From IMG/VR virus record IMGVR_UViG_3300046665_000548, positions 496,001-560,000 of that record: a stretch of DNA of 64,000 bases; one strand, given 5' to 3'. The position numbers and the translations under genes are program-made. Positions 1-64,000 of the stretch are shown here, piece after piece. How positions within the stretch are numbered: the first letter of the stretch is position 1; each line of letters begins with the position of its first letter. The notes beneath the pieces were generated by a model. The model was not told where the DNA came from. It worked only from the letters and a program-made list of their open reading frames with translations, and did not search any database.

Positions 1-339
1 GATACGCTTGCCCTTGGCACCAGCAGAAAGTATCATCGCTCCCATCGACGCGGCCTGACCGATACATACCGTGCACACGTCCGGCTTGATAAAGTTCATC
101 GTGTCGATGATGCCGAGACCTGCCGTAACCACGCCGCCCGGCGAGTTAACGTACATGTAGATGTCCTTATCGGCGTCAACACTTTCGAGGTACAGAAGCT
201 GCGCCTCGATGAGGCTAGCCATACCGTCTTCGACCTGATCAGCACAGAAAATAATGCGGTCGCGCAGCAGTCGGGAGTAGATGTCAAACGAACGTTCGTT
301 GCGACCGTCGTTTTCGAGAACCATGGGCACGAGAGCCAT
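1..339 (-). CDS. clpP: ATP-dependent Clp protease proteolytic subunit (runs off window)
   Basis: Manual translation from ATG at 339: [31 protein letters not shown]...[28 protein letters not shown]...GQAASMGA; classic ClpP motifs including the catalytic Ser. Confidence 0.95.
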
Positions 340-340
340 A

Positions 341-562
341 TCAGTAAACCTTTTTACGCAATGCGTCTTGGATTGAAAATAATGAAGCCAAGATCAAAAG
401 AACCACGATCCCAGCAATGTAAAATGCTCCTACCAGAAGAACCGGAACAATTGGTATCCAAACCGGAGTAAGGACCCAGAACCAAGACCAGTTAATAAAA
501 CCGGCAAGCTTCAATGAAATCGATAAAACTGAAAGAAGTAAGAAGAACCTTCCGTAAGTCAT
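341..562 (-). CDS. Small membrane protein
   Basis: 73 aa ORF, two hydrophobic segments around [11 protein letters not shown]; tiles with neighbours. Confidence 0.7.
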
Positions 563-600
563 GAACGAATACTACAACCTCCTGGTTTCGGCAAACAATA

Positions 601-921
601 TCAGAAATAATTCTCTCGACCGCTAAACGCTTCGTTCTCACCGTCCATCAATTTGAACATGAGACCATCGTTGATCTGCTCGAACAAAATGACGAACTGA
701 ATGCTACCGCCAGTGTATTGGCTGTAAGAACCCCACCGACCGGTGATGTTTTTTTCAAGCCAAGCATCGAGAGTTTTGAGATTTGCTCTGCCGTCGTATT
801 CGCGAGAAAACTGATGGCGGACCCAATCCAATGGGTACGCCCCGTCAAATTTCTTACGCGGCGTTAGGATGTCTCTCGGAGCAAGGGAGAGATCAGTAAA
901 ACGAACAGTTTCTGGCAACAT
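601..921 (-). CDS. Hypothetical protein, F-x4-D-x3-FKL family
   Basis: 106 aa ORF; FVILFEQINDGLMFKLM motif shared with other ORFs in this window. Confidence 0.7.
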   Translation of the reverse strand: MLPETVRFTDLSLAPRDILTPRKKFDGAYPLDWVRHQFSREYDGRANLKTLDAWLEKNITGRWGSYSQYTGGSIQFVILFEQINDGLMFKLMDGENEAFSGRENYF

Positions 922-1062
922 CTAAAATGACCTAAAAGTTAATTACCAATGCGAAAATATGCACTGGTGGAGTAGTATTCAGGCGGCGGGGAAGCCCTGG
1001 GTTCCCCAAGGCTCGACCTCTCCTGTGGGTAGAGGGCTGGGATCGCGCCGCCTGAATTATTA

Positions 1063-2400
1063 TTAAGCCGCCTTCTGAGCGAACGACTTCTTGTCCTTCG
1101 GATCGTAATAGCAGGTGATGCCGAACGGAGCCTTGAGGTTGTGGTTCGAACCATGAACGACGAACAACGTGTCGCAATAGTTCGGATCGCCCCAGGTGCC
1201 GCCTGGATAGCCGTCCGTGAACATCACGAAGCGCTGCGGCTCGATGCCCTCACGTTTCATGTGCTCCCAGTTGCACTCGAACATGGTGCCACCGCCGCCA
1301 GCCATACCGTATTCATCGATCTCGTGAATGTTCTCGGCGGTGAATTCTTTGTAGTTGTAAATCTCGGTATCGAAGACCCACAGACGTACCTTGAAGTCGC
1401 GGAACGTAGTCATGATGCCCTTGACCTCAGAGAGGAAATCCCTGAGCATTTCCTCCGACATCGAGCCCGAACAGTCGATGGCAGCCGCCACATCAACGGT
1501 GTCCATGAAATCCTGCGCCGGAAGCATTGGGACAACACCCGCTCCGAATGCATCGAACACGTCATCCACGGAGTTTGCGCCGCCGTCGAAACGGTCGGTC
1601 AGACCGTCAGCCGCTTCCTTGGCAATCGACCACGTACGACGCGAAATGCGCGAGAAGGTGTAGTCGTCCTTGATCGAGCTACGAATGTGAGCATCGAGCA
1701 GCGAACGCCAATCCATCTTCGGGGTCAGCAGTTCATCGATCATGCGGCGAACGCCAGCCGGTACCTTACCGGCACCAACCTGCTGGGCGCTCTGGATGAC
1801 CGCAGCCTTGATCTCCGAGCGGATACGCTGGATGTCGTCTTCCGACAGCTTCGGCGGGCCGTTCTTGCCAGTCACGGTCACATCGACGTACTGACCATCA
1901 CCGTCGCCATCGCCATCCTGATCATCGCCGTCAGCACCAAGCTCCAGGTGCTCGTCCAGCGGCATGCGGATGGTCACCGAATCCTTCTGGAGCAGCGCGT
2001 AAACCTCTTCCGAGGCCATTTCATCGGTGTAGCGCTTGTCATAGAGGCCCGACTTCGGCATCGTTCCGCACTTTTCTTCAACCAGCGTGTAGTTGATGAT
2101 GTAGTCGGAGGCCATGTTGTAAAGCTTCGGATCGCGTCCACCGCGACGGCCGAGCGTATCGTACACGCAATGAAGAACTTCGTGAGCGATCAGGAACAGA
2201 AGCTCGGCTTTGTCCAAGCTCTTAATGAATTCGCGATTGTAGAACAGATGCCGTCCGTCCGTAGCGGCGGTCTTGCACCAGTCGGTTGCGTCTACCGCGA
2301 TCAATCGCGCGGCGAGATTACCGAAGAATGGCTTCTCGAAAAGCAATTTGACGCGTGCGGCGACAATCTCACGGTAAACGGGGTCGTTAAGATCGCTCAT
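1063..2400 (-). CDS. Putative metallopeptidase (HExxH) plus VWA domain protein (DUF2201-like)
   Basis: TAATDGRHLFYN, AHEVLH zincin motif, acidic linker, C-terminal VWA with IDCSGSM (MIDAS), GGGGT and MFTDG. Confidence 0.85.
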   Translation of the reverse strand: MSDLNDPVYREIVAARVKLLFEKPFFGNLAARLIAVDATDWCKTAATDGRHLFYNREFIKSLDKAELLFLIAHEVLHCVYDTLGRRGGRDPKLYNMASDYIINYTLVEEKCGTMPKSGLYDKRYTDEMASEEVYALLQKDSVTIRMPLDEHLELGADGDDQDGDGDGDGQYVDVTVTGKNGPPKLSEDDIQRIRSEIKAAVIQSAQQVGAGKVPAGVRRMIDELLTPKMDWRSLLDAHIRSSIKDDYTFSRISRRTWSIAKEAADGLTDRFDGGANSVDDVFDAFGAGVVPMLPAQDFMDTVDVAAAIDCSGSMSEEMLRDFLSEVKGIMTTFRDFKVRLWVFDTEIYNYKEFTAENIHEIDEYGMAGGGGTMFECNWEHMKREGIEPQRFVMFTDGYPGGTWGDPNYCDTLFVVHGSNHNLKAPFGITCYYDPKDKKSFAQKAA

Positions 2401-2465
2401 TGAAAATCCTCTAATAATTGCCTCAGACCATGAACGAAAAAATCGATTTGGTCAAGCGATTTGGT

Positions 2466-2900
2466 TCAATATTCGTCGTCGTAGTGAGAGCCGCTTGCGG
2501 CTTCATCCCACTGTTTTCCAAGGGTTTCAAACGCATCTGGCTTCAATACCTCAGTCTTATGACGCTCCGAGAAAAGGTCGAAAGCATTCATAATGTTGGG
2601 ATCGAATGGTAGAAGGAAACCTTGAAGCAGAACTTTGTAGGCCGCTATACACTGGATGGTAGTGAAACTCTCCAGTATGTAAATGAGAGCGTTGTTCGCC
2701 TGCTCAATCCAGCGGTCGCGTTCCGGGCGATAAACCTCGTCGTTGCCTTCGTAGACGTTCTTGTTCCAGACATGACGCGCTTTAAGCTCGCGGCCGATAT
2801 CCCGCATCAACTCAAAGGCTTCTGTGTCGGAAAAGGATGACACCGAACGAGAACCGGAAAAAATGTCGTCTAATGGATGCATGTCGGCCCCTGAAAGCAA
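2466..2900 (-). CDS. Hypothetical protein
   Basis: 144 aa ORF between the VWA and AAA genes, same strand. Confidence 0.65.
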   Translation of the reverse strand: MLSGADMHPLDDIFSGSRSVSSFSDTEAFELMRDIGRELKARHVWNKNVYEGNDEVYRPERDRWIEQANNALIYILESFTTIQCIAAYKVLLQGFLLPFDPNIMNAFDLFSERHKTEVLKPDAFETLGKQWDEAASGSHYDDEY

Positions 2901-2929
2901 AGAGGCGGGCTTTCGCCCGCCTCAGAGGC

Positions 2930-4324
2930 TTAGTTCATGATCAGGCCGCGATACTTGTCCGCGAACACGTCGAAGTTCTTCATCTTCTGCGTGTCGAACG
3001 GCAGCTTGTGGACCTGGATGGCGGCCTTCGAGCCCATGATGCAGATTTCCGGCTGGAAATTCTCCATGATGAAGGCAAGGAAATGATCCGCTTCCTTGAG
3101 CCATTCGGCGCGATCTGCCGACTGCATCCACTTGGCACCATGCTCGCGCTTGATCTTCTCCACGCGTTCTTTCAACTCGTAGCAGAGCGTCGTGGTCAGA
3201 GCGTAGGCCAGAGAGACCTCGACCTTCTTCGGCATCTTCTTGAGCTTGCCGGAAAGAATGTGATCGGCCTGTGGCAGGTCCTTCGCGATCTTGCGGAACT
3301 CAGTGAACTGGACGCCGATACCGTCGCCAACCGCACCCGAGATCAGGGCGAGCATCACCATGTCCGGAAGGTCTTCGTTCTGGATCAGAATATCCGAAAC
3401 GAATTCCCACGAACGAGGCGTAGCGAAGCCACGTGCAGCCGTACCCGGTTCGAACTCGAACAGGTGGTTCTTGAACGCGGTCAGGTAGCCGACAACCTCG
3501 GAACTGACAGTGTTCAGGAGCGCCCAACGCTGCCAATCATCGAAATCGACGCGCATTTCAAGATGCACGAAACGATTCATGATCGGCGTCGGCATCTTGT
3601 AGGTGACGCCCTTATCGGTGTCGCGGTTGCCCATGCCCATGATGTAGACGAGGTTAGGAACCTCGTACTCACCGAGGCGACGATCCAGAACAAGCTGGTA
3701 CGCTGCGGCCTGCACGGACGGCGGAGCAGAGTTGAACTCTTCCAGAGCCAGGATAGCGCGGGTTTCGCCCTTCACGAGAATGCGGACCTTGCCAGCAACC
3801 GGAGCCGCCTTCGCGGCGTCGGCCTTGAACTCCGCCTCGTCATAGAGAGTGACGACGAACGAATCAAGAGTTTCGCTGTTCGCCTTCACGACCGCATGAA
3901 GCGGACGCTTCGGATCGGCGTTCACTGCGCGAACTTCGATCTTCGGGCTGGTGCAGTAATGCACGCCGTTGGAGCCGACCGGGTTGCCGAAATAGACCGG
4001 GGTATCTTCGGCATCGACCGCGACCACAAAGTTCAGATCGAGATCACGCGGCATGATATACGGGGTAGACCAGCGGACGCCTTCCACACCACCGACCTTG
4101 GTCGGGTAGGGAATGCCGCGAAGGTCGGTCGGGTCCATCTGCGAAAGACGCATATCGATGAACGCCATACGCTCTTCGGTCGCGACCTGCTGAGCAACCT
4201 GAGATTTGGAAATACCGGGCGGACCCCACATGAAGATCGCGCGATTGGTGGGCATCATTGCCCGGATAGCGACTGCGGCTTCGCTTGGCTTAACAGTGAG
4301 CGAATCGACCTTAGCTTTTGCCAT
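2930..4324 (-). CDS. MoxR-like/AAA_5 ATPase with internal insertion
   Basis: Walker A GPPGISKS, DMRLSQMDPTDLRGIP, Walker B LALEEFNS, QAAAYQLVLDRR, NRFVHL, TPRSW. Confidence 0.9.
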   Translation of the reverse strand: MAKAKVDSLTVKPSEAAVAIRAMMPTNRAIFMWGPPGISKSQVAQQVATEERMAFIDMRLSQMDPTDLRGIPYPTKVGGVEGVRWSTPYIMPRDLDLNFVVAVDAEDTPVYFGNPVGSNGVHYCTSPKIEVRAVNADPKRPLHAVVKANSETLDSFVVTLYDEAEFKADAAKAAPVAGKVRILVKGETRAILALEEFNSAPPSVQAAAYQLVLDRRLGEYEVPNLVYIMGMGNRDTDKGVTYKMPTPIMNRFVHLEMRVDFDDWQRWALLNTVSSEVVGYLTAFKNHLFEFEPGTAARGFATPRSWEFVSDILIQNEDLPDMVMLALISGAVGDGIGVQFTEFRKIAKDLPQADHILSGKLKKMPKKVEVSLAYALTTTLCYELKERVEKIKREHGAKWMQSADRAEWLKEADHFLAFIMENFQPEICIMGSKAAIQVHKLPFDTQKMKNFDVFADKYRGLIMN

Positions 4325-4441
4325 TTATTGAAAACCCTCTAATTTGCGATTTCGTCTCGCGGCGTTAGATTCCGCCGTTGACCCTTCCTTGGTACCCCCG
4401 AAGGTCGATTTGGTCAAGTGGTTTTAGACGAAATTACGAAA

Positions 4442-4834
4442 TTATCCAGCTTCCATCTGGATCAGGGTGGCGATTTCCCCATCAGCCAGCTTTAGCTTAA
4501 CGCCAAGCTCGGTCTCGAACACAACGATTTTCTCGTTGGAATAAAAGTAGGGGAGGGTGGCTCGCCGGTCCAGGTAAAGGATTTCATTCGGGGCAACCCG
4601 ACGACCTTCCGCGAGCTTGATTTCGTAATAATGAAAATAGCTTTTCATCATCTCCAGACCAATGTTGGTCAGACGGAGACCTCTGGCCTTTTCGTCTCGG
4701 CCACGGTAATTCGAGAACATCTGCCGAACAACCTGTTCATCCGTGAGATTAGCGAAGGTAGCGGCTATTTTGCCGCCATCTTCTTTGCTCGAATCTCGAA
4801 TGTGCTTGATGACGGAGATGTGGACTCGATTCAT
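4442..4834 (-). CDS. Hypothetical phage protein
   Basis: 130 aa ORF overlapping the upstream gene by ATGA. Confidence 0.75.
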   Translation of the reverse strand: MNRVHISVIKHIRDSSKEDGGKIAATFANLTDEQVVRQMFSNYRGRDEKARGLRLTNIGLEMMKSYFHYYEIKLAEGRRVAPNEILYLDRRATLPYFYSNEKIVVFETELGVKLKLADGEIATLIQMEAG

Positions 4835-5127
4835 TGCCGATCTTCGATGATCTTTGTGCCCTGGGAAAGCATGAAGACCTCGAACTTCTCGCTCTTGAAC
4901 AGTTTGTTCAATTTGTCAGCGAGATTAAAGGCATGACCAGGATTCGAGAAGCTTACCTTCTTGTACTTTGGTCCTGGATAATCGAGCAAAACGTTTAGAG
5001 ATCGGAGATTGATCGGCGCACCTTCATAGAAGACTGCGTAGATCGCGTCTGCCTTCAGGACTTGTTCCGCTTTGTAGGATTTCGGGTCTGTGTAGTCTAG
5101 GATAACTGAAGGCTTAGGACGCGACAT
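4831..5127 (-). CDS. Hypothetical phage protein
   Basis: 98 aa ORF downstream of a TAAATA motif; YPGPKYKKVSFSNPGHAFNLA core. Confidence 0.8.
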   Translation of the reverse strand: MSRPKPSVILDYTDPKSYKAEQVLKADAIYAVFYEGAPINLRSLNVLLDYPGPKYKKVSFSNPGHAFNLADKLNKLFKSEKFEVFMLSQGTKIIEDRQ

Positions 5128-5192
5128 TTTTATTTCACTTCCCCTTTTCCAGAGGTTAAATTCTGGAGGTATTTATCTCAGGGGACGAGGAA

Positions 5193-5747
5193 CTAGATCG
5201 CGACGAATTTCTCAGACGAAAGCAGTTGTTTGAACTTGGCTGCATGTTGCGGAAGACGAACGCACCATTCTTCTATCTCTTGCGGAGAAGCGTAGAACGC
5301 CATCAAGATGTTTGAAATTCCAGTGATATCAGAGTAGGAACGCCACTCCTCTTCCTCCATCCCATAGTGGGAATAAGGCTCTAGCCAGAGTTGAGATGAC
5401 TTTAGCTGTAAGATCAGTCCTTTTTTCTCGTAATGGCTTCCTGAATAATTATCAGTGACCCATTTGATGTACTTGGCTGTCTTATTATCGGCCTTCAACC
5501 CGAACTTCATGATTTCACGACCATCTCGATCACAAGCAAAGCTCTTCGCAGTGTTGAGGTCAGTCGTGAGTGAAACGCCCGCGTCCTCTATGCCGCTTGC
5601 CTGTTTGGCCTTCAATATCCCAGAGCGAAGAATCGATAAGCCTGATACCAAGCTAGTTCCGTGATATAGAACCGCTGGAATATTGGACTCTTCTTCCTCA
5701 TACTCCTCGGGTTCGTCGGCTTCTCTGATCAAGTCACGTAGTTTCAT
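5193..5747 (-). CDS. Putative ADP-ribosyltransferase-fold protein
   Basis: VLYHGTS, GVSLTTD and EEEEW motifs in ART H-S-E order; N-terminus MKLRDLIRE. Confidence 0.6.
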   Translation of the reverse strand: MKLRDLIREADEPEEYEEEESNIPAVLYHGTSLVSGLSILRSGILKAKQASGIEDAGVSLTTDLNTAKSFACDRDGREIMKFGLKADNKTAKYIKWVTDNYSGSHYEKKGLILQLKSSQLWLEPYSHYGMEEEEWRSYSDITGISNILMAFYASPQEIEEWCVRLPQHAAKFKQLLSSEKFVAI

Positions 5748-5764
5748 AGTGGATATTTATTCGG

Positions 5765-5962
5765 CTAATATCCCAATTTGTCCAGGAGAGCATTCATCTC
5801 CTCTTCCGCTCTACGGTGTTTTCGTTCGGAAGCTTGATCGTACAACTCATTCGCTCCTGCACCATGATAGTCGCAGGAGATTCCACACGCTGGGCAATGC
5901 TCAGTCGAAATCGTCTCGACATATTTGTCGGAAGAACAATTCCAGCATTTCTCGCGCTTCAT
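5765..5962 (-). CDS. Small zinc-ribbon protein
   Basis: MKREKCWNC...CPACG; ATGA overlap with the clpS stop. Confidence 0.55.
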   Translation of the reverse strand: MKREKCWNCSSDKYVETISTEHCPACGISCDYHGAGANELYDQASERKHRRAEEEMNALLDKLGY

Positions 5963-6255
5963 GCTTCTTCGGCCGTGCACAACAGTGGATGATTGAACTG
6001 CTCAGCGATATTTCGGACTTGAGTTGACTTGGTGATGGCGATCTCTTTGGTGTAAAGACCAACCGTCGCCTTGCCCGCACTGTGAACAGTCAGCATGATC
6101 TGCGTTGATTCTTCAACACTCTTGTGAAAAACCTGCATCAACACCTTGGTGACAAAATCCATAGGTGTGAAATCATCGTTGTGAAGGATGATCTTCCACA
6201 TGGAAGGCGTCTTAATAGTCATCCGAGTTGCAGTATCAGTTGCCGTATTTGACAT
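5959..6255 (-). CDS. clpS: Clp protease adaptor ClpS
   Basis: PSMWKIILHNDDFTPMDFVTKVL...IMLTVHSAGKATVGLY; canonical ClpS core. Confidence 0.93.
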   Translation of the reverse strand: MSNTATDTATRMTIKTPSMWKIILHNDDFTPMDFVTKVLMQVFHKSVEESTQIMLTVHSAGKATVGLYTKEIAITKSTQVRNIAEQFNHPLLCTAEEA

Positions 6256-6320
6256 GAACGAAAATCCAATCCGAAATTACGAAAACGAATTTTAGTAGTT
6301 CGTTTCGTTAAAAGCAACTT

Positions 6321-6920
6321 TCAATCTTTTTCAGGCAACGTGTTCGGAGGAGGGATGAAGTCTATATCCGCGTCACTATCATCATCCGTGTCAGATTGCC
6401 CGGTCGCGCCGTTGCCCAGTTTTGCGTCTCTACCCGGTTTGCTGCGCTTTCCCTTCTTGCCTTTACCTTTGCCTTCTTGTCCAGCCTCGGCCTCGTCTCC
6501 ATCCTCGTCATCATCGCCCGTCCCGCCTTTCATATAGACGGTCTTACCTTCGCCAACTTTTTTCTTGGCCTGTTCGACCTTCTTATGGGCTTCGCGCGAA
6601 TAGGGTATCTGGATCGAACGCGGCTCTTTGGTGCCCGGCTCGATGATCCACAGGTAAATTGCCCCAGGATCGCCTTTACCCGAAATTGGTTCACGCGCAG
6701 CACCAAAGATGAATTGAAACTCTGCGGGCGCTTTAGGCAGCTTGACCGACCATCCAAGGGCGGCGCGGAATGTCACAAACGACACACAGGCGCACACCAA
6801 GCTCATGATAATGAATCCTGACTTGGCTGCCCAATGAAGACGGCTGTAGATGACCCCGATGAGCAAAATCACCATCAAGAACATCGTGATCAGGGTAATT
6901 GTACCAGAGGTGAAATCCAT
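6321..6920 (-). CDS. Membrane protein with soluble C-terminal domain
   Basis: Two N-terminal TM segments, IYLWI...EPRSIQIPYS, low-complexity acidic/basic tail. Confidence 0.75.
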   Translation of the reverse strand: MDFTSGTITLITMFLMVILLIGVIYSRLHWAAKSGFIIMSLVCACVSFVTFRAALGWSVKLPKAPAEFQFIFGAAREPISGKGDPGAIYLWIIEPGTKEPRSIQIPYSREAHKKVEQAKKKVGEGKTVYMKGGTGDDDEDGDEAEAGQEGKGKGKKGKRSKPGRDAKLGNGATGQSDTDDDSDADIDFIPPPNTLPEKD

Positions 6921-7603
6921 TATCTGGGGTCCATTGTAGTGGGTTCACGTAGTTTGACCGGCAGTTCTTTAGTAAGATTTACGACTTCGCCTTCTGGTGT
7001 CACGGTAAACCTTATCAAATGAACCTCTTCGCGGTTATTCGAAATTGTGCTTGATCCCTCAAACACTTTCTTCACCCTGGGATTCAGTTTGTCTATTCGA
7101 AGCTTCACATCGAATGGAGGAACCGGATGATAGCCAGTATCACCACCGGACGAGTCGCGATTCCCGTTTCCAGAAGCTTGGCCTGAGCGAACCGCGTAGA
7201 GATGAGCATTGACTACGTATTCGCCTGGGCGAATACCTCGAATGGCAACTATCTCCTGGTTATTAGGGACAACGACCTTCTTGCCATCGACAACGACCGT
7301 GTTGTTTTTCCAACCAAGGTCATCGCGTTCCAGATTTAGGAAGCCAACTTCCTTGTTGGAATAATACAGCATCTTTCCATCTGGGTCTCTCATCCAAATG
7401 TCCACGTCGTAATTGAGTTCAGTTGCCCATTCCATGGTGATCATAAATTCCATCTTTGGCTTCACGCCGTCGTCTTTTTTCTGTTCTGGAGAAATCATCA
7501 GAAACAGCGCAAAGCATGTCACAAGAACAGCTTTTGCGAACGTCAGCGCAAAGTTTGTAATGGCATCGGCCGTGTCGTCTACTTTGCGTCTGCGCGATCT
7601 CAT
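6920..7603 (-). CDS. Single-pass membrane protein with beta-rich extracytoplasmic domain (ExbD-position partner)
   Basis: N-terminal TM, MEW...DVDIWMRDP and LERDDLG motifs; translationally coupled to a MotA/ExbB-like gene. Confidence 0.7.
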   Translation of the reverse strand: MRSRRRKVDDTADAITNFALTFAKAVLVTCFALFLMISPEQKKDDGVKPKMEFMITMEWATELNYDVDIWMRDPDGKMLYYSNKEVGFLNLERDDLGWKNNTVVVDGKKVVVPNNQEIVAIRGIRPGEYVVNAHLYAVRSGQASGNGNRDSSGGDTGYHPVPPFDVKLRIDKLNPRVKKVFEGSSTISNNREEVHLIRFTVTPEGEVVNLTKELPVKLREPTTMDPR

Positions 7604-8349
7604 GAGCGGTTCTCAAGATACGGAATGATATGTGTTTCGCTGATGACCGTGGCCACGTCGAGAGTTTCTTCGACGCCCTCGTTGAGTAAGCGACCATTGA
7701 CGTTCAAAGCAATTTTGAACAAGAAGCTTGCCGTGCAAGGGATGAAGGCAACCGCGATACCAGCGAAGAATGCTCCTAGATTATTCCTCATAGCATCCAA
7801 GTTCACGCCAGCCTGCATGAAAGGCCAGAACGCCATCACGACGCCGCCTACAGTGGCAAGGATGCCGATCCAAATGATCTGCGATGCGAAGAATTCACCA
7901 ATGCTCGCGTTGCGTTCCAGCTTCGAAGCGAGAACATCCATCAGAATGCGTTGATCGATGCGATGCTTGGGATCGTTCTTCGCACGGTCGCACAAAGCAG
8001 AGACGTGGTTGGCGAACGGAGATGCAGCTATTCTAAAATGACTACCATTCTGGCTCACAAGAACCACCGCGTCATCGGTACTCATAACATCTGATAGAGC
8101 ATTCTCTCGAAGCCATTTCAGTGCTTCGGTAAGACTACGATGTTGTTTAGATACAGAGAGCACCTGCACGCCTGCGAATATTTCTCCGAAGACGTACACC
8201 ACTAGGAGCACAAGGCTCAGGTGAGAATGATCGTGCCTGATCATAATCTGAGGCAGACCAAGAAAAGTCATCCCGATGATCGCAAAGATCACCACAGTGA
8301 TGTACAGGAGCCAAGATAGGAATAATTTATGTGTGATTAGCATTTGCAT
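7600..8349 (-). CDS. MotA/TolQ/ExbB-like membrane protein
   Basis: Two N-terminal TMs plus GILATVGGVV and GIAVAFIPCT helices; start moved to 8349 because of the GAGGGAG SD and upstream TAAATA. Confidence 0.6.
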   Translation of the reverse strand: MQMLITHKLFLSWLLYITVVIFAIIGMTFLGLPQIMIRHDHSHLSLVLLVVYVFGEIFAGVQVLSVSKQHRSLTEALKWLRENALSDVMSTDDAVVLVSQNGSHFRIAASPFANHVSALCDRAKNDPKHRIDQRILMDVLASKLERNASIGEFFASQIIWIGILATVGGVVMAFWPFMQAGVNLDAMRNNLGAFFAGIAVAFIPCTASFLFKIALNVNGRLLNEGVEETLDVATVISETHIIPYLENRS

Positions 8350-8463
8350 TACACTCCCTCGGACATTTGCCGCGAGAAGGTATTTAGTCCGCATTTAACC
8401 GGATTTTTGGGCTGTGCTCAAACTATCAGCGTTTGCAACAAGCTTAGGCTGGAACCGCTGTCG

Positions 8464-8492
8464 GTTGACTCAGAAGAATTTTCTGGTAGATT
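8464..8492 (+). promoter_or_regulatory. Sigma70-type early promoter (leaderless argS)
   Basis: GTTGAC-N17-TAGATT followed 6 nt later by the ATG at 8499. Confidence 0.7.
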
Positions 8493-8498
8493 GGTTCA

Positions 8499-10148
8499 AT
8501 GAGCATGTTGCACCACCTTGATACCATCGTAGCAAAAGAGTTCCAGCGCGTAACCGGTCATTCGGTTGCCCGGCTCTCTCGTGCGCGCTTCGAACACGGC
8601 GATTTTCAGTCCAATGCGGCGATGGAAGTCGCGGCTAAGACCGGCCGTCCGGCGTTGGATATTGCTCAAGCAGTTTGCGATGGCCTTAGCCGCTGGACGC
8701 AGATCGGCTCGGCAGAGGTTGCCGCGAATGGGTTCATTAATATCCGCGTCGCGGATCATTATCTTGAGTCATTCGCCCTGCTCAGCCACAAAATCTTTCC
8801 ACGCGAGTCCGGAAAAACGATCATCATCGACTTTGGCGGACCCAATGTGGCAAAGCCATTGCATGTCGGTCATCTACGATCTCTCGTGATCGGGGAGAGC
8901 CTACAGCGCATCTTCCGAGCCTTGGGCGCTAACGTGATCAGCGACGCTCATTTTGGTGACTGGGGTCTCCAGATGGGGATGCTGATTTCCGAAATCGAAC
9001 TCCACGATGGCTCCCTTCCTGCTCAGGCGGAAGAGCTTTTGAAGCTCTATCCTGAGGCCGCAGCGGCATGCGCGGCTGATCCTGATCGAATGAAACTTGC
9101 CCAAGAGGCAACGGCGCGTCTCCAGCATGATGAACCGAATGCGATTCGCATTTGGAAACACGTGACTGCGCTATCAAAGGCCAGCCAGGAACCAGATTTC
9201 AATCGCCTCGGGGTCAAGTTCGATCTTCTGCTGGGCGAGTCCGATGTTGAATGGGCCATCAAACCGATGCTCGCGATTATTGGTGATCGCGCCGAAGAAG
9301 ACGCCGGGGCTTTGGTTGTTCGAGTCAGCGAGCCCGACGATAAGAAAGAGGTCCCACCGTTGCTGCTCGTCAAGAGCGACGGATCGTATCTCTATGGCAC
9401 GACCGATCTCGCAACCATCGTAGAGCGGATGAAGCTCGAACCGGATCGTATTCTGTATGTGGTCGATCAACGCCAAAACCTACATTTCGAACAAGTCTTT
9501 CGTGCTGCTCGTAAATTTGGCTTCACCACGAAGCACGATGGCAGCACGACTGACCTCGTGCATATCGGTTTTGGCACGGTAAACGATAAGAGCGGGAAGG
9601 CGTACAAGACCCGCGAAGGCGGAGTAGCTTTGCTGTCGGACCTTCTAGATCAGTCGGTCGCGAAAGCCGCCGAACGCGCGCCAACTCCCGCAGCGGCCGA
9701 GAAAATCGGCGTGGGGGCGGTCAAGTATGCGGACCTGAATACGTGGCGAATTTCCGGATACAAGTTCGATCTTGACCGCATGCTCTCGTTCGAGGGTAAG
9801 ACCGGTCCGTACGTCCAGTATGCCTGCGTTCGGCTGCGCGCGATCTTCGAAAAGACGACGATCCCCACAGACTGGCGATTTCGCATCACTGCGCCGGAAG
9901 AACGCGCGCTGCTCGTCGCGTGTCTGGATTTCCAGACCAGGGTGGAAACGGCGGCAGATCGTTATGCGCCGAATGAAATCGCGGAATACGCATTCAATCT
10001 CGCGCAAGAGTTCAGCCGGTTCTATACGAATTGTCCGGTCCTCGGCTCTCCAGAGGAACGGTCTCGTTTGTGCCTCTGCGCGCTGACGTTCAAAATATTG
10101 AGCCAGTGTCTATACCTACTTGGAATTGACGTTCCAGAGAGGATGTAG
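8499..10148 (+). CDS. argS: Arginine--tRNA ligase
   Basis: HGDFQSNAAM, DFGGPNVAKPLHVGHLRS (HIGH), HFGDWGLQMG, KSDGSYLY.TTDL, FEGKTGPYVQYA, DALR-like C-terminus. Confidence 0.96.
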   Translation: MSMLHHLDTIVAKEFQRVTGHSVARLSRARFEHGDFQSNAAMEVAAKTGRPALDIAQAVCDGLSRWTQIGSAEVAANGFINIRVADHYLESFALLSHKIFPRESGKTIIIDFGGPNVAKPLHVGHLRSLVIGESLQRIFRALGANVISDAHFGDWGLQMGMLISEIELHDGSLPAQAEELLKLYPEAAAACAADPDRMKLAQEATARLQHDEPNAIRIWKHVTALSKASQEPDFNRLGVKFDLLLGESDVEWAIKPMLAIIGDRAEEDAGALVVRVSEPDDKKEVPPLLLVKSDGSYLYGTTDLATIVERMKLEPDRILYVVDQRQNLHFEQVFRAARKFGFTTKHDGSTTDLVHIGFGTVNDKSGKAYKTREGGVALLSDLLDQSVAKAAERAPTPAAAEKIGVGAVKYADLNTWRISGYKFDLDRMLSFEGKTGPYVQYACVRLRAIFEKTTIPTDWRFRITAPEERALLVACLDFQTRVETAADRYAPNEIAEYAFNLAQEFSRFYTNCPVLGSPEERSRLCLCALTFKILSQCLYLLGIDVPERM

Positions 10149-10151
10149 ACC

Positions 10152-10430
10152 GTGATCACTGGCTTGGATGTAGTGTTGGCGATGTTCGTGTTAGTGTTGC
10201 TGGTCGTGTGCCCGTTCTTTGTATTGTTGTACTACCAAGGACGCGCACGACCGGGTAGCAACTTCATGAACCCTCTCTTGCCGGGCGTGGTAGTGATCAA
10301 CTGTCTATTGCTGCTGTACGTGATCTTCTACGACGTACCGAAATGGGTTCTGGTGACAGTTGTTTCTCTGTACTTACTTGCGTCGGCCTTACGATTAGTC
10401 CGTTATATGATGGTGAACTATGACAAATAA
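10152..10430 (+). CDS. Membrane protein
   Basis: 92 aa, three hydrophobic segments. Confidence 0.65.
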   Translation: MITGLDVVLAMFVLVLLVVCPFFVLLYYQGRARPGSNFMNPLLPGVVVINCLLLLYVIFYDVPKWVLVTVVSLYLLASALRLVRYMMVNYDK

Positions 10431-10614
10431 CGAAGCCGTATTAGAAGCCATTGACAATGAATGGCCTTTCTCTTGGATTTCCAAGGAGATGCAGTTCGTT
10501 CACTCAGCCGTGCATATCGAGCGAGACCTGTCCCGCCTGAAAAGCGATGGCGAACGGCTGCACGATATCTACGACGGCAACGGCCGAATGCGGTCTAACG
10601 GCGGCTTTTGCTAA
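10420..10614 (+). CDS. Hypothetical protein
   Basis: 64 aa ORF overlapping the previous gene. Confidence 0.55.
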   Translation: MTNNEAVLEAIDNEWPFSWISKEMQFVHSAVHIERDLSRLKSDGERLHDIYDGNGRMRSNGGFC

Positions 10615-10690
10615 TTTTTTACCTGCTCGGATTGTAATTACTGAGCAGATGTAAGATAAACCACAGATTCTTGAAGGGACCGGAAAGCAA

Positions 10691-12745
10691 ATGACGACAT
10701 CGCTTGATTTCAACAAACTAAAGCACGCAGTGACGCAGCAGTTCGCAAATATTTCGCGAAGCGATCTCTTCTGCGTCGAGATCGACCGTGACGAAATCTG
10801 GCAGACTTACCTGAATGCTTTCCCGGCCGGAACGAATCCGATCTTTCGGGAGCGCACCGAGCATGACTGTTCGTGCTGTCGTTCTTTCATCCGCACCATC
10901 GGCGGCGCGGTCACTATCGATGACAAGGGCAAAGTTGTTTCGCTTTGGGACTTTGTTGTCGATGATCCGGCTTATGCCGCCGTGGCCAAGGTCATGTCGG
11001 AATACGTTCACACCAAGGCCATCGATAACCAGTTCATCCATTTCGAGTCCAAGGTCGGAACGGATCAGAACCGCGAACAGACCGAGGATGGCACGATCAT
11101 CACGTGGAAGCATTTCTACGTTGATCTTCCGCGCCGCAATTCCGGTGTGCCGTTCTTCATGGACAACAAGGCTATTGGCACCAAGCTGGGTGAGATTCGT
11201 GGAAATCACGATGTGTTTCTGCGCGGCGTGGTCGAACTGACTGTCGATGCCGTAGAGACGGTAGTCGATATCATCAAACAGGGCTCGCTCTATCGCGGCA
11301 ATGAATACGCCGAAGGTGTCCAAGATTTCTTGAAGCTGAAGAGGCAATTCGACAAGCTCGCACCGGATCAGCGTGATGGCTGGGTATGGGCGAACGCGAA
11401 CAAGAAAGGCGCTCGCATCCGCAACACCGCTATCGGCACGTTGCTGATCGACCTGTCTGACGGTAAGGACCTCGAAGAGGCCGTGCGCAAGTTCGAAACG
11501 TCGATCATGGCACCGACGAGTTTCAAGCGGCCCACCGCGCTGGTCTCTCCCAAGATGGTTGAGGCGGCGAAGGATCAGGTCGAGAAGCTTGGCCTAACCT
11601 CGGCGTTGAGCCGTCGCTATGCATCGCTGACCGACATCAGCGTGAAAGATATCATTTTCGCGGATCGTTCGGCCAGCAAGGCGATGAAGGACGGCGATCC
11701 GTTCGCGGATATTGCGACAAAGGCGAGCACGCCAAAAGACCTGGGCAAGATCGAAGAAATGCCCATCGAGAAATTCATCAAGGATGTCGTGCCGAATATC
11801 AATTCGCTCGAAATCATGGTTGAAAACAAGCATACGCCGAACTTCGTCAGCTTGATTGCTCCTGTCGATCAGGATGCAGGCAGACTGTTCAAGTGGGGCA
11901 ACAATTTCTCGTGGTCCTACAATGGCGACATGGCTGACTCGATCAAGGAGCGCGTCAAGCAGGCTGGCGGCAATGTTACCGGCGATCTGTGCTGCCGTCT
12001 GGCGTGGTTCAACTACGACGATCTGGATTTCCATCTGATCGAACCGGGTGCGCCTCGTCACAGCAAGTACGAAATCTACTTTCGTACTCGTGGCTCTGCC
12101 TCTCCGGGCGGCGGTCGGCTGGATGTTGACATGAACGCTGGCGGCGGTTCTTCGCGTACTCCGGTGGAGAACATCTTCTACGCCACTCGACGCACGATGA
12201 AGGAAGGGGAATACGAACTCTCCGTCAATCAGTTCGCGCGACGAGAGAGCAAGGACATTGGTTTCGAGGTCGAAATCGATTTCCTCGGGGACGTACAGCG
12301 GTTCGTTTACGATAAGGCGGTCAGTGGCCGCATTACCGTCGCGAAGTTCAAGTATACGCACGCCAACGGGATTGAAATGATTCAATCATTGCAGTCCACC
12401 CAGGCGTCGCGTGAAATCTGGGGCGTCAAAACACAAGCCTTCCAGAAGGTTAACGTCTTGATGCGCTCGCCAAACCATTGGGATGGCGAGAAGGTTGGCA
12501 ATCAGCATTACTTTTTCATGCTTGACGATTGCCAAAACGAAGGTCAGGCTCGCGGATTCTTCAATGAATTCTTGAAGGATGACCTTGAAAAGCATCGCAA
12601 GGTGCTAGAGATCGTCGGCTCCAAAATGAAGACTGAGGAGACGCCGAACCAACTGTCCGGGCTAGGATTCTCGGATACTAAGCGGGCCGAGATCATTGCT
12701 CGGGTCAAAGGCAACTTTACACGCACCATCAAGGTGATGGTGTAA
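10691..12745 (+). CDS. Large conserved-type phage hypothetical protein
   Basis: 684 aa; HDCSCCRSFIR Cys cluster, LAWFNYDDLDFH and LDVDMNAGG motifs. Confidence 0.85.
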   Translation: MTTSLDFNKLKHAVTQQFANISRSDLFCVEIDRDEIWQTYLNAFPAGTNPIFRERTEHDCSCCRSFIRTIGGAVTIDDKGKVVSLWDFVVDDPAYAAVAKVMSEYVHTKAIDNQFIHFESKVGTDQNREQTEDGTIITWKHFYVDLPRRNSGVPFFMDNKAIGTKLGEIRGNHDVFLRGVVELTVDAVETVVDIIKQGSLYRGNEYAEGVQDFLKLKRQFDKLAPDQRDGWVWANANKKGARIRNTAIGTLLIDLSDGKDLEEAVRKFETSIMAPTSFKRPTALVSPKMVEAAKDQVEKLGLTSALSRRYASLTDISVKDIIFADRSASKAMKDGDPFADIATKASTPKDLGKIEEMPIEKFIKDVVPNINSLEIMVENKHTPNFVSLIAPVDQDAGRLFKWGNNFSWSYNGDMADSIKERVKQAGGNVTGDLCCRLAWFNYDDLDFHLIEPGAPRHSKYEIYFRTRGSASPGGGRLDVDMNAGGGSSRTPVENIFYATRRTMKEGEYELSVNQFARRESKDIGFEVEIDFLGDVQRFVYDKAVSGRITVAKFKYTHANGIEMIQSLQSTQASREIWGVKTQAFQKVNVLMRSPNHWDGEKVGNQHYFFMLDDCQNEGQARGFFNEFLKDDLEKHRKVLEIVGSKMKTEETPNQLSGLGFSDTKRAEIIARVKGNFTRTIKVMV

Positions 12746-12769
12746 CGGTCAACAGAGAAGGAGAAGATA

Positions 12770-13192
12770 ATGTCGGACAACATGTTTTTGCAGGCGGTAC
12801 GTAAGAAGCTTCGCTGGGATTCCGCAAAGGGCTACCTGACAGCGGAAGACCTCTTCGATCTGCCGCTTCGGTCAACTGTCGGCGGACCGAATCTCGATAA
12901 CATTGCAATCGCGCTCGACAAGAAGATCAAGGAAGGCGCTGGCCGCTCGTTCGTGGACGACACCAAGTCCGGCGATGCGACGTTGCAACTCAAGTTCGAT
13001 ATCGTGATGTTCGTCATCAACGAGAAGAAGGCCGAGAACAAGCGCCGCGAAGAAGCGACCGCGAAGGCGGCTCGCAACCAGCGCATTCTCCAGATCATGT
13101 CGGAGAAGCAGGACGATTCGCTCAAGGCAAAGACGCTGGACGAACTCCAGAAGCTCCTGGACGAAGACGGCAAGTCCGTCGAAGCGGCCTAA
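12770..13192 (+). CDS. Hypothetical helical protein, partner of 10691-12745
   Basis: 140 aa with GAAGGAG SD; EDLFDLPL motif and coiled-coil C-terminus. Confidence 0.85.
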   Translation: MSDNMFLQAVRKKLRWDSAKGYLTAEDLFDLPLRSTVGGPNLDNIAIALDKKIKEGAGRSFVDDTKSGDATLQLKFDIVMFVINEKKAENKRREEATAKAARNQRILQIMSEKQDDSLKAKTLDELQKLLDEDGKSVEAA

Positions 13193-13199
13193 TCAACCT

Positions 13200-13233
13200 T
13201 ACAGCCGGGCGTTACGCCCGGCTGTAGCCTTTT
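13200..13233 (+). terminator. Intrinsic terminator
   Basis: 12-bp stem TACAGCCGGGCG/CGCCCGGCTGTA followed by GCCTTTT. Confidence 0.75.
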
Positions 13234-13425
13234 GGGGATAATCTGATGTCAGTGACGAGAGCATGTGTTTTTGCCGCCCCTTGGGCAGCGGTGGCCGTTA
13301 CGGCCTGCGTTAGCCCTGGCGCAGCGATCTTTATCGCTGGCGCAGCAGTAGTAGCTAACGGAATCGTTGCTTTGATCGAGATGTAAAGCTTACGCCTGAC
13401 GGCCTTTACTCTATATACCCAAATG

Positions 13426-13453
13426 AATAGAGGGCCATTTTAGGCCCTCTATT
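13426..13453. terminator. Bidirectional terminator-like hairpin
   Basis: AATAGAGGGCC/GGCCCTCTATT between convergent genes. Confidence 0.65.
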
Positions 13454-13469
13454 GGTATTTGATCAAGGA

Positions 13470-13610
13470 TTAGTCTTTCTTAACCAGGGTGCTCAAGAAG
13501 GGGACCTTCGAGAAGAGCCAATTGCGGAAATCCACTACGAACTGCGGGGCAGGAAGAATGAACCAAGCAACGAACGCACCAATAAACATATAGAGTAGAG
13601 CAGAAAACAT
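13470..13610 (-). CDS. Small membrane protein (46 aa, not in ORF track)
   Basis: Manual translation MFSALLYMFIGAFVAWFILPAPQFVVDFRNWLFSKVPFLSTLVKKD. Confidence 0.6.
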   Translation of the reverse strand: MFSALLYMFIGAFVAWFILPAPQFVVDFRNWLFSKVPFLSTLVKKD

Positions 13611-13613
13611 AAG

Positions 13614-14441
13614 TTATCTCCAATTAGGTGACTGAATATTTAGCCCTGCGATTACTTGCTCAGCGACATTTGCGGCAGTTTTCACGCCGTAGTGAACCTC
13701 GTCGCGAGCAAAATCCAGGAATGGGTAGGCGGATTCGGCACGGAGGTAATTGTCATCTCTAAGAAAGGTTTTTCGTGAATTCTCAGTAATTTTTGTCCAA
13801 GCCATGAACCAGTACCACGGCACATTGGCCAAAGCGCAAGTTTGATTGACGAGAGTAAAATTAGCTACAAACTCGTACCAATCATCCGCATCAGTTTCTC
13901 TTTCCCACTCATCCACCCACCATCCGCGATTATGCGTCTTGTTATATTGTGGATACGTGACGCGCCGACTTAGGTCTGTGAAAGAACAAACAACCAAAAG
14001 CGGTTTAGCCTGAGACACAAACTGATACACCAGTCGAGCGATCTCGCGATTTCCTACTCCCGGCGAGCCGAGGTTCCAATACGCTAACTTTTCGCCGGTT
14101 GTTTGTTCGATATGCTTGTGAACGATATGCGCCCAAGTCTGCTCGACCGGAATACCAATACCAGCCACCGTCGAGCATCCAACATAGATTACGCATTTCT
14201 CATCAAAAGCGAACGGGTCGCTGCGAAATCCATGATGATTGAAGGCGTACGAAACACTATCTTCCCCCAAGGCAGGTTTTTTCTGCTCACGGAAGCGCTC
14301 TTCGCTATCGGTACTAAACCACGTTTGGGTTCTGGCTCTGAAATTTGACCATCCAGGTCCTCTCGGAATGGTTTTAGTCCAGAGCCAGTTCCCATGGGTA
14401 GGAGGTACCTCTGGTACCCACTCTACCTTCTTCTTTACCAT
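13614..14441 (-). CDS. SGNH/GDSL-like hydrolase-fold protein
   Basis: YAFNHHGFRSD, YVGCSTVAGIG, NLGSPGVGN, ARDEVHYG (DxxH). Confidence 0.65.
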   Translation of the reverse strand: MVKKKVEWVPEVPPTHGNWLWTKTIPRGPGWSNFRARTQTWFSTDSEERFREQKKPALGEDSVSYAFNHHGFRSDPFAFDEKCVIYVGCSTVAGIGIPVEQTWAHIVHKHIEQTTGEKLAYWNLGSPGVGNREIARLVYQFVSQAKPLLVVCSFTDLSRRVTYPQYNKTHNRGWWVDEWERETDADDWYEFVANFTLVNQTCALANVPWYWFMAWTKITENSRKTFLRDDNYLRAESAYPFLDFARDEVHYGVKTAANVAEQVIAGLNIQSPNWR

Positions 14442-14788
14442 TTCTTACCACCAGCAGCTAGTCGCGCTGCTGGTTTATGATCGGCGCGAACCTTGTTGTA
14501 AGCGCGCTTCTCAGCGACTGCTCCATCAAGGTCATAACCGTATGCTCCGGCGTAATCAAAGATTCGAATCAGCGCATCCGCCAACTCGACCTCTGCCATC
14601 TTTCGATGGGGAAGCTTATCGTCCATCAAGCCTTTGCGCTCGCCTTCCATAGCCTCAGAAATTTCCGAGACCATCAGCATGAGCATTTCGCCTTTGTTGC
14701 GCTCCAGCTTCTCGCCAGTTGCGGGATCGTGCCACCAATGCTGGTTGTCTGCGTGGCAATCTTGTGCCAGCTTATTGAGACCAGTCAT
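14435..14788 (-). CDS. MazG-like nucleotide pyrophosphohydrolase
   Basis: LMVSEISEAMEG...EVELADALIRIFD; all-alpha NTP-PPase motif. Confidence 0.85.
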   Translation of the reverse strand: MTGLNKLAQDCHADNQHWWHDPATGEKLERNKGEMLMLMVSEISEAMEGERKGLMDDKLPHRKMAEVELADALIRIFDYAGAYGYDLDGAVAEKRAYNKVRADHKPAARLAAGGKKW

Positions 14789-15021
14789 CAGGTATCCTGA
14801 CGAGAAAGGTTCTTCTTGTGACGAGCTACAGCCTCGGCGTGCTTACGACGGCGGACAGTGCTCGGCTTCTCGTAGAACTGGCGAGCACGAATCTCACGAA
14901 TGAGACCTTCCTGCTTCACCTTGCGTCCGAGAATTCGGATAGCGCCTTCAACGTTGTTGTTACGAACCTCAACAGAGAGGCCACGCTTGTTTTCGAAGGC
15001 ACCGTTCTTATGATTAGACAT
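14788..15021 (-). CDS. rpsU: Ribosomal protein bS21
   Basis: VEVRNNNVEGAIRILGRKVKQEGLIREIRARQFYEKPSTVRRRK; probable start at the second Met (15021). Confidence 0.9.
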   Translation of the reverse strand: MSNHKNGAFENKRGLSVEVRNNNVEGAIRILGRKVKQEGLIREIRARQFYEKPSTVRRRKHAEAVARHKKNLSRQDT

Positions 15022-15105
15022 TAAACCAATAAACTCCAGTATAGGTCTTGACAAGACAATAATTTAGTACAACACCGGTCGCAATATATTTCGATAATAC
15101 TGTGC

Positions 15106-16356
15106 TTAAACTGCTGCTACTATCACTGGAGCGTATTCAAACGACGGCTGAGCGCCAGATTTGACTACATCTTCCGTGATCAGAACACGAATGACGCCAC
15201 CCTTTTGCAGGTCTGGTAATTCATACTTGAGCTTCAACAGTGCCGATTCAACAACCGCGCGCAGGCCACGAGCGCCAGTCTTGCGATTCTTCGCTTCTTT
15301 AGCGATAGCTCGCAACGCATCTGTATCGAACGTCAGTTCGACGCCATCCATCTTGAACATCTTCTCGAACTGACGAGTGACGGCGTTCTTAGGCTCGGTC
15401 AAAACCTGAATCAATTGCTCATCTGTGAGTTCGATAAGAGGAGCAATGATCGGCAAGCGACCGACCAACTCCGGGATCAACCCGAACTTCTGGAGATGTT
15501 CTGGCTCGATCCTACGCATCAGCGTCTCGGCATCCGGCTTCTTGCCGACCGACTTGGCACCGAAACCAATGCCACTGCCTTCCTTGCTAATTTCTTTTTC
15601 TACGATCTTGTCGAGGCCAACGAAGGCTCCGCCGCAGATGAAAAGGATGTTCTTCGTATTCACCCTCACCAAGTCGCCATTGGGACCCTTCTTGCCGTTC
15701 GTAGGCACCATGATCTCAGAACCTTCCAGGAGCTTCAAGAGGCCCTGCTGGACGCCCTCTCCTGATACGTCACGCGAGGAGGATTCGCTTCGGCGGGCTT
15801 TCTTGTCGATTTCATCGAGATAGATGATACCGCGTTCAGCCTTCTTAACGTCCCCATCGGCAGAATGTAGAAGTCTCGTAATGATGCTTTCCACATCGTC
15901 ACCGACATAACCGGCTTCCGTCAGCGATGTGGCGTCGGCAATCGCGAATGGAACATCGAGATGTCGAGCAATGGATTGAGCAATAAGCGTCTTTCCACAG
16001 CCTGTTGGACCGAGGAGGAGAATGTTGGACTTGTCGATCTCAACTTCATCATCTTTCGCATGGTCAAGGCGCTTGTAATGATCGTAGACAGCCACAGCCA
16101 CCGCGATCTTTGCCTCGTCCTGGCCTATGACGTATTTGTCTAGGTGCTCTTTAATGGTTTTCGGTGTTACTTTTGCTGGTACATCAACGGCAGACTTAGC
16201 CGCAGTTTCAGGTTTTTCTGCCGAGTAAAGAATACTATGGCACAGATCAATGCACTCATCACAAATATAGACCTCTGGTCCTTTGATGAGTTTTTTAACA
16301 TCCTTGGCAGATTTCGTGCAGAACGAGCACTGCAAACTCGGATCGACTTCAGTCAT
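15106..16356 (-). CDS. clpX: ATP-dependent Clp protease ATP-binding subunit
   Basis: Zn-finger CSFC...CDEC, GPTGCGKT, DATSLTEAGYVGDDVE, DEIDK, RDVSGEGVQQ, IGF loop, GARGLR. Confidence 0.97.
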   Translation of the reverse strand: MTEVDPSLQCSFCTKSAKDVKKLIKGPEVYICDECIDLCHSILYSAEKPETAAKSAVDVPAKVTPKTIKEHLDKYVIGQDEAKIAVAVAVYDHYKRLDHAKDDEVEIDKSNILLLGPTGCGKTLIAQSIARHLDVPFAIADATSLTEAGYVGDDVESIITRLLHSADGDVKKAERGIIYLDEIDKKARRSESSSRDVSGEGVQQGLLKLLEGSEIMVPTNGKKGPNGDLVRVNTKNILFICGGAFVGLDKIVEKEISKEGSGIGFGAKSVGKKPDAETLMRRIEPEHLQKFGLIPELVGRLPIIAPLIELTDEQLIQVLTEPKNAVTRQFEKMFKMDGVELTFDTDALRAIAKEAKNRKTGARGLRAVVESALLKLKYELPDLQKGGVIRVLITEDVVKSGAQPSFEYAPVIVAAV

Positions 16357-16394
16357 TCAATCAAGTCCCCTTAGGAAGGAAGTGGATAAAGTAT

Positions 16395-17627
16395 TTACTT
16401 TGATCCTCCTCGGACAATTTCACGAGCCCACTCGGTAAAACCAACACGTGGAGTATCAGCGGTCTCGGTTACTGATGCTACCTCAGCTTGGACTGGGATA
16501 TCATTATTCGTTTCTGCTTCGATTTCGGTATTTGCTGGCTCCGCAACTTGATCCACTTCAGTAGCTTCAGCGAGCATCGAAAGGAGTTGAGGGTTCCTTT
16601 CCAGGATTTCAATCAACGTCTCTTTGTCCGACTTAATCTCAATTGGCGTCGCATTAGGCGACTTAATCTCAATCTGCGTCGCATTAGCCGACATAGTAGG
16701 GACCATAACGACCGTCATCTGATTGGCAGCTTCGGTCATTTCAGACTGGCCTTCGGCCTCGATCAGAGACTCCAGGATTGGTTCGATGATGTCTGGAGCC
16801 ACAACAACAGGCGTATCCACCACTGGCGCAGCCGGGGCCGCAGCAGGCAGAATGATCTCTTTAGGGCGGCGTTGAGCGAACCATTCGCTCATCGTTATCG
16901 TACCGGAGAGAATAAGGACTACGGCTAAAGGATCAAAAGCAAACATGATCAGTAGAATGACAAGCTGAACGGCAGTATTTGAATCCGACCATCCGAAAAG
17001 CTTAGCGACATACTTGACCGGACCTAGTTTCGCTCCTACTTCGTTTGCGGCGGTACGTAGGGGAACAAGCTCATCTGTTAGCTTGTTGATTTCTAATGTA
17101 CGAGCAGTGAAGTCCTTCTGAATCTGATCACGTTCTTTTTGCTGTTGTTGGCGGGCACGGAGACCAGCTTGAGCGTCGCGAGTGTTCTTCGAATTGTTCA
17201 GAATAGTATTGATGGATTGATCAAGTTGCTTGAGCTTAACATCAAGGCGTTCTCGCTCTTCGCGCGTCTGTGAAACTCGCTGATCGATTCGCGCGATCTG
17301 GAGTTCTACGCTGGCAAGAGGTGCTTCCTGTTCGAGATGACCTTTGGCCAGGAAACCATAGATTCCCAGGGCGGTTACTATCATCAACACACCAACAGCG
17401 AGACCTAGATAGGTCTTATGGAAAATACCAACGCCGGGATTGTGCCAGTTAAACTTGAGCCAAGTGGCCGCAACAAGTTTACCCGCTTCAAGTGCGCTAC
17501 CCATGATAACGACAGACCAAAACGCTCCAGCAAACAACGCCGCAAGCCCGACCACAGAGAAATATGCTGCTACGGCCGAGATGATAAGAGCGAGCAAGAA
17601 TGTCAGGAGTCCGACAAAAAGCTTCAT
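16395..17627 (-). CDS. Membrane protein with long coiled coil
   Basis: N-terminal TMs (YFSVVGL...LEAGKL), coiled coil, FDPLAV TM, low-complexity tail. Confidence 0.8.
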   Translation of the reverse strand: MKLFVGLLTFLLALIISAVAAYFSVVGLAALFAGAFWSVVIMGSALEAGKLVAATWLKFNWHNPGVGIFHKTYLGLAVGVLMIVTALGIYGFLAKGHLEQEAPLASVELQIARIDQRVSQTREERERLDVKLKQLDQSINTILNNSKNTRDAQAGLRARQQQQKERDQIQKDFTARTLEINKLTDELVPLRTAANEVGAKLGPVKYVAKLFGWSDSNTAVQLVILLIMFAFDPLAVVLILSGTITMSEWFAQRRPKEIILPAAAPAAPVVDTPVVVAPDIIEPILESLIEAEGQSEMTEAANQMTVVMVPTMSANATQIEIKSPNATPIEIKSDKETLIEILERNPQLLSMLAEATEVDQVAEPANTEIEAETNNDIPVQAEVASVTETADTPRVGFTEWAREIVRGGSK

Positions 17628-18070
17628 GTGGTTTTTTCGGATACCAGAGTTAGCTCATGCTCGCGGTCGAGGAACTTATACTCTACTTTGGTTGGCTTGA
17701 ATGGCTCTAGCATGTCAATCACGTCCTGGACGACCAGATCAGAGCACGTGTAAACGTCCAACTGAAGAATAGCCGGTACGCACTCATCCCACGTATGGAT
17801 GCAGATATGAGAAGTCTCGATGATAGCAAACGCGGTCATGCCGCGATTGCCTTCAACTGTACAATATTCAGCACGAGGACCGAACATGCGCTTCATCTCA
17901 ATTCGATTGATTAGAGCCTTCATCCAGGTCGTCATCGATCTACGAGCGATAAAACGGGAGAAAAATCCCTTCGGCATGGGAGGATTAGCGATCTCAGCAC
18001 GTACAATCACGTGCTGATGGCGAACATCAGGCGTCATCGAAAATCCTAAAAATACGAATTTTGAAAGCAA
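17624..18070 (-). CDS. speD: S-adenosylmethionine decarboxylase proenzyme-like
   Basis: GMTAFAIIETSHICIHTWDE...LDVYTCS; pyruvoyl AdoMetDC family motif. Confidence 0.8.
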   Translation of the reverse strand: MLSKFVFLGFSMTPDVRHQHVIVRAEIANPPMPKGFFSRFIARRSMTTWMKALINRIEMKRMFGPRAEYCTVEGNRGMTAFAIIETSHICIHTWDECVPAILQLDVYTCSDLVVQDVIDMLEPFKPTKVEYKFLDREHELTLVSEKTT

Positions 18071-18080
18071 ATATCGAAAA

Positions 18081-18629
18081 TTACAGTACAGTAATCGTAA
18101 TAAGCGCTTCGGCGGCTGTCAAGTTTGCCGAAGCAGGACCGGTGGTCAAGCTTTCGACACGGATACCATAGCGCGCAGCCTGGGTCGTGTTACCAGGGGT
18201 GGTCGCAAGAGTTGGGTCCAAAATATCACGATTGCTGGTGCGGCTTTCAATCAGGCCACGGGCAACACAGCGCTTCAGAGCGGCAATGCCAACCAATGTC
18301 GTACCTGCGTTATTCTCGTCCGGGGTCTGAAGGACGCTATCACCGCGCTCTACTTCGGCATGGAAGACAAAAGGATCGGCTTCGGCGGTAGCGGATGCGC
18401 CGGTTGCGACCATCTGCGACGGATAGATATTGGCCATCCGAAGAATTTGCTCAACAATGAACTGCCAACGAACGTTGCCACGCTCCTTTGCCTGACAGTG
18501 CGCGTACGTGGTCGGATTTGAACCCGCAGCCATATACTGCTCAATTTTCTTGTTATCAACAAAGCCATTGGCAGGTGCAGCACCAGTGGAGTTGGCAATA
18601 CTGATAGTATAGTAGGTGCTGATAGCCAT
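18081..18629 (-). CDS. Probable virion structural protein
   Basis: 182 aa, Ala/Thr-rich; preceded by TATAAATA late-type motif (18664-18671). Confidence 0.6.
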   Translation of the reverse strand: MAISTYYTISIANSTGAAPANGFVDNKKIEQYMAAGSNPTTYAHCQAKERGNVRWQFIVEQILRMANIYPSQMVATGASATAEADPFVFHAEVERGDSVLQTPDENNAGTTLVGIAALKRCVARGLIESRTSNRDILDPTLATTPGNTTQAARYGIRVESLTTGPASANLTAAEALITITVL

Positions 18630-18715
18630 CGGCTTTCTCCCGTTATAGTCCGTGTATTACTGGTATTTATACATGACGGACTCCTTCCATAAATATTAAA
18701 AAGAAGGAGAACACC

Positions 18716-19132
18716 ATGCGACCACTTGGTCCAAGTTTTTTTGGCTCATCGGGGATTGGTATTCAGTTCAACACAGGTTCATCTGTTGTTGTCGGCTCTA
18801 TTGTGCGTCAGATCGGCATGGCCCGATATATCGCTACTGATGGGGCGAACAAATACACAGTCACGCTTGCGAGTACGCCTCAAGAAGCTGGCGATCTACC
18901 TCCTCTACGTGCCACGCTGACGGCCAAAACCCCTGGCGGCGGGACAGAGAACGTGTTGCGACTAACGGCTGATCGGTGCAGAACCGTTCAGGGCAGTTCT
19001 TTTCGATGGTCGATAGGGACAAACAATGCAACTGGTACTGTTGGCGGGCTCTCCACGGTCACTCAGTTGACAAACAGTAGTAACTCAAGCAGTAATTTAT
19101 ACGACTTCACTACGTTTTTGTTGTTGCTTTGA
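18716..19132 (+). CDS. Hypothetical (probable structural) protein
   Basis: 138 aa, AGAAGGAG SD, upstream TAAATA. Confidence 0.7.
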   Translation: MRPLGPSFFGSSGIGIQFNTGSSVVVGSIVRQIGMARYIATDGANKYTVTLASTPQEAGDLPPLRATLTAKTPGGGTENVLRLTADRCRTVQGSSFRWSIGTNNATGTVGGLSTVTQLTNSSNSSSNLYDFTTFLLLL

Positions 19133-19191
19133 TAAGCAATTGACTCTGCTTATTACGGCCTGTTAAATCCATGATGTATTTCAAAGACTAA

Positions 19192-21069
19192 ATGGATTTC
19201 ATGACAGAGACAAAAGACTGGAAGAAACTTAACGACTTCCAACACGCCCGACTCCGCAATGAGATGTATTTCGGCTCGCGCGATCCGCACACACAAACAG
19301 TTCTGGAATATCTAGACGGGAAGCCACACCCAGTAGCTTCCGAATGGGTCCCGGCCGTGTTCACTGCCGTTCGCGAAGTTCTGGACAACGCGTTGGACGA
19401 AATGGTCACGCACGGACACGGCGATACTCTACATTTCACCTATGATCCCAAGACGATGGTCTGTTCGGTCACCGACAACGGACGTGGTATTCCCATCAAC
19501 TTCGACAAAGAAGAGAACCAGTACGCGGCGACTGTTCTTCTGTCAGAAACCAAAGCTGGTCGAAATTTTGAAGATCGGGGAAATTCCCGAGGCATGAACG
19601 GTATCGGCGCATCAGTCGTAAACTTTTGCTCTGAATATTTTACACTGGAGATTTGCCGGGACAAGAAAGTCTTCCAACAGCGGTTTACTGAAGGTGACGG
19701 CAACTCACTGCTTATCGAAGAGCCCTTCATCACGCCAGCTAAGCGTGGTCAGGCGACAGGAACGCGCGTTGAGTTCAAGCTCTCGCAAAAGGTGTTCCCA
19801 AAGCTGAGGTTACCGGAATCCTTTGTTCGTGCTCGTATTTTCGAAGTCGCTTTGTGCTATCCAAACCTCAAAGTGACATACAATGGCCAAAAGGTTACGA
19901 CCAAGGGCACGGTCGAAAAGACGCTGTTCCCCGATACGAAGCCAATTAATTTTACTGTTCGCGAAAAGGGCTTCATTAGTCAGTTCTGGTTGGTACCGAA
20001 TTTTTCGGTTGACGGGTCTGAGCTATCCCATTCTCTTGTCAACGCGATCCCCGCGTTTAACGGCGGAACGCATATCGACGCGTTCAAGCGTCACTTCTTT
20101 TCTGGTCTAATCGCGGCTCTCGAACGAGAGAGCAAGCGCCGCAAGCTTACGCCGAACCGTTCCGATATGGCTGACGGCCTCATGGTGTTCAACATCACAG
20201 AGATGGAAGAACCGTCTTTCGATAGCCAGAACAAGACCCGCCTGATCAACGAGGAATCCTCGAATATGGTCAAACGGGCGCTTGATGATCCTGATTTTTT
20301 CAAGAAGGTCATTCGGAACTATCCAGAGTGGATCGACGCGATATATCAACGCTGTGCCGACCGCACTCAGAAAAAGGATGATGCCGAACTTGCCAAGCTG
20401 GCTAAGAAGAAGCGCATCAAGGTCGAGAACCTGAACGACGCATGCGGGTTCGACCGATCTAAGTGCATCCTCTTCCTGGGAGAGGGCGACAGCGCTGTTT
20501 CCGGAATGGTGGAAGCAAGAGACCCGGAAATTCATGGTGGTCTACCGCTACGCGGTAAGGTGCTCAACGTTTATGACGAGAGCCCTAAGGACATCATCAA
20601 GAATGAAGCCCTCGCCAAGGTCATGAACGCCATCGGTTTAGTTCCTGGTGGGCGCGTGAACCGTAGCATGTTGCGTTATGGCAAAGTGTTCATCACCACT
20701 GACGCAGACGAAGATGGAAAGAACATCGCCGCTCTATTGGTGAACTTCTTCTTCAAGCTCTGGCCCGATCTGTTCCAGGACGAAACCAAACCTTTCTTGT
20801 ACGTGTTCGACACCCCTTTGATTATTGCCGTGAAGGGAAAAACTAGGAAATACTGGTACGCGGACAATTACGATGAGTTCGATCCCGATAAATTCAAGGG
20901 ATGGGACATAACTCGCGCAAAGGGTTTGGCAGCTTTGAAGAGACCAGATTGGGAATTCGCCTTGGAGAATCCGAAGCTGAGACCCATGACGGGCGATCTC
21001 AAAGAATGTCTGGACTTGCTGTTCAACAAGAAGAGGGCCGACGACCGGAAGACATGGATCGGTATGTAG
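19192..21069 (+). CDS. Type IIA DNA topoisomerase, ATPase/TOPRIM subunit (GyrB or T4 gp39+60-like)
   Basis: EVLDNALDE, DNGRGIP, GMNGIGAS (GHKL), EGDSA, PLRGK, DADEDG, KGLAAL. Confidence 0.95.
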   Translation: MDFMTETKDWKKLNDFQHARLRNEMYFGSRDPHTQTVLEYLDGKPHPVASEWVPAVFTAVREVLDNALDEMVTHGHGDTLHFTYDPKTMVCSVTDNGRGIPINFDKEENQYAATVLLSETKAGRNFEDRGNSRGMNGIGASVVNFCSEYFTLEICRDKKVFQQRFTEGDGNSLLIEEPFITPAKRGQATGTRVEFKLSQKVFPKLRLPESFVRARIFEVALCYPNLKVTYNGQKVTTKGTVEKTLFPDTKPINFTVREKGFISQFWLVPNFSVDGSELSHSLVNAIPAFNGGTHIDAFKRHFFSGLIAALERESKRRKLTPNRSDMADGLMVFNITEMEEPSFDSQNKTRLINEESSNMVKRALDDPDFFKKVIRNYPEWIDAIYQRCADRTQKKDDAELAKLAKKKRIKVENLNDACGFDRSKCILFLGEGDSAVSGMVEARDPEIHGGLPLRGKVLNVYDESPKDIIKNEALAKVMNAIGLVPGGRVNRSMLRYGKVFITTDADEDGKNIAALLVNFFFKLWPDLFQDETKPFLYVFDTPLIIAVKGKTRKYWYADNYDEFDPDKFKGWDITRAKGLAALKRPDWEFALENPKLRPMTGDLKECLDLLFNKKRADDRKTWIGM

Positions 21070-21398
21070 AGCAACTGCATAGGATTCTTGAACACCACAC
21101 GAGACCTGGAGTACCTTCGGTATTCTCGTTTGGAACGTTCTGCTACGTGGCAATGGTTGGACGACCATCTCTCTATTCTATTCAAGACGTTGCAAACATA
21201 TATCGGGATTTCATGACTACGAAATGCCCTTATATGGTATGTCTGAAATTCTCGATAAACCACGATAAGATGCGTTTGCATATCCTATCGACTGCCCGCG
21301 ATGTGATTGGCTGGATAGAGGAACCTACTAGCTTTCACACGCTTTATTTCTTCAAAAACCACGTCGATGCCTGTGTTTTTAAGCTTACTTTTGGATGA
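21054..21398 (+). CDS. Hypothetical protein, FKL family, between topoisomerase subunits
   Basis: Ends YFFKNHVDACVFKLTFG; start placed at ATG 21054 to avoid a long overlap. Confidence 0.6.
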   Translation: MDRYVEQLHRILEHHTRPGVPSVFSFGTFCYVAMVGRPSLYSIQDVANIYRDFMTTKCPYMVCLKFSINHDKMRLHILSTARDVIGWIEEPTSFHTLYFFKNHVDACVFKLTFG

Positions 21399-22753
21399 CC
21401 ATGAATTCTAGCGATTATCTCCTTCAATCATCTCGCGAATACGCGATCTACGTTCTAAGCCACCGAGCCATTCCAAATGTGCAGGACGGCCTGAAGCACG
21501 GCCAGCGAATTGCCCTTTGGTTGCTGCGCAGTAGAGCCGAGAAGCTGAAGACATTCGCACTCTCTGGTCTTATGGGATACGAACGCCTGTACGTGCACGG
21601 CGAGGTCTCGGCCAACGACGCCATCGGCAAACTAGCGGCACCTTACAACAACAATGTCCCTCTCATTGAAGGACTTGGCCAGTTCGGAAACCGTGTTGCT
21701 CCAATCGATGGCATCGGTGCGCCGCGTTATACCGAGGTGAGGCGCGCAAAGGCGGCCGAGGCGATCTTGTATCGCGATCTCGATCTTGTACCGCTGAAGG
21801 ACAACTATGACGGTTCGAACAAAGAACCGGTCCACTTTCTCCCGCTGCTCCCGATTGTGCTTCTCAACGGCATCGCGGGCATCGCTGTGGGCTGGTCCAC
21901 CAGCATCCTACCTCGTTCGCTCAAGGGACTGATCGAAGCCACCCAGGACGCTCTTAATGACGAGAAGACCCTTCGTGGCATGGAACCCTTCTACGAGCGG
22001 TTCACGGTCAAGGTAAAGAACACTGGACCTAATCAGTGGGAGTTTAGCGGTAGAGCCGAAATCGAGGACACAAGCACGGTCAAAATCACCGAGCTTCCTC
22101 CAGGCGTGAAAGTCGAGAACTTCCGTAAGAAACTGATTGAGATGGAAGATAATGATCAGATCATCAGCTACACCGACCGGTCGAAAGACAAAATCGACAT
22201 CACGATCAAATTCAAACGCGGCACCCTCAAGGGATGGCGGGAACAAGAAGTATTGGACTTCTTCGGTCTGAAGGACAAGGTTACGGAGCGCATCGTCGTC
22301 ATCGACTGGAACGGCGCTGCTGTTCGGCCGTACGAAAATCCGGAACAGGTTGTTCGCGACTTTGCCGTCTGGCGGCTCGGCTGGTACACAGAACGCTATA
22401 AGAAAATGGTAGCCGATACCAGCTACGACCTCACTTATTGGCAGGCGCTGAAGGCTCTGTTTGATGCTGGCTTCACCAAGAAGCTCGGGACATTTCCCAA
22501 TCGTAGCGCTCTTGAAGAAGAGGTCACTGCGATCACTACCAAGGCCAAAATCGCCCTGGATGATGCACAATTGGATCGCGTTGTTAGTGTTCCAACGTAT
22601 CGCTGGACTAAAGATTTCGAGAAAGAGGTGATTGCGAAAATCACAACCCTTGAGGCGTCGATTACCGACTACCAGTCAACCTTGAAGTCACCAGCCAAAC
22701 TGAAGGCCGTCTACATGGGCGAACTGGAAGAATTGAAGAAGCTCCGCTACTGA
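21395..22753 (+). CDS. Type IIA DNA topoisomerase, breakage-reunion subunit (GyrA/gp52-like)
   Basis: RAIPNVQDGLKHGQR, YVHGEVS, GAPRYTEV (catalytic Tyr), ITELPPG. Confidence 0.95.
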   Translation: MTMNSSDYLLQSSREYAIYVLSHRAIPNVQDGLKHGQRIALWLLRSRAEKLKTFALSGLMGYERLYVHGEVSANDAIGKLAAPYNNNVPLIEGLGQFGNRVAPIDGIGAPRYTEVRRAKAAEAILYRDLDLVPLKDNYDGSNKEPVHFLPLLPIVLLNGIAGIAVGWSTSILPRSLKGLIEATQDALNDEKTLRGMEPFYERFTVKVKNTGPNQWEFSGRAEIEDTSTVKITELPPGVKVENFRKKLIEMEDNDQIISYTDRSKDKIDITIKFKRGTLKGWREQEVLDFFGLKDKVTERIVVIDWNGAAVRPYENPEQVVRDFAVWRLGWYTERYKKMVADTSYDLTYWQALKALFDAGFTKKLGTFPNRSALEEEVTAITTKAKIALDDAQLDRVVSVPTYRWTKDFEKEVIAKITTLEASITDYQSTLKSPAKLKAVYMGELEELKKLRY

Positions 22754-24321
22754 TGCCTGAAGCAAAATTCGATGTCGTATTTTTTGGGGGAACGCATTTC
22801 TCCGAGGGTCCTGGGCGATCAACGGGTATTCATCGTCTCGCTACCGAGTTACGACAAGTCGGATTTTCCGTAGCTAGTATCGATTATTTTACTTTTCTCG
22901 TAGATACAGTATCGCGGGAAACTAGGCATCAAGTCCTACGAAATTTCATTTCAGAGGATACACTGTTGGTCTGTATATCCACTACCCTTCTCAGCCGAGT
23001 GGACAATAACGACAACATCATCTGGTGGGGATGTTCGGCCGATAAAGTAAGACGCTTCATAGCTGAGATCAAAAGTATCGCGCCTCAGGCCAAAATTATC
23101 ACTGGTGGATCGCAAGTCATCACAACAGAAATGCCCTTCATCGCGCATTTCTATCCCGATATGGCGGACTATTGGGTGTGCGGTCAGGGCGAAGCATCGA
23201 TCATCGCGCTCGCAAACCACATCAAGTATGGCGACAATATCGTTACCCACCTGATGGAAGGTCTGACCGTTCTGCTTGAGAAGGACTATCCCTATGATGG
23301 ATTCTCTGGTTCTCGCATCGAATGGCCAGAACATGCCTTCGTAAAGCATGGCGAAACACTCCCCATGGAGGTAGCTCGCGGCTGCGTTTTCAAATGCGCA
23401 TTTTGCACATACGCACTGATCGGGAAAAAATGGGGAGATATGGCGCGAAACGCCGACGTGATGCGTGCAGATATGATCCGCAACTATGAGCGGTACGGCA
23501 CCACTCGCTACATTATGACCGACGATACGATCAATGATAGCATCGAGAAGGTCAAATTTCTACATGAAGTCTTCACCTCCTTGCCGTTCAAAATCGAATG
23601 GATGTCGTACGCTCGTCTGGATTTGTTTTGGAAATACCCAGAGATGGCCCAGCTATTGATGGACGCCGGGATGCGGGGCGCGGTGTTCGGTATCGAAACT
23701 CTACATGATGAAGCAGGAAAGAAAGTCGGCAAGGGTCTAGGGTCTGAGCGCGTCAAGAAAACGCTCGAACATGTGAAATCAGTATGGGGATCGACTGTCC
23801 ACATCTCTGGTCTCTTCATCCTGGGTTTGCCGGGAGAACCAGTCGAATCAATGCAACAGACCTTGGACTATCTGAACCGTCCAGATTGTCCGATTGATGC
23901 CCCGAACACGACGGCGCTGCAAATCAGCAGCGAGCGAGCCGTCAGCAAGATGGAAAAAGATCAGGAAAAATACGGTCTCACCCGAATAGATGAACGCAAA
24001 TGGACGCGTTTCGAAGACTGGGTAACCGATCTAACCGATGCCATTTCGATGCGACGAATGTCCAGCAAATTCTTGAACGAACGCAAAGCTGGACGAACTC
24101 TTTACCGAACCAGAACCTCTTTCTTGCTATTCACTCACTACTCGATAGCTCATCCAGACTTTGTAAACAACTTTCCGGGAGAGTCTGCTGCGGCGAAAAT
24201 CGATGCATTACAGCACGACGCATTAATAGATTATTTCGAGCGTGCATCGGCGTGGCGGCCTACAACGGATTTTCTACCCTCCGATGTCAGAAAATCTCCA
24301 GTGATCAAAGGATTGCAATGA
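22753..24321 (+). CDS. B12-binding-type radical SAM protein
   Basis: ARGCVFKCAFC (CxxxCxxC), DDTIND, FGIET, ILGLPGE; N-terminal cobalamin-binding-like domain. Confidence 0.88.
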   Translation: MPEAKFDVVFFGGTHFSEGPGRSTGIHRLATELRQVGFSVASIDYFTFLVDTVSRETRHQVLRNFISEDTLLVCISTTLLSRVDNNDNIIWWGCSADKVRRFIAEIKSIAPQAKIITGGSQVITTEMPFIAHFYPDMADYWVCGQGEASIIALANHIKYGDNIVTHLMEGLTVLLEKDYPYDGFSGSRIEWPEHAFVKHGETLPMEVARGCVFKCAFCTYALIGKKWGDMARNADVMRADMIRNYERYGTTRYIMTDDTINDSIEKVKFLHEVFTSLPFKIEWMSYARLDLFWKYPEMAQLLMDAGMRGAVFGIETLHDEAGKKVGKGLGSERVKKTLEHVKSVWGSTVHISGLFILGLPGEPVESMQQTLDYLNRPDCPIDAPNTTALQISSERAVSKMEKDQEKYGLTRIDERKWTRFEDWVTDLTDAISMRRMSSKFLNERKAGRTLYRTRTSFLLFTHYSIAHPDFVNNFPGESAAAKIDALQHDALIDYFERASAWRPTTDFLPSDVRKSPVIKGLQ

Positions 24322-25034
24322 TTGATTCGGCAAAACTCATCGGCGCGACCATAGACTTGGATTTCGACTTCCCAAGGATTTCTGAAGAAATCCTCGCCTG
24401 TCGGGACCTGTGGAAATACGCAAGGCCCAATAACGTTCAGATCGAAGATGGTATTGCGGGCCGAACTCCTTTTATGTCCGAGTCAAGGTCGAACTACGAA
24501 CGCCTAGAGTATTACGATACAAAGATGGCCGAGACAAAGAGTGGAGAATTTTCCGCAACTCGGCGCATGTATCTACGAACCTACGACGGTTTCGAGAACC
24601 CCTCTTTTCTCGTCACAAAAACAGTCCACGAAAACCTATGGAGATGGAGCGATGAGATCGCCACTCTCTGTCCTTATACAATCGAATGCATCGAAAGCCT
24701 TCCCATAGGAAAGCTAGGGGCTGTATGCTGTCTCATCATGGAGGATACATTTCTTCCAACGCATCGAGACTTCAATACCGAACAGAAAGACTATCACCAG
24801 TCGAGGAGCCTGGGCCTGAGTTTGATTCCGGAAACTGGAGGAGTTGGAACACAGATTTGGCATCCAGTCGAAAAGAAGCGTTACGAAATCAAAGGTAACT
24901 GTACAGTTTTCAACGACGCCATGTACCATGGGACAAGCCTCGTTCCGAGAAGGATCATCCTTCGTATCTTCGGGGAAATTGACTGGCAGAAGATTCTGTC
25001 AAAGGCAGTCCCAGAATCAGTTATCACTCTCTGA
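24318..25034 (+). CDS. 2OG-Fe(II) oxygenase, Asp/Asn beta-hydroxylase-like
   Basis: FLPTHRD (HxD), FNDAMYHGT, RIILRIFG; true start is ATG 24318. Confidence 0.65.
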   Translation: MIDSAKLIGATIDLDFDFPRISEEILACRDLWKYARPNNVQIEDGIAGRTPFMSESRSNYERLEYYDTKMAETKSGEFSATRRMYLRTYDGFENPSFLVTKTVHENLWRWSDEIATLCPYTIECIESLPIGKLGAVCCLIMEDTFLPTHRDFNTEQKDYHQSRSLGLSLIPETGGVGTQIWHPVEKKRYEIKGNCTVFNDAMYHGTSLVPRRIILRIFGEIDWQKILSKAVPESVITL

Positions 25035-25721
25035 TCAGAGATACACGGCGGTGCCCTGATCGATATAGGGGCGCAACGCATCCAGGTCTAGCTCACCAAA
25101 AACTCGGACAATGATGCGCATGGGAGCGAAACCCACGCCGTGATACATCGCATCATCGAAGATCGTGCTATTGCCCTTTATCTCGTGAATTTTTTTCTCG
25201 GTAGGGTGCCAAATCTGTGTTCCAACGCCACCCGTCACCGGCACAAGAGCCAAACCAAGGCTCTTGGAACGATCTAAGCTATCTGGTTCTATATCTCGAT
25301 GAACTGGCAAGAACGTATTCTCGAAGATGATCGAAGCCACTGTGCCGATTCGTTTGAACGGCAGCCTTTCGACAACCTCTATCGTGTAGGGACATCGTTC
25401 TTTCGCCATTGCGGACCATTTCCACCGAGAGTGGTCTACTGATTTGGTTACGAGAAAGGACTGCGCTGAGAGACCGTCATAATCTTTGAGGTAAACTCTT
25501 CTCGCGGCTGTCGCCTCTCCCTGCGCTATCTTTTGCTCATACTGTTCCCGACTAGCAGACATGAACGGCGTTACGCCATCCAAACCTTCCTGCGCCAGAC
25601 TACCCTTGGCCCTTGGCCGCGCTGCAATCCAGAATTCACGGCAAGCAAGAATTTCGTCTCTCATCTTGTCATGATCGAATTCGATATTGAGACTTGCGCC
25701 GATAAGGCCATCAGTAAACAT
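25035..25721 (-). CDS. 2OG-Fe(II) oxygenase, paralog of 24318-25034
   Basis: FLPVHRD, FDDAMYHGV; GGVGTQIWHP shared with the convergent neighbour. Confidence 0.65.
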   Translation of the reverse strand: MFTDGLIGASLNIEFDHDKMRDEILACREFWIAARPRAKGSLAQEGLDGVTPFMSASREQYEQKIAQGEATAARRVYLKDYDGLSAQSFLVTKSVDHSRWKWSAMAKERCPYTIEVVERLPFKRIGTVASIIFENTFLPVHRDIEPDSLDRSKSLGLALVPVTGGVGTQIWHPTEKKIHEIKGNSTIFDDAMYHGVGFAPMRIIVRVFGELDLDALRPYIDQGTAVYL

Positions 25722-25777
25722 CCATTATTTATGAGCATAAATGGATAACTATTAGACTGATCTTAGGAGAGATTGAG

Positions 25778-26068
25778 ATGATTAACCTGATAATCGATTT
25801 GCTGATGGACGGCAGTTTGAAGGCGGAATACTTTGATCCCAGCATTGCGAATGAACCACTCGCTCTAGGCGTCGTTCAGCTTACAGACGAAGATGATGCA
25901 TCATTCGATATCATTTGGAGCCTTCACGGCGGCAATTACGTCGCGTTCGATACGAACCCGATTATGCTTGCCGTGCTGGACAAACTGGATGGAACGCTGG
26001 AATCAGGTCGTTTGTTGTTGAGCCAGGAAGCAGTCGCGACGCTGACCGGTCTGGCCGACGCGCTTTAA
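25778..26068 (+). CDS. Hypothetical acidic protein
   Basis: 96 aa with AGGAG SD. Confidence 0.7.
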   Translation: MINLIIDLLMDGSLKAEYFDPSIANEPLALGVVQLTDEDDASFDIIWSLHGGNYVAFDTNPIMLAVLDKLDGTLESGRLLLSQEAVATLTGLADAL

Positions 26069-26075
26069 ATACGTC

Positions 26076-26621
26076 ATGGATATTCGCGAGATAAAAGCTA
26101 TCGTTGATAGTCGTGTAGCCGCGTCTGCCCCGCTGTATCGCTGGGTGGACGATAAGGGCGCTCTCGCCTATATCCGTCGCGACGCCATGGTTGGTCGCAC
26201 CAAACACTACATTCCAAAAGCCATGATCCCTAACGTCAATAAGTACGGTCGCGCAACATGGTTCACCGGTCTGAGCTTCAGCCGAGATGACGCCAGATGG
26301 AATATCGCAGGTAGTTGCTGTTTCGTCGTAAGCGGCATCCCGAATGATTGTTTCAACATAAACGGACAGGCCGTCTACAACTACGGGCAGGCCGTAGCAT
26401 CGCGGTCTTGCGGACCAGACGAACTACAACAGTACGAACAAAACGCGGTCGAGGACAGTCAGAACGAGCCGGACGAGACATTCGTTGTAGGAAACATCCA
26501 GATGCTGTCGAAATATCTAGCTGAGATCAGAATCAAAAATAGCATTCCTCCTAAAGTTCTTGCTGCGGTCAGATCGTATAGCGAGCAAAACAACATTCAG
26601 CTTACGGTGGTCGGGCAATGA
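26076..26621 (+). CDS. Putative ADP-ribosyltransferase-fold protein
   Basis: PLYRWV (R), GLSFSRD (SxS), NEPDETFV (E); R-S-E order. Confidence 0.5.
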   Translation: MDIREIKAIVDSRVAASAPLYRWVDDKGALAYIRRDAMVGRTKHYIPKAMIPNVNKYGRATWFTGLSFSRDDARWNIAGSCCFVVSGIPNDCFNINGQAVYNYGQAVASRSCGPDELQQYEQNAVEDSQNEPDETFVVGNIQMLSKYLAEIRIKNSIPPKVLAAVRSYSEQNNIQLTVVGQ

Positions 26622-27001
26622 ACATGCGCGATATCATGACGTTGATCGAAGGTGATGGAAAATTTCCGAAACCATTCCATCCTTTCTATCTACCTCCTTC
26701 GGCCATCAAATTTTACGACGATCCATATTCCGGAGCCGGAGATGACGGCTACACGGTAGCCGACCTCAAGGCAGAGGTTGAAGAAGATGGTGAAATTCTA
26801 TACTGCATTCAGGTTGGCAAGAGCCGTCTTGAAATGCCGAAGGGTGACCATTCGATTTTCGCGTTCAACGGCAATCATCGACTTGCCGTCGCAAAAGAAT
26901 TGAACCTGCCCGAAATCATCTGCGAAAACGCTTCAGGTATGGACGATGCTTATCCGCTGTCCATTGAAGAGATCGTTCAGTTAGGAGGAAGATTGCTGTG
27001 A
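26618..27001 (+). CDS. ParB/Srx-like domain protein
   Basis: FAFNGNHRLAVAKELN motif; N-terminus MNMRDIMTLIE. Confidence 0.6.
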   Translation: MNMRDIMTLIEGDGKFPKPFHPFYLPPSAIKFYDDPYSGAGDDGYTVADLKAEVEEDGEILYCIQVGKSRLEMPKGDHSIFAFNGNHRLAVAKELNLPEIICENASGMDDAYPLSIEEIVQLGGRLL

Positions 27002-27660
27002 AAATGCGCGATATGCTGAATCTCATTGAAGGCGTGGGTACTGAAGCTCAAAAGAACGTCGAGCTAAAGCGTCTCGAAGCTGAACGCCTTCGTCTTACTC
27101 ATCGCCTCACCAACAGCGGGCTTCAGTCAGATAAACAAACCATCATCACAAAGCTTGAAGCCATCGAAGCACAGATCGAAAAGCTGAGTGGAGGATCGAC
27201 ACCCCTGGAAGAAGGGTCGATGCCGCCGAACGTTGAAGCATTCATGAACGAATACTACGAAGCAACGGCCGATCATCCGTTCTCGCGGAACGCTCGCGTG
27301 TTCAATAACATCGCGACATTGGAGGTTAGCCCGTTCGGTCCCGGCGTTCACATCTCGGATGTTCTCGCCCTAGAGAAGCGCCAGGGCGCGGGAAAGGCCG
27401 CAATGCAGTTCCTATGCGGACTCGCGGATAAACACGGCGTCACGCTGGACCTGACCGCCAAGGCTTACATGGATAAGCACAGCAGCCCGGAGACGATGGA
27501 TACAAAGAACCTGAAGAAATGGTACGTCAGCTTCGGCTTCGTATCCCAGGGCGGCTACGAGGAAGATGGTTTCGACATGGAGCGAAAGCCTAAGAAGGCG
27601 TTGAAGCTCGGGGGAGCCGACAAGACGATCAAGCTGCGTGGATTCCGCAAGGATCACTAA
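26998..27660 (+). CDS. Coiled coil plus GNAT acetyltransferase domain
   Basis: HISDVLALEKRQGAGKAAMQFLCGLAD (acetyl-CoA motif A), LKKWYVSFGF. Confidence 0.7.
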   Translation: MKMRDMLNLIEGVGTEAQKNVELKRLEAERLRLTHRLTNSGLQSDKQTIITKLEAIEAQIEKLSGGSTPLEEGSMPPNVEAFMNEYYEATADHPFSRNARVFNNIATLEVSPFGPGVHISDVLALEKRQGAGKAAMQFLCGLADKHGVTLDLTAKAYMDKHSSPETMDTKNLKKWYVSFGFVSQGGYEEDGFDMERKPKKALKLGGADKTIKLRGFRKDH

Positions 27661-27683
27661 AACCAAAATATCCGAAAATAGTT

Positions 27684-27717
27684 GTTGACGCGCCAAATCT
27701 CGTCGGTTATATAAATA
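27684..27717 (+). promoter_or_regulatory. Overlapping sigma70-type and late-type promoters of the tRNA operon
   Basis: GTTGAC-N17-TTATAT plus a perfect T4-late-like TATAAATA at 27710-27717. Confidence 0.75.
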
Positions 27718-27722
27718 GGATC

Positions 27723-27794
27723 ATGAGCACGATGCACACCATCATGGCCTTTACGGCCTCTGACGAACGCGAGGAAGATATTTTCTCGCGGTAA
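27723..27794 (+). CDS. Putative Asp/Glu-sensing leader peptide MSTMHTIMAFTASDEREEDIFSR
   Basis: ATG 5 nt after TAAATA, the same leaderless geometry as other late genes here; GAC GAA CGC GAG GAA GAT run matches the downstream tRNA anticodons. Confidence 0.8.
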   Translation: MSTMHTIMAFTASDEREEDIFSR

Positions 27795-27897
27795 CCGTGC
27801 TCATACACGGTCACCGCAAACGCGGTGACCTGTTCAAGAGACATTCGTGTCTCTTTGGATAGCTCCCGCTCCGGATGTACGAGTGGGGGCTTTTTTT
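27762..27897 (+). promoter_or_regulatory. Putative ribosome-dependent transcription attenuator
   Basis: Competing stems 27788-99:27806-17, 27809-17:27822-30, 27822-43:27848-69, and terminator 27861-71:27881-90 plus U8. Confidence 0.8.
27861..27897 (+). terminator. Intrinsic terminator upstream of tRNA genes
   Basis: AGCTCCCGCTC/GAGTGGGGCT stem followed by a T8 tract. Confidence 0.85.
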
Positions 27898-27924
27898 ATG
27901 CCCTCATAAAATAAGACCCCCTTT

Positions 27925-28000
27925 GGGGATGTAGCTCAATGGTTAGAGCGTCCGCCTGTCGAGCGGAAGGTTGCGGGTTCGAGTCCCGTCATTCCCGCCA
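27925..28000 (+). tRNA. tRNA-Asp(GTC)
   Basis: Acceptor GGGGATG/CATTCCC, anticodon arm TCCGC-CTGTCGA-GCGGA, TTCGAGT loop, encoded CCA. Confidence 0.95.
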
Positions 28001-28001
28001 C

Positions 28002-28076
28002 GCTTCCATCGTCTAGTGGTTAGGACGTTGCCCTCTCAAGGCAAAAACGCGGGTTCGAATCCCGCTGGAAGCACCA
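28002..28076 (+). tRNA. tRNA-Glu(CTC)
   Basis: GCTTCCA/TGGAAGC, TTGCC-CTCTCAA-GGCAA, TTCGAAT loop, CCA. Confidence 0.95.
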
Positions 28077-28090
28077 CAAATTTTGGTTAC

Positions 28091-28168
28091 GGGACGCTCC
28101 TCTAAACGGAATAGGAGCCCTCTTTTTCACAGAGGAGAATGTCGGTTCGAGTCCGACGCGTCCTGCCA
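28091..28168 (+). tRNA. tRNA-Glu(TTC)
   Basis: GGGACGC/GCGTCCT, CCTCT-TTTTCAC-AGAGG, TTCGAGT loop, CCA. Confidence 0.9.
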
Positions 28169-28169
28169 C

Positions 28170-28245
28170 GCATCCATCGGCTAAAGGTAAGGCCGCTCGC
28201 CTTTCAAGCGAGAAATCTAGGGTTCGAGTCCCAGTGGATGCACCA
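28170..28245 (+). tRNA. tRNA-Glu(TTC), imperfect T-stem
   Basis: GCATCCA/TGGATGC, CTCGC-CTTTCAA-GCGAG, CCA; unpaired A28219 in the T-stem. Confidence 0.9.
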
Positions 28246-28594
28246 CTCCCTGCGGCACCATCTCCGTGTGTCCAAAATGTTCCAGCCTGTGACAGCATGC
28301 ACAGAGGGTCATGAGGTTGGCCGGATCATTATTGCTGTGATTTCGATCAATATGATGAACATCCATTTGACACGTGTGTTTAGCAACAAATCCACACTCC
28401 TCGCAGATCATCCCCACTGATTTTCGGTATTTTGAGAAAGTCCTGTAGCCACTTTTCCGGTAGAGGCGGCTGTTACACGTACTACACATGGCACGAAAAG
28501 CACCATTGCCTTTGGGTTTCTGAGGATTTTTACTGCATACGACGCAAGTACCTTGGATGTGGGACGGTTCTGGTTTTCTGTGTTTCCATGTCAT
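28217..28594 (-). mobile_element. Free-standing HNH endonuclease with Zn fingers
   Basis: CVVC, CSTC, CEECG, MDVHHIDRNHSNNDPANLMTLCACCHRLEH; probable start ATG 28594, 5 nt after TATAAATA. Confidence 0.85.
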
Positions 28595-28606
28595 CTTTGT
28601 ATTTAT

Positions 28607-28637
28607 AAAAGGACCCGCATAATATGCAGGTCCTTTT
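28607..28637. terminator. Bidirectional terminator-like hairpin
   Basis: AAAAGGACC-CGCATAATATGCA-GGTCCTTTT. Confidence 0.6.
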
Positions 28638-28638
28638 G

Positions 28639-28667
28639 CTTGACACTTCTCCGATTCGTGGTAGATT
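28639..28667 (+). promoter_or_regulatory. Early-type promoter
   Basis: CTTGAC-N17-TAGATT. Confidence 0.75.
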
Positions 28668-28689
28668 GGGTTCATAGAGGAGAACGCGA

Positions 28690-28863
28690 ATGTCTGATTT
28701 TCACACCAATCTTCAAAGCCTTAACATTGGCATGGGTGAAAACAATTATGACCGTTACAAGCTGATCGCCCTCTATAAGAAGGAGATTGGTTCTTCTCCG
28801 AAGCGCGGTACCGCTATCGCGGTCATTGTGCAGGCAATCGTTGACCATCGGCGGGGGCAGTAA
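28690..28863 (+). CDS. Hypothetical protein (57 aa, not in ORF track)
   Basis: GAGGAG SD; MSDFHTNLQSLNIGMG...VDHRRGQ; TAATG overlap with the next gene. Confidence 0.65.
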   Translation: MSDFHTNLQSLNIGMGENNYDRYKLIALYKKEIGSSPKRGTAIAVIVQAIVDHRRGQ

Positions 28864-29225
28864 TGACCAAGATCACCATCGGCTATCACACGCGCCTCTA
28901 CGGGCAGAATTCCGTCAAGGTCACGGGCGGCGCTTTCGGCGGCTCACTCGATCTTGAGACGGCGAATCGTCTCGTCAAGCATCATTTCACCGTCATCGTG
29001 AAGCAGTCCGGCACCCCGGTATTTGTCGATAGGGAGGGCCGTGAGGTCACCCTGTATATCACGGTCGATCCCGGATCAACCGAGGCAGGCAAGCTGGCTA
29101 TTGCGGCGGACCGTGCAGAGCGTGACAATCGGGCGAAGATCGAGGACGAGAAGCGCGCTCGCGTTAATGAGTTGCTCGACGGTATGAGCATGGATGATGC
29201 GTTGAAGCTCCTAGGAGGGGCTTGA
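28863..29225 (+). CDS. Hypothetical protein
   Basis: 120 aa ORF, coupled start. Confidence 0.75.
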   Translation: MTKITIGYHTRLYGQNSVKVTGGAFGGSLDLETANRLVKHHFTVIVKQSGTPVFVDREGREVTLYITVDPGSTEAGKLAIAADRAERDNRAKIEDEKRARVNELLDGMSMDDALKLLGGA

Positions 29226-29249
29226 CATACTCCAAATCTATGGTAGATT
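29221..29249 (+). promoter_or_regulatory. Early-type promoter
   Basis: CTTGAC-N17-TAGATT; predicted +1 at 29256. Confidence 0.8.
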
Positions 29250-29255
29250 GAGTCT

Positions 29256-29436
29256 ATAGGGAAGTCGTTTTAAGGCTTAAAGATTCCGTGCGCGCTACGT
29301 TGTAGCAGACGGCGGCGATGTAGGTGTGAGCGGCCTACCTTCCCTAGCATTCCTGAGTGCAGCTAGCTGACTGGCTGTCGTACGAAAGCTAAACCATAAC
29401 AGCCTCCATGGTTTAGTTGCTGCACTCTGGAATGCT
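29256..29436 (+). ncRNA. Structured ncRNA or 5' leader of unknown family
   Basis: Closing stems TAGGGAAG/CTTCCCTA, AGCATTCC/GGAATGCT, GAGTGCAGC/GCTGCACTC; loop complement GGCTGT/ACAGCC. Confidence 0.7.
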
Positions 29437-29437
29437 C

Positions 29438-29485
29438 CTGAAAGAATAATTTCACTTAGACGTTTCCACTGAAAGAATAGTTTCA
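29438..29485. repeat. Two 17-bp imperfect palindromic direct repeats
   Basis: CTGAAAGAATAATTTCA (29438-54) and CTGAAAGAATAGTTTCA (29469-85). Confidence 0.8.
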
Positions 29486-29487
29486 GG

Positions 29488-29838
29488 ATGACTATGAAGC
29501 GCAAGCCAACGTTCGTATCCTTCTCGCTGAGCGACACCAACGGGCAATACGTCAATGGTGTCGCCATCGAGGTTGACCGCGTTGGCTTTCACGGCTTCTC
29601 GGATGACGGGCTATTGTTCGACATCTATTGGCAGGACGGTTTCGCGGAGCGGCGGGCGCTGAATGGACAGCGTTACGGGAGCTTTGAGATTGGCGAGCAG
29701 AAGGGCACCGTCGTCTCGTTCCTGATCCAGGGCGAATACCCGGCGAACCGTCTGATCACTCGTGAAGAATTTCACCGCATGTTCGGCGTCGAACGTGTTT
29801 GCAACGCCCTCGGGCATTTTACCATGGCGGGGCGATGA
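29488..29838 (+). CDS. Hypothetical early protein
   Basis: 116 aa ORF, first gene of a tightly coupled operon. Confidence 0.7.
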   Translation: MTMKRKPTFVSFSLSDTNGQYVNGVAIEVDRVGFHGFSDDGLLFDIYWQDGFAERRALNGQRYGSFEIGEQKGTVVSFLIQGEYPANRLITREEFHRMFGVERVCNALGHFTMAGR

Positions 29839-30179
29839 CCGTTATTCTCCAAAAGCGTCTCGCTCACAAAGAGTTTCAGACGGAGGTCACGGCTGCTCAG
29901 TGGTCCGACCTCCTTTCTCCTTTTCACGAAGCTACTCGGCACCACACGGCTAATCTTGCCGCTCATGGTTGGGACGTGATCCTTCTCGATCCAGCCTATC
30001 TCTTTGTGGGCTGCCAATGGTATCCCAAGTCGGATTGTTATTTTTTCACGCCGCACGATCCGGGTACTCGCAAGTACACCACGCTTCGGCAGCTTTCTCC
30101 GGAAGAGCATGCTAAGCTCTACCCTACCAAGCTGCTCGATCTTGCTGCTCTCGAAACTCTCTATGGAGAGATCATCTGA
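29835..30179 (+). CDS. Hypothetical early protein
   Basis: ATGA-coupled start at 29835. Confidence 0.7.
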   Translation: MTVILQKRLAHKEFQTEVTAAQWSDLLSPFHEATRHHTANLAAHGWDVILLDPAYLFVGCQWYPKSDCYFFTPHDPGTRKYTTLRQLSPEEHAKLYPTKLLDLAALETLYGEII

Positions 30180-30502
30180 TGCCCCGTTATGCTTTCTCTT
30201 GGCCGCGTTTGAACGGAGATCAGCCGACGACTTGCGTCCGCCAAGCGGAGACTCTGCGCGAGGCCGTGATCGCGGCCATGCGCGACCATGGCTCGGCCCT
30301 CAACGGCTGTTCCGTGTTCGTGGATGGCAGCGCCAAGGCCGTTGCTAAGATGGAATGGCGCTGGCCCGGCCCAGTGGTGAATTTCGGTGAGGATCGTGTC
30401 CGCGTTCGACTGGCCCCGGCCGGTTCATGGCAGGGCGCACGCGAAGCTCTCGATTACAAGCATGCACGATATGAGGATCATCATCATGAAGCGCGAAAGT
30501 GA
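30179..30502 (+). CDS. Hypothetical early protein
   Basis: TGATG-coupled ORF, 107 aa. Confidence 0.65.
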   Translation: MPRYAFSWPRLNGDQPTTCVRQAETLREAVIAAMRDHGSALNGCSVFVDGSAKAVAKMEWRWPGPVVNFGEDRVRVRLAPAGSWQGAREALDYKHARYEDHHHEARK

Positions 30503-30704
30503 ATACGCCGTCTACATGACGGACACGGACGGCTCTGAACGGAAGGCTTGCACGGTCACCGCCAAAAGCGAAGGCCACGCAAAAGCAATCGCACGCCACC
30601 TGGGCCACACTCGGCTGACCAGCGCCGAACCGGATGTAACCACGATGACCCCGGAAGCACTGGAACTGCATCTCTATGCCAAACACGGAAAGCAAGCCCC
30701 ATGA
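30486..30704 (+). CDS. Hypothetical early protein
   Basis: GAGGA SD before ATG 30486. Confidence 0.65.
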   Translation: MKRESEYAVYMTDTDGSERKACTVTAKSEGHAKAIARHLGHTRLTSAEPDVTTMTPEALELHLYAKHGKQAP

Positions 30705-30931
30705 GTGAGATTCGCGGTTACGACGCCAATGGCAAGCTTCTGTTCACCGATAAGGCATCAACCGTGATGCGTATTTCGGTAGCAGCGGCGGCGAATCAAC
30801 GAACCATTATTAAGCACCTGAACACGCTCGGCCCGAAGCTGATTCGAGCGGAGATCACCCGCCCAAATGGCCATGTCACGAAGCTCCAGGTTCACCCGAA
30901 TGGGTTGCTGGACCTTCTTCTCGAAGGATAA
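30701..30931 (+). CDS. Hypothetical early protein
   Basis: ATGA-coupled start. Confidence 0.65.
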   Translation: MSEIRGYDANGKLLFTDKASTVMRISVAAAANQRTIIKHLNTLGPKLIRAEITRPNGHVTKLQVHPNGLLDLLLEG

Positions 30932-30943
30932 GGGAACCCCGCG

Positions 30944-31231
30944 ATGTCCGCGATTTTCCTTCTAGCACCTATGATCGCGCCGGAGCCCTATTCGGGAGAC
31001 GACTTTCCCCCGTATCCGGACCTGGATGCGGCGGAATCGTTCGGGTCTCGGGAGGCCGCTATTGGTCATCTGAGCAATACTGCTCGACGCCGCACCGCAG
31101 AAGGTCTATTTGGTTATAGCTATTCGGTCGAGGAAATTAGCCACGACACGGTGCGCCTGCGAGCGGTCAGCGACCGTTCTCCGGAAACTGTTTTCGAATA
31201 CACAGTTCGTTCGATCATCTTCCACAAGTAG
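30944..31231 (+). CDS. Hypothetical early protein
   Basis: 95 aa ORF tiling the operon. Confidence 0.65.
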   Translation: MSAIFLLAPMIAPEPYSGDDFPPYPDLDAAESFGSREAAIGHLSNTARRRTAEGLFGYSYSVEEISHDTVRLRAVSDRSPETVFEYTVRSIIFHK

Positions 31232-31243
31232 GGGCATCACCAA

Positions 31244-31468
31244 ATGGCAAAATCTCGCATCACATTCGAGGTCGATCATACTCAGTTATTCGACGGGGTG
31301 TCCAAGGTCGGCACGGCCGGGGTTGGCGAACGTCTGATTGGAGCTTTTCTCATTCCGGCGCACGTCAGCACTGCGGAAGCCATCGGGTTGGCTGTCTATG
31401 GAATCACGGTCGTCAACTCAGAACCAGTGGCCGAAGACGAACCGGCCGCAAGCGCGAGAAACGCCTAA
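31244..31468 (+). CDS. Hypothetical early protein
   Basis: 74 aa ORF tiling the operon. Confidence 0.65.
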   Translation: MAKSRITFEVDHTQLFDGVSKVGTAGVGERLIGAFLIPAHVSTAEAIGLAVYGITVVNSEPVAEDEPAASARNA

Positions 31469-31469
31469 C

Positions 31470-31682
31470 ATGCTCTTATTGGCGGCTGTCACATACATCA
31501 AGCTGTTCTCGGCGGCCCATGCGCTGGTTTACACGTATGGGCCGTACAAATACTCTCTAAAAGAGTGCGAGGCCCAGGTCGAGCTATTGGTGCGCATGAT
31601 CATGTTGCCACCAGTCGATCCGGAATTTACTGGCGCGACCTTCCAATGTTTCAAAAATAAGACTGCACGGAAATCCAAGTGA
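31470..31682 (+). CDS. Small exported protein
   Basis: Signal-like N-terminus MLLLAAVTYIKLFSAAHA; two Cys. Confidence 0.55.
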   Translation: MLLLAAVTYIKLFSAAHALVYTYGPYKYSLKECEAQVELLVRMIMLPPVDPEFTGATFQCFKNKTARKSK

Positions 31683-32350
31683 ACGAGCTTATCGAGACCA
31701 AAGAACTTGTTTACTCAATCAGACATCCCGTCTCAGGACTGTTCTGGAATGGAAGCACCCACGAGCCCAAATTCTTTCCAAAACCTCACCGATGGGCCAA
31801 GCTATCTGATGTGAAGCGCCGCTATGCGGATTACCTTGTCGCGTTGGAAACCAAGGACGAGGGAACGCGATATAGGCGTCCAGGCGCTTGGGATGACTGC
31901 CCTCCGTATCTGATTCTGGTGACCGAGCAGATCACGTCTACACCGCTGTCGTCAGAATCTTTGTCGCCAATCGACGGGGATAATCTTGTCTTGGCGAAAG
32001 CGAAATCAATCTTATGCGATAACCGCGCCGACTATGACAATTACCATCATCTTGTTCGGACTAGTGGTGCTTCGGCCTACCAGTTCATGGTTCAGCCGAA
32101 ATGGGATTTTCTGCAAACTCTCATCCAAAAGCAAAAAGTCTCTCGGTCCGCGAAGAGAGCATCAACCGAACAAGACGGCGAAACGCTGGTCGATCTAGTT
32201 AAAAAGCTTGGGCATCAGCGCGCCCGAGTAGTCGGCTGGTCGATATTTGTAAAAGATCAAAAAGACTTGCTGATGCTCAAAATGCAGGGGCACGTCGATA
32301 TTGATTACGTCTATGATCTGTTTTCGATGGAAAAAGTTGGTTCCGGTTAG
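31679..32350 (+). CDS. Hypothetical protein with FKL-like C-terminal module
   Basis: 223 aa; ends SIFVKDQKDLLMLKMQG... Confidence 0.75.
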   Translation: MNELIETKELVYSIRHPVSGLFWNGSTHEPKFFPKPHRWAKLSDVKRRYADYLVALETKDEGTRYRRPGAWDDCPPYLILVTEQITSTPLSSESLSPIDGDNLVLAKAKSILCDNRADYDNYHHLVRTSGASAYQFMVQPKWDFLQTLIQKQKVSRSAKRASTEQDGETLVDLVKKLGHQRARVVGWSIFVKDQKDLLMLKMQGHVDIDYVYDLFSMEKVGSG

Positions 32351-32946
32351 GACCGGAACACCTTGACTGGATTACCGCGCTCGATCTGATCGTGCGCTTT
32401 CCAGGCTTCCTCCAGAATAGTGCCGCGATCCATCTCGTTCTTGATCTCCAGAAGCTCTCCTAGACGCTGTACGGCGACCTTTTTGTTCTGGTGCTGAGAT
32501 CGCCCATCGCGCACCACGACGCGCATGCCGCTCGGCACATGCGTGGCTCTCACCGCGCTATCCGTAACGTTCTGGTGCTGCCCGCCAGGGCCACCAGCGC
32601 GAAATGCTTCGAAGCGGATGTCCTCAGGCTTGATCGTCTGCGTTGCAGGTGCGTTTGGAAGCTCGGTGATGGAAACGAACCAATTCTTCCGCTTATGTCC
32701 CGGACGTATGGTGCTTTGTGCGATCCACTGGACCGAACCAAGCCATCCTTGAGCGAAGCTACTGGAGCTTTCGCCTTCAAGCATGACCACGACGGAACCC
32801 GGCCCGTGCTTGTCCGGTGCCTTGCCCTCAACTACGGAGGTCGTCAGGTCATTCTCGCTGGCATCCTTACAGAGCCTCTTTACGATCTCTGCCACGGCAA
32901 GACGGCATTCGGCCGGGCCACGCCCGCTTGTGATGATCAGGTTCAT
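32347..32946 (-). CDS. prfH: Peptide chain release factor homolog H
   Basis: ITSGRGPAECRLAV, GSVQWIAQSTIRPGHKRKNWF, GGPGGQHQNVTDSAVRATH. Confidence 0.93.
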   Translation of the reverse strand: MNLIITSGRGPAECRLAVAEIVKRLCKDASENDLTTSVVEGKAPDKHGPGSVVVMLEGESSSSFAQGWLGSVQWIAQSTIRPGHKRKNWFVSITELPNAPATQTIKPEDIRFEAFRAGGPGGQHQNVTDSAVRATHVPSGMRVVVRDGRSQHQNKKVAVQRLGELLEIKNEMDRGTILEEAWKAHDQIERGNPVKVFRS

Positions 32947-33173
32947 GACGGTTGACTCACCTCAACCTTATCTCCGTCGAGCGTCACGTATTCATCGTTG
33001 TCCCACAGCACGGGCATCATCCCCACGTGTCCGTGCAGAATAGCTTCAAACGACAACAGTAGGCTTACCGAATTAGGCGAAGCAATTACAACGGCTGCCT
33101 CAAGGGTTCTCCCTTCGGCCAAAATCGTTACGGTATCGCCCGTGTGGATATTCGGAGGTAATTTATTCACCAA
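32943..33173 (-). CDS. Hypothetical protein
   Basis: 76 aa, coupled within the rtcB-prfH operon. Confidence 0.65.
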   Translation of the reverse strand: MVNKLPPNIHTGDTVTILAEGRTLEAAVVIASPNSVSLLLSFEAILHGHVGMMPVLWDNDEYVTLDGDKVEVSQPS

Positions 33174-33975
33174 AGCATTCCTTATAGGCCGCAGCCGCCA
33201 CGGCTTCTACGATCTTCGTGGTGTCACACGCGTAGAGCCCTGATGACGAGAACGCGTTAAGCTCAACCACCTTGGCACCCAGTTCGGTCATCGCCACATC
33301 ACAGACATACACCGTATCGGCTTGCCATTCCATGTCAGCAACTTTTTGCGCCATGACATCGCATTCCGGTAAGGTATCGCGGCGAACATCCAGAACGTTA
33401 TCCCAACGATATTCCGATCCGGTCACTACCTTTTTGTCCGCGATGACATATCGGAACTCGGATTGAATTTTACGGGGCGTCGCAACTACACAGAGCGTAT
33501 CAGGATCGATGACGTGCCCTTGGGTGATTTTAAACATGTCATCACCCTTACTGGGATCAATGACCTGCCCGACGAACTCTTTCAGCCCTGATAGAGGTTT
33601 AGCGAAGATCATCTCATTGAGGGATGACAGATCAATGTACGGGATGATCCGGTAGTCCGAGTTCACTAGATTGTCTCGTCCGATGTGAGCGGCAAACTTG
33701 TGAAACAACTTCACCTTATCATTGAAGTACAATCCTGGCATCCACGATCTGCCGAATTGCCGTTCGACCTGCTTACAGAACTGGATCGTACCGTGCGTGA
33801 CCACAAAAGACTTGTCACCGAATTTGGTTTGGATCGGTTCTCCACGACCCGCGTAGTAAACCACATCGACCTCATGGCCTTGTTGTATCGCAGCATCGGC
33901 CAGCGATGGAAAGCCGGTTTTGTACTGGTTTTCAGTCAGTCGCTCATCAATTAGCCAATGGAGGGTATCAACCAT
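33163..33975 (-). CDS. ATP-grasp-like domain protein
   Basis: FAKPLSGLKEF.G, IQSEFRYVI, VYVCDVA, VVELNAFSSSGLY; start at the internal Met 33975. Confidence 0.75.
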   Translation of the reverse strand: MVDTLHWLIDERLTENQYKTGFPSLADAAIQQGHEVDVVYYAGRGEPIQTKFGDKSFVVTHGTIQFCKQVERQFGRSWMPGLYFNDKVKLFHKFAAHIGRDNLVNSDYRIIPYIDLSSLNEMIFAKPLSGLKEFVGQVIDPSKGDDMFKITQGHVIDPDTLCVVATPRKIQSEFRYVIADKKVVTGSEYRWDNVLDVRRDTLPECDVMAQKVADMEWQADTVYVCDVAMTELGAKVVELNAFSSSGLYACDTTKIVEAVAAAAYKECFGE

Positions 33976-34198
33976 TCTGAAATACTCTTGCGTTTTCTCG
34001 AACAAGGCTGACGGCCTTATCGATATAGTCGTTCCAGCGAACAGCACTTAGGTCAAGTACCGTAGTGAATTCGCTCTCTAACTCCCACCTGCGACACGTA
34101 ATTCGTCCGAGACCGCTCATCTTGGTGATCCACCAATATTGGCCACCCGCGAAAAGCATGCAGTGATCGTTTTGCTGTTCCATTATTTGAGTATCCAA
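33968..34198 (-). CDS. Hypothetical protein
   Basis: ORF filling the gap in the operon; start uncertain. Confidence 0.5.
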   Translation of the reverse strand: MDTQIMEQQNDHCMLFAGGQYWWITKMSGLGRITCRRWELESEFTTVLDLSAVRWNDYIDKAVSLVRENARVFQNG

Positions 34199-34255
34199 AG
34201 AACAAGCGCGAGGACAAGAACAACCGGAACCGCATATAGAAAGATGAAAGCAGGA

Positions 34256-34429
34256 TTACCTTGGTGCATTGCGAACATCCTCAATTGTCATCACGTCGAT
34301 CCATTGAAAATTCCAACGCAGAAAAGCTTTCTCATCATCGGTCATGTTCCGAATGTTCATCCATTCCTCGGCCGCATCTTTATCTTCGACCAGCACGATG
34401 GGAGACACGCCCAGACTGAGGACACGCAT
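34256..34429 (-). CDS. Hypothetical protein
   Basis: TAATG-coupled to the rtcB stop. Confidence 0.55.
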   Translation of the reverse strand: MRVLSLGVSPIVLVEDKDAAEEWMNIRNMTDDEKAFLRWNFQWIDVMTIEDVRNAPR

Positions 34430-35574
34430 TACTTGTCCTTCCAACTTTTGTTCTTCTCGGCCGCTGCTGACTGCGCCGTCTTGAACGTCACTAGCGGTCG
34501 GAAGGTAGCGACGACCTTGACCAGACCGAACGCCACTAGATCATTGATCACGCGGTCGATATTCTTGTACGCGTCGCCTGCCTCTTCCATCAACAGATTA
34601 CGATCCTCGCAAACAACAATGCCTCCGAAAGGATTTTTGGCCATCTTTTCGCGAACCGATTTGACGTTCTGCACGCGGCCATGCATGGACCCGCGATCAT
34701 ATTTGCGCCCAGCACCGTGAGCCAATGACGTAAGCGAATCAGCGGTAGCCGTATCAAGTGGCTGCACGAGATAAGACAGTGTTTCCCGAGACCCAGGAAT
34801 CGGCACAAGTCCGCGATCAGAAGGAGCCGCGCCTTTGCGATGTAGCACGCGCTCATCTTCGGTAAGTTCGAGGAAGTTATGACTGAGATCGGCAATTGGT
34901 GTGATCACGCCACGGGCCGCTTCCGCTGCTCGCTCAGCGATGATCTGGCGGTTTAGTTCTGCCCAATCCACCGCGTGTTTGTGGTCAGTCAGGTAGCGCC
35001 CACCATCTTCGGAATCTACCTGAAGGGTCGTTACGTTTTTTGCAAGGAGGCTTTCCAAAACAGAATAGCCAAGAGCCCGCGACCCGGAGTGGACCAACAC
35101 GAACACCATGTCGGCGTCGAGGTTCGCTTTTGAGGCTGCTTCTTTGTCAAAAATCTCATGGATGGCTTGCAGTTCGCAAAAATGGTTTCCGCCGCCGATG
35201 GTCCCAAGGCCCCCATCGTACGGAGATGGACGAAACCCCCATTGTTCAGTTCGGTGACGGTGATCGCCACTCCAAGGTTCGTCCAGGTCCTTTAGACGTT
35301 CCGCAACCTTATCTGCTCGAAGCTTTCGGTGCTTCAGGTCGGTCATGAAGAGACCCATCCCGCAGCCAATATCGGAACCGACGATGCGTGGATGAATTTG
35401 CGTGCTCAGCATCCCACAACCCACCGGGCCATATTTTCCCGGATGCAAATCAGGCATGGCGGCCACCGCCTGAACCGTCTCGGTATCGGCAAGCTGCTCA
35501 AGCTGGCGCTCGGCGGCCCCTTCGATCCAGGCGCGGTCAGAGAAAAATCGGTTAATTGGTGCTCGTTGATTCAT
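34429..35574 (-). CDS. rtcB: RtcB-family RNA ligase, PrfH-coupled (RtcB2) type
   Basis: AMPDLHPGKYGPVG, GSDIGCG, GTIGGGNHFCE, VHSGSR, HRKGA, LAHGAGRK, EEAGDAYK. Confidence 0.93.
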   Translation of the reverse strand: MNQRAPINRFFSDRAWIEGAAERQLEQLADTETVQAVAAMPDLHPGKYGPVGCGMLSTQIHPRIVGSDIGCGMGLFMTDLKHRKLRADKVAERLKDLDEPWSGDHRHRTEQWGFRPSPYDGGLGTIGGGNHFCELQAIHEIFDKEAASKANLDADMVFVLVHSGSRALGYSVLESLLAKNVTTLQVDSEDGGRYLTDHKHAVDWAELNRQIIAERAAEAARGVITPIADLSHNFLELTEDERVLHRKGAAPSDRGLVPIPGSRETLSYLVQPLDTATADSLTSLAHGAGRKYDRGSMHGRVQNVKSVREKMAKNPFGGIVVCEDRNLLMEEAGDAYKNIDRVINDLVAFGLVKVVATFRPLVTFKTAQSAAAEKNKSWKDK

Positions 35575-35638
35575 CCAAAAGCAGTATAGACGAAAACGTA
35601 ATCCGTCAATCGTGAGCTATAGGATCGTCTTCTATAGC

Positions 35639-36085
35639 TCACGACCATCTAAACTTGAAGTGAAGCCGATCATTTTCATCGGTAAAACGGGCGATCAATA
35701 CCCGATAGCCGAGAACCGCGCCTATTTGGCACCTCACACGTCCCTCAATTTCGTTTGCCCATTCGATGGCCTCGCAAGCCACTTCAGGGCTCCATCGATC
35801 CTGATCAATTATTTCGATCATTTGCGCATCAGTAACGATTTCAAGCGGGGCATTCTGGCACTTGTAGCACATATCAACATTGGTCGCGCAATTCTTACAG
35901 AACCACAAAACCCTAACGGCCCTCACCTCTTTATCAGTCTCGCGGAATTTAAGTTTCATTTTTCCCAAATAGGTTTTCGCGTTCGATTTGTACACGAAAT
36001 TACCCCTAAAAACAAATCTCCAAAAACGCTTGACGATAGGCGAAATCATGTTAGAAATACACGATGGTCTATGAAGGCATAACAA
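35639..36085 (-). CDS. Hypothetical protein, FKL family
   Basis: Ends ARFTDENDRLHFKFRWS; contains CKNC...CYKC. Confidence 0.6.
   Translation of the reverse strand: MLCLHRPSCISNMISPIVKRFWRFVFRGNFVYKSNAKTYLGKMKLKFRETDKEVRAVRVLWFCKNCATNVDMCYKCQNAPLEIVTDAQMIEIIDQDRWSPEVACEAIEWANEIEGRVRCQIGAVLGYRVLIARFTDENDRLHFKFRWS
36029..36057 (+). promoter_or_regulatory. Early-type promoter (leaderless)
   Basis: CTTGAC-N17-TAGAAA, 6 nt, then ATG 36064. Confidence 0.6.
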
Positions 36086-36336
36086 CTGACGGTATTCGGC
36101 GCGTGCTTCTTGATGCAGGCGATGCGAGTATTGTCGTTGAGAGCAAGGTGTCCGCGACCGAGTGGATTACTGTCCTAGTTTATAAGGCCCCAAATCTCAG
36201 GGTCTTAGCAGAACATCTGTCCGACGCGGTTGGGTACGGCCAAGCCGTCGCTTTGCTGACGGAGTGGCAAATTGATCCCGATCATCCTCTGTGGACGTTG
36301 AACCACAAGGGCGGCCAAACTCACTGGAGCAATTGA
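36064..36336 (+). CDS. Hypothetical early protein
   Basis: 90 aa ORF. Confidence 0.65.
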   Translation: MVYEGITTDGIRRVLLDAGDASIVVESKVSATEWITVLVYKAPNLRVLAEHLSDAVGYGQAVALLTEWQIDPDHPLWTLNHKGGQTHWSN

Positions 36337-36578
36337 TGTTTTCCACCCCTGTCAAGATGCCGGAGACCACGGGCGGTTACGCGATCATCGCGGAAAACCC
36401 AACCGGCTCCGATCTGTACTTCAAGGGATGGCGTGAAAGCGACGGCGAAACTATGTGGGTTGGGTTGTTTCGCGATGATTACGCTCGCGTGTCCAAAGAA
36501 GATGCCGACCGGCTCATCATCGAATTGCAGCCTCTTATGCCCACCCGCCAACTCCGAGTCGCAGGAATTTTCTCATGA
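36336..36578 (+). CDS. Hypothetical early protein
   Basis: TGATG-coupled. Confidence 0.65.
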   Translation: MFSTPVKMPETTGGYAIIAENPTGSDLYFKGWRESDGETMWVGLFRDDYARVSKEDADRLIIELQPLMPTRQLRVAGIFS

Positions 36579-36784
36579 GCACTGTTCAGGATCACGTCGA
36601 TTCCCTCCTCAGGTCATGGGACGACGTGGATAATGCCGCGCAGCGCGTGGCTACGTCTCTGCCTAGCCAGATGACGGAAGCCGCAGATCGCCTTGAGCGC
36701 GCGAGGATCGCGCATCGCGATATCTTACAGCGCGCCGTGATGGCGATCCACAAGGCCGGTCTCACCGAAGAAGCTACGTCATGA
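36575..36784 (+). CDS. Hypothetical helical protein
   Basis: ATGA-coupled, 69 aa. Confidence 0.65.
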   Translation: MSTVQDHVDSLLRSWDDVDNAAQRVATSLPSQMTEAADRLERARIAHRDILQRAVMAIHKAGLTEEATS

Positions 36785-36996
36785 GTAAGCATAATTCGTC
36801 AGGCTCATATCGCCACAAGATTCAACGGATCGCATCAGATCACTACCGGCTCTATTGGACCGTTGATCGTAGCGTTTCGGGATCGCGTTTGCGCTTCCCA
36901 ACCACGACCAGCCGCGATACCGATGAAGCCGGTGCTGCGCGGTTCGCCAAGCGTTGGAATCTAGACATCTTTCCGACGCCGCCGGAAAAGGCTTAG
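36781..36996 (+). CDS. Hypothetical protein
   Basis: ATGA-coupled, 71 aa. Confidence 0.65.
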   Translation: MSKHNSSGSYRHKIQRIASDHYRLYWTVDRSVSGSRLRFPTTTSRDTDEAGAARFAKRWNLDIFPTPPEKA

Positions 36997-36998
36997 AC

Positions 36999-37208
36999 AT
37001 GCCCAAAGTCGTTGTTACGTCTCTCGGTGAGCTTGAATTCGAGAGTGGCCGTCTCGTAAAGGTGGGTGGCGCTCGTCACAACTACATGGGCGGCGACAAG
37101 CTGCTCCAATTGATTCAAGAATTGTCCAAGCAAATGGATGGCGATCAGTTGATTCGTACGGTCGCGGAAATGGCTCAACGGGTCGGCGGCTACAAGCCCC
37201 GAATTTAA
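36999..37208 (+). CDS. Hypothetical protein
   Basis: ATG 2 nt after the previous stop. Confidence 0.6.
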   Translation: MPKVVVTSLGELEFESGRLVKVGGARHNYMGGDKLLQLIQELSKQMDGDQLIRTVAEMAQRVGGYKPRI

Positions 37209-37218
37209 AGGAAACGAA

Positions 37219-37488
37219 ATGCCGTTATTCACTTTTGCTGTTGCTATCCTGGCCGGAATTTGGGGCGGGGCAAACCTTACGCTAATTATGGTGTTTACTC
37301 TGACACTGATCGGCCTCGTGATCTTTCTTTATTTTTGGCGGACGGTCGGATTTGAAGAACTCGGAGGTCTACTGACGCTCGTTGTGATGATCCACGTGCT
37401 GGCGTTCGTAATTCCTATGTGGGCGACCCACCTATACATGGAACATCCAGGAAGCATCGGTTCGATCAAAAGCGTAATTTTTCGCTAA
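37219..37488 (+). CDS. Membrane protein
   Basis: Three hydrophobic segments; AAGGA SD. Confidence 0.7.
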   Translation: MPLFTFAVAILAGIWGGANLTLIMVFTLTLIGLVIFLYFWRTVGFEELGGLLTLVVMIHVLAFVIPMWATHLYMEHPGSIGSIKSVIFR

Positions 37489-37507
37489 AGAGGTAGAGGA
37501 TAACCAA

Positions 37508-37990
37508 ATGCGTAAGTTTCTCTTCGCCGTCTCGTTGATGCTGTTACCGAGCGTGGCGCAAGCACAATTCAAATCCACTTTACCGCAGGCACCAACGGAA
37601 TTTCCCACCGAGCTTGTCTGTGGAATTATCTCACTGTGGCCGCCCGAGAAGGATGATGATCCGGTTCATGTGGTCGAGGTCATTCCAGGTTTCGACTATT
37701 CGAATAACACTCGCGGTGCGCTCCAAACCCTTCTGGTGAAGCATACGACGATCTTCGGCCGAGTATTCACGCGGTCAGATCAATACAGTGGCGACTACCT
37801 GCGCCAGACGCCGGGTCAGCTTGAGATCATCTGGCGAGGCACGCTGAAAAAGAATGGCGGAGTCAAGATGGTCGGTCGCATCTGGAACGAACGAAGCAAC
37901 GGTCGTTGGTATTATTCCGAAAACATCGAGGACAATGGCCAGCCACGCATGAAGATGCTTGCTGGATGCCACAAGGGAGACTCCGAGTGA
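37508..37990 (+). CDS. Exported protein
   Basis: Sec signal peptide MRKFLFAVSLMLLPSVAQA; two Cys. Confidence 0.75.
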   Translation: MRKFLFAVSLMLLPSVAQAQFKSTLPQAPTEFPTELVCGIISLWPPEKDDDPVHVVEVIPGFDYSNNTRGALQTLLVKHTTIFGRVFTRSDQYSGDYLRQTPGQLEIIWRGTLKKNGGVKMVGRIWNERSNGRWYYSENIEDNGQPRMKMLAGCHKGDSE

Positions 37991-38586
37991 GAATCATCAT
38001 CACGCTGGCGCTGTTGCTGTTCGCCACGGTTGCACATGCGGCCGAGCCGAAGACGTTCTACAAGCAAGAAATTCCCGGAAAAACGAACTGGACCGTATTC
38101 GGAACGATCTTTAATGATCCGAACAATTCGGACAAATGTTCGGCGGAGATCGCGTGGGAGGATGGTTCGCTTTGGCAATTGACCAAACACCTGGACGAAA
38201 GTTCACCTTACATCGCTATTCGAAATGCTGATTGGCAGATCAGCGACGCGCCGCAAACGCGATTGAACGTGCAAGCAAACGCCTACGACGAAAATAACAA
38301 ATTTGTCGAGGGTAGCAATTTGGGGTTCACGCTCGTCAATAAGAACACAATGTTTTCGATGTCGCTGAACGGCGACAAATTCATCGAAGCCGTCTTCAAC
38401 TCACACCGCATGGTGTTTATCCCTCCTGGAAATATTCCAAATATCACCGTTTACTGGGGTGAATCGAACGCTAAGATCATGGTAGCCTTGGCAAATTGCG
38501 TCAGCGAAGGTCGGGAAATCTTAAAGGGCGTCGGGAAAACCCGTGTCGAACCAAAGGGCTTCAAGGCTACGCCGAACCGGAGTTAA
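37987..38586 (+). CDS. Exported protein
   Basis: GTG start; signal peptide RIIITLALLLFATVAHA; two Cys. Confidence 0.7.
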   Translation: MRIIITLALLLFATVAHAAEPKTFYKQEIPGKTNWTVFGTIFNDPNNSDKCSAEIAWEDGSLWQLTKHLDESSPYIAIRNADWQISDAPQTRLNVQANAYDENNKFVEGSNLGFTLVNKNTMFSMSLNGDKFIEAVFNSHRMVFIPPGNIPNITVYWGESNAKIMVALANCVSEGREILKGVGKTRVEPKGFKATPNRS

Positions 38587-38700
38587 ACGCGGAAGGCTAT
38601 CTCGGCACTTTCTCAATGGACGTTGCGGAAACTCCATCAAAGACTGGACGCCTTCGGATTGGGCGCTGGACCTAATCCGAAAATACGGCGGCATCCCGCC

Positions 38701-39588
38701 TTAAAAGTCGTGCGAGTTGATGTTCTTGAACAGTATCTTTACCTTGACCTGTTCGCGTGCCTTGATGGCCATCGGTAGCATCTGATCGGGTTGGGCGTTC
38801 GAAAGGAACTGCATCAGTTCAGTCTTTCGAGCGTCCTGTGGTGTATTCGGGATCGTTTGGCCGATCTTGTAGAAATCGAAACCGGGCAGCACTGCGACCT
38901 TTTGCGGTGCGTATTGAGCCGTGCACATAAAGAATGCGATCTGCCCGGCGACCTCCGTGAACAGACACGGTGCGGCCTCCTTGGGCGCGAGGCGAATGTG
39001 CGCTGAGCACGAATTGAATTCACCACGAGCAGTCAATGAGTGGCCCTTGTTGCCGCCCTGCGCCATCGAGACCTGCGGCAGCGCCTTCTCTAACTCTTCC
39101 TGAGTCGGCTTATGACCCTGGGCGATGTTCGGAATTACTTTCAGCAGGTTCTGCTTGAATGTGGATAGCATCTTTCCATGCGTAAAGTAGTCATGGATGG
39201 TGCGGAATACTGTGTTCTCGTCGGCCGTGAAATTCGGATGATCGCTCGTCGTGCCAGAATAGATCAGCAGACGGTTATTGATCAGGATGTCGTACAGCAT
39301 TGCACGAATCATCATGCGCGGCTTGTGGCCAAACTCCGTGTAAGGGTCTTCCTGAGTGAACTGGATGTCGATGCCAGTGCCCTTGACGCGCTTGAATAGA
39401 ACGTCGAGTGTGTGTCGCTTGGCAGCATCCCAGTGCTTATCCGCATTTGGATCATGAATCGGTGCAGCATCGTATGCTTCGGCCAGCGTTACCACAAAAG
39501 CGGCAAGCTCAGGAAGGCTGTGGATGTAAACACCCTCGGTGAGAGGAATTCCAGAAAGTTGAAGGAGGCGCGAGAGATCGTCAGACAT
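38701..39588 (-). CDS. Hypothetical protein with HDxxxH putative metal site
   Basis: FRTIHDYFTHG...GEFNSCSAH...FTEVAGQ; start at ATG 39588, 5 nt after TAAATA. Confidence 0.7.
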   Translation of the reverse strand: MSDDLSRLLQLSGIPLTEGVYIHSLPELAAFVVTLAEAYDAAPIHDPNADKHWDAAKRHTLDVLFKRVKGTGIDIQFTQEDPYTEFGHKPRMMIRAMLYDILINNRLLIYSGTTSDHPNFTADENTVFRTIHDYFTHGKMLSTFKQNLLKVIPNIAQGHKPTQEELEKALPQVSMAQGGNKGHSLTARGEFNSCSAHIRLAPKEAAPCLFTEVAGQIAFFMCTAQYAPQKVAVLPGFDFYKIGQTIPNTPQDARKTELMQFLSNAQPDQMLPMAIKAREQVKVKILFKNINSHDF

Positions 39589-39592
39589 GCCC

Positions 39593-40102
39593 CTATTTAT
39601 AGCGGCTCTTGCGATCCTTGAAACGTTCGGCCAGGACCCGGCGCGCTGCCTCACGCCCATCTTCCATCATAATGGCGTGCATTGTGAGGCGGGTAAAGCT
39701 CAAGCGGCGATCAGCGGCACGCATGATGTCCACGATACCCCAAGGATCATAGTTCGCTTCTAGAGGCTCTAGAAGCTGATCACGGGGACAATCACGGTAA
39801 GCGTTGACCAGATGCTCGAAGACATTGTTGCCTCGACCCCAGCGACTGCGCTTAGTCCCCATATGCCCTCCTGACTTGAGAACATAGAGTTGCGGCGTGA
39901 CGCGACCGAACCAACTCACGCGACGCTCGACCGGAACATCATCCCCCATAAAGTCCCAGGGGAACGACATAAGCGTCTCCCCTTTCATTATGAATTCATA
40001 GGTCCCGTTGGACCAATGATCGGAAGGAGACTTGTAAGGTAAGTGGACGAGGCGCATTTCAAGCGCGGGCAAGAACACCCGCTCTATTACGGATACAGAC
40101 AT
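39593..40102 (-). CDS. Hypothetical protein
   Basis: 169 aa ORF. Confidence 0.7.
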   Translation of the reverse strand: MSVSVIERVFLPALEMRLVHLPYKSPSDHWSNGTYEFIMKGETLMSFPWDFMGDDVPVERRVSWFGRVTPQLYVLKSGGHMGTKRSRWGRGNNVFEHLVNAYRDCPRDQLLEPLEANYDPWGIVDIMRAADRRLSFTRLTMHAIMMEDGREAARRVLAERFKDRKSRYK

Positions 40103-40105
40103 GGA

Positions 40106-40336
40106 TCACCCTCGCATCCTTTGCAGGAGCGCTTTGATCAGGTTCTCTGCTTCGACCTTGATCGGTGCCCAGTCATATCCACCAGCTTCAATCTTCTCTT
40201 GAGGGGTTCTCCCCCTGTATACCTGACCAGTTTCGGTGTCAATCAGCAGATATTTGGTAGGCACATTAGTGCGTACCTTGTGCTCAACACGATCTTCGAA
40301 TTCAGGTAGCTCGTCTTCACAAATTGTCTTGCGCAC
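40106..40336 (-). CDS. Hypothetical protein
   Basis: 76 aa; TNVPTKYLLIDTETGQVY. Confidence 0.7.
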   Translation of the reverse strand: MRKTICEDELPEFEDRVEHKVRTNVPTKYLLIDTETGQVYRGRTPQEKIEAGGYDWAPIKVEAENLIKALLQRMRG

Positions 40337-40357
40337 ATTTCCTCCATGATCGAAAGT

Positions 40358-40651
40358 CTAGCGGAAATTGCCGTATTTCTTGCGCAACGCGCGCATATAG
40401 AAATAGTCTCGGTAAAACTCGAACCGCCACTTTCCACCCCATTTTTGAATAGTGATTACGGGATTGTGGTCCGGATGTTGATAAACGAGAAAGGTCCATC
40501 CCATTCCTTTGAAGCGGTTGAAATGTACTTGCGGTTTCCATTTCCGGATGGACGGAGTCGTCATCGCAGTAGTGCAAGTATCGCGATCAGAACGATCATC
40601 GCGGGAAGCTCGTATCTGAAAAAGGCATCGCGACGAAACAAGTATCGCCAA
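40358..40651 (-). CDS. Hypothetical protein
   Basis: ORF tiling the minus-strand operon; start uncertain. Confidence 0.5.
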   Translation of the reverse strand: MAILVSSRCLFQIRASRDDRSDRDTCTTAMTTPSIRKWKPQVHFNRFKGMGWTFLVYQHPDHNPVITIQKWGGKWRFEFYRDYFYMRALRKKYGNFR

Positions 40652-40760
40652 CGTTTTCCTGGCGGAAGCTTCGCTACAATTTCGTAATTAACAGAATAGC
40701 TAGCCTTCATTTTCTTTACCTCCGAGTGGTGGGGAGGCGGTCCTCCCCACCTATCCCAGA

Positions 40761-41096
40761 TTAGCTCACGCTTGCCCAGTAAACTCCGTTCGGTCCATCG
40801 TGGGACACACGAATGCTGGCTTCGCGGCCCAGCACGTCTTTGGCGAGAAGACGAAGACGGTCACCAAGCTCTGCATTCTGCTCCGAAGACAGCTTCACGT
40901 GCTTGATTGGGCTGCCGAAATCTACAACTACAAGAGCGTTTGAGTAGACATGACCATTGATGTGAATGGAAGGGTTAACCTCCAGGCCGAGAGAATCGAG
41001 CCAATCGCGGAGATACTTTGTGTCAGCCGGACGACGTTCACGGCCACCACCAGCACGCGCCTTCTTTGAGCGCGCGTTATCATTCTGAGTCGTCAT
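40761..41096 (-). CDS. Hypothetical protein
   Basis: Probable start MTTQND at 41096. Confidence 0.65.
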   Translation of the reverse strand: MTTQNDNARSKKARAGGGRERRPADTKYLRDWLDSLGLEVNPSIHINGHVYSNALVVVDFGSPIKHVKLSSEQNAELGDRLRLLAKDVLGREASIRVSHDGPNGVYWASVS

Positions 41097-41234
41097 TTGA
41101 AAAAGACCTTGGATAAAAAGGAACACCATGAAAAGAAGTTTGGGAGTGGCGACGTACGGTGTTTCCGCCGCCACGACCCTTCCTAGCAAGCTACCAAATT
41201 TGGTGCAATAACCTTGTTGGTCGGCTTATTGAAG

Positions 41235-41714
41235 TCACCGATTCTTGCTTTTGCCCTGGCCCTTTCGCTGTTTAGCGCGAAGCTGCCGGGCCTTCTTGCC
41301 GCGTTGGATGTGCTCTCGGGTATTGAGAAGTTCTTTCAGCGCATCCAGGACGGTCCCGCGATAAGGCGCGACACCATGAGCGGATCGAAACTCTTTCCGA
41401 ACGCCATTCTTTATGAACAGACGCTCCAGCGGAAAATTCCGAGGCGGCAGGTCGTAATACGTCGAGTAGGGATCACACTCGATATCGAAAAGCACGAGGC
41501 CGCGATTTCCTCGCCTAATCTGTCGGTATTGCTCCAACAGGTGGCTCGTATTCAAACCCTTATAGAAATCTATAAGCTCGTCTTTGACGACCGCTTGGAG
41601 TCGTTCTTGTTCGGCTTCTTCGCGTCGCTTATGAATATCGCTCGGCAATAGTTCGCCAGCGAGCATTTTGAAAATGTCGTCGTTAGTTACATCAGAGTTG
41701 TCTAGGGGTATCAT
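41235..41714 (-). CDS. Hypothetical protein
   Basis: 159 aa with basic C-terminus. Confidence 0.65.
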   Translation of the reverse strand: MIPLDNSDVTNDDIFKMLAGELLPSDIHKRREEAEQERLQAVVKDELIDFYKGLNTSHLLEQYRQIRRGNRGLVLFDIECDPYSTYYDLPPRNFPLERLFIKNGVRKEFRSAHGVAPYRGTVLDALKELLNTREHIQRGKKARQLRAKQRKGQGKSKNR

Positions 41715-41885
41715 GGGAACACCTTTGGTTCAGTCTAATTTGATCTCGTGACGTAGACGTGCGAAACCTCCGCCTAAGCGAGGCAAGTCTCCAGCACATC
41801 ATTCATGAGATTAGACGTTCAAGGCAGTGTTCTCCTATACTGTTCCAACCTTATCCATATTGGTGACTTCCGTCAACTCTAAATA

Positions 41886-42221
41886 ATGGCCATGCGAGAT
41901 TTTGAACTATGGGAGATCGTTAAACGTCGGGTTACGCCACTAGGCCAACCTGTCGATGGACGACGCTTTGCTATGGAAGAAATCTCACCGCCAACAACGT
42001 TGGACCTTCACGGCTATACTATTCAGGAAGCGCATCAGATTACTCAGCGATTCCTGGATCACCGCACGGATACTGTTACGGTCATCACCGGCCGCAGTGG
42101 AGAAATCTGTAAAGAATTCCCCACATGGGCCGCGCTCCATCCTAACGTCCGGTCATGCCGGAGTTTGAATGGAGGCGGAGCATTCCTCATCAAGCTGGGC
42201 TCTTCGAAGCGGCATCGCTAA
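41886..42221 (+). CDS. Stand-alone Smr/MutS2-domain protein
   Basis: LWEIVKRRVTPL, TLDLHGYTIQEAH, VTVITGRSG, GGGAFLIKL. Confidence 0.88.
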   Translation: MAMRDFELWEIVKRRVTPLGQPVDGRRFAMEEISPPTTLDLHGYTIQEAHQITQRFLDHRTDTVTVITGRSGEICKEFPTWAALHPNVRSCRSLNGGGAFLIKLGSSKRHR

Positions 42222-42498
42222 AAGGTTTAGCTTCCCGTATGGCGGCCTCGATCTGTCCTTGCGAAACGGCACGGCTCTCAATGCGCCCCCATCGACGCGC
42301 AATGCTGTAGGAATCCGCGCGATGTACGCGCAGCATCACGATCTGCTTGCGCTTTGGAATAACCGCGTAGAGCAGAGCGACGAACGAGACGCCGAGCGAC
42401 GGGATTTGCTCTGACCCAAGGATGGCGAGCCGCACTTCATACTCAGCCTCTTGTCGAAGAACCTCGCCTTGATCGGCATTGATATTAGGGATTTCCAT
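42190..42498 (-). CDS. Hypothetical protein
   Basis: 102 aa ORF. Confidence 0.55.
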   Translation of the reverse strand: MEIPNINADQGEVLRQEAEYEVRLAILGSEQIPSLGVSFVALLYAVIPKRKQIVMLRVHRADSYSIARRWGRIESRAVSQGQIEAAIREAKPFSDAASKSPA

Positions 42499-42892
42499 CG
42501 CGCTTCGGCTCCTGCATCAATTCTTCGCAGATATAGACCATCGCGGCCATTACGCTACGGAAAATCACTGATTGACGCGGATGCGGGCGAGTGGGGTCCC
42601 ATCGTTCATCCATGACTATGACATTGCCGGGTTCCCCTCGAATACGAAAGGCTCGCTCCCGCTGCCCGTCCCTGGCCGAGGTGAACCCGGCCGGGTTGGC
42701 GTCCTGAAACGCGGTGGCCCGACCGCGACATTCATCCGCATATACATCCCAATGACCTGGATTGCGGTTTGAAATCGAAAACCCCATCGGAAAATGAGGC
42801 TGGTTTTCCTTGAAGCGGAATAGTTCCGCCTCTTTCTCGCGCGCACGGTGCGCTGCAAAGTTCATTTTCTCTTCTACAGTGAGATCGCTCAT
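42485..42892 (-). CDS. Hypothetical protein
   Basis: 135 aa ORF. Confidence 0.65.
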   Translation of the reverse strand: MSDLTVEEKMNFAAHRAREKEAELFRFKENQPHFPMGFSISNRNPGHWDVYADECRGRATAFQDANPAGFTSARDGQRERAFRIRGEPGNVIVMDERWDPTRPHPRQSVIFRSVMAAMVYICEELMQEPKRDGNP

Positions 42893-42901
42893 GGCTTTCC
42901 T

Positions 42902-43324
42902 CTAGATCGGATCAAGGCTGTTAAGAAACGCAACGCCAAACTTATTGCAGCCGGGCACGACTTGCGATGGCATATCATCGACCAACACAGTACAGCCGTG
43001 CTCTGCCGACTTTTGGCCTTTCCATTCGAGATATCGACCCACGGCATCCTTGTCGTAAATCTTACGACGATTGCCCCAGGCTCCGTAGACCTCAGTCGGG
43101 CATCCATTGACCGACGTGATCAGGTCAGGGCCAACTCCAAGGCTACCGAGTTTCAACGCACCGAGAAGCGCACCAGCGGGATCACGGAACGTCACGATGT
43201 GATGCTGCTTCTCAGGATGGGCCAAGATGTATTCTCGAAAGAACTGCGAATTGCGTCCATCCAAAATAGTACCATCCAGGTCCCACGCGATAGAGGCGTG
43301 AAGATCAAGAACAGGATGATTCAT
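42902..43324 (-). CDS. HAD-superfamily phosphatase-like protein
   Basis: IAWDLDGTIL (motif I), IVTFR, K, LVDDMP (motif IV). Confidence 0.75.
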   Translation of the reverse strand: MNHPVLDLHASIAWDLDGTILDGRNSQFFREYILAHPEKQHHIVTFRDPAGALLGALKLGSLGVGPDLITSVNGCPTEVYGAWGNRRKIYDKDAVGRYLEWKGQKSAEHGCTVLVDDMPSQVVPGCNKFGVAFLNSLDPI

Positions 43325-43472
43325 TACTCTTCCTTATGTACAGACCAGCCGTCAGGTCCTCGCCCATCCTGCACGAGCGTACGCTTACGGCCGGTAAAAA
43401 CACTATAAGTGTCGCGGGTGCATTCAAGCCATGATCCACCCATGCTTATCTGGTACTTTGTGGCGAAAAAAT

Positions 43473-44021
43473 TCACGACTTGTCCCCGTTGATCTCGGCA
43501 ACCATCCGCGTGACCGTAAGCAGCGCCTGACGCTCGGCCTCTGCCTTCATACGCCGCCGAACCTCGGACTGATAGTGTTCCAAGTATTCTTTTTCGATGG
43601 CTTTCTTTACCGTATTGGGCAAATCAGGCAAGTCACCGATTTGATGCGTAAACCATTCGTCAATAGTCTCGCGCGCCGCATCCGTGATGAAATTCATGGT
43701 TTCGCTGGCTTTACTGATTTGCCATTTGCCCCAGGAATCTCTCGATATCCCCATTGCGGCCATTACGAGATCGAACGCCGATTCTTCGACCTTCTTTTGA
43801 ATATAGGTCCTGATATTAGCCGGAGCCCAAATCCGCAGGATTGTGCCAAGCTCGGCTTCCACGTTCTTTTTGAACTGGTCGAGCGACAGGTCAAGGTCCT
43901 GTTTGCTCATCGGGGCTTTTCGAAGGTCTTCGACTTCTTGCTGCACAATGTCGCGGATGAACGCAGCAAGCACCGCCGAGTCGCCAAAAAGGTCAAAACC
44001 TGGATGTTTTCTTTCACGCAT
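43473..44021 (-). CDS. Hypothetical helical protein (leaderless)
   Basis: 182 aa; promoter CTTGAC-N17-TAGTTT (44056-44028) 6 nt upstream. Confidence 0.7.
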   Translation of the reverse strand: MRERKHPGFDLFGDSAVLAAFIRDIVQQEVEDLRKAPMSKQDLDLSLDQFKKNVEAELGTILRIWAPANIRTYIQKKVEESAFDLVMAAMGISRDSWGKWQISKASETMNFITDAARETIDEWFTHQIGDLPDLPNTVKKAIEKEYLEHYQSEVRRRMKAEAERQALLTVTRMVAEINGDKS

Positions 44022-44059
44022 CTGCGAAAACTACCACGCTGTCGTGTTCTGTCAAGCTG

Positions 44060-44895
44060 ATTTCAATAATTATAAGTAATTCCACTGAACTATTTGACGT
44101 ATCGCTTCCGACGATTCGATACTCCGACTACGAAACGACATACGCCTAGGAAGTTATAGGGGTTTCTTCCACCCCAAGCACCATATCCGGGACATTTACC
44201 AGGGCTCGCTGAGACAATCGAGCCGCAGACCGGACTGATGAGGTAGGGCGACCAACGAGACGGAATTCGGACATACCGTTAGGTGTCCGTCTAAACGGCT
44301 GCTCGCGCAATTAATTTTTGCGAAAAGGCACTCAGATAAGAGGAGAGTTGTGTCTTCGTCAGTTTGACACCTCTCCGCATGCGCCCGATCCCCCTGATCG
44401 GTCTGGGCGCATGAGCTTGGATTTTAATCCATAACCGTTAAACCCTCAAGACATACCGGAAGCACAAGACGCGTACTCGTTCAAAGCCGCAAGGCTACGC
44501 GACGCATTATCCCAAAGCTTCGATTGTAGGTGATGCCAGGGTTGAGATAGGGCCGCTCAAGTGAATATTCGGGTAACCGTTCACTGTCCGTAGAACGACA
44601 ACGTGGCTGATCAGGGGTCAAAAGACTCAGGTTGATGACTGCTTTTCTCTCCCTTCATTATCTCTTCGGAGATTTTGCAGGGGGAGGAAAGGTCTGATCT
44701 AGGTTGATGAATTGAACAAATATCTGAATGAATACTCTTCAAGTATTCGCTGGAAGGAATGTCGTAGCGAAGCGAAGCATTCCGAACCGCGTAGGATTAG
44801 CGATGCGTAGCGAGCTAAGCCTTTACATCACTGATAAAAGATTAGTGACTTTTCACAGAGCAATGTGCCCATATGTCGTATTGCTTTGAAAGAAT
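44060..44895. ncRNA. Large structured non-coding region (ncRNA or replication origin candidate)
   Basis: About 830 bp with no ORF of 60 aa or more inside it; many stems, with GCAA and cUUCGg tetraloops on the + strand. Confidence 0.55.
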
Positions 44896-44900
44896 AGATT

Positions 44901-45344
44901 ATGGAAATCCTTATAGGAGATTTGGAGACCAACGGACTTAAGCCGGATCGCATCTGGATGGTCGGCGTGTTGGACTATCACACTGATGAATACGTGTCGT
45001 ACATCGGTGATGACGAAGTGCCGCTTGGCCTTATGCGTTTGGCTGAAGCTGATCGTGTCATCGGGCATAATTTTCGTGGCTATGACGCACGGGTGATTAA
45101 GAAGCTCACGAACGGACTCATCGAGATCGACAATGATCGGATTGACGACACGGTAGAGATTAGCCGTGCTCTGTTTCCAGAATTGGAAAATCATAAACTG
45201 GCAACCTGGGGAGAAATTCTCGGATTTCCAAAGCTCGATTCGCCTCTGTTCGAGACATTCACTCCAAAGATGATCCCTTACTGCGAACGCGATTGCCGCC
45301 TCAATAAGGTGCTCTACGATTTTCTGCTGAGCCGGATGACCTAA
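44901..45344 (+). CDS. Stand-alone 3'-5' exonuclease (PolA/DEDDy-type)
   Basis: IGDLETNGL (ExoI), IGHNFRGYD (ExoII), YCERD (ExoIII). Confidence 0.85.
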   Translation: MEILIGDLETNGLKPDRIWMVGVLDYHTDEYVSYIGDDEVPLGLMRLAEADRVIGHNFRGYDARVIKKLTNGLIEIDNDRIDDTVEISRALFPELENHKLATWGEILGFPKLDSPLFETFTPKMIPYCERDCRLNKVLYDFLLSRMT

Positions 45345-45847
45345 TGCGTTTGGTTATCTTGGAAAGCCCCTACGCGGGCGATATCAAAATGAACGTTGAA
45401 TATGCGAGAGCTTGCGTTCGAGACAGTTTGTCCAGGGGCGAAGCCCCTATTGCTTCTCACCTCCTGTATACTCAGGAAGGAATATTGCGCGACGAGGACC
45501 CGGACGAGCGGCAGTGGGGAATCGATGCTGGTCTGGCCTGGAAAGCGGTAGCGCAGGGGAGCGTGGTATATTGCGACCTCGGTGTTAGCAAGGGCATGGA
45601 ATACGGCATGGCCGCTGCAAAGGAAGCCGGTCTGCCGGTAGAGATCAGATACATTTACGAAAATCAGTTCTCAGCCAAGGACAACCTTCAACGTATTCTG
45701 AATAACAAGAATTGGGTGCATAACATCGATCCCGAGTTGCTGAAAGCCGCTGAGGATGCGATCAAGAGAATGGATGCACGGAAAGACGAGGACATTCAAG
45801 AATGGGCTTTTCGGCTCGCCTCAGACCTATCCAAGCATAAAGATTAA
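45344..45847 (+). CDS. Nucleoside deoxyribosyltransferase-like/DUF protein
   Basis: VILESPYAGD, GEAPIASHLLYTQ, DLGVSKGMEYG. Confidence 0.65.
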   Translation: MRLVILESPYAGDIKMNVEYARACVRDSLSRGEAPIASHLLYTQEGILRDEDPDERQWGIDAGLAWKAVAQGSVVYCDLGVSKGMEYGMAAAKEAGLPVEIRYIYENQFSAKDNLQRILNNKNWVHNIDPELLKAAEDAIKRMDARKDEDIQEWAFRLASDLSKHKD

Positions 45848-45900
45848 AGCGCAACACGCGTAGATGCCTAAATAAGCTACCGAACTGTTGGTGGAATTAT

Positions 45901-46128
45901 ATGCGCTTCTACGAAATATCAAGCGGACTTAGGATGCCGGTCAATGAGGAAGAGCAAGCTCTTCTTGATCGGGCTGTCGAAAAACACAGCGTTCATCGAT
46001 CACAACTATCCGACCGTGAGCAGGAAGTTGCCCGTTTGATGGTGTCGCGTGGTCTTCTCAATCGAGGGAAAGACCAAGAAGGAATATACTACACGCCAAA
46101 TTCGGCGGCAGATTTGTGGAGATATTGA
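45901..46128 (+). CDS. Hypothetical late protein
   Basis: MRFYEI start; downstream of TAAATA at 45869. Confidence 0.75.
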   Translation: MRFYEISSGLRMPVNEEEQALLDRAVEKHSVHRSQLSDREQEVARLMVSRGLLNRGKDQEGIYYTPNSAADLWRY

Positions 46129-46793
46129 TGACTGTTGATCAAAAGTCAGTTGATGACATGGCGAGAATTATGCGCGCCCTTGAAGGCAAGACGTTCGATG
46201 CCCCCTCGGATGATATGATGATCACTGAAGGCTCAGAGTACATTGCCCAGGAAATTGCTCCTGCTGTGACATCGAGCAGTGTGTCCACTCCGGATATCGA
46301 TGCCATGAAGAACATTCTGCTGAAGCTGAAAGAAGCCGATGCAGGTGCTCCGGCTCGTATATCAGAAGCATCTCGCTCTGATTCTCAATTCGCTGAAGCT
46401 CTGGTGACGGATAAGACGCCTACGGGTGTTCGCATCGGCAATTGGGAAATTGTTGTAAATGAGAGCGCGCGCGGCAAATCGTACGACGTGACTGACTCTT
46501 CCGGCCTAATGATCGCCAAGGATTTGTACCTCTACGATGCCGCTTACGGCATCACCAAGCGCCTAAACGAGGGTGTTGGCATCACGGACGTTCGAGTTCG
46601 TGATTTTCTGAAGCTTGAGGAAGACTACGCCAAGAATCTACAGGATGCGGCAACTTTCAAGGAACGAGCCAAGAGCCTGCGTGAAAAGGGCGAAAACTCG
46701 CGAGCCGCAATAGCCGAGGATCGTTTCGACAATTCCTCTTCGCAGGCATTGAGCGCGCATGATGAGATTCTGCGACTAGCCGGTCTTCGCTAA
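46128..46793 (+). CDS. Hypothetical late (head-region) protein
   Basis: TGATG-coupled; ends EILRLAGLR. Confidence 0.75.
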   Translation: MTVDQKSVDDMARIMRALEGKTFDAPSDDMMITEGSEYIAQEIAPAVTSSSVSTPDIDAMKNILLKLKEADAGAPARISEASRSDSQFAEALVTDKTPTGVRIGNWEIVVNESARGKSYDVTDSSGLMIAKDLYLYDAAYGITKRLNEGVGITDVRVRDFLKLEEDYAKNLQDAATFKERAKSLREKGENSRAAIAEDRFDNSSSQALSAHDEILRLAGLR

Positions 46794-47378
46794 ATGGCGG
46801 AGACGAGTGAGTTCTTCCTTGAGCTTCCGGAACTTACGTTCGATCCACGCGAACTATTAAAGATTGCGGAGGAGATGCATGATCATTGGAAGCCATACGT
46901 CGATCCTGGCTACAATTCAATAGGGGCGAGCTTACACCTGCGCCATCCTACAAATGTTGAGCGCGCGTACGTTCAGCACCTGAGAAAAAAACTGACGTTT
47001 GTGATTAACCGACATCGGGTGATGTTTTTCCGCATCCTTCCAGGTGTTTTGGTTCCTCCGCATCTTGACCTCCACCCGCCCGGTATGGCCGTTGCTAGAC
47101 AGGCGGCTATCGTATTTCCATTGATCCCGAAGGGACCGAAGACAGGTGCACCAATTCGATGGCATCGAGATGGAAAGGTTGTCATGGAGCATCACTATTC
47201 CACCGAATACGCGACGATGATCAATACTCAGCAGACGCATTCCGTTCAGAACAATGAGCATGAAAGGATCGCTTTTCAGTTCAGCGTTTATGAGCAGTTT
47301 GCAGATTGCGTCACGCGCTATCGAGAAGGCACCTTCTTTACTAACTCGTTGCATCAACCCTACGTCCCAAATGTCTAG
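46794..47378 (+). CDS. 2OG-Fe(II) oxygenase-like protein
   Basis: VPPHLD (HxD), THSVQN, ERIAFQ. Confidence 0.7.
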   Translation: MAETSEFFLELPELTFDPRELLKIAEEMHDHWKPYVDPGYNSIGASLHLRHPTNVERAYVQHLRKKLTFVINRHRVMFFRILPGVLVPPHLDLHPPGMAVARQAAIVFPLIPKGPKTGAPIRWHRDGKVVMEHHYSTEYATMINTQQTHSVQNNEHERIAFQFSVYEQFADCVTRYREGTFFTNSLHQPYVPNV

Positions 47379-47949
47379 GAATGTCTCCGATCAATTCTAT
47401 CTTGAGCTACCCGAGCTTACGTTTGATCGAAACGAGTTTATTTCCACGGTAGAAGAACTTCGAAAATACTGGAAGCCTTGTATGACCCCAGTTGGGGTCG
47501 GCGTGGGATGTCGGGTTCAGCGTCACGTTTCTATCTTTGACCGACCTCACGTCAAGAGCATCACGGATAAGCTTGCCTTCGAATTGAATGCATACAATGT
47601 CGGTTTCCTCAAGCTTGATCCCGGTTTTTATCTACCCGAGCACGTAGACGCCCAACCGCCCGGATCACCGGTAGCTCGTCAGGCCGTCATTATGTTTCCG
47701 ATTACTCCACTCGAAGCAATTGACACTGCTCCTATCCGTTGGTTTCGAGAAGGAGAGTTGGTCATGGAACACCATTATTCCACCAAACACGCCACCATCA
47801 TCAATGCACAAGAGAACCATTCGGTTCAGAACAACGCAAATGAGAGAATTAGCTTCCAGATCAGTCTTTATGAGCCATTTGCGGATTGTGTGAAGAAATA
47901 TCGAGAAGGAACGTTCTACAATAACCAGAGCATTGTTTCGCCCGTATAA
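47371..47949 (+). CDS. 2OG-Fe(II) oxygenase-like protein, tandem paralog
   Basis: LPEHVD, NHSVQN, ERISFQ; closely similar to the upstream gene. Confidence 0.7.
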   Translation: MSRNVSDQFYLELPELTFDRNEFISTVEELRKYWKPCMTPVGVGVGCRVQRHVSIFDRPHVKSITDKLAFELNAYNVGFLKLDPGFYLPEHVDAQPPGSPVARQAVIMFPITPLEAIDTAPIRWFREGELVMEHHYSTKHATIINAQENHSVQNNANERISFQISLYEPFADCVKKYREGTFYNNQSIVSPV

Positions 47950-47961
47950 ATACTCCGTATT

Positions 47962-48258
47962 ATGCAATCTGGTGATCTCCGAATGACTGACAAGACCGAA
48001 GATGCTTTGAGAAAGATTGACCCGATCAATCGGCTTCTCGAAAGCCGCTTTGGACTTCGTGTCGATGGTGGATCGGTTGAGCATCTACTTGACGTTCTTC
48101 ATCTTTATGATGGGAAGCGTGATGTGTTGATCAAAACCCTAGGCGAAGCTCAGGCTATTAAAACGTCCGAGTATGCCAAGGCAGTTCTGATCAGTGAAGC
48201 TGTTCGGATGATGATTCGAGAAATTGCACCAAAGCGATTGCAGAAAAGAAAGCGATAA
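47962..48258 (+). CDS. Hypothetical late protein
   Basis: After TATAAATA at 47945-52. Confidence 0.7.
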   Translation: MQSGDLRMTDKTEDALRKIDPINRLLESRFGLRVDGGSVEHLLDVLHLYDGKRDVLIKTLGEAQAIKTSEYAKAVLISEAVRMMIREIAPKRLQKRKR

Positions 48259-48269
48259 GGGAGTTTTTT

Positions 48270-49289
48270 ATGAGCAAGAAGCAAAAGTTGGCCGAGACTC
48301 GCCGTCGCATTGCAGAACTTCAGACCAAGTTGGTATCACTGAAGACTGCAAAGCCCGTGACGGAGAAGGAGGCTCGTTTCAATACGGGTCTAGCACGCCT
48401 CATCGAGAGCGAGCTTGACAAGGCAGGCGTGGTCATGGCGGCCCAGTCCATCGTGGACAAGCTGACCAAGATGATTGAAGACACTGCCAAGGTCTATGGT
48501 GACGAGGTTGTTCCGATGATGGATTCCATCAAGGACACTTTCGGTCCCGACATGGCGGAAAATTTCCGCAACGCTGCCCAGAACCAGTTGAATGCCGCTA
48601 CCACGGCTCTCACCCAGGTTAAGGATGCTATCGGAGCAGAGGTATCGAAGCTCGAAGGCGTAATCAATGGCGGCGGTTCGAACGACATGGGAATGGCTGA
48701 CGACCTCAGCGATATGGCTCCTCCGGCTGGCGCTCCTGCGATGCCTGATCCGGCTGCTGCTGCTATTCCTCCGGCTCCTACTGATGGGGTTGGCGGCGAC
48801 ATGAGCACCGATCCTACTCACGGCGATGCCCCGCTCGGTGATACCGGCGAAATTCCGATGGACCCAGGTCTTGACGGAATGGACGATGGCAGCGCCGCTG
48901 GCCGCGCCAAGAAGGAAAGTGCAAAGCCGAAGGGCAAGCCTGTCCGTGAAGGTGAATTCGTTCTCGGCAAGAAGGGTGTAAATCCTTTTGCAAAGAAGGA
49001 TGATGCCAAGAAGGACGATAAGAAGAAAGATGACGCTAAGAAGGACGATAAGGCTTCTGGCGACAAGAAAGAGAAGGAAAAGGATGCCAAGAATGAGAGC
49101 GCTCGTTCGAAGGCTACCAAGGCTCTTTCCGAATCTTCCAACCCAGATCAGATGATTCTGAACGCTTTCAAGAAGGCGCTTCGTGAAGGTCATTCTCCGG
49201 TTCGCGCCGCTCGTGCCATTTCCAAAGTCTTCGAAGTCGATTTCGCAGATGTTGTTGAAATCGTTCGAGAGAGCAGCCTGGGAAAATAA
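48270..49289 (+). CDS. Probable prohead core/scaffold-like protein
   Basis: Helical N-terminus, Pro/Asp-rich linker, KKDD repeats, many Glu sites; late context. Confidence 0.55.
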   Translation: MSKKQKLAETRRRIAELQTKLVSLKTAKPVTEKEARFNTGLARLIESELDKAGVVMAAQSIVDKLTKMIEDTAKVYGDEVVPMMDSIKDTFGPDMAENFRNAAQNQLNAATTALTQVKDAIGAEVSKLEGVINGGGSNDMGMADDLSDMAPPAGAPAMPDPAAAAIPPAPTDGVGGDMSTDPTHGDAPLGDTGEIPMDPGLDGMDDGSAAGRAKKESAKPKGKPVREGEFVLGKKGVNPFAKKDDAKKDDKKKDDAKKDDKASGDKKEKEKDAKNESARSKATKALSESSNPDQMILNAFKKALREGHSPVRAARAISKVFEVDFADVVEIVRESSLGK

Positions 49290-49318
49290 AGGCCCGCCGC
49301 GATCAACGCGGAGCGAAG

Positions 49319-49780
49319 GTGGGCTCTAACACGCAACTCAACATCCCTGGTACGGCGAAAGTCGGCCAGGGTGTACAAGCTCGGCGTGCCGCAGATAAAC
49401 CTCTTCGCTCGAAAGAGCCACAAAAGGGCTCCGATGGTCTCCCCTTGTTCGGAGATCGTCATAAGCAAAAGGAAATGCTTCTTGATAAGCAGCTTGATGA
49501 AGCTGGAATCGTGAAACCAATTGCGCCGGTTAAGCCAACTCCCCCGGCCAATCCTTCACAGACATCTGCTCAACAGCCAGCAAATCAGGCCGACGAGCAG
49601 AAGGCACAGTCGATCACTCAGCGCATTCGCAGTCAGAACCCAGCGGGTGTTCAAGTTGATCAGATTCCAAATCTCGTTCAACAAAGTGCAAACGCGATTG
49701 GTGTCCCAACGCAAGACGTTCCAATGATGGTTGATTTGGTTAAAAAGGCGCTCGGCGTCGGTCAGCCTCAACAGAAGTAA
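49319..49780 (+). CDS. Hypothetical Gln/Pro-rich late protein
   Basis: 153 aa ORF; start uncertain. Confidence 0.6.
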   Translation: MGSNTQLNIPGTAKVGQGVQARRAADKPLRSKEPQKGSDGLPLFGDRHKQKEMLLDKQLDEAGIVKPIAPVKPTPPANPSQTSAQQPANQADEQKAQSITQRIRSQNPAGVQVDQIPNLVQQSANAIGVPTQDVPMMVDLVKKALGVGQPQQK

Positions 49781-49788
49781 GGTGTAGG

Positions 49789-50208
49789 ATGATTCTTCTT
49801 GAACTCTTTGACGCGAACGATCCGCAATTGGATGATGGCCAGGACCTTCGGAAGGACCTGAAGAACGATGCCATCGATATCCTTATGCCGTTCGCGGCCC
49901 ATGGGGTCCCATTCGTGACAGTTCAGAACGTCATCGATAAACTCGGTGAAGCAAAGTCTGGTCTTGTCATTGATCGTGCTCTTGTCATGGACATCCTAAA
50001 TCCAGAAGAAGTAAAGATCGTCAAAAAGATCGAGGGTGATAAAATCTGGCTTACTATTCCGGAGCCAGTTGATGGCCAGCGTGAGGTAACTCAACAGAAG
50101 CAGGAACAAGACAAGCAGAAGACCATCAACATGGCTCAACAGCAGGCAAAGAAACAAGTCGCCGCTCCTCCTGCTCCAGCGCCAGCCGCACCACCTCCGC
50201 CACAATAA
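49789..50208 (+). CDS. Hypothetical late protein
   Basis: MILLELFD start; Gln/Pro tail. Confidence 0.75.
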   Translation: MILLELFDANDPQLDDGQDLRKDLKNDAIDILMPFAAHGVPFVTVQNVIDKLGEAKSGLVIDRALVMDILNPEEVKIVKKIEGDKIWLTIPEPVDGQREVTQQKQEQDKQKTINMAQQQAKKQVAAPPAPAPAAPPPPQ

Positions 50209-50297
50209 GATTTAGACTCTATACTGACCCCTAGTTTAAGATGAAGGAGAGACCCAATGTCTCTCCTTTTTATTTTGTGACATTTGAACAGTGAATA

Positions 50298-50975
50298 TTG
50301 ATGGTTATTAAAGAACGTTTCGAATACGCAAAGCTTTCTCGCGACACCCAAGAAGATGGGACGAGATTCTATAACTGTCCCATCACGGGTCTTGCGCTGC
50401 CTAGTGTCACCACTGTTCTGTCAAAGACGGCAGACAAGACGGCATTGATCCTGTGGGAACAGGCCGTTGGTAAGAAGCGTGCTGATAGGGCTAGAGAAGA
50501 GGGAACTGCTCTCGGCACTTTGATGCATACCCATGTCGAAAACTACGTCATGGGGATCGAGCGCCCGAAAGGCAATCATCTGATGCGGTTACAAGCCGCA
50601 CGCATGGCAGATCAGATCATCGCCAAGGCACTGCCAAAAGTTGACGAGGTATGGGGACAAGAGGTCGCCATGTATTTCCCCGGACTATACGCCGGGACAA
50701 CGGACCTTGTTGGTGTCTACGAGGGTGAAGAAGCCATCATGGACCACAAGACGGCCAAGAAGATGCGCACACGCGATATGATCGATGACTACATGGATCA
50801 GATGGCCGCTTATGCCATCGCGCATGATGAGGTCTACGGGACCAACATCAAGAAGGGCGTCGTGTTCATGGTCAGTCGTGACCTCGAATTTAAAGAATTC
50901 ATTCTCAAAGGCCAGGAATTTGAGGACCACAAGGGTTCTTTCCTCCGCCGCCTTGAAACATTTATGGGATCATAA
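50298..50975 (+). CDS. PD-(D/E)XK exonuclease (Cas4/MGME1-like)
   Basis: LPSVTTVL, GTLMH, YAGTTDLV, IMDHKT, QMAAYA. Confidence 0.85.
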   Translation: MMVIKERFEYAKLSRDTQEDGTRFYNCPITGLALPSVTTVLSKTADKTALILWEQAVGKKRADRAREEGTALGTLMHTHVENYVMGIERPKGNHLMRLQAARMADQIIAKALPKVDEVWGQEVAMYFPGLYAGTTDLVGVYEGEEAIMDHKTAKKMRTRDMIDDYMDQMAAYAIAHDEVYGTNIKKGVVFMVSRDLEFKEFILKGQEFEDHKGSFLRRLETFMGS

Positions 50976-51081
50976 TGATATTTTCAAATCGCTGCACTCT
51001 TATGCTCTTCGGCGTAATCGTTTTCGGTATCGCGCTCGGAATTTTTCATCGTCTTTAAATCGTTTCCGGCTCCAAAAAACG

Positions 51082-51110
51082 CTTGACGATCTCTCTATCT
51101 GTGGTAATCT
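51082..51110 (+). promoter_or_regulatory. Early-type promoter
   Basis: CTTGAC-N17-TAATCT. Confidence 0.7.
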
Positions 51111-51154
51111 GAGTACATCAGAGAGATTGATTCGCCCCCAACACGGAGCCCTCC

Positions 51155-51910
51155 ATGTTCGCCACTGCTCAGACCCTCAAGTCCCCGAAGGCCAGCGCGA
51201 AGAAGAGCGACAAGGCCGAGATCGAAATCACCAATTTCGGCCTGACGGCGGCCCTCAAGTACACCATCCAGACGCTGGAAACCGTCTATGCGACCATGGA
51301 CACCCAGGTCAAGTCGCAGATGACCGATCTCTTCGTCAAGCAGGGCTGCGCCAAGCAGGCCAAGCCGGAGAGCTTCAAGGGCTTCGAAAATCTGGCCCGC
51401 AAGGACGCGAACGGCAAGTCCGTGACGCTCGCCGCCTCTGGTTCCTGCGAGTTCCGCAAGCGTTCGACCGCCTCGGCACTTTCGGATGAAGAGGTCGCCA
51501 TTCTGGAAGCGAACGAAATCACCTACGGCACCGACACCAAGGTGGCCGAGACCTTCGTGATCAACCCGGAATACGCCAACGATCAGGAAATGCTGGCGAA
51601 GGTCGAAAAGGCCCTCAAGGGCATCAAGGGCCTCCCGCAGGATTTCATCATGAAGCAGGAAGGCGTGTCCAAGCGCGTTGTGACCGACGAGACCGTTGCG
51701 CAGGTCTTCAAGAAGCCGGTCGCCGTTGCTGAGAAGCTGCTCCCACTGATCAGCACTCTCGCGATCAAGCCGACCGTCGCCACCGACGATATCAACGCAG
51801 TGTGGCCCTTCGTTCAGCCGCTGCTCGGTATCGTCACTCAGGAGCAGGTTCGCGAGTTCCAGGCCAAGAAGGACTCGAAGCGCGGTAGCTTCAAGAAGGC
51901 AGCCGCCTAA
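51155..51910 (+). CDS. Hypothetical Lys/Ala-rich protein
   Basis: 251 aa with strongly biased codons; GGAG SD. Confidence 0.8.
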   Translation: MFATAQTLKSPKASAKKSDKAEIEITNFGLTAALKYTIQTLETVYATMDTQVKSQMTDLFVKQGCAKQAKPESFKGFENLARKDANGKSVTLAASGSCEFRKRSTASALSDEEVAILEANEITYGTDTKVAETFVINPEYANDQEMLAKVEKALKGIKGLPQDFIMKQEGVSKRVVTDETVAQVFKKPVAVAEKLLPLISTLAIKPTVATDDINAVWPFVQPLLGIVTQEQVREFQAKKDSKRGSFKKAAA

Positions 51911-52045
51911 AATCCCAAAAATAGCTCCCCACCGCTGCCGGTGGGGAGTAAACTGCGTACTGCGGGTTATCCTGACGCGACTCCGAGGGCATATATTGTG
52001 CCCTCGGAGGCGTGCCATGGGGACCGTCACAAAAATGGAGTTACC

Positions 52046-52858
52046 ATGAAATATCTTCGATACTTGGGGGCGATTGCTGCTGTTGCCCTTCTTTCCTACG
52101 GTTCGGCATCGGCGGCCGATCTCGCATACCGAAAGGCACCACCCGTCGTCACCTACCCGGAGGCGCAAGCTTTGTTCGGCGGTCTGACCATCGGCATCAA
52201 TGGCGGTTACGGCTGGAACAAGGTCGATACCACGAATCAGTCGATCAACACCACGGGAGGTCTGGTTGGCCTACCCAACGGGACTTTCCCCGCAACCACA
52301 TTTACTGGTGCCAACTCGACTGGCAACATGGATGGTGCATTCTTCGGTGGTCAGGTCGGATACGCGTGGCAGCAAGGCAACGTCGTCTTCGGGATCGAAA
52401 CCGATTTTCAGTGGGCTGATTTCAAGACCAGCAATCAGTTCAGCGGATCGTTGCTTGGCCCTGTCTACAATACGTCGAGCAAAATCGACGCATTCGGTAC
52501 GTCACGGTTGAAGCTCGGTTACGCGATGGGCAGTTTCATGCCTTATGTCACGGGCGGCGTGGCCTATGCGAACATTCGTTCTGATCTGAACGTGCAGCCG
52601 GGCGCACTCGGAGCACCGGTCGGCGCGGCCTTCAATCAGTCCAATGAAAGCTGGCAGGTCGGTTACGTGGTTGGCGGCGGTATTCAGTACGCTGTCACTC
52701 AGAATTGGCTGCTCGGCGTCGAGTACAAGCACATGGAGTTCGCGTCCCGCACGTACAATTTCAATTTCAATGCGGCGGGTGCTGCCCGAGCAGACGCGGG
52801 CGTCAAGTCTGACCTTGTGAGCCTGACCTTGAACTACAAACTGCCAGTAGGTTTCTAA
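52046..52858 (+). CDS. Outer-membrane beta-barrel protein, Omp25/RopB-like
   Basis: Signal peptide, ADL..RKAPPV, GGQVGYAWQ, GIETDFQW, VGGGIQY, VEYKH, terminal Phe. Confidence 0.9.
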   Translation: MKYLRYLGAIAAVALLSYGSASAADLAYRKAPPVVTYPEAQALFGGLTIGINGGYGWNKVDTTNQSINTTGGLVGLPNGTFPATTFTGANSTGNMDGAFFGGQVGYAWQQGNVVFGIETDFQWADFKTSNQFSGSLLGPVYNTSSKIDAFGTSRLKLGYAMGSFMPYVTGGVAYANIRSDLNVQPGALGAPVGAAFNQSNESWQVGYVVGGGIQYAVTQNWLLGVEYKHMEFASRTYNFNFNAAGAARADAGVKSDLVSLTLNYKLPVGF

Positions 52859-52874
52859 CCTCCCAGCACAGCAG

Positions 52875-52908
52875 AAAGGGGCGGTCTTCTGGCCGCCTCT
52901 TTTTTTTT
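52875..52908 (+). terminator. Intrinsic terminator
   Basis: AGGGGCGGTC/GGCCGCCTCT plus T-tract. Confidence 0.85.
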
Positions 52909-52918
52909 GGACACATAA

Positions 52919-53086
52919 ATGAACATTCGTGAAAAATTTGCCCGTGCTATCTATGACCGCCGTTTCGGCGCAGGCACGTGGGATCGCCAAAAGCAAGCGA
53001 TCAAAAACTGGCCAAGCCTTTCTGCTCAGGACGCGCTGAAAGATGCCGATGCCGTTTTAGCCGCCCTCGATTGGCGAGACCTCTGA
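52919..53086 (+). CDS. Hypothetical protein (55 aa, not in ORF track)
   Basis: MNIREKFARAIYDRRFG...LAALDWRDL. Confidence 0.6.
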   Translation: MNIREKFARAIYDRRFGAGTWDRQKQAIKNWPSLSAQDALKDADAVLAALDWRDL

Positions 53087-53090
53087 TTGG

Positions 53091-53119
53091 CTTGACAAGC
53101 ATGCGATTCGTGGTAGATT
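53091..53119 (+). promoter_or_regulatory. Early-type promoter (leaderless)
   Basis: CTTGAC-N17-TAGATT, 6 nt, then ATG 53126. Confidence 0.75.
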
Positions 53120-53125
53120 TAGTCC

Positions 53126-53890
53126 ATGCGATATGATTCATTTGCCTACCTTTGGCCACCCCGTCCGGATCAGCCGATCCCGCAGACGCTGTTGCCGTAT
53201 TACGAAAACAGCCTGGGCTACGTTGCTCAAGCGAAGAAGAACGGCACCTGCAACATCATCGCGGTAAAGCCCTCATTGTGGCGCGCGGATAACAATGCGG
53301 ACGACTGGATGGTCTGCATGAGCCGCCACAAGGAAGATCACAAGCTCTGGACGCCAACGGCGGCGTCGAGTGCAATCTTCAAGGGCCTCCCCGGCGAGGG
53401 CTGGTACGTATTCGTGGCAGAGCTTCTGCACAGTAAGCTCAAGGAAGGTCCCAAGGACACCAATTTCATCAACGACATTCTCGTTGCGGATGGCGATTAC
53501 CTGATCGGTAAGACGTTCGGTGAGCGCCAGTATATGCTCTACGATCTCTTCCTGGGCGAAGAGGCCGCCGATTATCTTTCTCTCGAAGAGACCAATTTGA
53601 AGGGTCGTGATCTACTCAATCGCAATAACGCGCTCCAGAATTTGCGTAAGGATGATATTTTTGTTGCGCCGACGCACTATGTGCTGGACGGCAATACGTG
53701 GCTCGCCAAGAACTTCGCCTCCGATTTCTCCAAGCTGTACAATTCGTTAGTCACTCCTGAGGACGAAGGTCTTGTCTTGAAGAACCCTGAGGCCAAGCTG
53801 TCGGCGTGCATTCGCGCCTCTTCGAACGCCGGTTGGCAGGTCAAGTGTCGCAGGCAAATCGGACAGGGCGGAAAGAACTATTCGTTCTAA
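53126..53890 (+). CDS. ATP-dependent ligase adenylation domain (no OB domain)
   Basis: QAKKNG (motif I), FVAELL, INDIL, DEGLVLK, WQVKCR. Confidence 0.7.
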   Translation: MRYDSFAYLWPPRPDQPIPQTLLPYYENSLGYVAQAKKNGTCNIIAVKPSLWRADNNADDWMVCMSRHKEDHKLWTPTAASSAIFKGLPGEGWYVFVAELLHSKLKEGPKDTNFINDILVADGDYLIGKTFGERQYMLYDLFLGEEAADYLSLEETNLKGRDLLNRNNALQNLRKDDIFVAPTHYVLDGNTWLAKNFASDFSKLYNSLVTPEDEGLVLKNPEAKLSACIRASSNAGWQVKCRRQIGQGGKNYSF

Positions 53891-53911
53891 ATACGGTTAT
53901 GGGAGATTTGT

Positions 53912-54328
53912 ATGCAGCGTCTTGAAGAACTCCGTCACCGCATGCGCGTGAAGCAGGCTAGCAACGATCAACTCGCTGCTATTCTTGCCGTACTCGGTGG
54001 GGAATGGCATGGGGTGCATGATTCGGAAGCAATCCTTTCGCTGCTGCGAAGCAAGTTGCAATTCTCGAATCGTCCTGATCTCAACGACGTGCAGTCTGTC
54101 CCGGAGCTTGTTGCTCGCCTGGGGGTCAAGCTTGATCACATCGACCCCGCTCTGCTCGAAGAGGCTCGTCTTGCCGACAAGGAATTCCATCGCAAGTTGG
54201 ACGAGGATTTCCGCCGCGCATCGGAAGAGCATCGAAACACGCCAGAACATCAGCAGTTCTTGACCGAGGAACGCGCTCGCTTTGGTACCCAGTATGACGA
54301 ATGGTTTCCAGGCCGAAAGGACTCATGA
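53912..54328 (+). CDS. Hypothetical protein
   Basis: 138 aa; GGAG SD. Confidence 0.7.
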   Translation: MQRLEELRHRMRVKQASNDQLAAILAVLGGEWHGVHDSEAILSLLRSKLQFSNRPDLNDVQSVPELVARLGVKLDHIDPALLEEARLADKEFHRKLDEDFRRASEEHRNTPEHQQFLTEERARFGTQYDEWFPGRKDS

Positions 54329-55422
54329 GGTTTTTTGAGGTAGCAAATCAGCAAAGAAACGTCATAGCTACAAAGCGATTTCGACAAGAAGCGGCTAAGT
54401 TCTGTCGCGGCTATCCCGGTCTAGATCGAGTTATCTCTGATTTCATCATGCACCGGTCGGTGCAAAATTCAGCACCATGGAAGAAAGATGCGCCGTTCGC
54501 TGGCGGTGACAAGAACGTGCGCGGCTTATGGCATGTTCATTTTTATCACGGGAAGGTCATCGGCATATACGATGTCACCCCGACTGAACTCCGACTGATT
54601 ACCGTTTGCGAGCACAGTGAATTTGATACGCCAAAGGCTGTACAGACATTAGGCAAATATTACCGGTCCCTTACGGCGGATGATTTCTCTCCATATCAGG
54701 TCTCGACCGAGGCAGCCGCGCCGCAGCTTACTGCGGATGAGCGATCCGAAATTTCGAATCTCATGTATGAGCTTGCCTCCGGTTCCGAGGAAGATCGCGC
54801 TATTCTGGTACAGGTTGCTAGTGGCAATAGCACCGGTTTCCTCCAATGGGCTCAGATGCTCATACAGGACGCTATGAGCCCCACACAGAAGGACGAAGCG
54901 GTTATGGCTGCCTTCGGTGGTCAGCCCGGCCTAGCCGCCTCAGCGGCCCGCGTATTGAAGGAATTGGGCCTTTCCGAGAGCGCGCAATTCGTGCGCCCGA
55001 ACCAGCAAGAAACACATCGTGAGCATGAAGAGGTTCACTACCAGTTGAACCATCACCAAGCCGATCATCCAGAGTGGGTCAACGACCACCTGCACCAGCT
55101 AAAGGACAGAAAGGCTTTCTACAAAGCCGTCCGTAATGGCAAGGTCTATAACGTCTCTCCGAGCGCGGCTCGCGCCATCAACAACACGGGCGATCACCAT
55201 ATGGACGTTCGTAAGGATGGCCAAGCGCACAAGATGGCCCGCGTCCAAAAGCAATTCAACAGTCCCGGCACGCAAATCACTACGCCGATTGTCCTGCACA
55301 ATAAGGCAACGGGAGAAAGGCATCTGCTGGCGGGTCATCATCGGTTGACGCACAACTCGCAAGTCCTGGGTAAAAATACCCAAGTGCTGCACTTGGAATA
55401 CCCTTCGCGAGATACCCACTAG
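54325..55422 (+). CDS. RelE/YafQ-like domain fused to ParB/Srx-like domain
   Basis: KDAPFAG...LWHVHF...IGIYDV...LRLITVCEHSEF; C-terminal TTPIVL...HLLAGHHRL. Confidence 0.6.
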   Translation: MRFFEVANQQRNVIATKRFRQEAAKFCRGYPGLDRVISDFIMHRSVQNSAPWKKDAPFAGGDKNVRGLWHVHFYHGKVIGIYDVTPTELRLITVCEHSEFDTPKAVQTLGKYYRSLTADDFSPYQVSTEAAAPQLTADERSEISNLMYELASGSEEDRAILVQVASGNSTGFLQWAQMLIQDAMSPTQKDEAVMAAFGGQPGLAASAARVLKELGLSESAQFVRPNQQETHREHEEVHYQLNHHQADHPEWVNDHLHQLKDRKAFYKAVRNGKVYNVSPSAARAINNTGDHHMDVRKDGQAHKMARVQKQFNSPGTQITTPIVLHNKATGERHLLAGHHRLTHNSQVLGKNTQVLHLEYPSRDTH

Positions 55423-55691
55423 CCCTCAATGTTGGTCGTTTTAGTATAGCGCAAGACGCACGCCAGCCACAGCACGTCCATCATAAGCATAAAGCAACAG
55501 CCAACCATGCTGAAAGGCTGATCTAGCCTGCTGTAATTCCACGCAGTCCAGATCGATAAAGCTCCGAAGATCAGTGGAGTCGCCGCATGGACCCCCTTTA
55601 CCTCTTTGAGACGGAACGACCGAACAATTGTCGGCACCATAATCATTGACGTTGCTACAAGAACCGCACCGTTAACTAGATCGACTGACAT
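55419..55691 (-). CDS. PQ-loop/SemiSWEET-like membrane protein
   Basis: Three TMs; VPTIVRSFRLKEVKGV. Confidence 0.6.
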   Translation of the reverse strand: MSVDLVNGAVLVATSMIMVPTIVRSFRLKEVKGVHAATPLIFGALSIWTAWNYSRLDQPFSMVGCCFMLMMDVLWLACVLRYTKTTNIEG

Positions 55692-55743
55692 CTATACTCT
55701 CCATGATCCCGCTAAATAATAGGTTATCGGTTTAGGGGTTGCA

Positions 55744-57177
55744 ATGTCCGTTATTCAAATTAGTAAGATTCAGATGCGCCGTGGGTTCGAGATCGACCTT
55801 CCGGGCGCTCCGATTACTCTTAATCCACCCACCTTTAATCCAGGACTCGACGTTGGTGAGTTCGGATATGCTATCGATAGCGGGCGGCTATTCATCGGCC
55901 ATGATCCGACTACTGGTATGCCGAATGATGAGCGCATCCAGTTTCCCTTCCAGAACGTAGAGGTTCTTACCGAAAACTCCGGAAATACTCTTCGTCGTAT
56001 TCACGAAGGCTTCCATCGGTTCATTGGCTCTGGTGGTTTCTTCCAGTCAACCCTGTCCAAGGTCGCATCGGCTTGGACGGATGTTTTGGTCCCGCAAACA
56101 AACGGCGACGTGATCCCGTTCCGAATTAACGGATCGTTCCTCACCGCAAATATCGAATACTTTGTTATGGACGTGAGCCAGAATCCTCTGCGCCAGGGTA
56201 CTCTTCGTATTCTCTCGCAAGCTGGTGCGTCAGAGACATTGATGATCGATGATTGTGTATCTGCACCTCGTTTGGACCTCGTTGCGGGCGACGCCGTTGA
56301 CCCAGAATTGGTCAACAGCAATGTAGAATTCCGCGTTGTGCGAATGGGTACGAACGTAGACCCTCATTTCCGTCTCCAGTATCAAAATATCGCCAACGTT
56401 GACTGCATGTTTTTCTTCAGCGTGCTTCGTCCTGTTATCATCGGGCCAGCAGAACCTTTCTTGGGTTCTGTCGGTGGTAACACTTCGGGAGGCAGTACAG
56501 GTGGCGGCGGAGATGGTGACTTTGGTGATGTGACCGTTCAAAAACTCACTGTCAACAGCAACAATCCAAGCACGATCAAGTCTCCTGGTACGTTGTATCT
56601 CGACGTTACAGGTCTAGTCCTTAAGAACGGCAATTTCTTGCCATCGGTATCCAACGCACAAGACATCGGTTCTTCGGTGCGTCCGTTTGGTTCGATCTAT
56701 GCATCGGACTTCAGCGGCAATGCTGCTTCTGCCAGCAAATTGACGACTGCTCGTGCCATCGTGTTGAGCGGCGACGTTACGGCTTCTCTGTCGTTCGATG
56801 GTAGTGCATCTCTAGTTGTCCCAGTCACTCTGAAAAATAGCGGAGTAACCGTAGGTAGCTGGTCCAAGGTCACAGTCGATCTTAAGGGCCGAGTAGTTGA
56901 TGCGACACATGCTCGCGTTGCTGACATCGCGAACCTTGGCTCGACCGTTTCTGGCGCGACGCATGATGATGACGATTTGCGCGCCATGCGGATGGCAGAG
57001 CAAATGCCTGATACTGGCACGTATAGTGCCGGTGATATGGTATTTTCAAAGGGAGCAACCGTATTTGGAGCTACAGGTTCTCAGTACACAATTCTTGGTT
57101 GGCGTCGTCTAACCAGCGGTTCTACTCACACTATAAACGACGATTGGGTAGAGATGCGAGTATCCACGGGGACCTAA
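55744..57177 (+). CDS. Virion structural/tail-fibre-related protein
   Basis: ISKIQMRRG...GEFGYAIDSGRLFIG (Mtd-N-like); LSGDVTASLSFDGSA fibre motif; late TAAATA. Confidence 0.7.
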   Translation: MSVIQISKIQMRRGFEIDLPGAPITLNPPTFNPGLDVGEFGYAIDSGRLFIGHDPTTGMPNDERIQFPFQNVEVLTENSGNTLRRIHEGFHRFIGSGGFFQSTLSKVASAWTDVLVPQTNGDVIPFRINGSFLTANIEYFVMDVSQNPLRQGTLRILSQAGASETLMIDDCVSAPRLDLVAGDAVDPELVNSNVEFRVVRMGTNVDPHFRLQYQNIANVDCMFFFSVLRPVIIGPAEPFLGSVGGNTSGGSTGGGGDGDFGDVTVQKLTVNSNNPSTIKSPGTLYLDVTGLVLKNGNFLPSVSNAQDIGSSVRPFGSIYASDFSGNAASASKLTTARAIVLSGDVTASLSFDGSASLVVPVTLKNSGVTVGSWSKVTVDLKGRVVDATHARVADIANLGSTVSGATHDDDDLRAMRMAEQMPDTGTYSAGDMVFSKGATVFGATGSQYTILGWRRLTSGSTHTINDDWVEMRVSTGT

Positions 57178-57178
57178 T

Positions 57179-59080
57179 ATGCGTTATATTGTTGCCATTA
57201 ATAGAGACGCTAGTCCTGCCGATTTCCTTGCCGAATTAGCTAGCCGTGGCATCGAGGTAACGACTGATTTTCAGGGTCTCACTACATATTTCGAAGTAGA
57301 GGCTGATCCCGATCAGAAGCTCGACATTGAAGCATTACCTTCAGTGGTGGTCATGACTCGATCTGATACTGAAGTCAGCTTGCAAGCAAAACAGAATATT
57401 GGTTTGGACTTTGATACGTTGCCTACACCATATGTGAGCTTCGGTCGCCCATGGCATGGTAACTGGGGCTTGTGGCGCATTGCTAACGCGGAAAACACAA
57501 TTAAGTCTCAGCCGCCTGTGGGTACTCCAAACGTTCAATATACCTATTCGCGAGATGGTTCTAACGTTGACATCTACGTCGTAGATTCTGGCACCTATTG
57601 GTCGTCGTCACTTGGCGGCGGAGGTTCTTTACTTGGTAGAAATTCCCCGCCTACTAAGAAGGGCCAGAGAATTTTTCCTCTCTATGATTTCTATCGTCAG
57701 TCATCCGATCCTCTTTATGGTTCGTGCGTCGGTGGTATCAATCACGGCGAAATCTGTGCGGCGTTTACTGGCGGGTTGATGCAAGGCCCGGCTCGCGGAG
57801 CCCGCATTTACGTATCGCGCTGCTTTAACTCATCTTCAAGCACAAGTTCCGCTGTGGCACATGCCATGGACGCATGTGTTCTGCACCACCGACTGAAGAA
57901 GCTCTATGGCGTCAATCGCCCATCCATTGTCTCGATGAGCTTTGGTGGAGACGATAACAGCCAAATTCCAGCGCTTGATGCAATGATCCAAGAAGGTATG
58001 GTCATCGTAACTTCGGCTGGTAATGATGGAATGAATCTGAGCGACATAACGCTTTATCCTGCAAACTATGAGCCCGGCATCACCGTTGGCGCGACAGGCA
58101 TCCAGGATGAATGGGCGTTTTTCTCCAATTACGGATCGAACATCGACATCTTCGCTCCAGGCCGCCGTCTCCCTGGATTTGTGAATGAAGAAACATCAGG
58201 CACCACTAATCTGGTTAGCGGAACGAGCTTCGCGGCCCCGTTTGTTGCTGGTGTGGCCGCTCTTCACCTACAAGATTCCGCCATTGGTACGGACTCCTCA
58301 ACACAAAACGCTGTTCGTGGCTGGCTGGTAGATAACGCTTTTCGTGATCAGATTGATTTCGGAACAGATATTGATTCTTCGACAACGCCTAATCTTCTCT
58401 TGAATAGCTTCTACACCAGTGTCAGCGGTAGCATTACTTGGATCGGCCCTGGATATAACGCAGCAGCGCCCTTTGAGGCGGGCACATTGACCAGTTTCAC
58501 TGGCGTTAAATGCCAAGCTACGGCTTCTACTAATCAGACTGTTAAGTTCGAGCTTGCTGGTGGCGTACTTCCGTGGGGTATTGTCCTCAGCACCGATGGC
58601 ACCTTCAACGGCACACCTGAGCCAAAGGCAAACTCGGTCAGGGACATGGTGACGATCCGAGCGTACGTTGACGCCGAGAATGGTCAGCCAGCTTTGGAGC
58701 AATATCATAGCTTCTGGCATCAACTTCCAGCAAGCACCTCGATTACGGTTGAGAAGCTTCGCTGGCTCACGCAGGCCCGCCTTACGTCGATTCTTCTCGG
58801 CTTCCCGTATGTTCACCAGGAACTGCGCGCGGAAATTAACATTGGAGGATCGATAGAGTATGATCTGAACAGTGGTGTTCTTCCTACTGGCCTCACGCTT
58901 GATAGCAGCGGCACTCTTTACGGAGAACCAACTGAAGCAGGTACATTTGTTTTTGAGGTCGCCGCCAAGGGACCGTCGAATACTCAAGTTACCCGTGAAT
59001 TCACGTGGAAAGTTTTAGGTCATTACGAGGTCATTGTTGACGGCCCAGTGGAATTCTCTGGAGCCATCGAGCTTAACTGA
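57179..59080 (+). CDS. Subtilisin-like S8 serine protease with Ig-like C-terminal domains
   Basis: YVVDSG (D), NHGEIC (H), SAGN, GTSFAAP (S); LPWGIVLSTDGTFNGTP and LPTGLTLDSSGTLYGEP repeats. Confidence 0.9.
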   Translation: MRYIVAINRDASPADFLAELASRGIEVTTDFQGLTTYFEVEADPDQKLDIEALPSVVVMTRSDTEVSLQAKQNIGLDFDTLPTPYVSFGRPWHGNWGLWRIANAENTIKSQPPVGTPNVQYTYSRDGSNVDIYVVDSGTYWSSSLGGGGSLLGRNSPPTKKGQRIFPLYDFYRQSSDPLYGSCVGGINHGEICAAFTGGLMQGPARGARIYVSRCFNSSSSTSSAVAHAMDACVLHHRLKKLYGVNRPSIVSMSFGGDDNSQIPALDAMIQEGMVIVTSAGNDGMNLSDITLYPANYEPGITVGATGIQDEWAFFSNYGSNIDIFAPGRRLPGFVNEETSGTTNLVSGTSFAAPFVAGVAALHLQDSAIGTDSSTQNAVRGWLVDNAFRDQIDFGTDIDSSTTPNLLLNSFYTSVSGSITWIGPGYNAAAPFEAGTLTSFTGVKCQATASTNQTVKFELAGGVLPWGIVLSTDGTFNGTPEPKANSVRDMVTIRAYVDAENGQPALEQYHSFWHQLPASTSITVEKLRWLTQARLTSILLGFPYVHQELRAEINIGGSIEYDLNSGVLPTGLTLDSSGTLYGEPTEAGTFVFEVAAKGPSNTQVTREFTWKVLGHYEVIVDGPVEFSGAIELN

Positions 59081-59088
59081 GGATAAAG

Positions 59089-59565
59089 ATGAATCCGTTT
59101 CTCACCTCTCCTCGCGAGAGGTTGTCGCTGTGGAAGACATTGCGGTCTTCCCTGGCAAGTATGCCCGAAGAAGAACAGCTTGCCGTCGTGGCGAAATATT
59201 GGGCTCAAGCTCCTCTTCATAAGTTCGCATACGATGCTGAGAAGCCAAATACTTGGCCATCTCCGTGGGAGATGATCAGCGAAGGCGAATGGTGTGCGCG
59301 CTCAGTAGCTATCGGCATCGAGTTCACTTTGCGTCTTGGTGGTTGGAATCCTGATCGCATCTCTTTGCATCTGATCAGAGACCTGGATCGATCCGACATG
59401 CTGTTCGTCGTAGAAATTGACGGCAAATACTATCTAAACTACGATCACGGTCTTGTCTCAACAGTACCAAATACTAAAAGAGATTTTGTTTGTTCATGGA
59501 AATTCAACGGTAAGTCTTACCGAGAAAGTCATTTTGATATTACCAACCATTATTCAAGCGGATAA
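59089..59565 (+). CDS. Hypothetical phage protein
   Basis: 158 aa; WPSPWEMI. Confidence 0.8.
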   Translation: MNPFLTSPRERLSLWKTLRSSLASMPEEEQLAVVAKYWAQAPLHKFAYDAEKPNTWPSPWEMISEGEWCARSVAIGIEFTLRLGGWNPDRISLHLIRDLDRSDMLFVVEIDGKYYLNYDHGLVSTVPNTKRDFVCSWKFNGKSYRESHFDITNHYSSG

Positions 59566-59851
59566 GCGGGAAGTTCTCGCCCGTTACCAGTTCTCCAATG
59601 GTCGTTTCATGATGGATAGCATATCCAGACGAACATGGATTGTTAATAATCTGAAACACCAAGTACCGACACGTGATCGAGGCGATAGCCTTGGTGAACC
59701 GGTCGATTTGGAAGATATCAAAGATTTCCTAAACAATAACTGTAACGGATATTGGTCCACCCTTTTTCAGGGCGACGGTCGAGGACGAACTCGTGTTTAC
59801 TTGTTCGAGAAAGAAAATGATGCAATACATTTCAAGCTACGGTTTATTTGA
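59453..59851 (+). CDS. Hypothetical protein, FKL family (start probably later)
   Basis: Ends VYLFEKENDAIHFKLRFI. Confidence 0.6.
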   Translation: MSQQYQILKEILFVHGNSTVSLTEKVILILPTIIQADKREVLARYQFSNGRFMMDSISRRTWIVNNLKHQVPTRDRGDSLGEPVDLEDIKDFLNNNCNGYWSTLFQGDGRGRTRVYLFEKENDAIHFKLRFI

Positions 59852-60306
59852 TGAAGATTAGTGAAGTAGAAAAGAAGCCAACCGGTACCTATGCTGCGGT
59901 TCGTTTCTCTGAAGATACAATTGATAGATTGCGTGACCTCCAGGACGATCTAAGCGTTCCAAATCCATTGGACCCAGACGACTTCCACACTACAATCGTG
60001 CATTCTAAAAAGCCCATCGATTGGGAAGATAAAGATTGTGATGACATCGAAGCAAAACCGCTTCGATTGGAAAAGTGGAAGACACGATCAGACAGCTACT
60101 GTCTCGTGCTACTCATCGACTGTCCTTATCTCCATGAGCGTTTTGAAAAGTCCATGGACATGGGGGCTCTGTATGATTTCCCCGACTACAAGCCACACAT
60201 CAGTCTATCGTATGATGTTGGTAAAGACTTTGACATTGGCTCTCCTGAACTGGATTTTGCAATACAGTTGGACCACGAGTACAGTGAACCTCTCGATCTG
60301 AACTGA
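59851..60306 (+). CDS. 2H phosphoesterase, Acb1/T4 57B-like anti-CBASS nuclease
   Basis: GTYAAVRFS...VPNPL...FHTTIVHS...GALYDFPDYKPHISLSY...EYSEPLDL; two HxT/S motifs. Confidence 0.88.
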   Translation: MKISEVEKKPTGTYAAVRFSEDTIDRLRDLQDDLSVPNPLDPDDFHTTIVHSKKPIDWEDKDCDDIEAKPLRLEKWKTRSDSYCLVLLIDCPYLHERFEKSMDMGALYDFPDYKPHISLSYDVGKDFDIGSPELDFAIQLDHEYSEPLDLN

Positions 60307-60400
60307 CAGTTTATTAACTTCAGAGAGTCTTTTCTGAGCCGATTTTTTCGGCTGATGGCTGGCCTAAATACCAGCCCTCAACAGAAAGACAGATTATTTA

Positions 60401-62848
60401 ATGGATAGGATAATGATGAACTACGTCACCAAAAGGGACGGCTCTAAGGCTAACCTTGATCTCGATAAATTTCACAAGGTAGTTTTTTGGGCAACGGAAG
60501 GGCTCTCTGGGGTGAGCGCAAGTGAGGTGGAAATCCGCTCACAACTCCAATTCTACGATGGCATCAAGACCACCGACATTCAAGAAACACTAATCAAGGC
60601 CGCTGCCGACCTTATCACCGAAGAAGCACCGAACTATCAGTACGTTGCGGGTCGCCTCGTAAACTATCAGCTTCGCAAGGAAGTTTACGAGCGCTTTCAG
60701 CCGTATCGTCTATTCGATCTGATCAAGATCAACGTCGAGAAGGGCTTCTATGATCCTTCGCTGCTCACCACTTACACTGAAGCGGAATGGGACGAGATCA
60801 ATGATTTCGTAAACCATGAGCGCGACATGTCACTGTCGTACGTCGCAATGGAGCAGATGCGCGGCAAGTATCTTGTTCAACATCGCGTTACTGGAGCAAT
60901 CCTGGAGACGCCGCAGATTCTCTACATCCTCGTCGCCGCAGTTCTTTTCGGATCGTACCCGAAAGAGACACGTCTTCGCTGGGTGAAGGACTACTATGAT
61001 TCGATCTCCAAGCATGAGATCAGTCTTCCGACTCCAATCATGGCCGGTGTTCGCACAAGCAAGCGTCAGTTCTCTTCGTGCACACTGATTGAATGTGATG
61101 ATTCGCTGAAGAGCATCAACGCGACATCTGCTGCTATTGTTGACTACGTGTCGAACCGTGCCGGTATCGGTATTGGTGGTGGTCGTATCCGCGCGCTAGG
61201 CTCTCCTATCCGTCAGGGCGATGCATCCCACACAGGCGTCACCCCGTTCTTCAAACTGTTCCAGGCAGGCGTAAACTCTTGCAACCAAGGCGGTATTCGC
61301 AAGGGATCAGCGACGCTCTATTACCCGATTTGGCATCTTGAAATCGAGAACATGCTCGTCCTCAAGAACAACAAAGGCGTAGAAGAAAATCGCGTCCGTC
61401 ACATGGACTACGGCGTACAGTTCAACAAATTGTTCTACGAGCGTTTGATCCAGGGCGGAGACATCACGTTGTTCTCTCCAAACGATGTTCCGGAGATGTA
61501 CGAAGCGTTCTTTGCTGACTATGAAAAGTTCAAGAACCTTTACGAGACCGCCGAACGCAACACTCGTCTACGCAAGAAGAAGCTGAAGGCCGTTGATCTA
61601 TTCTCTTCGTTTATGCAAGAGCGAAAGGATACAGGCCGTATCTACCTGATGAATGTGGACAACGCGAATCAGCATTCGTCGTTTGACGAAACTGTAGCTC
61701 CCATTCGCATGTCTAACCTCTGCTGCGAGATTAACCTCACGACGGTCCCGATGGGGACGGTCCGAACTGAGAACGCTACAATCCCGGTATCTGCTCTTTC
61801 CGACTATATGCTTTCAGCAAGCGCAACGGAGAAGCAGGTAAAGGTGCTCGCGCAGCATGCCCGCGATGGTGCCGAGACTATGGTCGATATTGAGACCACT
61901 GAGGACGCCTCGCGCATCGCTCTGTGCACGCTTTCTGCGATCAACTGGGGTGTCATCAAGTCGAAGCATGATTTCGAACGTATCGCCCGCCTAGCGGTTC
62001 GTGCGCTTGATGCTCTGCTCGATTATCAGGAATACCCTGTTCGTGCTGCTCGTATGCACTCGATGGAGTATCGCCCGCTCGGTATCGGCATCATCAACTT
62101 TGCATACTTCCTTGCCAAGCATGGTGTTCGTTACACAGACGGTTCTGCTCTCGCTATTGTCGATGAGTACGCTGAAGCCTGGAGCTACTATCTGATCAAG
62201 GCATCGGTAGAACTCGCAAAGGAACAGGGCGCATGCCCGCTCGCCAAGAATACCAAGTATGGGCAGGGCATCGTCCCGGTCGATACTCGTAAGCGTGACG
62301 TGGACGGTCTAGTTCCGCATCAAGAACGTCTTGATTGGGATGGCCTGCGCGCTGATCTGAAGACCTACGGCATTCGCAACGCCACTCTTATGGCGATCAT
62401 GCCAGCCGAGACTTCTGCGCAGATCGCAAATGCCACTAACGGCATCGAGCCGCCACGTGCATACATCTCGGTCAAACAGAGCAAGCATGGCGTTCTGAAG
62501 CAGGTTGTTCCGGAATTCCGTCGCCTGAAGAACAAGTACGAGCTTCTGTGGGATCACAAGAGCCCAGAAGGTTATCTTCAGCTTTGCGCCGTACTACAGA
62601 AATACATCGACCAGGGTATTTCGGTGAATACGACGTACAATCCTCGCTTCTATCCAGATGAACAAGTTCCGATGTCAGTAATGCTCAAGGATATGCTGAC
62701 GTTCTACAAGTTCGGTGGAAAGCAATTGTACTATCTGAACACGAATGACGGTGCTGGTGAAATCGATGTCCATAAGCTCGCTGAGAACCAGCAGGCCGAG
62801 GACACGGCGGAACTCGAAGAAGAAAATTGCGAAGCCTGCACAATCTGA
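60401..62848 (+). CDS. nrdA: Class Ia ribonucleotide reductase alpha subunit with ATP-cone
   Basis: VTKRDG, RQFSSC, SNLCCEI, IALCTL, MPAETSA, YY, terminal CEAC. Confidence 0.97.
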   Translation: MDRIMMNYVTKRDGSKANLDLDKFHKVVFWATEGLSGVSASEVEIRSQLQFYDGIKTTDIQETLIKAAADLITEEAPNYQYVAGRLVNYQLRKEVYERFQPYRLFDLIKINVEKGFYDPSLLTTYTEAEWDEINDFVNHERDMSLSYVAMEQMRGKYLVQHRVTGAILETPQILYILVAAVLFGSYPKETRLRWVKDYYDSISKHEISLPTPIMAGVRTSKRQFSSCTLIECDDSLKSINATSAAIVDYVSNRAGIGIGGGRIRALGSPIRQGDASHTGVTPFFKLFQAGVNSCNQGGIRKGSATLYYPIWHLEIENMLVLKNNKGVEENRVRHMDYGVQFNKLFYERLIQGGDITLFSPNDVPEMYEAFFADYEKFKNLYETAERNTRLRKKKLKAVDLFSSFMQERKDTGRIYLMNVDNANQHSSFDETVAPIRMSNLCCEINLTTVPMGTVRTENATIPVSALSDYMLSASATEKQVKVLAQHARDGAETMVDIETTEDASRIALCTLSAINWGVIKSKHDFERIARLAVRALDALLDYQEYPVRAARMHSMEYRPLGIGIINFAYFLAKHGVRYTDGSALAIVDEYAEAWSYYLIKASVELAKEQGACPLAKNTKYGQGIVPVDTRKRDVDGLVPHQERLDWDGLRADLKTYGIRNATLMAIMPAETSAQIANATNGIEPPRAYISVKQSKHGVLKQVVPEFRRLKNKYELLWDHKSPEGYLQLCAVLQKYIDQGISVNTTYNPRFYPDEQVPMSVMLKDMLTFYKFGGKQLYYLNTNDGAGEIDVHKLAENQQAEDTAELEEENCEACTI

Positions 62849-62854
62849 TCCGAA

Positions 62855-62883
62855 CAAGGGGGCTCAGGCCCCCTTGCTTTTCT
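62855..62883 (+). terminator. Terminator-like hairpin between nrdA and nrdB
   Basis: CAAGGGGGC/GCCCCCTTG plus CTTTTT. Confidence 0.55.
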
Positions 62884-62950
62884 GGGTTGATCGCCCACCA
62901 TGCATGTGCCAAAAGCCATGAGCCACCGAACCAGTTTCAGTAGGAAATAA

Positions 62951-64000
62951 ATGTCATTCTCAGTTTTCGACTCCGCAAATCGTTCCGACCATACCAAATC
63001 TCTGGCATTCTTGGACCCGAATGGCGGCGTAACGATCCAGCGCTACGAGGCGATGAAGTATCGCCAGTTCGACAAGCTGACCGAAAGCCAACTGGGTTTC
63101 TTCTGGCGTCCCCAAGAAGTCGCTGTGGATAAAGATAGCAAAGACTTCAAAGACCTCACCGATCATGAGAAGCACATCTTCTCTTCAAACTTGAAGCGGC
63201 AAATTCTCCTCGATTCCGTGCAGGGTCGTGCGCCGACTGCCGCTTTCGGACCGATTGTGTCGTTGCCAGAGATCGAGGGCTGGATCATCGCTTGGGCCTT
63301 CTCCGAGTCGATCCACTCCCGCTCCTACACCCACATTATTCGAAACGTGTATTCTGACCCTTCCGTTATCTTTGACGAGATGATGGACATTCAGGAGATC
63401 GTGGATTGTGCCAAAAACATCTCCGAATACTACGACCGTCTGATCAAGCTTAATTGTGATCGGGAGGCCGACTACTATGACACGAAGCTTCACTTCGACA
63501 ACCCGGAGTACGAGCACAAGAAGGCCCTGTGGATGGCGCTGATGAGCGTGAACATCTTGGAGGGTGTTCGGTTCTACGTCTCGTTTGCCTGCTCCTGGGC
63601 CTTCGCTGAGACGAAGCGCATGGAAGGAAACGCAAAGATCATCAAGCTGATCTGTCGCGATGAGAACTTGCACCTCGCCTCGACACAGACACTCTTGAAG
63701 ATTCTCCCCCAGGACGATCCGGATTACGCGAAGATCGCGGAAGAGACGCGCGAGCAATCGATCAAGCTGTTCACGGATGCCGTTGATCAGGAAAAGGCAT
63801 GGGCGCAATACCTCTTCAAAGATGGTTCCATGATCGGCCTGAACTATGAACTTCTTTCTCAGTACGTGGATTGGATCGCCAACAAGCGACTAAGCGCAGT
63901 CGGTCTCCCCACTCAATACAAGACAGGCGCTAATCCTCTTCCTTGGACCCAAAAATGGATCGCCGGTTCCGACGTTCAGGTCGCACCACAAGAAGTCGAG
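62951..64000 (+). CDS. nrdB: Class Ia ribonucleotide reductase beta subunit (runs off window)
   Basis: ATG 62951; FFWRPQE, LLDSVQGR, ESIHSRSY, LEGVRFYVSF, RDENLH. Confidence 0.96.
   Translation, partial: MSFSVFDSANRSDHTKSLAFLDPNGGVTIQRYEAMKYRQFDKLTESQLGFFWRPQEVAVDKDSKDFKDLTDHEKHIFSSNLKRQILLDSVQGRAPTAAFGPIVSLPEIEGWIIAWAFSESIHSRSYTHIIRNVYSDPSVIFDEMMDIQEIVDCAKNISEYYDRLIKLNCDREADYYDTKLHFDNPEYEHKKALWMALMSVNILEGVRFYVSFACSWAFAETKRMEGNAKIIKLICRDENLHLASTQTLLKILPQDDPDYAKIAEETREQSIKLFTDAVDQEKAWAQYLFKDGSMIGLNYELLSQYVDWIANKRLSAVGLPTQYKTGANPLPWTQKWIAGSDVQVAPQEVE

Follow-up and report, generated by a model that had tools for sequence, protein, structure and literature searches.

The window analysed here, a 64,000-nucleotide stretch of IMG/VR virus record IMGVR_UViG_3300046665_000548 (record positions 496,001 to 560,000), contains a group of genes that we read, with a probability of roughly 0.65, as a copy, carried by a phage, of the RtcB2-PrfH module that in bacteria rescues and repairs ribosomes, with the intervening genes as passengers. 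Ribosomes whose 16S decoding centre has been cut are rescued and re-ligated by RtcB2 and PrfH (PMC9304027, PMC9223846). The unit is laid out on the minus strand in the following order and closes with a hairpin terminator:

35574-34429, minus strand: rtcB2, 381 aa, RtcB-family 3'-phosphate/5'-OH RNA ligase of the PrfH-associated subfamily
34429-34256, minus strand: orfA57, 57 aa, an ORFan whose start overlaps the rtcB2 stop; codon log-odds +0.26
34183-33968, minus strand: orfB71, 71 aa, its stop overlapping the ATP-grasp start; codon log-odds +0.17
33975-33163, minus strand: R2K-clade ATP-grasp, 270 aa from the ATG at 33975, with an ExN motif
33170-32943, minus strand: orfC75, 75 aa, overlapping both the stop of the ATP-grasp gene and the start of prfH; codon log-odds +0.14
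32946-32347, minus strand: prfH, 199 aa, peptide chain release factor H of the short class
32340..32359, minus strand: terminator-like hairpin, 8-bp stem with five G-C pairs followed by CAACTTTTTC

The carrier is a T4-like virus with a record length of 607,744 bp, and its viral identity is supported by its IMG/VR virus record, a CheckV value of 100%, a Gp23 capsid match of 311 bits and the presence of a terminase, in agreement with the sequence-only reading, which had called the module phage-encoded. With 57 tRNAs, a permuted tmRNA, a gene for an Rnl1 ligase and one for a CCA-adding enzyme in its genome, the phage makes a heavy investment in translation and in mending RNA. Its host probably belongs to the alphaproteobacterial Hyphomicrobiales.

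The names given to the two core proteins by that reading are also confirmed. RtcB2 passes the NCBIfam equivalog cut-offs of NF007153 (432.3 bits against 407) and TIGR03073, release_rtcB (348.5 against 271.8), and also matches PF01139. Its Asp, Cys and His metal ligands and the GMP-accepting histidine of HGAGR align with those of P. horikoshii RtcB, within the motifs GSDIGCG, GGGNHF, VHSGSR, SHNF and AHGAGR. PrfH scores above the equivalog cut-off of TIGR03072 (217.6 bits against 166.65) and matches PF00472, whereas its scores with the prfB and prfA models (88.6 and 82.5 bits) fall far under their cut-offs. It carries the GGQ motif (GGPGGQHQN), aligns to residues 122-311 of RF2 only and lacks RF domain 1. 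Compared with EcPrfH (chain 7sa4_8; E = 4.6e-41, about 40% identity), the residues of the A1493-3'P pocket (R83, H86, R88 and R189, EcPrfH numbering) and of the h18/S12 patch (K89 and N90) are identical and H184 is kept, while three contacts are changed: H85 to G, R52 to G and R181 to W. CgPrfH likewise varies at H85 and R52. Membership of the PrfH-CT subfamily, which has an extra basic C-terminal helix, a length of 225-250 aa and dual rescue activity (10.1101/2025.01.09.632186), was ruled out, given the 199 aa of the phage protein and an alignment with CgPrfH (231 aa) that stops at CgPrfH residue 201. We found no report of a phage PrfH in the literature.

The sequence-only reading had described both genes as intact members of one operon, separated by four genes that include an ATP-grasp, and this description stands: rtcB2 and prfH are full-length ORFs on a shared strand, each single-copy in the genome, and orfA57, orfB71, the R2K ATP-grasp and orfC75 lie between them. 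Overlaps occur at four of the five junctions (TAATG, ATGgtTGA, GTGAATAA and TCATGA), the sole intergenic gap being the 72 nt between orfA57 and orfB71, and no terminator was found on the same-strand stretch between rtcB2 and prfH; the hairpin at 32359-32340, which has a T-run, overlaps the stop codons of both prfH and the convergent gene. In a genome of 608 kb, two single-copy genes would fall no more than 3.2 kb apart by chance in about 1% of cases. Judged from this layout, the stretch from rtcB2 to prfH is a single, tightly packed and translationally coupled transcription unit. A further 60-aa ORF at 34235-34053 was discarded for its codon score of -0.19, against +0.14 to +0.26 for the four intervening genes.

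The unit is preceded by the following elements:

35583..35609, minus strand: sigma-70-like promoter, -35 TTGACG (35609-35604), 15-nt spacer, -10 TATACT (35588-35583)
35614..35640, minus strand: perfect 9-bp hairpin, GAGCTATAG / CTATAGCTC, with a 9-nt loop and no T-run
35959-35639, minus strand: orfZ106, 106 aa, directly upstream of rtcB2 and first gene of the co-oriented block

The ATG of rtcB2 lies 8 nt past the -10 hexamer, so the rtcB2 mRNA would be leaderless or nearly so. Both hexamers lie at precisely the positions given in the sequence-only reading. The promoter was missed by a standard promoter scan because its spacer is only 15 nt long. The near-leaderless promoter proposed earlier gains support from two sides: L003, a locus from a close relative, keeps both hexamers and their 15-nt spacing while the spacer letters have diverged, and exact TTGAC-N15/16-TAnAnT-N6-10-ATG sites occur nine times in the genome against about 1.7 expected, eight of the nine opening ORFs of at least 50 aa. 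By its sequence, the rtcB2 promoter is a member of a genome-wide class of predicted leaderless promoters.

The gene orfZ106, on the same strand and immediately upstream, is an addition to the operon picture given earlier. Its N-terminus is Zn-ribbon-like (CxxC...CxxC), its C-terminal domain belongs to a multi-copy "FKxRW" small-protein family (family HMM E = 3.4e-10), and no match was found in Pfam or PHROG. The AF2 model (pLDDT 69) gives the C-terminal domain a beta-alpha-beta-beta-alpha arrangement, and the protein is 64% identical to the product of L003 3037-3393, which directly precedes the RtcB of that locus. The plus-strand ORF at 35612-36082 was rejected as a shadow. The 9-bp hairpin starts within the orfZ106 stop codon; it is missing in L003, where a 28-nt gap falls exactly there, and has no second copy as a hairpin anywhere else in the genome.

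The closest characterised counterpart is the rtcB2-prfH system of E. coli ATCC 25922 (PMC9304027, PMC9223846, PMC13166195), which has the same two families in the same order, the same GGQ, A1493-3'P pocket and RtcB active site, and a short PrfH of about 200 aa. The two systems differ in that the E. coli genes overlap, whereas 1.5 kb and four other genes separate those of the phage, and in that the phage system is carried by a 608-kb T4-like phage, behind a phage-type leaderless promoter and a Zn-ribbon/FKxRW gene; its PrfH is only about 40% identical to EcPrfH, with the three altered contact residues. Given what is published on the activity of this family (PMC9304027, PMC9223846) and the conserved residues that recognise the cleaved end, a role as a counter-defence against 16S-cleaving toxins is plausible. 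During infection, a colicin E3-type or CdiA-CT(ECL)-type toxin would cut 16S rRNA between A1493 and G1494; PrfH would bind the damaged decoding centre and release the nascent peptide, after which RtcB2 could join the 2',3'-cyclic-phosphate (or 3'-phosphate) to the 5'-OH end on the freed 30S subunit, and re-ligation would restore translation capacity for phage proteins. The passengers would be co-expressed with the repair pair, yet would not be needed by it. A parallel exists in phage T4, whose Pnkp and Rnl1 mend PrrC-cleaved tRNA-Lys (PMC9304027, PMC7824862): in both cases phage-encoded RNA repair would undo damage to the translation apparatus, and the phage described here is T4-related by its Gp23 capsid and also has an Rnl1 homologue. 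In contrast to T4, it would use an RtcB-type ligase with a release factor, the likely substrate would be ribosomal 16S rRNA rather than tRNA, and no cognate host nuclease is known for it.

The ATP-grasp exceeds the Pfam gathering scores of PF14243, R2K_3 (55.6 bits against 26.3) and PF18299, R2K_2 (53.7 against 26.2), matches phrog_7313 with 174 bits, and has homologues of 260-290 aa; K132, E173-F-R175, D226, E238 and N240 are invariant in an alignment of 32 homologues. In the R2K.3 family ExGD replaces ExN in the last strand (PMC4431377); assignment to it was rejected, the motif here being E238-L-N240, and this ExN places the protein closer to R2K.2/DUF4343. The XacN1 homologue carries that annotation. 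The protein shares with the R2K clade (Cdc123, R2K.2/DUF4343 and R2K.3; PMC4431377) the R2K_2 and R2K_3 matches, the conserved lysines, the ExN motif, the ATP-grasp fold and an occurrence that is widespread among jumbo phages, with Atu_ph07, XacN1 and RsoM2USA as examples, but it is only 25-31% identical to the homologues of cultured phages and is embedded in an operon for ribosome repair, a setting in which the clade has not been reported. No characterised R2K.2 or R2K.3 member was found in the literature. The AF2 model (pLDDT 90) has LysX/ArgX and RimK as its best PDB folds (Foldseek E = 6e-10), and the enzyme is predicted to be a carboxylate-amine ligase for proteins or peptides. Its reaction is probably the joining of an amino acid to a carboxylate on a protein, possibly with a target on the translation apparatus, and the enzyme probably acts in parallel to the repair system, not as one of its subunits.

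The suggestion in the sequence-only reading that the inserted genes may be extra components found no support once their linkage was surveyed. Among 42 non-redundant R2K loci (four of them shorter than 2 kb and uninformative), RtcB or PrfH lies within 5-6 kb of R2K in one, L003, at 80% identity, and the ATP-grasp linkage is not conserved outside this close relative. There, RtcB2 is 86% identical to its counterpart, orfB71 is 56% identical to 4780-5001 and orfC75 71% identical to 5809-6036, while orfA57 is exchanged for an unrelated 74-aa gene and a 149-aa gene is added. No homologue of orfA57 was found in any fetched locus and no Pfam or PHROG match for orfB71, and the orfC75 homologues P0242-P0244 are on contigs without R2K, RtcB or PrfH. 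The RtcB2-PrfH pair itself recurs in 10-11 other distinct viral contigs, L003, L064 and L030 among them; seven distinct phage pairs and a Methylobacterium operon have no insert at all, and other phages carry unrelated cargo, the pair being split by five unrelated small genes in L064 and by two in L030. On this comparison of loci, the ATP-grasp and the small genes look like lineage-specific passengers and not like parts that the system conserves. Most likely the four intervening genes, like orfZ106 upstream, settled at a permissive junction as independent passengers, and the best reading of the survey is that the rtcB-prfH junction collects such genes.

That the inserted genes are working accessories, with R2K (perhaps together with orfB71 and orfC75) modifying a ribosomal protein, PrfH or RtcB2 and so yielding toxin-refractory ribosomes or tuned repair factors, much as RimK modifies S6, is unlikely. 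Their co-transcription and translational coupling with the repair genes would fit it, as would the predicted fold, since LysX/ArgX and RimK both modify small-protein C-termini and the RimK substrate is a ribosomal protein. The orfB-R2K-orfC block, with its overlapping starts and stops, is kept in the two phages at 56-80% identity, a pattern that a functional unit would show as well. Elsewhere R2K neighbours Rnl1 and CysRS in one huge-phage clade and a CCA-adding enzyme in another, with an Rnl2-type ligase nearby in a third; these recurrent RNA-repair and translation neighbours count against the passenger reading and may reflect a functional tie. Accretion of accessory genes around RFH-RtcB is moreover documented in bacteria, where a TPR protein, a Pol-beta NTase and ZnR proteins whose C-terminal helices are positively charged have been described (PMC6514570), and the phage locus resembles those systems in having a two-gene core with gathered extras, among them orfZ106 with its Zn-ribbon-like motif. 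No TPR or Pol-beta NTase match was found at the phage locus, orfZ106 ends in the FKxRW domain and not in a basic tail, and R2K ATP-grasp is absent from the accessories named in the main text of that paper. Against working accessories, the linkage is confined to two phages that are 80% identical, the other 41 non-redundant R2K loci being without RtcB and PrfH; the seven phage pairs and the Methylobacterium operon have no insert; orfC75 homologues occur alone; and no conserved partner gene adjoins R2K across loci.

Quite unlikely is the view that the module was captured recently, as an operon, from a host and protects the infected cell against competitor-delivered (colicin/CDI) toxins during a long infection cycle, or is a near-neutral passenger, and is not anti-Abi. 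The nearest cellular PrfH proteins, from Methylobacteriaceae and Bradyrhizobium, are 51-56% identical, the phage copies are not cleanly split from the Hyphomicrobiales proteins in the PrfH tree, and the characterised toxins countered by RtcB2-PrfH are all inter-bacterial weapons (PMC9304027, PMC9223846). Yet at least 12 distinct viral contigs, this phage included, keep the pair intact, and the leaderless promoter of phage type that the pair has gained is conserved in two phages, an argument for selection in the phage itself; anti-competitor and counter-defence roles are in any case not mutually exclusive.

It is very improbable that RtcB2 mainly mends other RNAs, for instance tRNAs that anticodon nucleases have cleaved, while PrfH clears any stalled ribosome: phage RtcB ligases are generally interpreted as tRNA repair enzymes (PMC7824862), this genome has its 57 tRNAs, Rnl1 ligase and CCA-adding enzyme, and some PrfH proteins rescue intact non-stop ribosomes (10.1101/2025.01.09.632186), but neither EcRtcB2 nor EcRtcB1 acts on the other's substrates, with RtcB2 acting on the decoding-centre cut (PMC9304027), and the phage proteins comprise an RtcB2 that scores as the PrfH-associated equivalog and a short-class PrfH that is without the C-terminal tail conferring non-stop rescue and keeps the A1493-3'P pocket.

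The window covers bases 496,001-560,000 of a single 607,744-bp IMG/VR virus record, which CheckV rated complete. Among its products are a T4-type Gp23 major capsid protein (311 bits) and a large terminase, which verifies the assignment of the module to a phage in the sequence-only reading. The record also encodes topoisomerase II subunits, a ribonucleotide reductase and tail-fibre-like proteins. A megablast search with the locus against GenBank phages returned no matches, and no sequencing run is listed for it. Combining an ORF listing with direct reading of the minus strand, we obtained the following gene set and flanking features.

Features of the rtcB2-prfH locus, in window coordinates
35959-35639, minus strand: orfZ106, 106 aa, upstream of rtcB2
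35614-35640: perfect 9-bp hairpin with no T-run, between orfZ106 and the rtcB2 promoter
35609-35604 and 35588-35583, minus strand: promoter hexamers TTGACG and TATACT, 15-nt spacing
35574-34429, minus strand: rtcB2, 381 aa
34429-34256, minus strand: orfA57, 57 aa
34183-33968, minus strand: orfB71, 71 aa
33975-33163, minus strand: ATP-grasp gene of the R2K clade, 270 aa
33170-32943, minus strand: orfC75, 75 aa
32946-32347, minus strand: prfH, 199 aa
31679-32350, plus strand: 223-aa gene downstream of prfH

Both rtcB2 and prfH are full-length, lie on the same strand and are each single-copy in the genome, and they belong to one compact unit, as had been proposed from the sequence, with a promoter and a terminator; the four genes said to separate them, the ATP-grasp gene included, are orfA57, orfB71, R2K and orfC75. 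Four of the five gene junctions overlap (TAATG, ATGgtTGA, GTGAATAA and TCATGA), the sole gap from rtcB2 to prfH being the 72 nt between orfA57 and orfB71, and a hairpin with a T-run follows prfH. Codon-usage log-odds, trained on the long ORFs of the genome, are +0.14 to +0.26 for the four intervening genes. A 60-aa ORF at 34235-34053 was rejected as one of the four (log-odds -0.19), its apparent homologue in L003, the closest relative of this locus (a 14-kb Logan contig), being merely an overlapping frame of orfB. The 223-aa gene, 51% identical to the gene following prfH in L003, converges on prfH with stop codons overlapping by 4 nt. In L003 the homologue shares the prfH strand, so that the two phages differ by an inversion of this gene at an unchanged site; no convincing inverted repeats were found around it.

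RtcB2 scores 432 bits against the NF007153 equivalog (cut-off 407) and 348 bits against TIGR03073 'release_rtcB' (cut-off 272), and its metal ligands and HGAGR histidine are matched in the alignment with P. horikoshii RtcB. PrfH reaches 218 bits with TIGR03072 (cut-off 167), the RF1 and RF2 models remaining far under their own cut-offs, and it aligns to the two solved PrfH chains with E = 1e-41. Taking the contacts of E. coli PrfH (EcPrfH) on the damaged ribosome as reference (PMC9304027), the phage protein keeps the A1493-3'-phosphate pocket (R83, H86, R88 and R189), the h18/S12 patch (K89 and N90), H184 and the GGQ motif, and differs from EcPrfH at H85, R52 and R181. It has no basic C-terminal tail of the kind that marks the dual-function PrfH-CT subfamily.

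Both promoter hexamers lie exactly where the sequence-only reading had placed its near-leaderless promoter, and this assignment is backed by conservation in L003 and by a genome-wide class of similar sites. In L003 both hexamers are kept, still 15 nt apart and only a short way from the ATG, with a diverged spacer sequence between them; a standard promoter scan is silent on the site because of its 15-nt spacer. The genome contains nine exact TTGAC-N15/16-TAnAnT-N6-10-ATG sites against about 1.7 expected; eight of them open ORFs of 56-549 aa, the window ORFs starting at 8499 and 53126 included, and the -10 element is (TGg)TAGATT in the majority. The class can be written TTGACr-N15/16-(TGg)TAGATT with the ATG 6-10 nt past the -10, an arrangement that implies leaderless mRNAs. 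Its ATGs lie at window positions 8499, 53126 and 35574 (rtcB2) and at 3910, 46137, 148436, 150915, 177909 and 606203 of the whole phage genome (G000:C1). Given the conservation in L003 and the nine-site class, the rtcB2 mRNA is probably leaderless, like a gene class of this phage. The 9-bp hairpin between orfZ106 and this promoter may be an operator, an RNA-processing site or a weak terminator; L003 has a clean 28-nt gap at its position. A repeated PeSL-like mobile element was rejected, as the hairpin occurs once and is absent from the other eight promoters.

Published work on the E. coli proteins suggests how the phage pair would act: a toxin would cut 16S rRNA between A1493 and G1494, PrfH would free the peptide from the stalled, damaged 70S ribosome, and RtcB2 would then reseal the rRNA within the 30S subunit (PMC9304027, PMC9223846, PMC13166195). 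The phage would thereby keep host ribosomes working against a host abortive-infection toxin or one delivered by a competitor. A search of the phage genome with PF09000 (colicin E3 domain) gave no matches, but the control likewise gave none, which makes this negative uninformative. Cleavage between A1493 and G1494 frees a 3' fragment that carries the anti-Shine-Dalgarno sequence; a leaderless rtcB2 message would be independent of that sequence, and the relevance of this to repair is speculation. To our knowledge, RtcB2-PrfH is the only known repair of ribosomes cut in the decoding centre, and descriptions of it are confined to bacteria, where it protects from colicin- and CDI-type toxins. Its occurrence as intact copies equipped with a promoter, in a huge phage and at least 11 other viral contigs, suggests that phages also meet 16S-cleaving toxins. 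From this one would predict abortive-infection systems, so far undiscovered, that cleave rRNA, in this case probably in Hyphomicrobiales. RtcB2-PrfH, the known system, forms the core, and the novelty lies in its carrier, inferred role, promoter type and split architecture. Whereas the described systems are bacterial, this one has a phage carrier, a leaderless-type promoter and genes split by four others. In the full-text literature, no paper on a phage PrfH or a phage RtcB2-PrfH pair was found: a huge-phage survey gives RF1, RF2, RRF, tmRNA and SmpB, a jumbo-phage overview treats RtcB, Pth2 and R2K separately, and the main text of a release-factor review (PMC6514570) names TPR, NTase and ZnR accessories and no ATP-grasp protein.

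The pair recurs in phages. RtcB lies directly upstream of PrfH and abuts it in seven distinct viral contigs, as it does in Methylobacterium; four of the 11 distinct RtcB-PrfH pairs, this phage counted, are split. Bacterial RtcB2 genes are, by a published account, overwhelmingly in two-gene operons (PMC9304027). L064, a 50-kb phage contig, encodes the next nearest PrfH (59% identical) and has five small genes inside the pair, none akin to orfA57, orfB71 or orfC75, and two unrelated genes separate rtcB and prfH in L030. The recurring feature in phages is a pair split by variable cargo. Viral rtcB-prfH loci elsewhere have accessory genes of their own. The intervening L030 genes (4993-6017) encode uncharacterised proteins of 179 and 162 aa, and an AAA ATPase follows that pair (6661-7857). 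In a second clade (L025, L028 and L031), RtcB is immediately preceded by a conserved gene of about 277 aa. PrfH is present in L032, with RtcB not detectable, and GenBank phage records contain few convincing PrfH matches, the bulk of them short fragments.

The ATP-grasp protein matches Pfam R2K_3, R2K_2 and phrog_7313 and has more than 200 homologues, and its ExN motif places the predicted protein nearer R2K.2/DUF4343 than R2K.3. The closest folds to its AlphaFold model (pLDDT 90) are LysX/ArgX and RimK, enzymes that extend small proteins at the C-terminus by adding amino acids; no characterised R2K.2 or R2K.3 enzyme was found in the literature. A predicted complex of R2K with orfC75 scored 0.07 and counts neither way.

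The sequence-only reading had further suggested that the inserted genes may be extra components of the module. R2K loci were gathered from viral contigs, metagenomes, reference genomes and assemblies; a single-sequence scan of the viral contigs found none, and alignment-based scans did recover loci. Among the 42 non-redundant loci (40 plus L066 and the P0005 contig; four are shorter than 2 kb and uninformative), RtcB and PrfH occur within 5-6 kb of R2K in L003 only, so that the ATP-grasp linkage is essentially not conserved and the extra-component proposal is not borne out. In L003, whose R2K is 80% identical, RtcB is followed by an unrelated 74-aa gene, then by homologues of orfB, R2K and orfC in this order, an additional 149-aa gene and finally PrfH. 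R2K relatives at 57-60% identity, closer than average, have neither RtcB nor PrfH nearby, the few homologues of orfC75 are in contigs without R2K, RtcB or PrfH, and no conserved partner gene adjoins R2K across the loci. The association of R2K with rtcB2-prfH is real but local, and one locus is no ground for annotating the ATP-grasp gene into the repair system. The L003 operon opens with a 258-aa P-loop kinase-like protein (2264-3040; APS_kinase/AAA_33, weak CTP_transf_like), which could be an RNA-end kinase; neither this gene nor that of the 149-aa hydrophobic protein ahead of prfH (6029-6478) has a counterpart in the window. Outside the window, the phage genome also encodes a second, divergent R2K paralogue (G000:C1:15137-15958, plus strand), about 31% identical to the R2K of L003.

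A minority reading, which we consider unlikely, is that some part of the translation machinery is the substrate of R2K. It draws on the neighbourhoods of R2K, in which genes for RNA repair or translation turn up independently. In one huge-phage clade R2K has an Rnl1-type RNA ligase on one side and cysteinyl-tRNA synthetase on the other, in a second (L004, L007, L041 and L042) it lies downstream of a CCA-adding enzyme, and in the P0005 contig it is 4.7 kb from an Rnl2-type ligase. This adjacency is suggestive and falls short of significance, since such genes abound in these phages. A broader proposal, that huge-phage R2K proteins are translation-apparatus modifiers coupled to RNA repair and that this one is a partner of RtcB2-PrfH, appears unlikely. 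If it were true, for example through an amino-acid tail added to a ribosomal protein or factor, ribosomes would resist decoding-centre ribotoxins or recover sooner from them, and the repair system would have three activities: release, ligate and modify. The preferred reading remains a two-protein core with variable cargo. In the Rnl1 clade (L012-L019, L022, L051 and L053, at about 3.3-9 kb of each locus), ClpP and then the Rnl1 ligase precede R2K and CysRS follows it, with a pair of small genes on either side of R2K.

Among cellular PrfH proteins, the closest come from Methylobacteriaceae (56%) and Bradyrhizobium (51-55%). A maximum-likelihood tree groups the PrfH of the window tightly with that of L003; L064, L024 and the Hyphomicrobiales group follow, in no resolved order. 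R2K relatives were found in Mesorhizobium and Pararhizobium genomes, and ARAGORN identified 57 tRNAs and a permuted tmRNA (G000:C1:576377-576796; tag ANDNVAVSEYALAA), a form typical of alphaproteobacteria. These PrfH and R2K relatives and the permuted tmRNA point to an alphaproteobacterial host, probably in Hyphomicrobiales. Two adjacent tRNAs with a CUA anticodon (G000:C1:4091-4256) are amber-suppressor-like, TAG is the rarest stop codon among the long ORFs of the genome (146 of 781), and an Asp-Glu-Glu-Glu tRNA cluster lies at window positions 27925-28245.

The co-oriented block reaches upstream of rtcB2 to include orfZ106, which shares 64% identity with the gene that immediately precedes RtcB in L003; on this homology, a plus-strand ORF at 35612-36082 was rejected as a divergent gene, being a shadow of orfZ106. 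The protein is a member of a multi-copy family, here called FKxRW, whose small proteins (about 65-100 aa) have no Pfam or PHROG match, an invariant Trp in a central helix and a conserved ending, '...F.D..DA..F(K/R)(L/M)RW' and one further residue. The orfZ106 model (pLDDT 69) has a beta-alpha-beta-beta-alpha fold, and structure searches with it gave only generic, uninformative matches of this type (Z at most 5.8, BFVD E at least 0.04), and the ESM Atlas returned only unnamed clusters for orfC75 and orfZ106 (at most 0.91). The FKxRW C-terminus was discarded as an R2K substrate, since the model packs it as a terminal helix and leaves no tail free, and the frequency of R2K neighbours does not clearly exceed the level expected from 51 copies per genome. 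An FKxRW HMM finds these 51 members in this genome (orfZ106 and 50 further ORFs), and about 1,008 clusters at 50% identity exist in a public library of 1.8 billion proteins. With about 50 members per genome, the family may, like the leaderless promoter class, aid the annotation of huge phages. Members are also present in L009 (1776-12526), the gene abutting R2K belongs to the family in several loci, and L064 (2583-10447) has at least 17 tandem copies in 8 kb, around and inside its rtcB-prfH pair.

Follow-up and report, generated by a model that had tools for sequence, protein, structure and literature searches.

The stretch analyzed here (the window, 64,000 bp) spans positions 496,001 to 560,000 of a 607,744-bp virus record, IMGVR_UViG_3300046665_000548, whose ends overlap by about 55 nt, so the assembly is circular or permuted. 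The genome is that of a megaphage, and the window alone encodes ArgRS, a type II topoisomerase, a class I ribonucleotide reductase, a radical SAM enzyme, and four tRNAs. Within it, a minus-strand gene with no family match and a plus-strand gene, whose product has an RNase_H_2 fold and matches phage DNA polymerase exonuclease families, diverge from an 879-bp interval that contains no conserved ORF. The only other long stretch without large ORFs (36578-37508) is filled by four tandem small ORFs on the + strand, so this interval is the largest truly ORF-poor gap in the window. DNA sequencing runs holding parts of the region come from freshwater and lake metagenomes, whereas no RNA run was found to hold it.

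The original prediction described this interval as gene-free and packed with RNA-like hairpins, and that observation was confirmed: each of the listed stems, the TTGACG element, and the GCGA-rich tract were found at their positions (Table 1). The GAATACT/AGTATTC and AGCC-GCAA-GGCT hairpins are lineage-specific, whereas the other stems are family-wide. The + strand folded more stably than shuffled sequences (z = -2.8) and better than the minus strand (z = -1.6).

Table 1 Features of the interval, in window coordinates; pairings are within the + strand RNA.
Feature	Position	Strand	Sequence elements and pairing	Observations
Upstream gene	43473-44021	-		182 aa; no family match
Gene-free interval	44022-44900			879 bp between divergent genes
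sigma70-like promoter (inferred from conservation)	44094-44123	+	TTGACG (-35) at 44094; 18-nt spacer ending in GATTC; GATACT (-10)	Inferred transcription start near 44130
Conserved core	44143-44710	+		About 570 nt
5' domain	44143-44250	+	P1: CGCCUA (44143-44148) with UAGGGCG (44244-44250); CCGG (44187-44190) with CCGG (44230-44233); optional hairpin GGCUCG (44203-44208) with CGAGCC (44219-44224)	P1 encloses the pseudoknot; per-segment folds agree with the alignment fold
H-type pseudoknot	44149-44175	+	S1: GGAAG (44149-44153) with CUUCC (44166-44170); S2: GGGGU (44159-44163) with ACCCC (44171-44175)	The C-run can alternatively pair with UGAGGU (44239-44244)
Multi-branch region	44294-44439	+	AACGG (44294-44298) with CCGUU (44435-44439)	Closing helix almost invariant and hence not assessed by covariation; contains conserved strands AAAAGGCAC, AAGAGGAGA and UAACCGUU
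Hairpin of the multi-branch region	44306-44322	+	CGCAA/UUGCG	
H7	44342-44376	+	GGAGAG/CTCTCC enclosing GTGTC/GACAC	
H8	44378-44413	+	CATGCGCCC/GGGCGCATG	10 of 10 pairs with double changes
H8 loop strand of the long-range pairing	44390-44399	+	CCCCCUGAUC	Pairs with 44609-44617
H9	44417-44431	+	UUGGAU/AUCCA	5 of 5 pairs with double changes
Arm of nested helices	44441-44543	+	AACCC (44441-44445) with GGGUU (44539-44543); GAAGC (44459-44463) with GCUUC (44517-44521); inner helices	Nearly all of these helices show double changes; conserved UAGGUG at 44527-44532; replaced by a short hairpin in copy C
Tip of the arm	44485-44496	+	AGCC-GCAA-GGCT; GCC-GCAA-GGC at 44486-44495	Lineage-specific
Three-way junction	44552-44607	+	GCCGC (44552-44556) with GUGGC (44603-44607)	
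GNRA-capped hairpin of the junction	44560-44585	+	AGUGAA..GG-GUAA-CC..UUCACU	Stem with 6 of 6 pairs with double changes; tetraloop GUAA, GUGA, GAAA, GCAA or GGAA in different members
Second hairpin of the junction	44586-44599	+		GUARAA-type loop
3' strand of the long-range pairing	44609-44617	+	GAUCAGGGG	Pairs with the H8 loop
Direct repeat R1	44625-44638	+	ACUCAGG plus UUGAUGA	ACUCAGG nearly invariant
Long hairpin	44642-44691	+	CUUUUCUCUCCCU (44642-44654) with AGGGGGAGGAAAG (44679-44691); tip AUCUC-UUCG-GAGAU (44660-44673)	In all full-length members; tip covaries; U-G pairs make it a + strand RNA helix
Direct repeat R2	44697-44710	+	AUCUAGG plus UUGAUGA	End of the conserved core
Variable 3' tail	44730-44855	+	GAAUACU/AGUAUUC (44730-44748); hairpins at 44756-44783 and 44793-44822; last hairpin at 44828-44848 followed by CUUUUC	Loops of the two middle hairpins carry tandem GCGA(A/U)(A)GCGA; last hairpin a possible weak terminator
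GCGA-rich tract	44767-44815	+	GCGAAGCGAAGC ... GCGTAGCGAGC	
Downstream gene	44901-45344	+		147 aa; RNase_H_2/DNA polymerase exonuclease-like

Diverged copies in the same genome and in related sequences

We next searched the phage genome with the DNA of the interval (copy A) and found a second copy (copy B) at 213.2-214.0 kb, which aligned from a shared promoter-like element to about position 44710 at 66-69% identity and folded at z = -8.3. The genes flanking the two copies are unrelated; copy B lies between a class I Glu/Gln-tRNA synthetase catalytic-domain gene and two further genes without an assigned function. Compensatory hairpins were already evident in this pair, as in AUCUC-UUCG-GAGAU against GUUC-GCAA-GAAC. 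A covariance model subsequently identified a third, shorter copy (copy C) at 351.8-352.0 kb (40.8 bits, E 2e-11), which lacks one arm but keeps the other helices, the long-range pairing (GGAUUGG/CCAAUCC), and the flanking repeats, and again sits in a divergent intergenic gap.

To obtain relatives, we first aligned DNA contigs from four sequencing runs to the region. In one run, a related phage was represented by a 149-kb contig covering 44004-45400 with 88 substitutions and 15 gaps, and a second contig resembled copy B. Orthologous DNA was then retrieved through the flanking proteins (retrieved loci are numbered with the prefix L). The element lies directly upstream of the exonuclease orthologue in L009, L010, L011, L015, and L024-26 and in the copy-B position in L027 and L028, but is absent from that position in L012/13, L014, L023, L029, and L031. 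A gapped pattern built from three invariant blocks found three more members in JGI metagenomes and five loci in bacterial genomes, but none in IMG/VR. Overall, members came from JGI and Logan contigs, metagenomes, IMG/VR megaphages, and four bacterial genomes. By contrast, scanning IMG/VR with exact conserved 18-20-mers gave nothing or only chance hits in a tape-measure gene (L003, L004), blastn against the GenBank phage collection gave no match, and a scan for related loci using the exonuclease alone found only distant 40-kb phages without the RNA.

Covariation supports a conserved RNA fold

RNAalifold on the 5' domain (9 sequences) gave 57 pairs, 32 of them with compensatory changes, and on the 3' domain (12 sequences) gave 33 pairs, 18 of them compensatory. 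Folding each inter-anchor segment separately in each sequence showed the same hairpins at the same places with different sequences. We then built a covariance model of 44338-44631 (294 positions, 65 pairs), which scored all members at 110-276 bits. On the alignment of 21 sequences, 9 of which were not used to build the model, 91.4% of cells were paired, against 30-40% when the 3' partners were slid by 1-3 columns, and 55 of 65 pairs had changes on both sides, against 19-26 for slid partners; none of 500 shuffles reached any observed measure. The same analysis was run on 12 and 17 sequences. These alignments were fitted to the model, which leans the counts towards it, and the slid-partner control and the 9 new sequences answer this only in part, although the margin over the slid controls is very large.

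Because MAFFT alignments of the 5' pseudoknot and of the hairpin loops were too shifted for column counts, these pairings were tabulated per sequence. The H-type pseudoknot was found in 19 family members with 11 distinct S1 and 11 distinct S2 pairings, for example GGGC/GCCC with GCGGU/GCCGC. The alternative pairing of the C-run also covaries, with A-U against G-C at its end, and the two pairings may alternate or share the run. The complementarity between the H8 loop and the 3' strand was kept with different sequences in at least eight lineages, including UUCAGAUC/GAUCUGAA, CUCGAC/GUCGAG, CUCAACU/AGUUGAG, UUCGAUA/UAUCGAA, CUCGCAUU/AAUGCGGAG, and GGAUUGG/CCAAUCC, and the mean duplex energy was -11.9 kcal/mol for cognate pairs and -6.9 kcal/mol for non-cognate pairs. 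In the nested helices, G-U pairs outnumbered A-C 36 to 16, which points to the + strand. AAAAGGCAC, AAGAGGAGA, UAACCGUU, UAGGUG, and ACUCAGG are invariant or nearly invariant single strands.

Promoter, ends, and coding potential

The TTGACG-N18-GATACT element was the best sigma70-like site in the region in a consensus scan. TTGAC-N17-19-TAnnnT sits at the same place before copy B, the orthologues, and most copies in other megaphages, whereas the extended form TTGAC-N13-15-GATTCKAY occurs only at copies A and B in the 608-kb genome. Beyond the core, the tail is variable, although the GCGA-loop motif recurs in phage and bacterial members, including Microvirga soli. A simple scan found no canonical terminator; thus, the 3' end near 44855 is a guess, and both ends are inferred from sequence alone.

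We considered whether the interval might hold an overlooked protein-coding or recoded gene, given that small ORFs of 32-54 aa exist in the gap and stop-free stretches reach 67-125 aa in some homologues. However, each small ORF of the window is broken by stops or frame shifts in close orthologues, and substitutions between copy A and three orthologues are evenly spread over the three codon positions (30/30/31, 27/30/25, and 19/24/22). Moreover, indels are frequent and not in threes, conservation follows base pairing, and the flanking genes read normally under code 11, so nothing in the genome calls for another code. We regard this possibility as remote.

Comparison with known RNAs

Searches with the 4227 models of Rfam 15 returned only tRNAs in the window at gathering thresholds, chance-level hits at E up to 10 on 43900-45000, nothing on the RNA in eight homologous loci at E up to 1, and nothing in the bacterial loci. 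No match was obtained to GOLLD, ROOL, RNase P, tmRNA, group I and II introns, OLE, HEARO/omega RNA, raiA, 6S, SRP, or any self-cleaving ribozyme family, and ARAGORN found no tmRNA. Searches of open-access literature, together with a preprint check, found no description of the family; a description elsewhere cannot be excluded.

GOLLD is a 600-800-nt, multi-pseudoknotted ncRNA of phages and prophages, first seen in lake metagenomes and without an assigned function (PMC12286853). The present RNA is also of phage or mobile-element origin, from freshwater, and of similar size and complexity, but it does not match the GOLLD model, is multi-copy per genome, and has its own conserved promoter motif. 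GOLLD and ROOL usually lie beside tRNA islands in phages or prophages (PMC12286853); here, the tRNAs of the window lie 16 kb away, one relative (L015) has a 9-tRNA array 2 kb downstream, and one bacterial locus has a tRNA 5 kb away. ROOL (Rumen-Originating, Ornate, Large) is a phage and prophage ncRNA of about 580-660 nt with multiple pseudoknots and no known protein partner, in which one tertiary pairing inferred from covariation turned out to be an intermolecular kissing loop in an RNA-only nanocage (PMC12286853). The H8-loop/3'-strand pairing could likewise be intra- or intermolecular, yet the ROOL model gives no match and the motifs differ (UAACCGUU, AAGAGGAGA, UAGGUG, and ACUCAGG). The original suggestion of a GOLLD/ROOL size class is therefore apt as a description only.

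Distribution and genomic context

Among IMG/VR megaphages found through an exonuclease alignment, a complete 578-kb genome has four copies (97 kb +, 218 kb +, 389 kb -, and 539 kb -), a 457-kb genome has four, a 266-kb fragment has one, and two related complete genomes of 417-465 kb have none. The A-type synteny (140-aa protein, RNA, exonuclease) is kept across these phages. In soil bacteria, the family occurs in mobile-element regions of Microvirga and Mesorhizobium chromosomes. Microvirga sp. M2 has two identical copies 17 kb apart, at about 472.5 and 489.9 kb of NZ_CP134063.1, in 2449-bp inverted repeats that each hold the RNA, a 155-aa ORF, and a resolvase, and that bracket genes for an HTH-Dam methylase, DUF5131, a Mu-like transposase, and a Type ISP methylase. 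Microvirga soli R491 has one copy beside a large serine recombinase and an HTH-methylase, and Mesorhizobium sp. KR2-14 has two copies near an HTH regulator, Mrr, and a type I restriction subunit. None was found in a sample of 150 further genomes of the same bacterial order under stricter filters, which does not establish absence. The pattern is that of cargo of mobile elements. A search for a protein encoded next to all copies found only lineage-specific synteny, and the link to the exonuclease is synteny of one paralogue only, as copies B and C and the bacterial copies have other neighbors.

This distribution bears on the possibility of a long cis-acting 5' leader that controls the downstream operon, for example by processive antitermination in the manner of HK022 put or EAR RNAs, or as a giant riboswitch. 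The promoter lies directly in front and the next gene is on the same strand at copies A, B, and C, which is also what a long leader would look like; the next gene is likewise on the same strand in the A-type and B-type orthologues, and no terminator-like site separates the RNA from the exonuclease gene. The put and EAR elements likewise lie directly behind a promoter, and HK022 put occurs in two copies behind two promoters. However, downstream genes are unrelated between paralogues and between phage and bacterial copies, and in several copies of other megaphages the next ORF of 80 aa or more lies on the opposite strand, although gene calls in retrieved loci are crude. The put and EAR elements are 70-120 nt with two simple stem-loops, whereas the pseudoknotted core with GNRA loops is far larger than any leader element known to us, and 200-400 nt of variable hairpins separate the core from the start codon at copy A and its orthologues. 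We consider a leader unlikely.

The original prediction offered a replication origin with a primer RNA as its alternative, and GC skew had been proposed as a check. In favor of an origin resembling ColE1 RNA II or the promoter-dependent T4 origins, a promoter is followed by a structured transcript (inferred here) of about 0.5-0.7 kb, copy A lies beside replication genes (the exonuclease, with a type II topoisomerase in the same window) at a divergent junction with a local cumulative-skew minimum, 3-4 copies are spread around 450-600-kb genomes as multiple origins might be, and GCGAAGC-type motifs and one pair of direct repeats are present. Nevertheless, there is no genome-wide V-shaped cumulative skew; the extremes lie at 1 and 435 kb, not at 213, 352, or 540 kb, and the local minimum coincides with the switch of gene strand. 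GC content of the gap is 0.48, close to 0.52 for the genome, conservation lies in RNA helices with G-U pairs rather than AT-rich or iteron arrays, and nothing resembling the antisense RNA I or a downstream unwinding element was found. The 3-4 dispersed copies per genome and the presence of only one pair of direct repeats also count against an origin. The family also sits in integrated bacterial elements beside recombinases and a Mu-like transposase, including as an inverted pair 17 kb apart, and two related complete megaphages lack it. An origin thus finds no support and appears very unlikely.

A probable large structured RNA gene of mobile elements

The original interpretation was partly supported: a large + strand phage ncRNA driven by the TTGACG promoter is favored by conservation, covariation, the G-U excess, and the conserved -35/-10 pair, whereas the origin alternative is not. 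What the analysis establishes is that the sequence is conserved as RNA helices rather than codons; that it folds into two domains with about 15 helices, a 5' H-type pseudoknot, a GNRA-capped three-way junction, and a covarying long-range pairing joining a hairpin loop of the 5' half to a strand of the 3' half; that a conserved sigma70-type promoter motif lies directly in front; and that the family is multi-copy (3-4 diverged paralogues) in megaphages and sporadic in integrated mobile elements of Hyphomicrobiales bacteria. The remainder is inference, transcription included: that host RNA polymerase produces a stand-alone RNA of about 0.7 kb (~44130-44855), that this RNA acts in trans as a scaffold, ribonucleoprotein core, or ribozyme serving the mobile element, and that it is not a leader, a DNA site, or a protein-coding gene. 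The structure of the 3' tail and of parts of the 5' domain is only sketched, and the 3' hairpins with GCGA-rich loops would probably stabilize the 3' end or bind a protein. We hold a structured RNA gene to be very likely and a stand-alone, trans-acting role, which rests on analogy only, to be likely; a self-assembling RNA-only particle in the manner of GOLLD/ROOL is possible but doubtful.

Only about a dozen classes of large, complex-folded bacterial or phage RNAs are known, and those whose functions were solved turned out to be ribozymes, ribonucleoprotein cores or, recently, RNA-only nanocages. The present family, apparently undescribed, adds one more with unusually strong comparative support, having two or more pseudoknots, 3-4 diverged copies per genome in 450-600-kb phages, and a reach from freshwater megaphages to mobile elements of cultured Microvirga and Mesorhizobium strains, which makes it directly accessible to genetics, probing, and cryo-EM. 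It also gives megaphage genomes a conserved non-coding landmark and raises the question of why such phages keep several old paralogues of one RNA.

Direct repeats flanking the long hairpin

The long hairpin is flanked by direct repeats consisting of CUNAGG plus 6-9 nt that are identical within one RNA but differ between lineages and paralogues. An exact repeat of 7-11 nt at a distance of 71-106 nt was seen in 16 of 25 members, whereas control windows averaged 5.5 nt with a 99th percentile of 8. A search for a complementary partner in cis gave no site consistent across lineages. Concerted change of two direct repeats is not ordinary helix covariation and suggests a common trans partner or twin processing sites; in our preferred view, R1 and R2 are probably recognition sites that act by base pairing.

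Alternatively, the RNA could be a selfish element or self-processing ribozyme in which R1 and R2 are cleavage or ligation sites that release or circularize the hairpin, or the remnant of an ORF-less intron-like mobile RNA. Its multiple copies within genomes, its patchy occurrence across very different hosts and mobile elements, its ribozyme-like size and complexity, and the concerted repeats are in line with this. However, paralogues within a genome are old (66% identity or less) and each is kept at a syntenic site, so transposition is not recent, no intron or self-cleaving ribozyme model matches, and exact repeats are missing in 9 of 25 members; this reading is very unlikely on present evidence. 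A more speculative and likewise unlikely hypothesis is that of a programmable or self-processing machine, in which the variable segments would be guide-like specificity elements pairing with two copies of a target in phage, host, or rival-element nucleic acid, or twin sites at which the fold cuts and joins. Diverged paralogues in one genome (UUGAUGA, UACAG, CGGAAAU) would then address different targets.

Candidate identities suggested by individual motifs were also considered. A hammerhead (CUGAUGAG at 44234-44241) was ruled out because copy B has CUUAUGAG and there is no Rfam hit, RNase P because the GAGGAAAGG stretch is not conserved in copy B, and a T-box (GGGUGACCGCC) because that motif is a GNRA-capped hairpin. 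C/D-box-like UGAUGA/CUGA occurs in the A lineage only.

Additional RNA copies and their genomic surroundings

Beyond the window, the same phage genome carries two further diverged copies of the predicted RNA, copies B and C, each of which lies in a divergent intergenic gap. The third copy, C, is a short form that lacks one arm. Copy B lies divergent from a short gene (295-298 aa) for a class I Glu/Gln-tRNA synthetase catalytic domain, which has orthologues in the related loci L027 and L028 and may be truncated relative to cellular enzymes. Copy C, in turn, lies divergent from a phage gene whose product has dCache and HisKA_2/HWE histidine-kinase domains. Upstream of the A-type copy, the copy within the window, a 140-aa protein with no family match is kept in at least six related phages (loci L009, L011, L015, L024, L107 and L109), making it a candidate partner for that paralogue only. 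Furthermore, one of these relatives, the 259-kb phage contig L015, carries an array of about nine tRNA genes 2 kb downstream of its RNA copy, with genes for EF-Ts-like and HisRS-like domains nearby.

In the chromosome of Microvirga sp. M2, two 2449-bp inverted repeats that are 99.96% identical each carry the RNA, a 155-aa ORF and a resolvase. The repeats bracket a 13.5-kb segment with genes for an HTH-Dam methylase, DUF5131, a Mu-like transposase and a Type ISP methylase. This region may be an invertible or composite mobile element.

Sequence motifs of the RNA and other features of the phage genome

Within the window, direct repeats flank the long hairpin of the RNA. The variable 6-9 nt of these repeats change in concert between lineages, and no partner for them was found. 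In addition, two hairpin loops carry tandem GCGA(A/U)(A)GCGA, a motif that recurs in phage and bacterial members; GCGAAGC is known as a very stable DNA mini-hairpin.

Coordinates of the RNA copies, their motifs and neighbouring genomic features
Location	Coordinates	Strand	Feature
Phage genome, outside the window	213222-213960 (locus L002, about 1480-2190)		RNA copy B
Phage genome, outside the window	351844-352043 (locus L035, 1501-1700)		RNA copy C
Locus L002	322-1209	minus	Glu/Gln-tRNA synthetase catalytic-domain gene
Locus L035	2-1312 (phage genome about 350.3-351.7 kb)	minus	Histidine-kinase-domain gene
Locus L015	5815-8201		tRNA gene array
Microvirga sp. M2, NZ_CP134063.1 (loci L104, L105)	472141-490536		Inverted repeats and the segment between them
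Window	42902-43324	minus	140-aa protein
Window	44625-44638 and 44697-44710		Direct repeats
Window	44762-44777 and 44802-44813		Hairpin loops with GCGA motifs
Window	27925-28245		tRNA gene cluster
Window	36575-37488	+	Small ORFs
Window	8499-10148, 19192-22753, 22753-24321, 57179-59080, 60401-62848		Arginyl-tRNA synthetase, type II topoisomerase B and A subunits, radical SAM protein, subtilase with a He_PIG domain, class I ribonucleotide reductase with an ATP cone

The window also contains a cluster of four tRNA genes (Asp-GTC, Glu-CTC and two Glu-TTC), of which ARAGORN called four and Rfam three. Moreover, a stretch that appears gene-free at a 90-aa cut-off is filled by four tandem, abutting small ORFs of 69-89 aa. 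Finally, comparison of the first and last 100 bases of the phage record showed that its ends share about 55 nt, indicating that the nominally linear record is probably a circular or terminally redundant assembly.
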